A stretch of DNA of 64,000 nucleotides from positions 434,001-498,000 of the forward strand of contig JAQGDQ010000087.1 in the NCBI GenBank assembly GCA_030141605.1, in the 5' to 3' direction. Source of the DNA: Tubiluchus corallicola (Eukaryota; Animalia; Priapulida). The notes under the pieces were generated by a model. That model was not told where the DNA came from, did not search any database, and worked only from the letters and a program-made list of their open reading frames with translations. The translations under genes and the position numbers were made by a program. Of this stretch, positions 1 to 64,000 are shown one piece after another (the first letter of the stretch is position 1; each line of letters opens with the position of its first letter).

Positions 1-120
1 CAAGTGTACTAATTGTTTTGAGAATTATGTGTGATGTTACTGACCTTGTATTCCATTATATTGAGGTATTCCTAATTATAACTATAAAATAGTTAAACTT
101 TTTGGCGAAATTCACTTTAA

Positions 121-600
121 AGGAAAAATTCGTACCATACGCCATTTTGAAGTATGACAAGACGTATATATTTTATGATCTACAGTATAAGAATGCCAAA
201 GCATTTCTTCTAATTAAATAATAAATTTAAATTTTAATTAATGTCATCGACATTAACTAGAGATGACATCACCGCTGAACACAATTTTCAACAGCACTTA
301 CCTTCGGTGAGCATGTTGCGCCTGTTTGGGAAAGCAAAAATTGAACTACAGTGCTACTGTACAACATTCAGTGTGATATACAAAAAAGTTTAAAACTGAT
401 ATTTCAAGTTTGCCTTGTATGATTTTGAATTTGTGAACGTGTGCACTACATCACAAATGAACACTTCTGAACTGAGAGGTACAACATCTGCTTTTCTTTC
501 AACTCGTTTCCGAGATACAAGCGCTAGTGCCTGTTTCAAACATAGAACTGAAAACAGTAGCGCATGCGTATTGTTTCCAAAACTGTCTACATTGGCACAT
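121..600 (+). mobile_element. Partial copy of TTAA-flanked non-autonomous DNA element (family A)
   Basis: Starts TTAA|AGGAAAA and shares internal blocks (aatgccaaagcatttct..aattaaataata; tacagtgctactgt; tctgaactgagaggtac) with copies at 3757, 44368 and 46754; right end approximate. Confidence 0.65.
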
Positions 601-1814
601 TTGATAAAATATTATTACTGTACTTACATGTGTAGAAACTAGTAATTACAATTTTTTATTTTAACAAACAATAAACACCAGGGAAATATTAAGCACACGA
701 AATTAGCTGGAATTAACAGTTCTGTTGTGAATGTTCATCGTTTTGTTTGCATTGTAATCAATCAACTTATTAAGACACTGGCAGCTTGCTGACCTCTTGT
801 TATTAGCTTATTAAATTACCTGTAACAGTGCCTGGATATGGACCCGCATGTTTGCCTGCTAAATTAACAAGCGGTTGTATAAGAAGCCTGTGTATAATTG
901 CATGATGCGTTACAGCTAGGCAAGTATGAAGTAGCTTGTAAAATGTAAATTTCTATAACCCGTATCTCCGCCATAGAATTTATAAATCATGCAGATGAGT
1001 CAGAAAATAGCAGCACCACATATGATGCGTGCTGGTAAAAATTTAATTAATTATGCTTATTATATGATATTTGAATTCATATCTGACTCGAAATCATTTT
1101 ATCTTCATTACAGTAAAAGCAATCCTTTGCATTTGAAAAACTGAAAACGTTTAAATACAACGTAAAAAATCTCGTCATTTTTAATTGAAACTGTTTCGGA
1201 GCTGGCAGAGCTTTATTTAATGTGTTTGAATTTACAATGGTATTTGCACTGTCAATTATAATACACTTTAAACGTGGTGGGCAAACAAAATTTAATTTAC
1301 TGTGCAAATTTGGGATAGATTCGTATTTTGGTAACACACTGATTATCAAATACGTCATCACACAAATAATTTAGTTGGCTTGCTTAGAGTGCTTAGATTA
1401 GCTTGTTGTGTATGGTGGTAAAATAGCTGTAAGTTTGAAGATAACACTGTTTGAAAATTTTGCGAAAGTCACGCAAAATAATTTTCTCATAATTAAAATT
1501 ACATTGTGCTGATATAGTTATCATAATCAATAATGCGCGCTCATTCCGCAATGTTGTTTCTCTGCTTTACCCCTTCAAGGGTTCTGCACTTGTGTGGCAT
1601 ATCATTAATCTATAAAGCTAAATAGGCTTTAATTTAGGCCAAATAAACATCAGCTGGACATGAAATAAGCTACTGGACCATTACTGATGTATTCTTGGTC
1701 TCTTAAGGTAAGGAGTATAACTTTATTGAAAACAGAGGATGGCTTCCTCGGTGATCCTTGTTCGAAAAAAATACCAGTAGTGACAATTGAATGATCAAAT
1801 CGGGACGTTTTGCA

Positions 1815-2104
1815 TTGGACGCTTGCTAAATTGACTGTCTTGTCGACATGTTGGACGCTTGCTAAATTGACTGTCTTGTCGACATGTTGGACGCTTGCTA
1901 AATTGACTGTCTTGTCGACATGTTGGACGCTTGCTAAATTGACTGTCTTGTCGACATGTTGGACGCTTGCTGAATTGACTGTCTTGTCGACATGTTGGAC
2001 GCTTGCTGAATTGACTGTCTTGTCGACATGTTGGACGCTTGCTAAATTGACTGTCTTGTCGACATGTTGGACGCTTGCTAAATTGACTGTCCTGTCGACA
2101 TGTT
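1815..2104. repeat. Minisatellite, 36-bp unit x8 (TTGGACGCTTGCTAAATTGACTGTCTTGTCGACATG)
   Basis: Near-identical head-to-tail units with no spacers; explains ORF 1810..2142. Confidence 0.95.
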
Positions 2105-2340
2105 ACAATTCACTTGGTGCAGTCTTACTGATCGATGGTTGAACTAATTTAGTTGTACAATTGTAGTAGCTGAAATTACGGTTTTTTACCTGAAGCAAAA
2201 TGACTTCAAAATTGATAGTGTAGTTTATATTGTTCCAGAAAATTTTATTTGTCATAGTATTTACCAGATATCTTGGAACTTTCGTACCATTACACAATAC
2301 TCGGGTCATAATTATATGCGTGGTCCTTCAAATTTTAGTA

Positions 2341-2434
2341 AAGTTTACCTGACTAAAATCACGCATGTGCATAAGTTTACCTGACTTAAATCACCCATGT
2401 GCATAAGTTTACCTGACTAAAATCACGCGTGTGC
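2341..2434. repeat. Minisatellite, 32-bp unit x3 (AAGTTTACCTGACTAAAATCACGCATGTGCAT)
   Basis: Units start at 2341, 2373, 2405. Confidence 0.9.
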
Positions 2435-2859
2435 GTCATTCACCTGCAGCTCAATCATTTTTTTTAACGTTTCAATGAACACTGTTGCATTTGTATCTTT
2501 GTCATGAGAACTTTCTTTGATTAATCGTACGTAATGACTGCCATCGTAAAGACAGTAGCTTCGTGTATACTTGTCCAACTACAAATGTGCGTGTGGTCAT
2601 ACCACTCAAGTCAATTCCAGTCTTTAGAAAGCTGTGGGCAAAAACGAACTAGATTAGCAGCCATGTAACAGCAGCCGTCATGCAGCTAGAATTGCTTGAT
2701 TCGTGATGGGCAAACTAAATAGCCGCTTGAAACGCAATTGTACCAATACACTAGAGAATTGCTGTTTACAAGTATCTCATTTCAAGTGGCTATTAGTGCT
2801 ATCTGGTGCTCCATTGTAATTTCGTAGTGGATTTTACGAAATTTCTATTAACTGTGCAT

Positions 2860-3269
2860 CAGGGTTGCCACGGTCATAGAAAATCCTTGAAAATGCAGGC
2901 TATCCTGGAAAGTCATGGAAAAGTCAGGGAAAAAGATAATTTGGCAAGAAGACTTGGAAAATGATGAAAATGGGGGAAAAGTCAGGAAAATTGAAAAGGG
3001 TTACAAAAATAATCACCCTGAACCGATAATTTTCTAAACAAGTAAAATTTTGCTATGGCAGGCTCCAGGTTTCGATTTCTCTTCTAAAAATAATGATTGG
3101 CCGAGACATATATCAGTATATGTATGGATGTCCATACACATAAATGTTTGAATATGTATAATGGTAATGCAATATCTGCTTATCTTGGTAATGGAAAATC
3201 AATATTTGGTTAGCGAAAAGTCATGGAAAAGTCAGGGAATTTTCTTTTTAAAATTCTGTGGGAACCATG
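2860..3269. mobile_element. Non-autonomous DNA transposon (MITE, hAT-like termini)
   Basis: Imperfect TIR CAGGGTTGCCAC / GTGGGAACCATG with subterminal GGAAAAGTCAGGGAA repeats at both ends; no clear TSD. Confidence 0.6.
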
Positions 3270-3756
3270 TATGCTGTATTGCATTGCTCTACCCTGCTTT
3301 GCCCTAATACTCCTGGTTTTCTGCCCGTTTTTAACAAGTTGTTTAGCGACCTTACGACTTACGAGTATTGGTTAGGCAGTATTTTTAGACACTTTGCATT
3401 GAACATGGGAACAAATTTTTTTCTAGAAATTGAACAAATTTTATATCTTTGGACATTTGAGGAGTGGTACCTTGTGTGAGCAATATTATCCATTTTGAAT
3501 TAAGTACAAACTACAAACATACGATTAAAACGGGACATAAATTAAAGCAATCCGTGTAACGATTTATTAAAATTGGGGTGAATAGCTTCTCGGAGAAATG
3601 CAGTTATGTTTTGTGCAAATACCTCAAGATGCTCTTCAGGACAGTAGTCAACATAGATTAACACAGATTTTAATAAATTGTTACCATAATGTACTATATT
3701 CATATTTAATGAGCAACTATAGTGTATGTTGAAATTTTAGCTACTTTAGAGCCTAA

Positions 3757-4449
3757 AGGAAGACAGGATGATTAAACATATACTACCCCATTTTCAAGTC
3801 CGACAAAAAAGTATACATTCTAATGCTGCAAAAGCGTTTCTGATAGTTAAATAATAGATAAAAACTTATCACCATTAATACTGCAAAAGCGTTTCTGATA
3901 GTTAAATAATAGATAAAAACTTATCACCAATAATACTGAAAAAGCGTTTCTGATAATTAAATAATAGAATTAACGAGCCCAACTATTGATGACATAGCAA
4001 ACTAACACAATCTTCAACAGCAAAAATATTCCACGAGCTTGTTGCACGTGTATGGGAAACAGAAAATTCAAGTACAGTGCTACTGTAAGCGATTCAGTGT
4101 GTTGTACTAAAACTTTGCAAGTTTTAAGATAAAATTTCAAATTTACCACTGTGATCATTCATGAGCTATCGAACGTGTATAGTTCGTCACAAACTAGCAC
4201 ATCTGAACTGAGAGGTACTGCACCTGTTTTTTGTGCAATGTGTTTCCGAAATGCGGTGGGTGTCCGTCTAACTAGCGAATGCCGAAATTTGTGTAACAGC
4301 GAAGAACGAGTGGCACGAACGCGAAATTGCGTTTGGGTGGTAATAATTCTTTCTCCCGTCGTTTTTGGAAAAATAGTATGTTTCGTTTCAATATTTTAAA
4401 GAGTAGATTTTGTTTTGACCTACAGTTTAAGATTGCGTTCGATTTTGCT
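3757..4449 (+). mobile_element. Family A non-autonomous DNA element with internal 55-bp tandem triplication (3821-3968)
   Basis: Collinear similarity to 44368-44975 and 46754-47109; degraded termini AGGAAGACAGG ... TCGATTTTGCT. Confidence 0.7.
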
Positions 4450-5291
4450 GTAAATGACATATTGTAGATGAAAAAGTTTTCAAATGCTATCATCGTCATA
4501 TCCCCATTCTCTTTTCTCTTCTCCTTACAAAACGTTATTCATTCAGTATGAATTGTTCCCAAGACGTTATTGCAACATCTCCCATGAATTTCTAAACTGT
4601 TGCCATTAATAATAGTTTGTCTGTTTTACTAGCTTGCGAGACGAGCACTTGTCGGGTGTAATATCGGCTGTAAGTTAATTCAAGTAAGGCTGCTGATTCT
4701 TGTGGCAAATCCAATTTAATCCGATCTATAGAGACTGATCCATTTTCTATTACTGGACGAGAAACATACGGCTGATCTATGATTTCCTATTCAGTAGCAT
4801 GTGTGCCGACGCCATACAAATTTCGCTGAGTGCAGCATGGCTGGTGATGACTTTTCAAATTAGATCAGACCGACTGGTATTAAATTTATTGGAAATCGCA
4901 TTGAAATTTAGTATTTATTCTACTGGCTTTCCCATTGCTTGTAGACATCATTACTGAAGTTGCAGTGTTTGTCACCTGTCCGTGAACTCCATCTAGCTGC
5001 AGCAATATTATTAAATAACCGGCATTTGGTAATAGTATGCGTGCATGCAATGTAGTGATAACCTTTAAAACCCAGTTACCTACTGCGCTCAGACAAGCGC
5101 TAATGCTCTCCATTTCCTTCCTAGTGGATCAGGTAGCTCTTATGGAGCTACATCCTATGTGTCCTGAAAGTGTAGTTGTTTGGGCTTCCCTCTGGTCATC
5201 TGGTGCATATATTTCATCGTCAGCATTGTCGACTCGTCATCGTCATCATTAGATGAGAAAGTAGTTACGTAGTCACAATGCGTGCTTAGCG

Positions 5292-5340
5292 ACTGAAGTT
5301 AAGCAACGTGGACCTGGTCAGTAAATTGATGGATGTTCAC
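5292..5340 (+). mobile_element. 5S-rRNA-derived SINE fragment
   Basis: ACTGAAGTTAAGCAACGTGGACCTGGTCAGTAAATTGATGGATG aligns by eye to the internal control region of invertebrate 5S rRNA (ACCGAAGTTAAGCAACGT...CCGGTTAGTACTTGGATGGGTGACC); the 5' and 3' parts of 5S are absent. Confidence 0.55.
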
Positions 5341-8300
5341 GTGGAAAACTGCTTCTGGTTAGTTTCGTCTATTATACTGCCTCATTAGAGAGGATGTACA
5401 GGAACGTTGCTAAGACACCTCTGATGATTTTATTGGTATTATTTTGATGTTACCATTGCACTTATGTATTTTCACCAGATTTAATTATCACGTTGATTAT
5501 CACATTTCCTCCTGGTCTAACATTAATTGAGCAAGTTTGAAACTATGTAACGGTTACGTCTAGCTAATTAATGCAAAGTACTTCACCATTACAAACGTTT
5601 GTATGGCTGCCTTGAGCCTATTTTAACGAGAAATCTAATTCTATATTTGTTCGAAGGGAGTTGGAGATCAAACACTGCTGCCGCTAATGGACGGATTTTG
5701 CAATGGAAATTTAAACCAACTTGTCTCTTCTTGTTGGCTTTCAACTTCTCCGTGGATTTCATATCATATTTGTGTAACTCTAGCTGTTTTTTCAACTGTG
5801 AGATATTTTATTGCACACAACGTGAAAGGAGAGAAATGACGCCTTTTGCTGTCAGAGATAGATGTAATAAAAGTATTGAACCGGGTATTACTGAATACTG
5901 TTAATAGTTGAAATGTTTGCTCTACCCCTGACCACCTCTTTTACAAAGGAAGTATAGTACAGCTGAGTAAGTTCATGTTATGGTGGATGAGTTCATTGTT
6001 GTTACAAAGTCATGTTTTAGACATTTTCAGTGAAAGATGATCTGCAAAATTTAAAGATGAAGGGTGCTTGTAAAATACATGAATACCTCCTCAGCTGTGA
6101 CAGTCATGTTCTTGCATCATTGTAGTTTGCACAATTTCAATTCCCTTGGTTTTTGCTTTTTGGATTTTCAGAAAAAACTTAGTTTCATTTATACTTTTAT
6201 CATCATTGTGAGTGTCAAAATAGTTCATGATTGTCTGTACATGTTATAATTATGATATTTCTTGTCTGTTAAATCTTCATTGCTATGATTATCAAAGCAA
6301 CGTTTATCTATTGTTTCCGTATCTTCCTAGTACTTTTATCATTGTCATTGTTATTGATTCTTTACTTATATTGTAACTGGGACAGTGTTTTTGTTTATTT
6401 GTTTCTTTATCAAATTGTATCTGTGTTTCAATCAAATTATGTCTGTAGTTTCACCGCCATCATGATAATCCAAACTTATTTATTGCTAGAGCTTCTTAAT
6501 AATTATCCAAACAATGCTTGCTATTGTTTCGTTTTCGTCATGGTCATACAAACAGTAATTCTCTATTGCTTCATCATCATTATATGGACAATGCTTGCTA
6601 TTGTTTTGTCATCACAATGAGCAACAAGGCTTTGTTTTTCTATTAGGATATCTTGTCTGAACAGAATTTTCCGCAGAACCGTCATTGGTTAAATATTTCG
6701 CTTTTTATCATCCATGCAGTCATTACGTCTGACAAACATAATCAAAGATAATCACCATCTCTTCAGTCACTTTCGTTGGCCGTAATTTAATATGTCTTCG
6801 CTGACGCCACATATTGCTTTGTGTTGTTGACACAGTCTAGACAAAGCACGTCAGTTTGTCAAAATAGTGTTATAGGCAATTATTATACAGAGAAAGCAAT
6901 TCTATGCTGTTATGCCTAAAGACGTGATTTTGGTAGAATTATCTGTGTTGTTCTGTTAATTAGTAAGCGGAAAATACAATGCTATCATGACAGTTATTTT
7001 AAGCTTCAAGGAGATTTTCTGGTCGAGAACAATTTTCATTAGATACTAGCTTGCAAACGTACTATTTTTATTTTGTTTTATCTGTGAGATTACACACAAC
7101 ATGCTGTTAAAATTTATGTGCAATTCAGTCCTTTTTAGATTTGGCGTTAAGTGCGTAACTGAGTATTTTATAGTTTTGACAGCACTATACATGCCTGTCA
7201 GCACCGTTTATAAAGGTTAGATAACAACTGCAGAAGAGTTGATTCAATTCAAGAAACAAAAATGCCCAAATTCATAGTACACTACATAAGACAAAATGAG
7301 AAATATCACAATACTTAAAACTGTTTAAGAGACAGTACCATTTAAAAACATAATGATATTCAAAATTCATGTAAGATTTTAAAACACCTGTTAAAAAGAT
7401 ATGTTTTGGATATACGTACTCTTTACAATTATTTCATAATGCTGACATCTTGACCATTGTTACACATCATTTATTTATTTATTTCATTTTAAAAACTGTC
7501 TAATATTAGGAATAATTCTATGAGGACATGATGACCGTGCATAAAACAAGATCTCGCCAAGCACAACTTTTTCGCGTTTTTGTGGCTTAAGTGCTTTTAT
7601 CGTGCAGTTAGTTGTTTTGATGGCAGAAGAATTATATAGTTCTTTCGTAACACGTTGGTGATGTAATTGCTGATCTAATCACGTGCTATTAAACTGAATG
7701 GACTACTCTAAATGTAAATGTAATCATTCGAGCAATATTGCGGCGCCGCGTTGAATTTAAAAACGGCTTTAGAGCATCTTGAGACGAAGGCTACACTAAA
7801 GCCATTGCTCCAGAAGCCCGAGCAGTTTTTAATAAAACGCGCGCTGTGCAAAAACTTGCTCTATTGTGGCTCTCCAGTTAATCAAACATTCTAAACTTGA
7901 GCACCAGTCAAGAAGAAGCCATTTAGTTTGGATAAAGAGAGATAAAGTTTACTCAAAAAATTATATTCAACAATTGACTGTAAAAACACATGTTAGGTCA
8001 CCTTAATCAAGGTCGCCGTTGATAATCAAAAGGTACAAATGTTAAAACTGGACCCTTGGAAAGAAATAAATTAAAAAGAGTGGTGCTCTACAGAGCACAG
8101 ACATCTGTCAAGACCGAAGGGTCCCTAAATAATCAGATACACGCGAGAATTTAATGGGTATTTTTTGTGGTGACCAGTAATAAGTCACAGTTTTGGCTAG
8201 AAAAAAATTCAGCTACTCAAACCAAAATATTCAACTCAGTCACAATTTATTCAAGTACCATAAACTATTTGTTTAAGTACCATAAAGTAATAAAATAAAA

Positions 8301-8723
8301 AATATTTTGAATAAGTTATTAACTGGTAATACATGACTTGTACATATTGATAATGCTGTTTTTATATGAGGGGTAGTGTTAGTGTTATTTATTTTTTGCA
8401 GTGACTTTTTTACCTGTGACAATAACTTAGATTCATTTTTTCACTTCACACCCTCCTCTCCCCCACAAAGTTTCATAGAAACTGATTATGCTGCTAACTA
8501 ATAGACAAACAAGCAACGCGTAAAACGTAATCGCTGTGATAGAGGTATCAAAATAATGAAATTTAAAACTATTAAGTACAGTGCATATTGACATAGAAAT
8601 TATGTGTAAAAAAGTATGGGTACTATAATTAGTTCTCTTTTTTGGTATTGAATGCATATCAGAATTTGAAGAATTTCCATTAAGAATTAACTGTGCAGTT
8701 TTTAAGTTGAGTTGTACTTCTAG

Positions 8724-34326
<25,603 letters not shown>

Positions 34327-37300
34327 AAAGAATTTCATGAAGAGCTATCGGTGTAGCTTGGAACCTTGGTCATTGAACATTGATGTCTCATTTTTTGCTA
34401 GTCATTGGCTTCTGTGTTTTATTTCACATAAAATTTAAGTGTATTAAGCCACAAATAACTTAATAGACTCTTTGTTTATTTTATGATTGTTTTTGTTTAT
34501 TTCCAGTTTCTGATGGTGGATTATCGTAGTTTAACTAATACATTGACAGGTCAATTATTCGTATTTCTTCAACCTCCAGATGTAGTTTTCCATATGCATT
34601 CTTAAAAAATGCAATTCACTCAAATTACTATGACATGATGTGCGGGGAGAAATGGTATAATTTGCTATGATGTAACAATGCCCGCGATGCAATGGAATGT
34701 TTTAGCTTTCACAATAGAGTATTGTGACCATGTACCAATAAATATGCAAGTTGATAAATAACGCCATCCGTCGATAGTGATTTTTGGAAACCCTATCACG
34801 TTGCTTCGTATACCACAAGTATATAGTAATGTATGGTAGTTATTACTATGCATACCATAATATACGCTGCTTTTTTAATTAAGTTGGTTGCTGCATGTTA
34901 GTTGTCAATCTCAGGTGTGAACTAATTATTAAAGATATAATTCTAATTAATCTGTCTGGTTATTGAACATTTTTTAAAGCAGTTTAACAGTGAATTCTAC
35001 ACAGTCTCGTAGCGTGAAAAATTATTAAACGAAACTGTATTAGATGCAGATGCATATTTATATGTGTGTGTGTTGAGCACAATAGTCTTGGACGGCTTGC
35101 AGCTCTTTTATTACTTCGCCTCCCCCATTTACCACCCTGATTCTAAACAATGTTCTTTTGTTTCAAGCTGCTTGATCATGGTAAGCACATTTTTGTGCCG
35201 TGGAATCATTTGATGCAGAGCAAATGCTATGCATGATAAATGCTCATTTAATCTAGTCGTAGAGAAACTGACTTTAATATAAGCCTCCTTCACTGTCTTT
35301 TGGAATTTGTGTCATTCCTTGGACCAATTAAGATTTTTTACATTATTATTTCAAAGTCCAGTCTAATTTTAATTGTCATTTATTGAAAAAGTGATTGTGT
35401 GAAAGAAATTTGCTCCGCATTCCACAAAACAAGAGATGAGGCGGCTTTTTGACGCTACGCATTTTCATCAAGAAATAACAACAAAATGGCATTTTAATTA
35501 TTCGACTTCATTAGCGCACTATTAGTAATGTTATTTTTACAGACTTTAGCGCTTTTTTTCTGTTACTTTAACTAATTTATTAGGCATTTTTCTGTTTTTA
35601 TTATGTTGTGATATTATGGTTGTGTTTTTAGCTAGAGTACTCACTCAATGCAAGATTATTTTGAGATATTTAACACAAAAATTCACCCTATTGTCTGCAA
35701 CCAGATTGTTATGTTACTATTGTTATTATTACTATTTTTACAGTAACTAATAATAGTTAGACATGTATTTTAAATCTTTTGCAATTATAAATTTTTATTG
35801 GAAACCGCACAATAGATTTCTTTAAATTGTTCGTTACACTGGGCTTGTTGCAGGATTTTTATTTTTAAGTGTCGTATCTCAACCGAAAATCTCTTTCATA
35901 TTATCAAAAGAGCAAATTTTTAACATAGATTTTCTTATCTTTTGAAACAAAGGTACTCCTGTCTCAATGATCAATATGAGTATGAAATTTGTTGAACCTA
36001 ATCTCTGCTGAATTTGTTTCTTCACCAGCTGTCAAGCTACTCGTATTTTGGGTAGATTGAAAATAATAATATGGTATGTTTTGTAATGTTTTCTTAGCGA
36101 TACAAAAATGCCTTGAGTATGTGTATATGAATCTGTTATGTATTCGATACATTTTATAACCGTCCTGCTAAACATAACGTATAGTTTCTTATAATGGATG
36201 TGAAGTAATGAATATGTATCTAACTATACCATGTAATGTATTAGTACAGGCCCTTGTGTATGCCAGCTCGATTTTTGTGCCAAAATTATTTTTTGTTGCC
36301 AATTTTGTCAATATTGGGGTGCTGAATTCAAAAATGATAGGTGCTATTTTTTTTCACGAGCATCTTCGACTATTGTCTTGGTTTTCAAAATGACCGCCGC
36401 AATCATTTAATAGTTAAAATTGTCCTATTTTTGACATTTTCACCCCTATCACGTGATTTACCCACACCCACTTTTTGAACGTACTTAGTGCGCATTTACC
36501 ACCGCCATACATCCAGACTTGTGAAAAAATTGAACTTAGCTCAATACCTTTAGAGAAGTTGAGCAACAAGCTCAATTTTGTTAGTGGCTGCCATTTCGAA
36601 ATCCAAGATGGCAACTGAACATGCACATGAAAAAAATGGCGCCTGTCAGTTTTGACAAACTGGCTGCAAAAAAACACTAGCGCAAAAGCCGAGCTAGTCC
36701 CAAATTTCTGACGTAGCGCACTGTACTATATTGTCTATTTTTTTCAGTAAAAACAATGTGCTTTTAGAAAATTTGCTTAGCAAATCACTAAGATGGTATT
36801 TTGTCTGTAGCACCTAGTGATAGCTTTTCTATTTCTTCATATTTTCGTTTATGAAAATGATTACGATGTACCACAATCATCCATGCCTATGAAAAATGGT
36901 TTCTAGACACAAGCCGATGGGACCTCTATATTTTTTCTTGCCATGAGTTGGTGGTTGTAGAAAGTCTCTTTCAGTTTTACTCTGTTGTCTATGATCTGTT
37001 GTTATAACTTATTAGTCACTTTGCTGGAAAGGAACATCATTTTAAATACGTTTGCCAACATGAATTGTTTGTTTGATGGTCAGTAGTGTGCTTTTGACCT
37101 CTGTGAATGCCAAGAAAGACATATTCAACAAACTAATCCTAACCATGGGTATTTTTGGTACGTAAGCTGACCGAATTTGCTTGGGATGAAAAGAGAGGTT
37201 TTTAAAAAGAATAATTTTGTATCTAAAGGTGTTTTTGACTTTGTGGTAGTAGACCTCTTTGAGATTGAAGACTGAAGATACATTTGATATTTACCGTAAA

Positions 37301-38662
37301 AGGTCATTGTTGGAATGGTAGGATCGCATTATTGTACTGTTTACTGTTTAGGTTGTAAAGTGATCCAGGCATGAGTCTGAACGCTGTGTATGTCCAAACT
37401 TCTTAACTTGGTTATGTGGATCATTTTGTGATGTATAAACGTGTAATTCAAAAGTGTAAGTGTGTTTTAATCACCCTAGACTGTCTTTTAATAAAGGATC
37501 GTATTAAATGAGCTTAGAGAAGATTGTATATAAACAGAGGTGTTGATAGTTATGCATGCCTCATTTTGAGGCGTGGTGAGTGAAGGCATTGGTGATTGAT
37601 ATAATCCATAATCCAGAGATCCGGGTATTAGCATAAATGTTATTTGCCCCTTCCACTATACTGAGTTAGCTAAAACTGAAATTTTAAATATAGTGGCACC
37701 ACCACAGATAGAGGACGGTCATGCCATCAAAGCATTTTGCTCCCATTGATCGTACCTATTAAATAGTTTAGCTGTAACAGATTACATTAACTGACGCAAG
37801 CCATAAATTGTGTATACATCCGTCCATTTGCTTGTTGATTAATTTTCGTGTTGTATATTAATATGCTTGTTTATTTAATTAATTTGCTCGTGCTTGTCAG
37901 GGAAATTGTTTGGAAAAGTTTCAGCCAAAGATTTATCATAAATGTTGATTTGTGTTGTGATAATTGAAATTAATAGAGTAATCAGTAAGTGATAATTTGT
38001 AGTAATTGTTGCTCGCGTGTTGGGTTAATTGATTTTTCTCATGTTAATTTGGGATAAGTTATGCAACCAGCTGTTGTAGCTTTTCAAGTTAACCATAGTT
38101 TTTTGACATGCTGCTGTTAATTGATGTTGTTGCCATAATTCGCTATTACTCCACGTCACAACTTAAGAAAACCCTCAATGCCTTCTAACTAAATTACAGT
38201 AATACCAAAATCGAATTATCAGTCAGTGTTTTGGCCGACAGATTTTTTCGAGGTGCATTAAAAAGTCGATTTCTGTAAAATCAGCTATCAGTTCTAATGT
38301 ATTTGTAAGTCATAAAGTTACATAACAGAATTTATTTTACGAAAGTCAGGCACATTTTCGTGGACTTTATTACTTTTTTCTGTTCCACGAAGATTTTCCA
38401 CTTTCAAATAATGGCTGCGTGGTATGACAGAGTTTTGCCCACTTTTAGTAGTTTCAGTGATAATGCCAGCACATTAACTAAAATTTAACTTTTATTGCCA
38501 GATATCAGAATATTGTTATAGAAACGATGTCAACGTTTGCTATTTTGATTCTGATATAAAAATAACAACATAATTTAGACATTTACTTGTGTAAAGTATT
38601 AGAAAATAACATCATTCCTGCTATTATAATTTTGTTGTGTTATAAATGTGTATGTATGTATT

Positions 38663-38668
38663 AATAAA
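38663..38668 (+). promoter_or_regulatory. Candidate distal polyadenylation signal (AATAAA) of the tubby gene
   Basis: AATAAA at the end of a ~4.3-kb T-rich (+ strand) tract following the stop, followed by TG/T-rich sequence. Other AATAAA hexamers exist, e.g. 34322 overlapping the stop, so the site used is uncertain. Confidence 0.4.
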
Positions 38669-38850
38669 CTGTGTATTCTGGATAAATTTGCTGATAAATT
38701 GATATTTTCTTTAACAGGTAAAAGCGTGGTCTACTTAATATATGATCCTTGTGGCAGGACTGATACTTGCTAATCAAGTATGAGACATTCAATCGGTATG
38801 TCTTCGCCCAGATTCGTAGGTGTTAAAAAGCTGGGGGCAATACGAAAGCA

Positions 38851-39635
38851 CCCAAAGCCAGTTTCATGGCGGGTCACACACGTTTACCGACATTTGGTCA
38901 CTAATCACACACTGTGATCACTGTATTCCGTCACTCACTGATTGCTCGATCACTAGTCAAATGCTTAAAAAAGTTTGTATGTCTTACCCAAAGCCAGTTT
39001 CATGGCGGGTCACACACATTTACCGACATTTGGTCACTAATCACACACTGTGATCACTGTATTCCCTCACTCACTGATTGCTCGATCACTAGTCAAATGC
39101 TTAAGAAAAGTTTGTATGTCTTACCCAGAGCCAGTTTCATGGCGGGTCACACACGTTTACCAACATTTGGTCACTAATCACATTGTGATCACAGTATTCC
39201 TCCACTGATTGCTCTATCACTAGTCAAATGCTTAAGAAAAGCTTGCAGGTCTTACCCATCGCCAGTTTCATGGCGGGTCACACACGTTTACCAACATTTG
39301 GTCACTAATCACACACTGTGATCACAGTATTCCTCCACTGATTGCTCGATCACTAGTCAAATGTTTAAGAAAACTTGTAGGCCTGACCCAGAGCTAGTTT
39401 CATGGCGGGTCACACACGTTTAACAACGTTTGGTCAATAATCGCACACTGTGATCAACAGTATTCCCTCAGTGACTTCTCGATCACTAGTCAAAGGCTTA
39501 AGAAAAGTTTGTAGGTCTTACCCAGAACCAGTTTCATGGCGGATCACACACGTTTAACAACATTTGGTCACTAATTGCACACTGTGATCACAGTATTCCC
39601 TCACTGATTTCTCGATCACTAGTCAAATGCTTAAA
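38851..39635. repeat. Tandem array, 131-137-bp unit x~6, between the two convergent genes
   Basis: Units start at 38851, 38987, 39124, 39255, 39387, 39521. Confidence 0.93.
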
Positions 39636-39737
39636 AGAGTAGGCCTTTATGTTCAAGTTGCAATTAGCATTTTCTCCTAGGAAGTAATGCACAAACATAC
39701 ACAACAAATTTTCTTACTACACATGATAACAAGTCAA

Positions 39738-39743
39738 TTTATT
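39738..39743 (-). promoter_or_regulatory. Candidate polyadenylation signal (AATAAA) of HIF-alpha, implying a ~2.9-kb 3' UTR
   Basis: TTTATT on + strand; followed on the minus strand by a GU/U-rich element (ttgttgtgtgtatgtttgtg); marks the end of the A-rich (+ strand) tract running from the stop codon. Confidence 0.5.
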
Positions 39744-42667
39744 TACTTTTGTAACTGTAATACAATAGGCTGCTATAGTTATAATAGTTCTACTGTAGTT
39801 GCTACAACTGCTAAGTTGAATCTACTCTAACCGTAACTAGTAGTGCATATTGGTTACCTTGTTGCTGAATAGAGTTATTAACAAAATGCATTTTTGTAAA
39901 TATCACACGCACGCACTAACACTAACAGATGTCTGTACAGATTCTGTACAGAAGAAATGTACAAGTAAAAACATTAGTAATAAAACCACAGGAAAAATTA
40001 GGTTTTACTCTTTCAATACATCGTAAAGAAAAGTTTGATATTTAAAGACTCGAGGTTTACATGTAAAGACGGTAGTCTACTTTAATATAATTGTAGTCGA
40101 ATTACAAGAATAAACTTTGGTTCTGTCTTATGAAACATAACAAATACTGATTTAATTGAATCCAAGTAATAAACTCACAGGAAAAAAAAGAAATCAATAT
40201 TGAACAAAACGCATACTTGTAATGCCACAAATTTTTCACATACTTGTAATGCCATCATATATAAACAGTATTGTCATACAAGTATTGTCAGTTAATTACT
40301 GACTGGAAATTTTTTTTGTTTCTGTTATGGTGCCTAAATAAATTGTGAATGACTTGAATGTTTTTGTTTCATTGCCTGAATTTCTTTCCCAGCCAAAATT
40401 GTGACTTTTTTCCTATGACCTCGTTACCGGTACTCACCAATTAGCCAATTTCTTACAGCACAAAAGCTACAGAAAACAAACAAGTTCCCGAATTTTCGAC
40501 TCTCGATATAAAAGTTAGAAAAAAGTAAAGTAACCACAAAATCACATTGTTCTGTGTGAACTAACACTAAACTTTGGATGAGTCCCATTTCTTCAGATAC
40601 TAGCAAGCAGTAATAAAAAATCTCTTAGACATGGCACCACAAAGGCATAAACATTGATCAATTTGTAGTTGCATTATGACATGATCTGTATTAACGTCAC
40701 GTGATCAGCCTGATTCACTCACTCAGGCCGATCAGTATTCTTAGGAACAACATTGATTAGGAACATAAATTACAGAACCGCAATTAATAAAGTGAAAAAA
40801 TTTTCAAGTGAAAAATAAAATTTGTAATTCACGTCTAGTAGTTCTGTCAACCTGTCATGCTGAAACTTTTGAATTATGTATTACTAAAATCCATACAGTG
40901 TGAGTGATACTTGTGTGTGATAGACAGTTGTCAAAAATAGGTATATAAAAACTTCCCACATTCAACAGTATACATGTTATTTAGAAGCAAATATGAATAC
41001 ATTCTGTTAAAAATAATTAAAAAACAACAATGGCAAATCCAGGTACGATCAAGCCACAGGTAACCTGCGACTTTTCAATGTAGAAATAAGATGCATTTTT
41101 CAACAAAACTGTGCACTAGATATAACTGGACTAACTATCAGCAATGTGACAAGAACCAGCTCTTGTTTTGGAAGAAGGGAGGTGTCAAATACAAAATTAT
41201 ACTAATCATTCGCTGCATATTATTTATAATCATTTTTAAGACATCAATTATCATCACAGTAATGCTAAACTGTTTTACCCAAGCCAGGCTCCGGCAAAAG
41301 AAATAGACGCTTTAATCTGTGCCTAAAATTTAAAATTAGCTTTAAGCATATGCATGGTTTTATTCTCGTTCATCATTCCAGCTCTATCTTATCCAAGCGC
41401 CAAAATGTCTACACGTCTAAACTCGGCACGTTTACAAAAAAAATGCACATAGCATTAAGACATCCTTACTTAAAATATGAAATCAGTTTAAAAAAGCAAA
41501 CTAATTCAATTATTCACCACAATTTATTAATGAACAACTGCTGCTGAAAAAAAATCCGAGAAGCCAGTTAGTGAACTCTTGTGTACGGCATAAAATCTGT
41601 ACGGATAACATTTGCCACTAATCCATACAATACTGTACATCATACAAGAAAACGATTTTTCATTTGACAAATGTTAATTCTTACTATTGAATATTAAGGT
41701 GTAAATTCAGCAGCGTTAACTGTATCATTATGGCGCATAAAAATTTGGCGTTGGACGAAGAATATAATATTTTTATCAGTAACCTTCAAACATGTTTTGA
41801 CAGACTATTTAGACACGTTACAATTTAACACTCTCGGACACAAATCGATGAATACCTATGCTAGCATTTATACGTATACGTGTCACTTGTGTGTGTTGAA
41901 TGCACACGCTCCATAAGACACAATAATTTATAACTTATTTGGTTATGCTGTGTGCACACAACATAGCAGAAAACAACGATAATCAACTGTACAGAAATTT
42001 CATTGGCTCGATAGACAAAGTCCTCGATTTTTCGTAAAAAATTAATTCTCAGATCTGTAGGAACCACAAACTGCTAATACTTTGAAGTGATATTAGAAAT
42101 CTTATAATATACATCTACTATCGAGTAATTATTTCCACCATCCCTCATTCTAAAAATCTTATTGCTCCCTCTTTCTCTCTCTCTCTCTCACCGTCCTCTT
42201 TTTGCACAATAATAAATAATATTGTAGCATTTGTAATAACAGGCTTACTTCATTTTTATAAAATCTACACTTTTTATACAAAAACAAGTTTTAGCTTTTA
42301 CTAAAATATAGCGTTGATGAATTATCTCGTGCATCTTAGGAAACTATTTGTACTGCAAAGTCGAAACTATAGCAAATTGAGCCTTATTTTTGTGTGCATC
42401 ACTAGTGCATGCTATTTTATCAACTTATCATTGTAGCCCTATTGAAACACACCTTTCCGTAATAATGCAAGCACATTATAATACAAAGTTACAGGTTGCC
42501 GGGCATTGGTAGTACGAATTCACAATATTCCTTCAGCATTAAGAGGAAGAAACTTGCTTTCCATGCACCTCATGTGCAAATATATGTTTGTCATGTCCAC
42601 ATAGTGACAGCTCTACGCAAAATGCATCATAGTAGGATATATAATCATCAACGTATTTTTTATACTA

Positions 42668-42948
42668 TTATTCATCTAAAGCATTTAATAATTTATGTCC
42701 GTGGAGTAAGTTACTACTCTGTGATATAGGCGCGTTCACCTCACAATCATACTGGCTCAATGCGTTAAGTGCAGGTATGAGCCGACTTCTAGGCTTCGGC
42801 GTTTTGTCACCTGCCTTGTCCTGTGAGCTCTGGCTGTGTACGTAGCCACTGTTTATATCTTCGCCCTTCAGTAGTAAGTTCTTTAACACGCTGTTCTCAA
42901 GGCAATGAGTGTTTCCTGAAGAAGGAAAATTCGTCTTGATAGGTGTTT
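42668..42948 (-). CDS. HIF1A: HIF-alpha terminal exon with C-terminal transactivation domain: (E)TPIKTNFPSSGNTHCLENSVLKNLLLKGED...[27 protein letters not shown]
   Basis: Minus-strand acceptor tctaatttacag|, 281 nt, phase 1 start; FIH-target Asn codon at 42734-42736. Confidence 0.95.
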
Positions 42949-45900
42949 CTGTAAATTAGAAGCTACCATAAACGGGACGCATTACTGTGCTGCATGCTCT
43001 ACTACCTGTCTACCTACTGCTATTCAGACATAGCAGATTGATGGGTTAAAAATATTATCATTACTCTTACTTGTTTAGGTGTGAGTTTGCCTAAAACACT
43101 GAGTGCAGAGATTACAACAAAGCGAGTGATAATAACTCTTAGAATAATTAAAATTAATTAATATTAAAACAGGCATGAGCAACTTGCCTTTTATTGGTAA
43201 TGCAGCACAAATTATTGCATTAATAAAGCATAATGCAATAAATTTTCCAGTGTCCATGGGCTTAGTAAATTACATGCACGGCAGTTACTTATTACATCAA
43301 ACAAATGAAGTTGGTAAAAGATGAGTTGACTTGGTCTATAGACAGTGCCGGATTATGACCTTTTAGGGCCCTTCGCTAATGAAATTACAGGGCCCTCTCA
43401 GATGGAGCAACCCTCTAAATTCCCTACACTTCGTCTTGAATATTTTTTTACTACTGGTATATTTTAGCGACATTAACACAGCTTGAAGTAAACTTATCGT
43501 AAATTCTTTAAATAAACTAGATTAGCTACCTTTCGTTTATCAATAAAATATTCTTTAAGAAATACGACTGTTTTACTATTTATTACAAACTAAATTAGCC
43601 CACATTTCAACACAAACGTAGTGACAAAACAGATTTTTTTATAAGAACTGACCAGCATTATAACAATAAAACAAGAAAAATAAATACTGATATGACTTCA
43701 GATAATGAAACTATTTAGACGTTATAACATCTAAAAAATTGAAAAACACTGGTTTACAAAAATATCTTTTTTAAAGTTTAAATTTTATTTTAAGTTAATT
43801 GAATTATTCAGTGGCGCAAAATATTAAAATATGTTCATTTTTCAAAAAAAAGTGTAAACAGAATTTTGAAAATCTTTTAGCAGGGCCACTCAAGCTTGGA
43901 AGCACCAAGTTTGAAGGGCCCTGGGCTGCATCCTAAACCAGTCTATAGGATAATCTGGTTGTGCCTATAGGCAAGTTAAAAAAGACGACTACAGTTCAGA
44001 GTAAATATAACAGAAGAGATTAGACAAGCCAAGTAGTGAAACTTCACTAGTATGATGTCATAATTATAATCAAGGCACTCAGTCATGCAGCGACTGTAGA
44101 GGTTTAGAAAAACATACACAACTATGAAATGCAATTGGCCATTATTATTCTGACAGGTAGTTGTCCAGGAAGGTATTTAGGAATAACAGAAGTACTATTA
44201 CGCAAGAAAACTGCTTATCATACAGATACAGTATGACAGGTGTAGTGCATTGCAGGTATTAACAATGTTCAATCATGCTTACTGATAATCATCAGCTAAA
44301 CTGATGTTTCTGAAGTAGGTCTGTATGAAAATGGTGATTAAAGTAGATAGTGGCAACAGCTCTTTAAAGGAAAACCGGTTGATTTTTCATATCTTGGCCC
44401 ACTTCGAAATACAGTAAAAAATGTGCATTTTAACACCTATAATAATGCCAAAGCATTTCTGGTGATTAAATAATAGATTAAAACATCTTAATTAATGGCG
44501 AGCCCAACTGGTGATGTCATTACAACTGAACGTAATTTTCAACAGCATGAACATTCCACGAATGTGTCACATGTGAAAGTAAAAATTGAAATATAGTGCT
44601 ACTGTACAACTTTCAGTGTGATACAAAAACACGGCACATTTTGAGTTTAAAATACAAATTTTAAATTTACCCGCTGTGCTCACGCATGAGCTCTCGAATC
44701 TGTGTACTACGTCACATCTGCACATTTCTGAACTAACATATACAGCATTGTTTATTGTGCAATGCGTTATACGAGATGCAGGCTCTAGAAGTACCCATCC
44801 AACTAGTGAATGGCAAACGCATGTAACAGTGAACTAGCCATGAGAATGCGAAATTAGTATTCTGTTGTAATAACTTTTCCATATAGTCATTCTTGATAGT
44901 CACTCTTGAAGAAATAGTATGTTCCCTTTCAATTTTTTATAAGGTAGATTGTTTGAGATGGGTTCCGGTTTTCCTTTAAAACAGGTGAAGCCAAAAATCA
45001 AGGCACAAAGCTCACATTGTTTAGATTTGGAGCGCATCACACGACATGTTGTTCTGATGTCATCATTTTTCATGAGCTGTCACATTTAACTAAATGGTAA
45101 ATTGTTTTAATCAACAGTTAGCAAGGTAATTAACTACTAACCTCTCCCAATTAAGGCTTTCAAATCTTTATGAATCATAGATTGTACATCTAGATTTCCA
45201 CGTTGACGTTTGTGCCCCTGGTTTGTGTCCGTGTCGACTGGACGTTTCATACCAGCATAATGGTGGTCTGTAATGTGACTAGCTGAATTCTAACGGAAAA
45301 AAAACATTTCTATTAGCATTCAATTTGCTGCAATGTTTTAGGATAAGAAGTGTGTTGTTCAAAGTTTTGCAAATGAGCTGATGCAGGTTTACTGCTCGAG
45401 AAACAGGGCAATTAAGTGATGCAAATGATTGAATTACCTCTCATTTTTTAAATTCTATTTATTTGGCAACCAATAATTTTCAACCAAAGATCTTTATCAT
45501 TATCACACGATCTTTGCAAACTGAAAATCTGCTCTTAGGGAAGGGGATATCTCCAAGTACTTGATGAGATGCACCAACTTAAGAAGCTCAATGAAATAAG
45601 AAGTGATAGTGTTGTTCCAACAATGGTAATAAATGTGCCAATAAGAACCGGTCGAGTACAATGATAAGCCTCATGGTGTCGTACTGTCTACACAATAATT
45701 TCTGAAGATGATTATAAACGCGTGCTAGTTGGTTGTGTTAGAACTTACCAGACAGATGCATAGAGGGCACATTTTGTAGAATAAGTGGTAAAGGTAACTA
45801 CAAGCTGCAAATGATCACCTCTCAGGTGAACCCCCTACAGCGATTTCAGTCTAGTGAGGTTTCTCGACAATTATTAAGCGCGAGCTGACACTCCCTTCTC

Positions 45901-48581
45901 CATTCGCTGTGAGAAGTGGTCAAGAGTAACTTGCATTCACATTAGACGGTAAATCATCTCACAGCAACTGTTGCAATAACTTGCCGACAGTAACTCGCAA
46001 AAGAGTTCACATTTGCATGTTTGCTGTCAGACAGAAAACTCGCTAGCATGAACGTGCATTAGGACCTACATTAACTGCACAGACAGTCACAGTGCATTTT
46101 TCCAATGTTAGTATCATGTGACCGATAGGTGCCAAGACAAAAGTAAATTCCCTAGTAGCAATGCTAAGTGCAGCTTAAAAAAGATTGAACTGAATTATTT
46201 TTGCTGAAGTATTTTGAAATGAAGCGTTGACAAAGCTGCAGAAAATAGGTAAGCAATGAGAATAGCAGTACTGCAAGCTTTGGTTTAGTTACCATCAACA
46301 TCAGGTACATGCAGACATTTTAAGTTTAGGTTTGGTTGTCTGCACAATCTGACATTCCACATAACTGGAGACTACTATAACTGCGACATTTGAACATGAA
46401 CTACACATGACAAAGCTATAATGTCTTACTTGTGTCAGGTTTCCATTCTGTAGTAATTTCGTTAAACTGGATGACAATTGAACAACTGGCTGTCGGTTTG
46501 GTGATCCAGGCGATCTAACACCAGTACGACCCTGCGGTCGGCCTTTGGCAGCAAATGTATAACTGGACTGTAATGACTTCGAGTCCTGCCTCTGTTTGTT
46601 GGTAGTGTTCTTGCCTGGTATATATAGACGGGATTTCGTGCCAGGCAAGTACATATCGTCCGTCATGCCCATGGGAATGTATGGCGCTCTCATTTCTAAC
46701 TCTTCCACCTAGATGGAGTAAGTGTAGCAAACACACGTTGATTTTTAACTTACAGGAAGACAGGATGACTTTTCATATACTACCCCATTTTCATGTCCGA
46801 TAAAACGTATACAATTTTACACAATTAATACTGCAAAAGCATTTCTGATAATTAAATAATAGATTAAAAACTTAATTAACAGCGGGCGAGCACGTAGCAT
46901 TTCCGAAATGCAGGCACTAGTGCCAGTTTAACTAGAGAAATGGTGAAATGCATGTAACTTAAGAGCTAGTGGTGCAAACGTGAAATTGTGTTTGTGTGGT
47001 AATAATTCTTTCACGCAAGTCATTTTTGAAAAAAATAACTTGTTTCCTTCCAATATTTTATAGAGTAGATTGTTCTGACCTAGTGTTTAAGACTGGGTCC
47101 GGTTTTGCTTTAACGATTTTGAGAAAGAATAAAGCACATTCAACATCAACAAACAATTTTTAATGATTGGAAAAATAGAAATCCATATAGATTGTTGGGC
47201 TGAAAAGTATATTCGCTCGCACTATTACATCAGCAACATCTCAAAGCAAACAGCAAATCTTATTTTAGTCAAAGATGCAATTATGAAAGGTTACAAATTA
47301 AAAGTATTACAGTAGAAGTTCACTTTATGCCTACAAGAAAAGTGACAGCAATGCAACTAACACATTAACAAAATGAAACTGCTCTAGCAAGATCATCCTG
47401 CTATTAATTAATTCCTGTGCAATCACCTAGCAGCATCTCGTGAAAGAAACGACAATTACAATTTTAATGAGATCTATATTACAGCAACACAATCAACTAG
47501 CACAAAACAACAAACTTTTTTCTTTATACTGAAAATGTGTTACAAGACATACATACCGAATCTGAATCCTTGTCTGATGTTTTGTCAGCAATGATACCAG
47601 TCTCCCAGGATGTGTCCATGGTGCACAATTTATCTATCATGTCCATGTCTAATGAACTGGACTGGTCAATTTCGCCTGTAGACGAATGCTGCAAAAACAA
47701 GGGTAGAAAATACAATAGTAAATAGAGTTTACCAGAAGTGTATTTCTAATTGTATAAATAAATTTCTAATCGTATTTTGAATGTACAACTAGACAGGTTG
47801 ATCAGCATGACTTAAACCAACATACTAAGCAGACGCAACCAGACTACCATACGGCAAAACAATAGTAAGTCACGTGATCTCATGTTTCCTGACACTTTTG
47901 CTGAAAATGTATTCTACCTCAGAGTGTGACAAAACAATAATATGACATGGTGAATCAGCACATATTTTTATTTTTAGTTCTTTCCACTTGTGTTGATGCT
48001 GGTGCATGGATCACTGATGATCCATCAAGGTTGGCACTAGGTAATTCGTTCATTCAGTAAATCAAATACGTTTAGTTTATTTAATTTCTCACTCACGCAT
48101 GCACGCATGCACTAACTCACGCACGCACTCACTCACTCACTCACTCACTCACTCACACTCACTCTCTCTCTCTCAGTCATTCAACAAGATAATTATTCAG
48201 TCAGCGAATCGGCCAGCCAGGGAACTAGGCTAAACCAAACCAACCAACCAGGTAAGCAGTCAGCGAGTTGTGGTTGCCAGTCAACAATCAACAGACCAAC
48301 CAATAAAACAAATTTAAAAAAGTGAGTTTATTGGTTAATTAATTACTGTTTTCGTGCCCTGACCAGTTAATCAACTAACAACAATAAGAACAAACAACGT
48401 ACTCTGGAACCGTCTGAATGATCAGCTGGACTTGCAGGACTCTTGATGCTGTTACAATTGCTCTTTTTCGTTCTGTAAGTGTTGTCACCTCCAACCATCA
48501 TCTCAGGAAACACGGCTTCGTAGCTTTTAGCGGGAAACAAAATGTCGTCATAAATGTTGATCTTCTGTTGATCAAACACGC
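42668..48581 (-). CDS. HIF1A: Hypoxia-inducible factor alpha gene, C-terminal half (5'-partial): complement(join(42668..42948,45142..45289,46430..46708,47557..47688,48403..48581))
   Basis: Five GT-AG exons in one frame (1019 nt, ~338 codons). They carry LEMRAPYIPM (equivalent of human HIF-1alpha CODD LEMLAPYIPM, Pro564) and the C-TAD [30 protein letters not shown] (human [30 protein letters not shown], Asn803). bHLH-PAS and NODD exons not seen in the window. Confidence 0.93.
43343..43963 (+). mobile_element. hAT-like MITE (family B), longest copy
   Basis: Termini CAGTGCCGGATTA / TAATCTGGTTGTG; degenerate 8-bp TSD TCTATAGA / CCTATAGG. Confidence 0.7.
44368..44975 (+). mobile_element. Family A non-autonomous DNA transposon, TTAA TSD, Kolobok-like termini
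   Basis: Perfect 11-bp TIR AGGAAAACCGG / CCGGTTTTCCT with TTAA on both sides (44364-44367, 44976-44979). RR..YY termini with TTAA TSD fit Kolobok rather than piggyBac. Confidence 0.85.
45142..45289 (-). CDS. HIF1A: HIF-alpha coding exon: NSASHITDHHYAGMKRPVDTDTNQGHKRQRGNLDVQSMIHKDLKALIGR
   Basis: Acceptor tttttccgttag|, donor AGAG|gttagt, 148 nt, phase 0-1, exactly bridging the flanking exons; contains a bipartite-NLS-like KR-x10-KRQR. Not in the ORF track. Confidence 0.85.
46430..46708 (-). CDS. HIF1A: HIF-alpha coding exon with C-terminal oxygen-dependent degradation motif: VEELEMRAPYIPMGMTDDMYL...SSSLTKLLQNGNLTQ
   Basis: Acceptor tactccatctag|, donor CAA|gtaaga, 279 nt, phase 0-0; target Pro codon at 46682-46684. 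Confidence 0.92.
46754..47109 (+). mobile_element. Family A element, internally deleted copy
   Basis: AGGAAGACAGG ... CCGGTTTTGCT|TTAA; both ends match the 3757 copy with the middle missing. Confidence 0.75.
47557..47688 (-). CDS. HIF1A: HIF-alpha coding exon: HSSTGEIDQSSSLDMDMIDKLCTMDTSWETGIIADKTSDKDSDS
   Basis: Acceptor ttgtttttgcag|, donor TCG|gtatgt, 132 nt, phase 0-0; acidic/Ser-rich ODD-type linker. Confidence 0.82.
48095..48175. repeat. Simple repeat (CACG)n/(CACT)n/(CT)n
   Basis: Directly visible. Confidence 0.8.
48403..48581 (-). CDS. HIF1A: HIF-alpha coding exon: xVFDQQKINIYDDILFPAKSYEAVFPEMMVGGDNTYRTKKSNCNSIKSPASPADHSDGSR
   Basis: Acceptor tttatttatttcag|, donor AGA|gtacgt, 179 nt, phase 1-0, open and in frame with downstream exons. 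Confidence 0.82.
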
Positions 48582-51445
48582 CTGAAATAAATAAAAAACA
48601 AAATGGTTATATTAAAGATTGCAGATTTGTAAAACTACAAAAATGGAAGCAGTTGATATGCACTCGCATGGTTCCTTTAACACTTAAGACTGAAAAAAGA
48701 GTTATTCATTTACCCCAAAACACAAATTGCTTGATGACAACTCTTCACAACAAGGCATCAAGAAGGGACAAGCAACTAATAATGTGCCACCATATAAAAT
48801 TATTGAATCAATTTTCCATTGAATTGTCACGGCGATCATCATTACAGTGACCGAGTCCGCTAAGAAATCATATTACATCAATTGGACAACATGTCCTGCA
48901 CCTGGCATTCAATAATATGTAATCAAGGAAAAAAGTAAACCTGAAAACAACAGAAAGTTCTAGAAAGTTTTGTTCGTAACAGGACAGCATCACATGTTTG
49001 CTATGATGATGATGCCAAAACCACCAATATAGTGGAATAATTTGTGTAATGTATCAGATGTCTAAAATGGCCTAGGATGACAGTTGTGCAGGACAAAAGC
49101 AGGAAAGATGCAAAAAGTGGATAAAAGCTGTCGCACGTTCCTATTATCGAAGGCAAGAGACTAGTAAACAAATAACTGCTGCTCTGCAAATTTTGTGCAA
49201 AGAAAAATGCAATTAGTTTATCTGTTGATTAGACGTTAGTTTTCACGTTATTTACCGAAGATGGTTGCTGTTCAACGTAAGCTGATGTCAGTGACGTGTC
49301 AATTTCTCATGAGCGTGCTTACATCACAACGCAGGCGGAGCGAGAAACTAATATGTTTGACGTCAAATGATCTGTTACACGCCTCAGATTGTCACGTTAT
49401 GTACGACAGAAGCCTGCAGTGCACACTCTTAATCTAGTCTTCGGCATGGTTATCTGAACGCTTGACCTTTTGGCTGGTGCAAAACCGCCGTTGTTTCCAG
49501 ACGTGATGAGACAAACCCAGATGTAACGATCAATGCCTGCCAATTTTCAAAGTTTACTTGAGAGAAAACTGCAAATCGAACTCGACATCGACTGCTTTTA
49601 TACGAGTCACATTGACAGGTTTTCCATTAGATCCTGGCTAAACGAAAAACCCATAACCAAGAATTCGTTTTATGGTACATGAAGATTCGTAGTTTGTAGC
49701 CAGTCGGACGGCAGTCATAGAAACTGCCGTAATAGATATACGCATCAGAAATCTAGTTATAAACTAGCTTCAACTAATGGCACGATTCATAATGCAGCAC
49801 AATCAGCACTCAATTCCCTGTCAAAGATATTTCTGCGAGGTTTACATAGAGAAACGGTTAAAGTCAATAGGAATGACAGTTCGGTCCATGCTTCTCCGAT
49901 TTGTCAATAAAATTCTTGTACCAAAGCCTTAATCGATTGGAGTCGTAAAGCCCCATTGTATGATGCCCAAGTGCCTGGCTGTCCACGTATAAGCCACAAA
50001 GCGATGTCAGCCACAAACAATCCAAACAATCATATAAAAAACAGCTGCCAAGAGAAAGCGCTGAAAACTCAAACAAATAAACGCAATTATCTTGAATTCA
50101 CTCTAATTATTCATTTATACTTTTTATAGCATTTTCGAGCATTAGACAGCAAAGTGGCGGAACGATACAAAACTTCAATTTACTAATACAAGAAAGATGA
50201 TCTATGTACCCTAATAAGCCTTCTCTCAATGTGCAAAGCAGTTCAATTCATTTAACTTAATTTTCAAACACTTATTACTGTATCAATTTGTTACTATATC
50301 AATTTCTTTTTTACAGGTCTGCTTAATCATTACCTATTTGACTTTTGTAAATACATAATTAGTGCATAATTTACTGTAGCAATTTCTTTACTGGTCTGCT
50401 TATTCATTACTTATTTGGCTTATGTTAATTAGTGAATAATGTTCTATACTGTTGCCTCTGCCTACATAAACTGGTTCCAGTTTTGTAAAAATTAGCCATC
50501 GATGATGACAGCAGTAAGTTTGTCGAAATGTTTGGCATGATTTTTATCTACGCAAATTTTAATGAAGTTGTGGTGTTTTGACTATAAACACTTTTAAGTG
50601 CCTGTAATAAAAAACTTCATAATTTAATTTTTTCTACGTTTACTGTACTTAAAATTTAATTCAGTAAACATCAATCAAAATAAATGTACAAAACTCTATC
50701 TATAATTAAGCATTTCATGGATGTTGTACCACAGACATTTAAGTAAGTTTTGTTCGTTTTTGCCTGCATTTTCTGGCACAGTAGATAAAACTTCTGCGAG
50801 TTTGGGTCAAGTTTAGATACCTATTGAACTTTTACATAATTACATCTGCTAATCATGGTAAAAGCAGACAAGCAATATTTCTTTTGCATAATATTGATAA
50901 ACTGAAAAAAAACTGCAGTGTGAAAAAGCTATGAAAACCACTAGCACAGCATACATATACTGTGCTTGTATAGTTATAATCATTCAGTTGCAGAAATCAA
51001 ACAGTTGTAAGTTTAGTCTGCTGAAGACAAGTTTGACTGACACGTGACAACTGCTTTACTAACTAGAAACTTTTTATCACTCTTACTAGCCTAACTAACG
51101 GAGATTTAATCACTGAATTAAACTCAACTACACAGCCTTCAATCCAGAGTTTGTTTACAGAATCAAGTGTAAACAGGCTGCACTTTGTAAACGAAAAAAC
51201 ATCATCCAGAAACTGTTCAACAAGGTCTGCTAGTACTGCAGCTGAACATACTTCATGGCTTCGTGGCACACTGTTACAAAACAATAACAGAAGAAAAGAA
51301 GCCAAGTTTTACTCCACAGTTCAAGGGGTTTTCATTGCCTACAGCTACAAAACAATTATAGACAAAAAGAAGCCGAGTACTACCGCCTACGCTCACCGTT
51401 ATTTTTTAAACAGTAATGAAACAGAATGATGAGTGATTGCGTGAT

Positions 51446-51631
51446 TACTAATTACACAGATCTGACTACGTATACTAATTACACAGATCTGACTAGTATA
51501 CTAATTACACAGATCTGACTACGTATACTAATTACACAGATCTGACTACGTATACTAATTACACAGATCTGACTACGTATACTAATTACACAGATCTGAC
51601 AGCGTATACTAATTACACAGATCTGACAGCG
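51446..51631. repeat. Minisatellite, 27-bp unit x~7 (TACTAATTACACAGATCTGACTACGTA)
   Basis: Head-to-tail near-identical units. Confidence 0.93.
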
Positions 51632-52399
51632 CATCAGAGACATGTCAACTTAACATCAACAAGCTTGTATGTACATGTGTAATACTCGATACAAAACGAA
51701 GTTGTTTAAATCCACGATGTAGCGTATATGTATTATGTAACAGTAGACTTTTGTGAGATACCTCTTCCAGAACCTTCGTACAAATTTTTCCATGTCATTT
51801 CTGAAATCTACGCTAAAAATTGCACTAATCAGAATTTTTCGATATTTAAAAAAGACTCAAAATTAAAAATATTCTTCATTGGGTGCCAAGTTTTGGGGCC
51901 CTATTTTTTTCTAATCTGCAATAAATACTCAATGTTTTTGTAACAGCAAAGTTTCATATCACACTAACCCAACAAATTAACGCAATAATTCGGTCGTACA
52001 CTCTAGGCTAGGCTGATAAATACCAAGGAGAAACGGGTAATCTTACAAATTGATTAGATTAGCAACTCCAGACAGACTGTCATTATACAAAAGTTGAAGC
52101 CATCAAAAACCAGCAGCATTAGTGTCTGATTGTGAAACCGCGCTGTTAAACGAGGAACAGACCACCAGTCTAAACACAGCATGAATGGAAGACCAGCAAC
52201 TACATTACTGAAAAACTATTCTGGAGGGAGGATTTTAAATCAATAAAGTATACAGGATGGGATTAAATATTAACAAAATCGTTGAATTGTTAAAGAAGTT
52301 TGAGTGAGCAGTCGAGATGAAAAACTGTTTTACCGGAAGACTTGTCACAATTACAATCGGATGTGATCACATTGTCCCTGAACAAGGCAGCGAATCTGT

Positions 52400-52562
52400 G
52401 TGATGAATGTATTGGTCACCCATCTGAATGCTTGCCAACCCTAGCATTGTCCAACTTCTATCACGCGGCGGCCACCCATCCAAATACTGACCGGCTTCGG
52501 TATTGCCAAACTTCGGTCATTAAATGTACACCGTGACCACTCAGCTATACATTCCCCGCCTC
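52400..52562 (-). mobile_element. Composite SINE-like head: tRNA-type A box followed by 5S-rRNA-derived segment
   Basis: Minus strand reads TAGCTGAGTGG (A-box-like, 52537-52547) then ACCGAAGTTTGGCAATACCGAAGCCGGTCAGTATTTGGATGGGTGGCCGCC (52467-52517), matching the 5S rRNA internal control region; a second GATGGGTGACC follows at 52414-52424. Confidence 0.65.
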
Positions 52563-55500
52563 AGGCAAACTTAACGCTGTTAAAGGCAGACTATTTAATT
52601 GTTGCAATAATTATTCAGCAAACAATAGCAAGGTAGGCGCTGTATTCAGCAGGCAAATTTTTAAACACAACAAGGTAATAGATCTTAACAATAAGAATTG
52701 AAAAAAGGCGAAAAGTAAAAGAAAGAAGTCAAACACTGCGCACGTTATTTAAATTTATAATATAACTCATATAAATGATGTACAATTAGTCTGTTGCTGG
52801 TATTAACACTCTTGTTCGAGCTAAACTAGAGCAGCTCTAATTATTTCATAGAATAGGAAGCAGCAGTAGAAAAGCCACACACGGCTGTACCAATCAATGG
52901 ATAGCATTATTACAATGTAATGAATGAAGCTCTCAATCCATTTAGTGCATGCTGCTGACGTCAGCAGCACTGTTTGCAGTGCAAGTGGCCGGGTATGGAG
53001 TACTCGCTTGACTCGTTTCATCAGACAAATTAACTGCGTGCGTTTTCCTACGCAAAAGTGCAAATAAGGTTATTATCAGTTTTCTGGTGAATGCGTTGAA
53101 TTCACAAAGGAGACAAAAACATGATTTTATCAACAGGAACAATTTACAATTGTCTATCAGCTTTGGAAATTACTTTCACCCAGAAAGCATCTTATTTGTA
53201 TGTCCGAGAAATCGGAGCCTAGATCATCATCCATTGATGCTTGCCAAATATAAGTTTTCTACAGACGAATAAAATACCGTTCCCTGCGGAATAAACCAAA
53301 CCAGATCATACGCAATTATTAAAATTTGAAATCAAGCTATATATAAATAGATAAACGGATAGGTTTATTAAAATTTAAAAAAAACTTGACTGAGAAAGAA
53401 AAAATGCGAGAACTTGGGACTGAGCATGGCACCCAAGGACTTTAGACATAATTATAAGGCTTGGCATAACATTGCATCCTTGCTTCCCACAGCTCATACT
53501 ACACGTTACAGCTCGCTCACATTATTTCTCGCATTTTAGAAACCTGTTTTCACACACATTGTAGTAGAGAATAGATTTTATAGGTGGGATTTCCCCACCA
53601 GGTCGGCCCAGTACATAAAATGACGAACAGAATGTTGAGAATTTTATAGTCGAGATATTAGCATTTTGATTCAACAATTACGAAAAGCAGTAAAGTGCGT
53701 ATTAGAATAAATTTTCATTGAAATTGAAAATGATACACTTGTCATGCATATCAAGCAATCGTTTCTGCTCCCGTTATTAAAGCATACGTCAATGTAAAAC
53801 TGCAATCAAGCTCAAGTTAGCTTTGTGAGCCGCGGGTTTAGCAAACAATTTGAGCAAAAATGCCTCGCCATTTGAAAAGACATCTCGCAATAAGCTGCTT
53901 CCTCAGATAAGTCAAGGAGATAACTAGGATTACTGATGCAAAAAGGTCACCTTGACAAGGTTATTTTGAATATTTGTACGTTCCACTTCCTCTACATATA
54001 GCTGCACCATTATCTAGGATTTCAAAATATGTAAGTTTAAGTGCAGAAACTTCTATAAGGTCAGCTCTCCCATTACAGTCAGTCATTAAAGGAGACATAA
54101 AAACATTCACTCGGCTTAAATATCACACGTTCACAACACAAACGAAAAATGATGATGACCATGATAATGGTGGATGTTACAGATTCACAGTACAAACGAA
54201 AAATGATAATGACGATGATGACAGTGATGCTGATGATTAGAAAGATAATAATGCTGGTACTAATAATGCTGGACTGATAGCACCATCACGTGCAATAATT
54301 ATAACCATCAGAACTTCGAAACGAGATCTGTAATTAAGAGTACAATGATAGATAATGAAACTGGCAATAAAGACAGATGGTGACATATAGCTTGACGATA
54401 TGAAATGATGATGATTAAGTGATTTTTTTTATTAGTTTGAACTTATTATTATTATCACATTCAGTACAATCTAGTGACATTCAATACACGGTGATATTCA
54501 TATACACTGTCGTCATCATAAAAGAATAATTGTACTACAGTGGGCTAGAGAAGCAAAGGCTTGTATTGGTTCACTGTCATGTGAACCAGATAAAAAAGAA
54601 TTGATACTTGAACAAAAAAAGAACCGGGAGAAACGTTAGATCACACAGGACCGGAAGAAGGATATGGTAGTGCAAATAGTACAAAAGATACAGTAGATTG
54701 TGCGATGTTTACATCAGCTTTAAAAATTTACTAATGATGTCTTTTTCGCATAATCTGTACCAGACTTGTAGTATGGCTGCTGCACTAGGTGTAGGATAAC
54801 AAGAATTGTATTTATTGAAAATCATTGCTTATGTGATAATAATGAATTTCGAAAGTATGTAACTATTCACATTATTTTGTGAACCAGTTTACAATACCAG
54901 CTAAGAATAACAAGCCAATGTGTACTGTTTCATCATTTTCAATGTGACCCATATCATCTAAGTGCACGACCCAAGGTAAGGATGATATAAATACAAGGAA
55001 TTAACATTCTGAAGTAAACTTACTGGTCTAGAATCTAGAAACGTTAACCTTTTCTTTTCAAACTAAACAAGCCTCTTTGATTATATGCATAATCTGTACG
55101 TAAATAGTTTCAACCAAGCCTAATTGCAAACATAGTGCGCAACCACTGCTTGTATTATCTAACAAAATAACATTGCTGTTTTTTCGAGCTTATATAACAG
55201 GCGAAGAAGAATTTCGTGGTCTACATTCATCACTACCATATGCTGGAAGACAGAATTTGCCAATGTATTGCTACATGGGCTTCAGAAAGATGCCTACATC
55301 TCAAATAAATCAAGCAGACGAAATACAAGCATATCTTCTATGATAATAACTCAGAACAATTTCATTGATTATAGGCGTCATCATCGCCGCTGCTGCCGCC
55401 ACCACGAACATCATCATCAGTAATAACTTATACCATAATCATCACCACGTCAAACCTACCAGGGCTACTCAATTTGTGACAGGAACTATGGGTAGACTTA

Positions 55501-57371
55501 TGACGGTTTGTATACCTTCATAAATTCCACAACTACAGGATTCTGGGACATCCTGTTTACTTGACAACCTGACTACTGTAAACTATACTTACTACTTATA
55601 ATCACATTGCCTCTAGGCCAAACTGTTGGCCCTATAAAAGATATTTCAACTATGTTTTGTTGCAACTGTTCTAATCCAGCACAAACACACTATTTTTGTG
55701 CTACAGTCGAAACGCACATCAATCATTTAGTTTGAACAAAAGTAACCTCCCACGCACATTACTGATAGGCATTATTCACACATGCAGTCTACTGGCGCTT
55801 GTATGTCCACAATTAGACCTCAAGTTTAATATGTATTCAACAGCGCGTTCTTTTTACTTAAAGCACAAGAAAACGTTCGACTTACTTAAAGCCTAAAAAA
55901 TCGTCTTGAAATTTTATATCACTTTCATCATGCATTTTGCATATTAGATTTGCGTCGGCGATAACGATGTACAAAACATGTAAATTTAAACGACCGTTAG
56001 GCGCAGCCGTTTTGACTGCAGATAGTTTGAAACAACCTTAAATAACATTATGAAAAGTATGAAAAAATAATCAGAATATTCGGAACGCACACTTCACTAA
56101 CTAAGCAAATGTAAAAATTACTGATCTTGTCAATACACTATCTGATTAAAAGTACTTTTTTGGTGAATCTGTGGTGCACACTGGGAAGGTGAGTCAGTGA
56201 TATTTTACCAGGTGGCGCGAACATTTTAAATTATTAAGAATTTCCTTTTCTAGTTACATAAGTCTTTTCAAGCAGGTAAACGAATGTAACGTAATATAAA
56301 TTGCTTTTTTTCCACATTAAGTTTCTCAGCGGCAGGAGAGCAAACATAAAATGCTAGGAATTAACTTGCGCATGTAAGAACCTCAACAGCCTGATAACGA
56401 AAATTATGTGTTCGGCTGAAACACTTCATAAAACAAATCAAAATATATATGACACAAAAATGTTGACTTATCAACTGCATTTTGAAATTCATTACTTTTA
56501 TGTGGGTAAGTTTCCATGGTGACTATGCATTTCAACAACACAGACTTTCTTGGCAGTCAAAAACATGCAAGTCAAACCTGCTCAAAATAAGCTTATCCAG
56601 CAGAATAGTTGAAAAGGCATCTTTCAGGGCATGAAGGAGGTCAAAATAGGAAATCAATGTCTGGCGTGTAGTAGAGTATGATGGCAAGTTTACGTTCAAT
56701 AAAAGTAGCTGGTTGATTAGGTTAAGAAAACAGTGTGAAGAAGGTGGTATTGATTTCACTCGCCACAATAATCAACACAAAATCGGAGAAATTTCTAGAA
56801 AACCACAAAGTTTTTTGTCTTATCTACCTCGCACGTATCAGGTATTTGTATTAGTAAATGACATACTCGGGAATTTTAATTCGATTGTTGTTAAACCCAC
56901 TCAAAATCATCTACGTTTTTGTATAAATTGCACCAGACAAGGACAATAGCTGCTTGTAAGAAGCTACAAAAGAAACGTGAAAATATGAGCTATGTACGAC
57001 CGAAATTAAGACTAATTTGCTAGTGACTGGGAAGTTTGCAAGTACCTGTTGATGTCGTTCTTGGGGAAACAATTTTCTAGTAGATGATTACACAGCCCTA
57101 AGGAAAAACTACATTGATAAGTAGTTGTCCTACATCTAGGAATGTCTAGGGTAACCAAAAATGTGAAAAGTAACAACAAAAAAGAACGATGCAAAGCTGT
57201 CAGCGTTTAAGAGCCCATGGGGCAACGACGAAAGATCCGGAGAATTTATCTTCCACGGAAATAACAATAACAGAAATTTAAACGTCTACAATTTAATCTG
57301 ATTGCACTACTATAACATATAACAGTCAAAATTCTTCACTGGTGTACCAGAAAAATGACTGTATCATGCGT

Positions 57372-57682
57372 GCGACTGTGGCCTATGGCTGCAGACTCAC
57401 ATGCTTCGAATCTTTGCCAACGCAAGCATCTTAAAGGCGTACTGAAGACCATGGTCGGTTTACTCTGGCAGCTATGCCTGCTATTGTGGCCTATGGGTAT
57501 TCACATAGTTCAGATCTTTGCCAATGCACGCATCTTCAAGACGTACTGAAGACCATGGTCTGCTTATTCAGGTAGCTATGCTTGCGACTGTGGCCTATGG
57601 GTACAGATTCACATGGTTCGAATCTTTGCAGATGCAAGCATCTTAAAGACGTACAGATGACTGGTCTGCTTACTCTTGTAGT
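57372..57682. repeat. Diverged tandem repeat, ~104-108-bp unit x3
   Basis: Units start at 57372, 57480, 57584 (tgtggcctatgg..tcacat..atctttgc..gcatctt..cgtactgaagaccatggtc). Confidence 0.85.
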
Positions 57683-60511
57683 TGTCATTCTTCAGCGCAG
57701 TGGTTTGAACTTTTACTTGGCTGCCTTTCAAAACAAGATTTCTGGTGATGCCTGGTAAACAGCCATGCACGACTAATGGTTCAGGAAATTTATTATTTTT
57801 AATTTTTGTGCAGATTTTAGGAACGTAGTTTACCTGTATCAAAATTCGTATAAAAAGCCTAGCTTCTGTGTCGTACCGTCTTATGTGAATTTTTTTTTGT
57901 ATAATCAACTGTAAAAAAGATTTTGCTGTACAACGGCTAGAAGCAATCTTTGCAGATGTACTTTTCTTGGTCCACATTCTGGCACTCAAGATTGCAAACA
58001 GAAAATCCACGGAGTCATGCCAAGTGTGTTGGCGTGTTGACGGATTACATTCACTATTAATCATGAGAGAGAGTGTGTAACATGGTAGTTAGCCTCCCTT
58101 AACATCTTAGCAAACAAGCTGCTTTGCTGTACACGTTCTTAGATTGCTCTTCAACAGAAATTACAGCAAATCGATTAAGAAAGTTCAATTTAGAAGTAGA
58201 AACGACTCCATTCGAAGGAAATTCAAGGAATGTCATAATGCTGGAATTTATCACTGGTGAATCCACTAGTAATAACACTGAGTGCCAGTGCTCATAAAGT
58301 GAATGAGATTTACTACACCATTAGAGATGAACAATTGCCCGGATGTAGTTCATTGTGAGTTTCCTGTTACCTACTGCGTTAGAAAATATTTCAGCTGCTG
58401 GAAACGAGGCAAAAAATCCAGAGTACTCCCAAGAACTCTACAATTACTACAAGTTGTAATCCTACACCTTTACACGAGGAGGTGTACAAAACTGTATATT
58501 TTTATAAATAAAAAAACTGATTTACATGAAAAAAACTTCTTACCTGAGAACGGACTGTAATTAATCAGGCTTAAGCAACACTTGATGCCAGTACAACACT
58601 GAAGCTTAATTTTAATATTTCGACATGCTCTTATCAAAAACTCTATATAACATAAGAACCTAACACAATTTTAACAATTTTCGCTTCTAAATACATTCTC
58701 TTAGACCTTCAGATTAAGGGTAGTAAATTTAGCAATGCTAAGATCCTTTGTAAGGCATTGATAATTTATTAGTAATTTTTCATTGTGTCTCTTTTGTAAG
58801 TCCATCCGTCGTAGTTTTTGCTTCTTGAAGGTTTTTTATCCACGGCTTTTCTGTTTATTTGCTAACACAGATCGTTTGTTGAAATTTCCATTTAGTCAGT
58901 TTTAACACGCAACTAAGTTTCTGCAAGACCAATGCTGAAATGCGTTTACTTTTGCGTCAGTGCCAAGAAATCAGAGTTGACTGTTTTGAAATGCTGTAGT
59001 AAGTAAATGACATGCTAATGAAAAATGCAACATAGCTCTTGGATAATAACACAAAAACATGCTTCCTGTGGCTACTATGTCCACTTAACTTTTAATTAGC
59101 AATTACTAATTAGCACGCAGTAAAGCCCCCTGACACGACAATTTCCACATTTTTTTACTTGTTTGCTCGTCGTTTTAAAGAATCAGCATACAGCTATCTG
59201 ATTCTGCTTGAACAACTTTTCTGACAAAATATCACACAAACCCTGCCTTAAACTGCTTAAAGGCGTAAAGTATTATAAAACTTTACGTATTTTGCAAAAG
59301 CGAGACCGTTCCCTATAACGAACAAGCAGTAAGCGGCTACACGCAGTTAGAATTTTAAGTGATGGTCATTAAGTTTGTATAAAAACGATTTAAGTTATGA
59401 GTTTCGACAAGCGGAGGTTGTTCGCGAAGGACAAGAGGGGTAAACAGTTATGTAATCTTTCTATTAGGCTACTCTTACACAGATTAATAACAATCACAGC
59501 AAGCAATACACACACTACACTAGCCTATTTGAGACCCAGCTATGTTTAGTGTTTATTTTGTTATTTAAAACCCAGCGCTGGAAATTTAGAACTCGCCTAC
59601 GCGGCCTGTCACGCGTTCCAGCGCACGCTGTAGAATGGAAAAGTCCGGGTTGCACCAGACGAAAACGCCAACAAAATTACTATTGATTTAAATGACGTAA
59701 GCTCAAGTGGCGCGCATTGTGATTGGCTGACAGACACACACCCACCGCGTACCATACACGGAGAGACGCGCTCAGTAGAACGGGTACAACGGGACTAGAA
59801 TTTCCAGTTTTCTTGCAAGGACGACGGGAAAAGTCGACGCAAAACGTGGAAAATATTGAAAATAACTGCTTGTAGGTCCAATAAACCACAGCAGACGCCA
59901 GCAAGTTTACTATATAGCTTCCCGCTGTTACTGATATTATTATAACCATGCTAGTAGATCGGTAAAGCAATAACTACATGTTCAATAAACATCGTGTGAG
60001 GAAAGAATCACTTTACGGCAACAAAATGTGTACATGTAACATAATTTCATTCTAGGCGTCTAAGCACAGCGAACATATAAAAAGACACGAAATATAGCCT
60101 AACTTTACCAGACTAAAATAGACTGGTTCATTCTGTCAACCAGCACTCCCACAGACAGCTTCGCCAAGTTCTGTAGTATGGATAAGATACATGTGTTCAG
60201 GCAGGGCTTTTCTGGACCTGTATAAAAGTCAACTACTAAACACTGGGGCTACGTCCAACTATAGACAACCAACAGTATATCTATTTTTCACTACCAGGCG
60301 GCTTGTACAGAACAAAATAGAAAAACACATTTACTCTCTTTTGTGTTTGCCACAACAAAGTTCATTATTTTTTGCAACTCGGTACGTCAATTTTAATCAT
60401 CACTAAAAATGATAACATTTTTAAGACATTGTCAATGAACAAAGACAGAGACCTTGCATCGCATTCCATAGACAGCATTGTTTGAGGCCATAAAAGTTTG
60501 CAAAAAATATC

Positions 60512-60925
60512 CAGGGGCGTATTAACCAATAGGCTCAGCCTAGGGCGTCAAAGTTTGAGGGGCCTCACATTTTAGCAAAATTCTTATTCTTCTCGGAAAA
60601 TGTGCATACCTTCATATTCATGTAAAGGGCACATTTTATAACACCACAGGTAGTTACGGAGGGCAACTTTTATATAAGTACCACATAACGAACATATGCA
60701 AGGTATTACACTAGCATTTGCGAGGCCTGCTTGAATATAAATGTTATGTAAATACATGTACAATGTAACTAATAATGACCGCGTAGAACCTAGATTAACA
60801 GTGTTTCTAATACACCACAAGTAATTGTTTAATCTGCTCATTACATAAACAACCTTAAATTCACAATAGAGATGGGCGGACAGAACTATCAGCCTAAGGC
60901 GTCGTGAAGTCTTGATACGCCCCTG
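60512..60925. mobile_element. hAT-like MITE
   Basis: TIR CAGGGGCGTAT / ATACGCCCCTG; 8-bp TSD AAAATATC / AAAATACC (7/8); subterminal TCAGCCTA(G/A)GGCGTC at both ends. Confidence 0.85.
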
Positions 60926-61737
60926 AAAATACCTGAACAGTAATAAAACTGGTGGTCTTCTGAAGAATGTAGCCATACGTTTTGATACGTACTTTGAAAG
61001 ATGACGTTCATCAAACCTAATGCCTTACCGAGCCTAGGACCTAACCTTATGAGCACTCATAATTTGCAATCTTCAAAGAAAGATCATTTTATCTTTCCTA
61101 TTTCAAGAAGCCAGTTATCAGACTTAAGACTCTTACTCAGTAACGGTCTATTTCTAAAAACAATGGGAATGGCAGCAACAACTTTCATGCCTCGCAAGGC
61201 TTACATATGATTACTCTATTCTACTTTGCAGCCAAAAAAGGCGTCTATAAGCGACCAAAAGCAACAAAGTTACAGAAAAAGTAAAACAAACGAGCAAGCG
61301 TTAGGTTACTTCATCCACTTTTGACGAATTTCTTCTAATTTGAGTTCAGATTTCATGCTTCTCCCATGTTTGCACTCATGAGATTCCACTCATCTTTCCC
61401 TCAAAAGACAGCAGGCAGTTTTGGCCACCATCTCTCGCAAATCTGAACATGCCTCAGCACTTAACGTGAATCTGTTTTCTCCTCACATCAACGAAGATTC
61501 TCAAGTTGTGATTGCAATTTGTAAATAACTGCTGGGGAGAGCAGCAGGTTAGCCACGGCAATTACATGAACTCACCTCACTAATGGTGCTGTCACTAGCG
61601 TTCAAAATTGCAATAAAATACAATGATAACATTTTCCTTGAGAGTTTGATCAAGTAATAAATATATGAAGGTAAACCAGCACTGCTCTAAAATGACCTTG
61701 CTTATCTTAACTAATGTGTAAATCTTTTAGCTTACTT

Positions 61738-62043
61738 GAATGCATACTACGAATCTTTATGTAAGACAATGTATTCAACTGGAATGCATACTACGAATCT
61801 TTATGTAAGACAATGTATTTAATTGGAATGCATACTATGAATCTTTATGTAAGACAATGTATTCAACTGGAATGCATACTACGAATCTTTATGTAAGACA
61901 ATGTATTTAACTGGAATGCATACTACGAATCTTTATGTAAGACAATGTATTCAACTGGAATGCATACTACGAATCTTTATGTAAGACAATGTATTCAACT
62001 GGAATGCATACTACGAATCTTTATGTAAGACAATGTATTTAAT
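61738..62043. repeat. Minisatellite, 44-bp unit x7 (GAATGCATACTACGAATCTTTATGTAAGACAATGTATTCAACTG)
   Basis: Head-to-tail near-identical units. Confidence 0.95.
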
Positions 62044-62652
62044 GAGTCCTTAAATGCTTCTACTGACTAAAAAATAACGAAATCCAAACTACAGCAATGC
62101 GAAATTAAGTGTAAGCGTGACATTGAATTAAATGTCGACAATAACCACCTGTAAAACAATAAACGCATCAACCACGCCCATCACCGCGAAGGCCAACGAC
62201 AGCAACAGCAAATAACAACATAATTATTACCACCTCACCAACAATGGTCACAAAAGTTTACCAAATGACACCATCATCACCATCTCGTCATCATCATAAT
62301 CAGCAGCAGCAGCTGCAGCAGCATATTCGCCCACGATTGATAACTTTACGAGCTTCATATCGCTTGCTACACATGTACTTAATAACAGATAGTTTCATTC
62401 ACAAATCGTTTATGAGTTATTATTAATGATGACAGACATGTGATTAATGATCCATAAAAAACATTTGTAGTCAATAGTCACTCTGTCAGTGATTAGCTTA
62501 CATCCAAGGTAGCATCCAATGCCCGAGGTTAATTTACTGCATCAAATTACACCCAGCCTGGTTGTTGCTGGCAATCCAAAAACCATGCTAGCATCACGTT
62601 AAAATTCTATTCAAAAATTGCTGTAATAGCTTTGAGTGATACGATCACTTAC

Positions 62653-62844
62653 CGTAGCCGAACAAATCCCTGCAAAACTCTACGAATTCAGGTCCTAGTG
62701 AGTACAACGATATACAACAGTCTTCAGACGACTCGTCCAAGCAATACTCATCAACGTGTTTATGCGGCATGATTATATCACAGTGTAACAGAGCTTCCAA
62801 TAGATGATGCTCCTCAGCCTGGCACCTAGCACTGGAGATATTCA
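62653..62844 (-). CDS. Candidate alternative HIF-alpha exon (internal first exon from ATG 62770: MPHKHVDEYCLDESSEDCCISLYSLGPEFVEFCRDLFGY-G; or a 192-nt phase 1-1 cassette exon)
   Basis: Consensus donor TACG|gtaagt in phase 1, matching the phase-1 acceptor at 48581; open frame; ATG with A at -3; possible acceptor ctcactttctcag| at 62844. No homology to known HIF domains that I can recognise. Confidence 0.5.
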
Positions 62845-62899
62845 CTGAGAAAGTGAGCTATGGAATCCGCCGCCACCGCTTGCTTCAACCGAAGATTAT

Positions 62900-63665
62900 A
62901 TGACGTGCTAAATTTAGTTGGTTTTACGCAGGATTACACCAAAGAAACCCAGCAGGCATATATGGATAGGTCTCGCTACAAGCAGGTTCAAACTACTATG
63001 CACGTGCTCACCTATGGACTTGTATACGCTGATCACATACCTGATTATTGATAAGCAACCAGTTATCAAGGGAGTGTAAATCTGTTCGATACACACCAAG
63101 TCTCACCTACGAGGCTGATCCATCAATGCCATGAAATCAATAGTGCTCTACTGTTTTGCAAGAAATGCACGCAGACGAATCGTTAAAATGGGTATTATTC
63201 GAATTTCAGTGAATTCACTGTCCAGGTACGAATTTTTCTGCAGCTCAAGGTCGTTTGCAAAAAGCTATACTTATTCATATCTCACATGGCCTACTCTCGT
63301 TTAGTCGCAGCGAAAAATCGCAAGCACGTGAATTTTTAAATCATTAATGGCAGCAACTAACTACAGCCAGCTTGAACTTCAGATTTTTGCAGCTACAGGT
63401 AGCTGAACAGCACCACGTGTACATAAAATGCAGGCAAGTTAGCACGTGTAAATTGTAGCCAAGTGCGCATGCGCAATTTACATTCTTTACGGTCGTAAGT
63501 ATAAAGGTACTCTAGTCACTATACAACTCATGCGCGCTATTTTACGATTGGTGCATTTCTTCGGAAATCGATTTCGTAACCAGCTAAACGAAAAATTTGA
63601 GCGTCTTTAAAATGAACGTCTGGCCTTGATTTCATGAATACATGAACTGCTCTTCTGCGTGCCTC
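62900..63665 (-). promoter_or_regulatory. Putative internal promoter/enhancer of HIF-alpha: HRE/E-box cluster, NRF-1 site and CCAAT box
   Basis: CACGTG at 63001, 63325, 63414, 63443; further RCGTG cores at 62903, 63168, 63657; perfect NRF-1 consensus TGCGCATGCGCA at 63464-63475; ATTGG at 63547-63551; visibly CpG-richer than flanks. Confidence 0.5.
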
Positions 63666-63873
63666 TTTCAGTGAAGCATCACAGTGGCCTTGAACAAGAT
63701 TTAATGGTTCTGTAAAAGATAATTCACCCTACTCCTGAATGCAAACTCTTGAGACCGGGGAGTGCTTTAAACAGTCGTTACTCGCCAAGCCCAGGCCATT
63801 CTTGACTGTTTTCCTTTGCAGCAAAAACGATGGATGTACTCAAAATACAGCAAAAATTTAAACAAAAAAGTTT

Positions 63874-63995
63874 AGGAGGAGAGAGCGAGAGACAAAGAGG
63901 GGGAGAGTGTTTGTGTGTGAGAGAAAAGGGGAAGAGAGTGAAGAATGAGGAGAGAAAGAGGAGAAGAAAGAAGGGCGAGAGCGAGAGAAAGAGAT
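63874..63995. repeat. GA-rich low-complexity purine tract
   Basis: Directly visible. Confidence 0.8.
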
Positions 63996-64000
63996 TGTCT

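Follow-up and report, generated by a model that had tools for sequence, protein, structure and literature searches.

Does Tubiluchus corallicola make a short HIF-alpha protein without the bHLH and PAS domains, what kind of promoter would it come from, and what would it do? The question is raised by the minus strand of the window (the whole 64,000-nt stretch of DNA analysed here), where an open frame ending in a splice donor at 62653 had been predicted to join a HIF-alpha exon at 48581. I find that 62653-63021 is spliced and serves as the first coding exon in a short HIF-alpha transcript. The reading that I favour, tentatively and with slightly less than even confidence, is that the 367-aa protein comes from what is likely an internal, E-box-rich promoter of a single HIF-alpha gene and serves as an oxygen-gated competitor for p300/CBP, likely damping full-length HIF.

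Two sets of assembled reads with the same species label cover parts of the locus. X1 is taken to be DNA-like, as it covers intron stretches with about 0-2% differences from the window, and X2 is presumed to be RNA, a status backed by GT-AG joints and an RNA adapter. X2 differs from the window's exons by 7-8%, as against about 0-2% for X1 in introns; the source of X2 is probably a cryptic or sister lineage, a loosely applied label or a paralogue, rather than the individual that gave the window. Support for the transcript comes from one contig of this one run, about 92% alike to the window. The 5' part of the transcript unit is laid out as follows.

62653-63021, minus strand: first exon, 369 nt (251-nt 5' UTR plus 118 coding nt), unbroken in X2 over 62651-63022
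62653-62770, minus strand: coding leader, 39 codons plus 1 nt, from the ATG at 62770 to the phase-1 donor
62924-62959, minus strand: 11-codon upstream ORF within the 5' UTR, kept in X2
48582-62652, minus strand: first intron, 14,071 nt, GT-AG, joint seen in X2

The 531-nt X2 contig joins the block 62651-63022 to the block 48435-48576, with the intervening 14 kb left out (joint 48576-62651). The letters that hang loose on its donor side agree with exon 2 at 29 of 30 positions in the predicted register, and at 7 of 30 if shifted by one. The original prediction had proposed a search for RNA reads across the 62653-48581 junction, and one X2 contig carries that junction, which is computed to be in frame; the X1 joints listed (15 of 55, from DNA-like data) do not include it. 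The donor itself, G/GTAAGT at 62653/62652, is present as described and is one of six GTRAGT sites on the minus strand of 48600-64000. At 63022, the other end of the contig, 25 loose letters, which recur in 156 papers, form an Illumina small-RNA-type adapter; a trimming command in the accessible text of one paper names them as the read-2 adapter (PMC8090853). Their orientation fits minus-strand RNA with 63021 as the 5'-most base recovered, although a start cannot be fixed from contigs and the true one perhaps lies somewhat upstream. An isoform from an internal promoter should have a first exon and a 5' end of its own, and a single X2 contig has both, with the junction, the 5' adapter and a frame that is closed above the ATG. 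A high-copy repeat, which would have undone the case, is contradicted by an X1 depth of 6 over 62693-63356, like that of unique intron bins, and the window holds no second copy of the first-exon segment. The first intron also contains, at 61738-62043, a 44-bp minisatellite of about seven copies.

The ATG at 62770 had been said to stand in good context and does so, with A at -3 and C at +4; the closest in-frame stop above it lies at 62860, 30 codons up. X2 and the window differ over the first exon by 30 substitutions, 28 of which are listed, plus three gaps. Among those 28, 11 fall in the leader, which has no indels; nine of the 11 are at third codon positions, and eight are synonymous against three non-synonymous. 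On the same 28 of 30 substitutions, pS is 0.36 (8 of 22 synonymous sites) and pN 0.03, a pN/pS of about 0.09. Random placement with the same transition share gives at least eight synonymous changes with p = 0.003. The pattern indicates that the leader is under purifying selection. Its description as a Cys/His leader stands for the four cysteines, which are the same in X2, and fails for the histidines, one of the two being changed there. An origin of the leader as a decayed NODD exon is rejected for lack of any PF11413 or PDB match. The distal 5' UTR (62845-63021) differs at 8 of 177 positions, again counted on 28 of 30 substitutions. For the leader's synonymous sites the figure is 8 of 22, and the comparison suggests that the UTR is constrained as well. 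The upstream ORF at 62924-62959 could exert translational control on the short form. On the plus strand, antisense to the 5' UTR, 62810-62839 contains a NODD-like LxxLAPxxGD in one frame with stops on either side; 200 base-shuffled windows gave no such match. This motif, which the deletion described below and one substitution destroy in X2, is likely due to chance or a decayed inverted relic.

Could 62653-62844 instead be an internal exon of the usual kind, part of full-length HIF-alpha and joined at 62844 to bHLH-PAS exons upstream? There is a good acceptor before 62844 (pyrimidine share 0.79), and the window's frame is open from there, but the X2 contig runs through 62844 to 63022. In addition, X2 has 9 of the 28 of 30 substitutions listed in the 74 nt of 62771-62844, together with a phase-changing deletion of 11 nt, and its frame is closed by a stop 10 codons above the ATG. 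The deletion and the stop just above the ATG argue for a first coding exon and not an internal one. The internal exon is thus largely refuted for X2, where the read-through also answers the original prediction's own worry that the exon might always be spliced at 62844, and I regard this explanation as very improbable. Three donor-like sites near the 5' end (63011, 63040 and 63106, minus strand) may, with the acceptor at 62844, allow an optional 5' UTR intron; the X2 contig shows no such splicing.

Downstream of the leader, the frame runs through five more exons.

48403-48581, minus strand: exon 2, 179 nt, phase 1 to 0; 3' border predicted, X2 cover to 48435
47557-47688, minus strand: exon 3, 132 nt; X2 links its 3' border to exon 4, 5' border by prediction
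46430-46708, minus strand: exon 4 with the predicted CODD, 279 nt; joints in X2
45142-45289, minus strand: exon 5 with the NLS-like motif, 148 nt; joint in X2
42668-42915, minus strand: last coding exon with the C-TAD, stop at 42670-42668; acceptor from an X2 loose end

The six minus-strand exons (62770-62653, 48581-48403, 47688-47557, 46708-46430, 45289-45142 and 42915-42668) have AG/GT borders and form an open frame of 1104 nt including the stop, or 367 aa. A product of 378 aa (1137-nt CDS) had been predicted from an acceptor 33 nt upstream of 42915, and this has to be corrected. A second X2 contig, which joins exon 3 to 4 and exon 4 to 5, has a loose end that matches at 42915 in 29 of 30 letters and at the acceptor 33 nt upstream in 6 of 30. 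Taking this in-frame alternative, at 42948 (minus strand), would lengthen the protein by 11 residues; it is unused in X2. A micro-exon-like stretch of 20 nt between an AG and a strong GTAAG donor (43090-43071, minus strand) is rejected as an exon, since its phase does not fit and X2 joins across it. Between 48435 and about 47590 X2 cover has a gap, which takes in the junction of exons 2 and 3 and would also hide a full-length form entering there. Contig depths are 101 for the leader contig and 163 for the downstream one, values that I did not use for ranking isoforms.

The domains expected of such a tail are found by Pfam, PDB and pattern matches, as the original prediction held: a CODD, an NLS-like motif and a C-TAD, without bHLH-PAS. 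The C-TAD matches PF08778 (HIF-1a_CTAD) with E = 1.6e-11 and 44 bits against a cut-off of 25, and the FIH- and p300-bound HIF-1alpha peptides 1h2k_S, 1l3e_A and 1l8c_B with E of about 3-5e-7; its PDB matches also include the CITED2-HIF fusion chains 7qgs_B and 7lvs_F. A Cys and an Asn in it correspond to Cys800 and Asn803 of HIF-1alpha, whose roles are described in the accessible text of PMC5576430, the predicted FIH-target asparagine being residue 346 (42736-42734). The CODD motif, with its predicted PHD-target proline at residue 152 (46684-46682), reaches E = 9e-4 and 18.9 bits against PF11413, below the curated cut-off of 27. It can be aligned residue for residue with 1lm8_H (E 0.15) and also aligns to 1lqb_D (E 0.36), both of them HIF-1alpha peptides from VHL complexes. 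Weak on its own, this putative CODD becomes convincing through its position before the C-TAD. A bipartite basic motif at 45247-45200 (residues 251-266) is NLS-like, a label given by pattern only. Pfam finds neither a bHLH nor a PAS domain in the six-exon product, which is thus not a canonical HIF-alpha transcription factor. Beyond the 3' end of HIF-alpha, and converging on it, exons of a Tubby-family gene lie on the plus strand at 23715-31916 (PF01167, E 1e-6 and 3e-11).

Searches for protein homologues of the C-TAD exon and of the leader returned none, and known HIF-alphas were likewise missed, so that this is no sign of novelty. The last exon met only scores of at most 0.83 in the ESM Atlas, and none of 596 metagenome candidates matched the C-TAD. 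For the leader, 2 of 218 metagenome candidates remained, L001 and L002, which are equal in score and span. L001 is a long ORF of microbial or viral origin with RNase III-like motifs; it shares a single 8-residue word with the leader and is dismissed as a chance match.

What drives the first exon? The window contains 14 CACGTG palindromes, and the cluster that had been reported is real, with four of them at 63001, 63325, 63414 and 63443. All four had been listed as upstream elements; the one at 63001 is part of the transcribed 5' UTR, and the other three lie upstream of the first exon. When 62653-63665 is shuffled 5000 times with its dinucleotides kept, the mean number of copies is 0.23 and the share reaching four is 0.0002, and a scan statistic puts the chance of any 443-bp span holding 4 of the 14 sites at 0.001. 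The CACGTG cluster exceeds chance.

62902-62909, plus strand: RCGTG site flanked by GCT, within the 5' UTR, the same in X2
63001-63006, no strand assigned: CACGTG E-box, inside the 5' UTR, unchanged in X2
63325-63448, no strand assigned: three CACGTG E-boxes (63325, 63414, 63443), 304-422 nt upstream of the 5' end
63464-63475, no strand assigned: NRF-1-type palindrome, the only one in the window, about 440 nt above the 5' end
63547-63551, minus strand: CCAAT box, about 530 nt above the observed 5' end

The three additional RCGTG cores of the original prediction are present (62903, 63168 and 63657), with one further core in the coding part at 62754. At 8 per 1013 bp, the density of distinct RCGTG cores over 62653-63665 is tied with a stretch near 49000, and hence only the cluster of CACGTG palindromes is unique. 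Both RCGTG sites in the 5' UTR are kept in X2, a result that is not significant alone at the UTR's substitution rate; X2 cover ends at 63022, below the three upstream E-boxes. The NRF-1 and CCAAT motifs are likewise in the sequence as described, the palindrome at 63464-63475 being one that I take to be an NRF-1-type site. Such sites at 440-530 nt above a 5' end are farther away than is typical, and the CCAAT box sits in an X1 contig of depth 67, possibly repeated or low-complexity sequence. When an HRE consensus with a 3' GC(T) flank is assumed, 4 of the window's 10 matches fall within 62902-63448 (0.0005 for any such span), a figure that has to be read with the consensus having been chosen after the flanks were known and 3 of the 4 hits being shared with the CACGTG set. 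TACGTG does not occur on either strand above 59000 in the window. In SELEX, according to the accessible text of PMC12774657, HIF-alpha/ARNT selects TACGTG, and ARNT homodimers and MAX select CACGTG. Together, the cluster and these preferences make it likely that a bHLH-type factor acts here, HIF being one candidate among several. To judge from the motifs, there would be about an even chance that HIF/ARNT helps to drive the promoter and closes a negative loop.

Two other stretches have regulatory features of their own. Within the first intron, 59600-59830 is promoter-like (CpG ratio 1.14 over 59001-60000, an extended CCAAT at 59721, a CRE-like site at 59693) and might be a further start or an antisense promoter; it is outside X2 cover. 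Just above exon 2, a possible enhancer at 49000-50000 combines a CRE-like site (49358) with eight distinct RCGTG cores.

Is the promoter internal to a full-length HIF-alpha gene, or does the short form have a gene to itself? The absence of bHLH, PAS and forward NODD sequences from the more than 15 kb above exon 2 had been noted before, and Pfam and pattern scans confirm it. No HLH or PAS family appears at E<=0.05 in 150 of the 154 minus-strand stop-to-stop frames of at least 28 aa in 48600-64000 (the leader frame was scanned separately, and three frames at 63781-64000 were left out), and a six-frame pattern scan finds no bHLH basic-region motif in the window. Upstream bHLH-PAS exons thus lie outside the window, which ends at position 64000, 980 nt above the first exon, or do not exist. 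If they do not, the short HIF-alpha would be a stand-alone gene that arose by fission or partial duplication, with bHLH-PAS encoded elsewhere or lost. The empty 15 kb are what such a gene predicts, and the X2 contig, at depth 101, crosses the acceptor at 48581 unbranched and with no sign of a second upstream exon there, though contigs cannot show absence and drop rarer forms. NRF-1-type and CCAAT motifs are features of ordinary promoters and would suit a gene of this kind. Oyster, moreover, is described in the accessible text of PMC5096685 as having a second HIF-alpha-like gene. Against this stands the rule, stated in the part of PMC9427102 that is open, that invertebrates have one HIF-alpha gene; by that rule an internal promoter is more likely than a second gene. 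With 14 kb in the first intron alone, more exons beyond 64000 are plausible. Exon 2, with its phase-1 start and no start codon of its own, accepts either upstream exon. I therefore hold a stand-alone gene to be unlikely. That the first exon is driven by a promoter internal to the full-length HIF-alpha gene is probable, and what counts against it is that neither a bHLH-PAS exon nor a full-length transcript is seen within the window or X2.

Known PHD/VHL and FIH chemistry suggests how the short protein would behave. In air, its CODD proline would be hydroxylated and the protein degraded, and its C-TAD would be blocked by FIH. In hypoxia it would be stable and nuclear and would bind the TAZ1 domain of p300/CBP. 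The accessible text of PMC5576430 describes an unhydroxylated C-TAD binding p300 CH1/TAZ1, FIH blocking that binding in air, and CITED proteins competing with the C-TAD for the same p300 domain. Without bHLH-PAS, the short protein could neither dimerise with ARNT nor bind DNA. I infer competition for TAZ1, and the simplest effect would be titration of the co-activator, as CITED proteins do, with full-length HIF damped. A sink for p300 needs no conserved 40-aa leader, which is a point against the co-activator sink. The most specific version, a CITED2-like inhibitor made from the HIF-alpha tail, with a HIF-driven internal promoter, a new and conserved Cys-rich leader, accumulation in hypoxia only and removal of p300/CBP from full-length HIF, is a doubtful proposition when all its parts are taken together.

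The same isoform could be driven by other E-box factors (CLOCK/BMAL1, USF, MYC/MAX or an ARNT homodimer) and tuned by clock, tissue or growth with no HIF loop, the C-TAD perhaps being tethered to DNA by a partner via the conserved leader and activating. All four palindromes are CACGTG and none TACGTG, which under the SELEX preferences (PMC12774657) speaks for these factors, and the transcript is present in X2, a run of unstated oxygen condition. The tethered variant has a parallel in zebrafish Hif-3alpha2, which has HRE-dependent activity without bHLH or PAS, as far as the available text of PMC4769163 goes. Several of the sites, however, have the 3' GC(T) flank of the HRE consensus. A HIF-driven inhibitory isoform also has a precedent in NEPAS, which HIF-1alpha regulates through HREs in its own locus (accessible part of PMC13760070), and control by other E-box factors without HIF seems unlikely. 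A hydroxylase and VHL decoy is somewhat less probable still. The short protein would then compete as a substrate of PHD, VHL and FIH and raise or prolong full-length HIF, a positive feedback or hypoxia memory. Both predicted hydroxylation sites are retained, and excess ODD peptides can stabilise HIF. But the hydroxylases would be oxygen-limited in hypoxia, where extra substrate should add little, an unhydroxylated C-TAD would presumably bind p300/CBP at once, and the NLS-like motif is retained. I rank the p300/CBP sink above the decoy because low oxygen limits these enzymes more than substrate supply does.

Should the competitor reading be true, the short form would be a built-in brake on the low-oxygen response, and it would reveal the means by which an animal that has one HIF-alpha gene sets the ceiling or the duration of that response. 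Priapulids withstand anoxia very well, a trait that would make the finding more interesting for physiology. If the gene is stand-alone instead, HIF-alpha would have been split in two, which would be as unusual. Known inhibitory HIF isoforms work with PAS domains on ARNT. A protein that has nothing but CODD, NLS and C-TAD would control the pathway through the co-activator or the hydroxylases.

In the literature searched, which was thin on subscription papers and excluded supplements, I did not find an isoform with CODD and C-TAD but without bHLH and PAS, and none of the 25 of 292 matches listed for one of the searches mentions priapulids. A PAS-less HIF-alpha that keeps both oxygen switches would be a variant, not found in that literature, on known internal-promoter isoforms. 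Among the closest of these is C. elegans HIF-1c. In the available part of its description, the promoter of HIF-1c is in intron 4, and the protein has no bHLH or PAS-A, retains PAS-B and an ODD, and inhibits by binding AHA-1 (bioRxiv 10.64898/2026.08.17.745244). Both forms are short, lack bHLH, have an ODD element and come from an internal promoter (inferred here); HIF-1c is oxygen-sensitive and nuclear and damps HIF. They differ in that HIF-1c relies on PAS-B and AHA-1/ARNT binding, whereas the short form here has no PAS and has a C-TAD. The cryptic exon of HIF-1c, as that text has it, is removed by trans-splicing and is not conserved, whereas the leader here is coding and conserved. The words 'HRE' and 'feedback' are absent from the main text on HIF-1c as far as it was available (bioRxiv 10.64898/2026.08.17.745244).

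Human HIF-1alphaTe, mouse NEPAS/IPAS and human HIF-3alpha4 are described in the accessible parts of two sources as inhibitory HIF-alpha forms made by alternative promoters or splicing (bioRxiv 10.64898/2026.08.17.745244; PMC13760070). According to those parts, it is the PAS or bHLH-PAS region they have kept that acts on ARNT or HIF-alpha. The short form here has no PAS; IPAS, without ODD and C-TAD, is its mirror image. Zebrafish Hif-3alpha2 is alike in lacking bHLH, PAS and PAC, in keeping a transactivation domain and in being nuclear, and unlike in arising by exon skipping, in lacking the ODD, in being oxygen-insensitive and in its 170 aa, the present form having a CODD and its own first exon (available text of PMC4769163). 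Isoform d of oyster CgHIFalpha-like shares an invertebrate HIF family, a different 5' end and the loss of bHLH, but it belongs to a different gene of the family, only its bHLH is reported missing, and no promoter HRE was found, by the open part of PMC5096685. Amphioxus and locust isoforms, in the portions of the papers available, show variation in the ODD or have no C-TAD (PMC4066832; PMC9427102).

An ARNT-binding PAS domain, the mark of the class of HIF-1c, NEPAS and HIF-1alphaTe, is absent here: the short form is probably made like the internal-promoter isoforms and, having no PAS, cannot use their ARNT-sequestering mechanism. CITED2 is HIF-induced and is not known outside vertebrates. In the function proposed here, the nearest likeness is to the CITED proteins, DNA-free competitors for TAZ1 of p300/CBP (accessible text of PMC5576430). 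They are unrelated in sequence, and in that text have no oxygen gating through a CODD and asparagine of their own, the two switches that the priapulid protein is predicted to carry.
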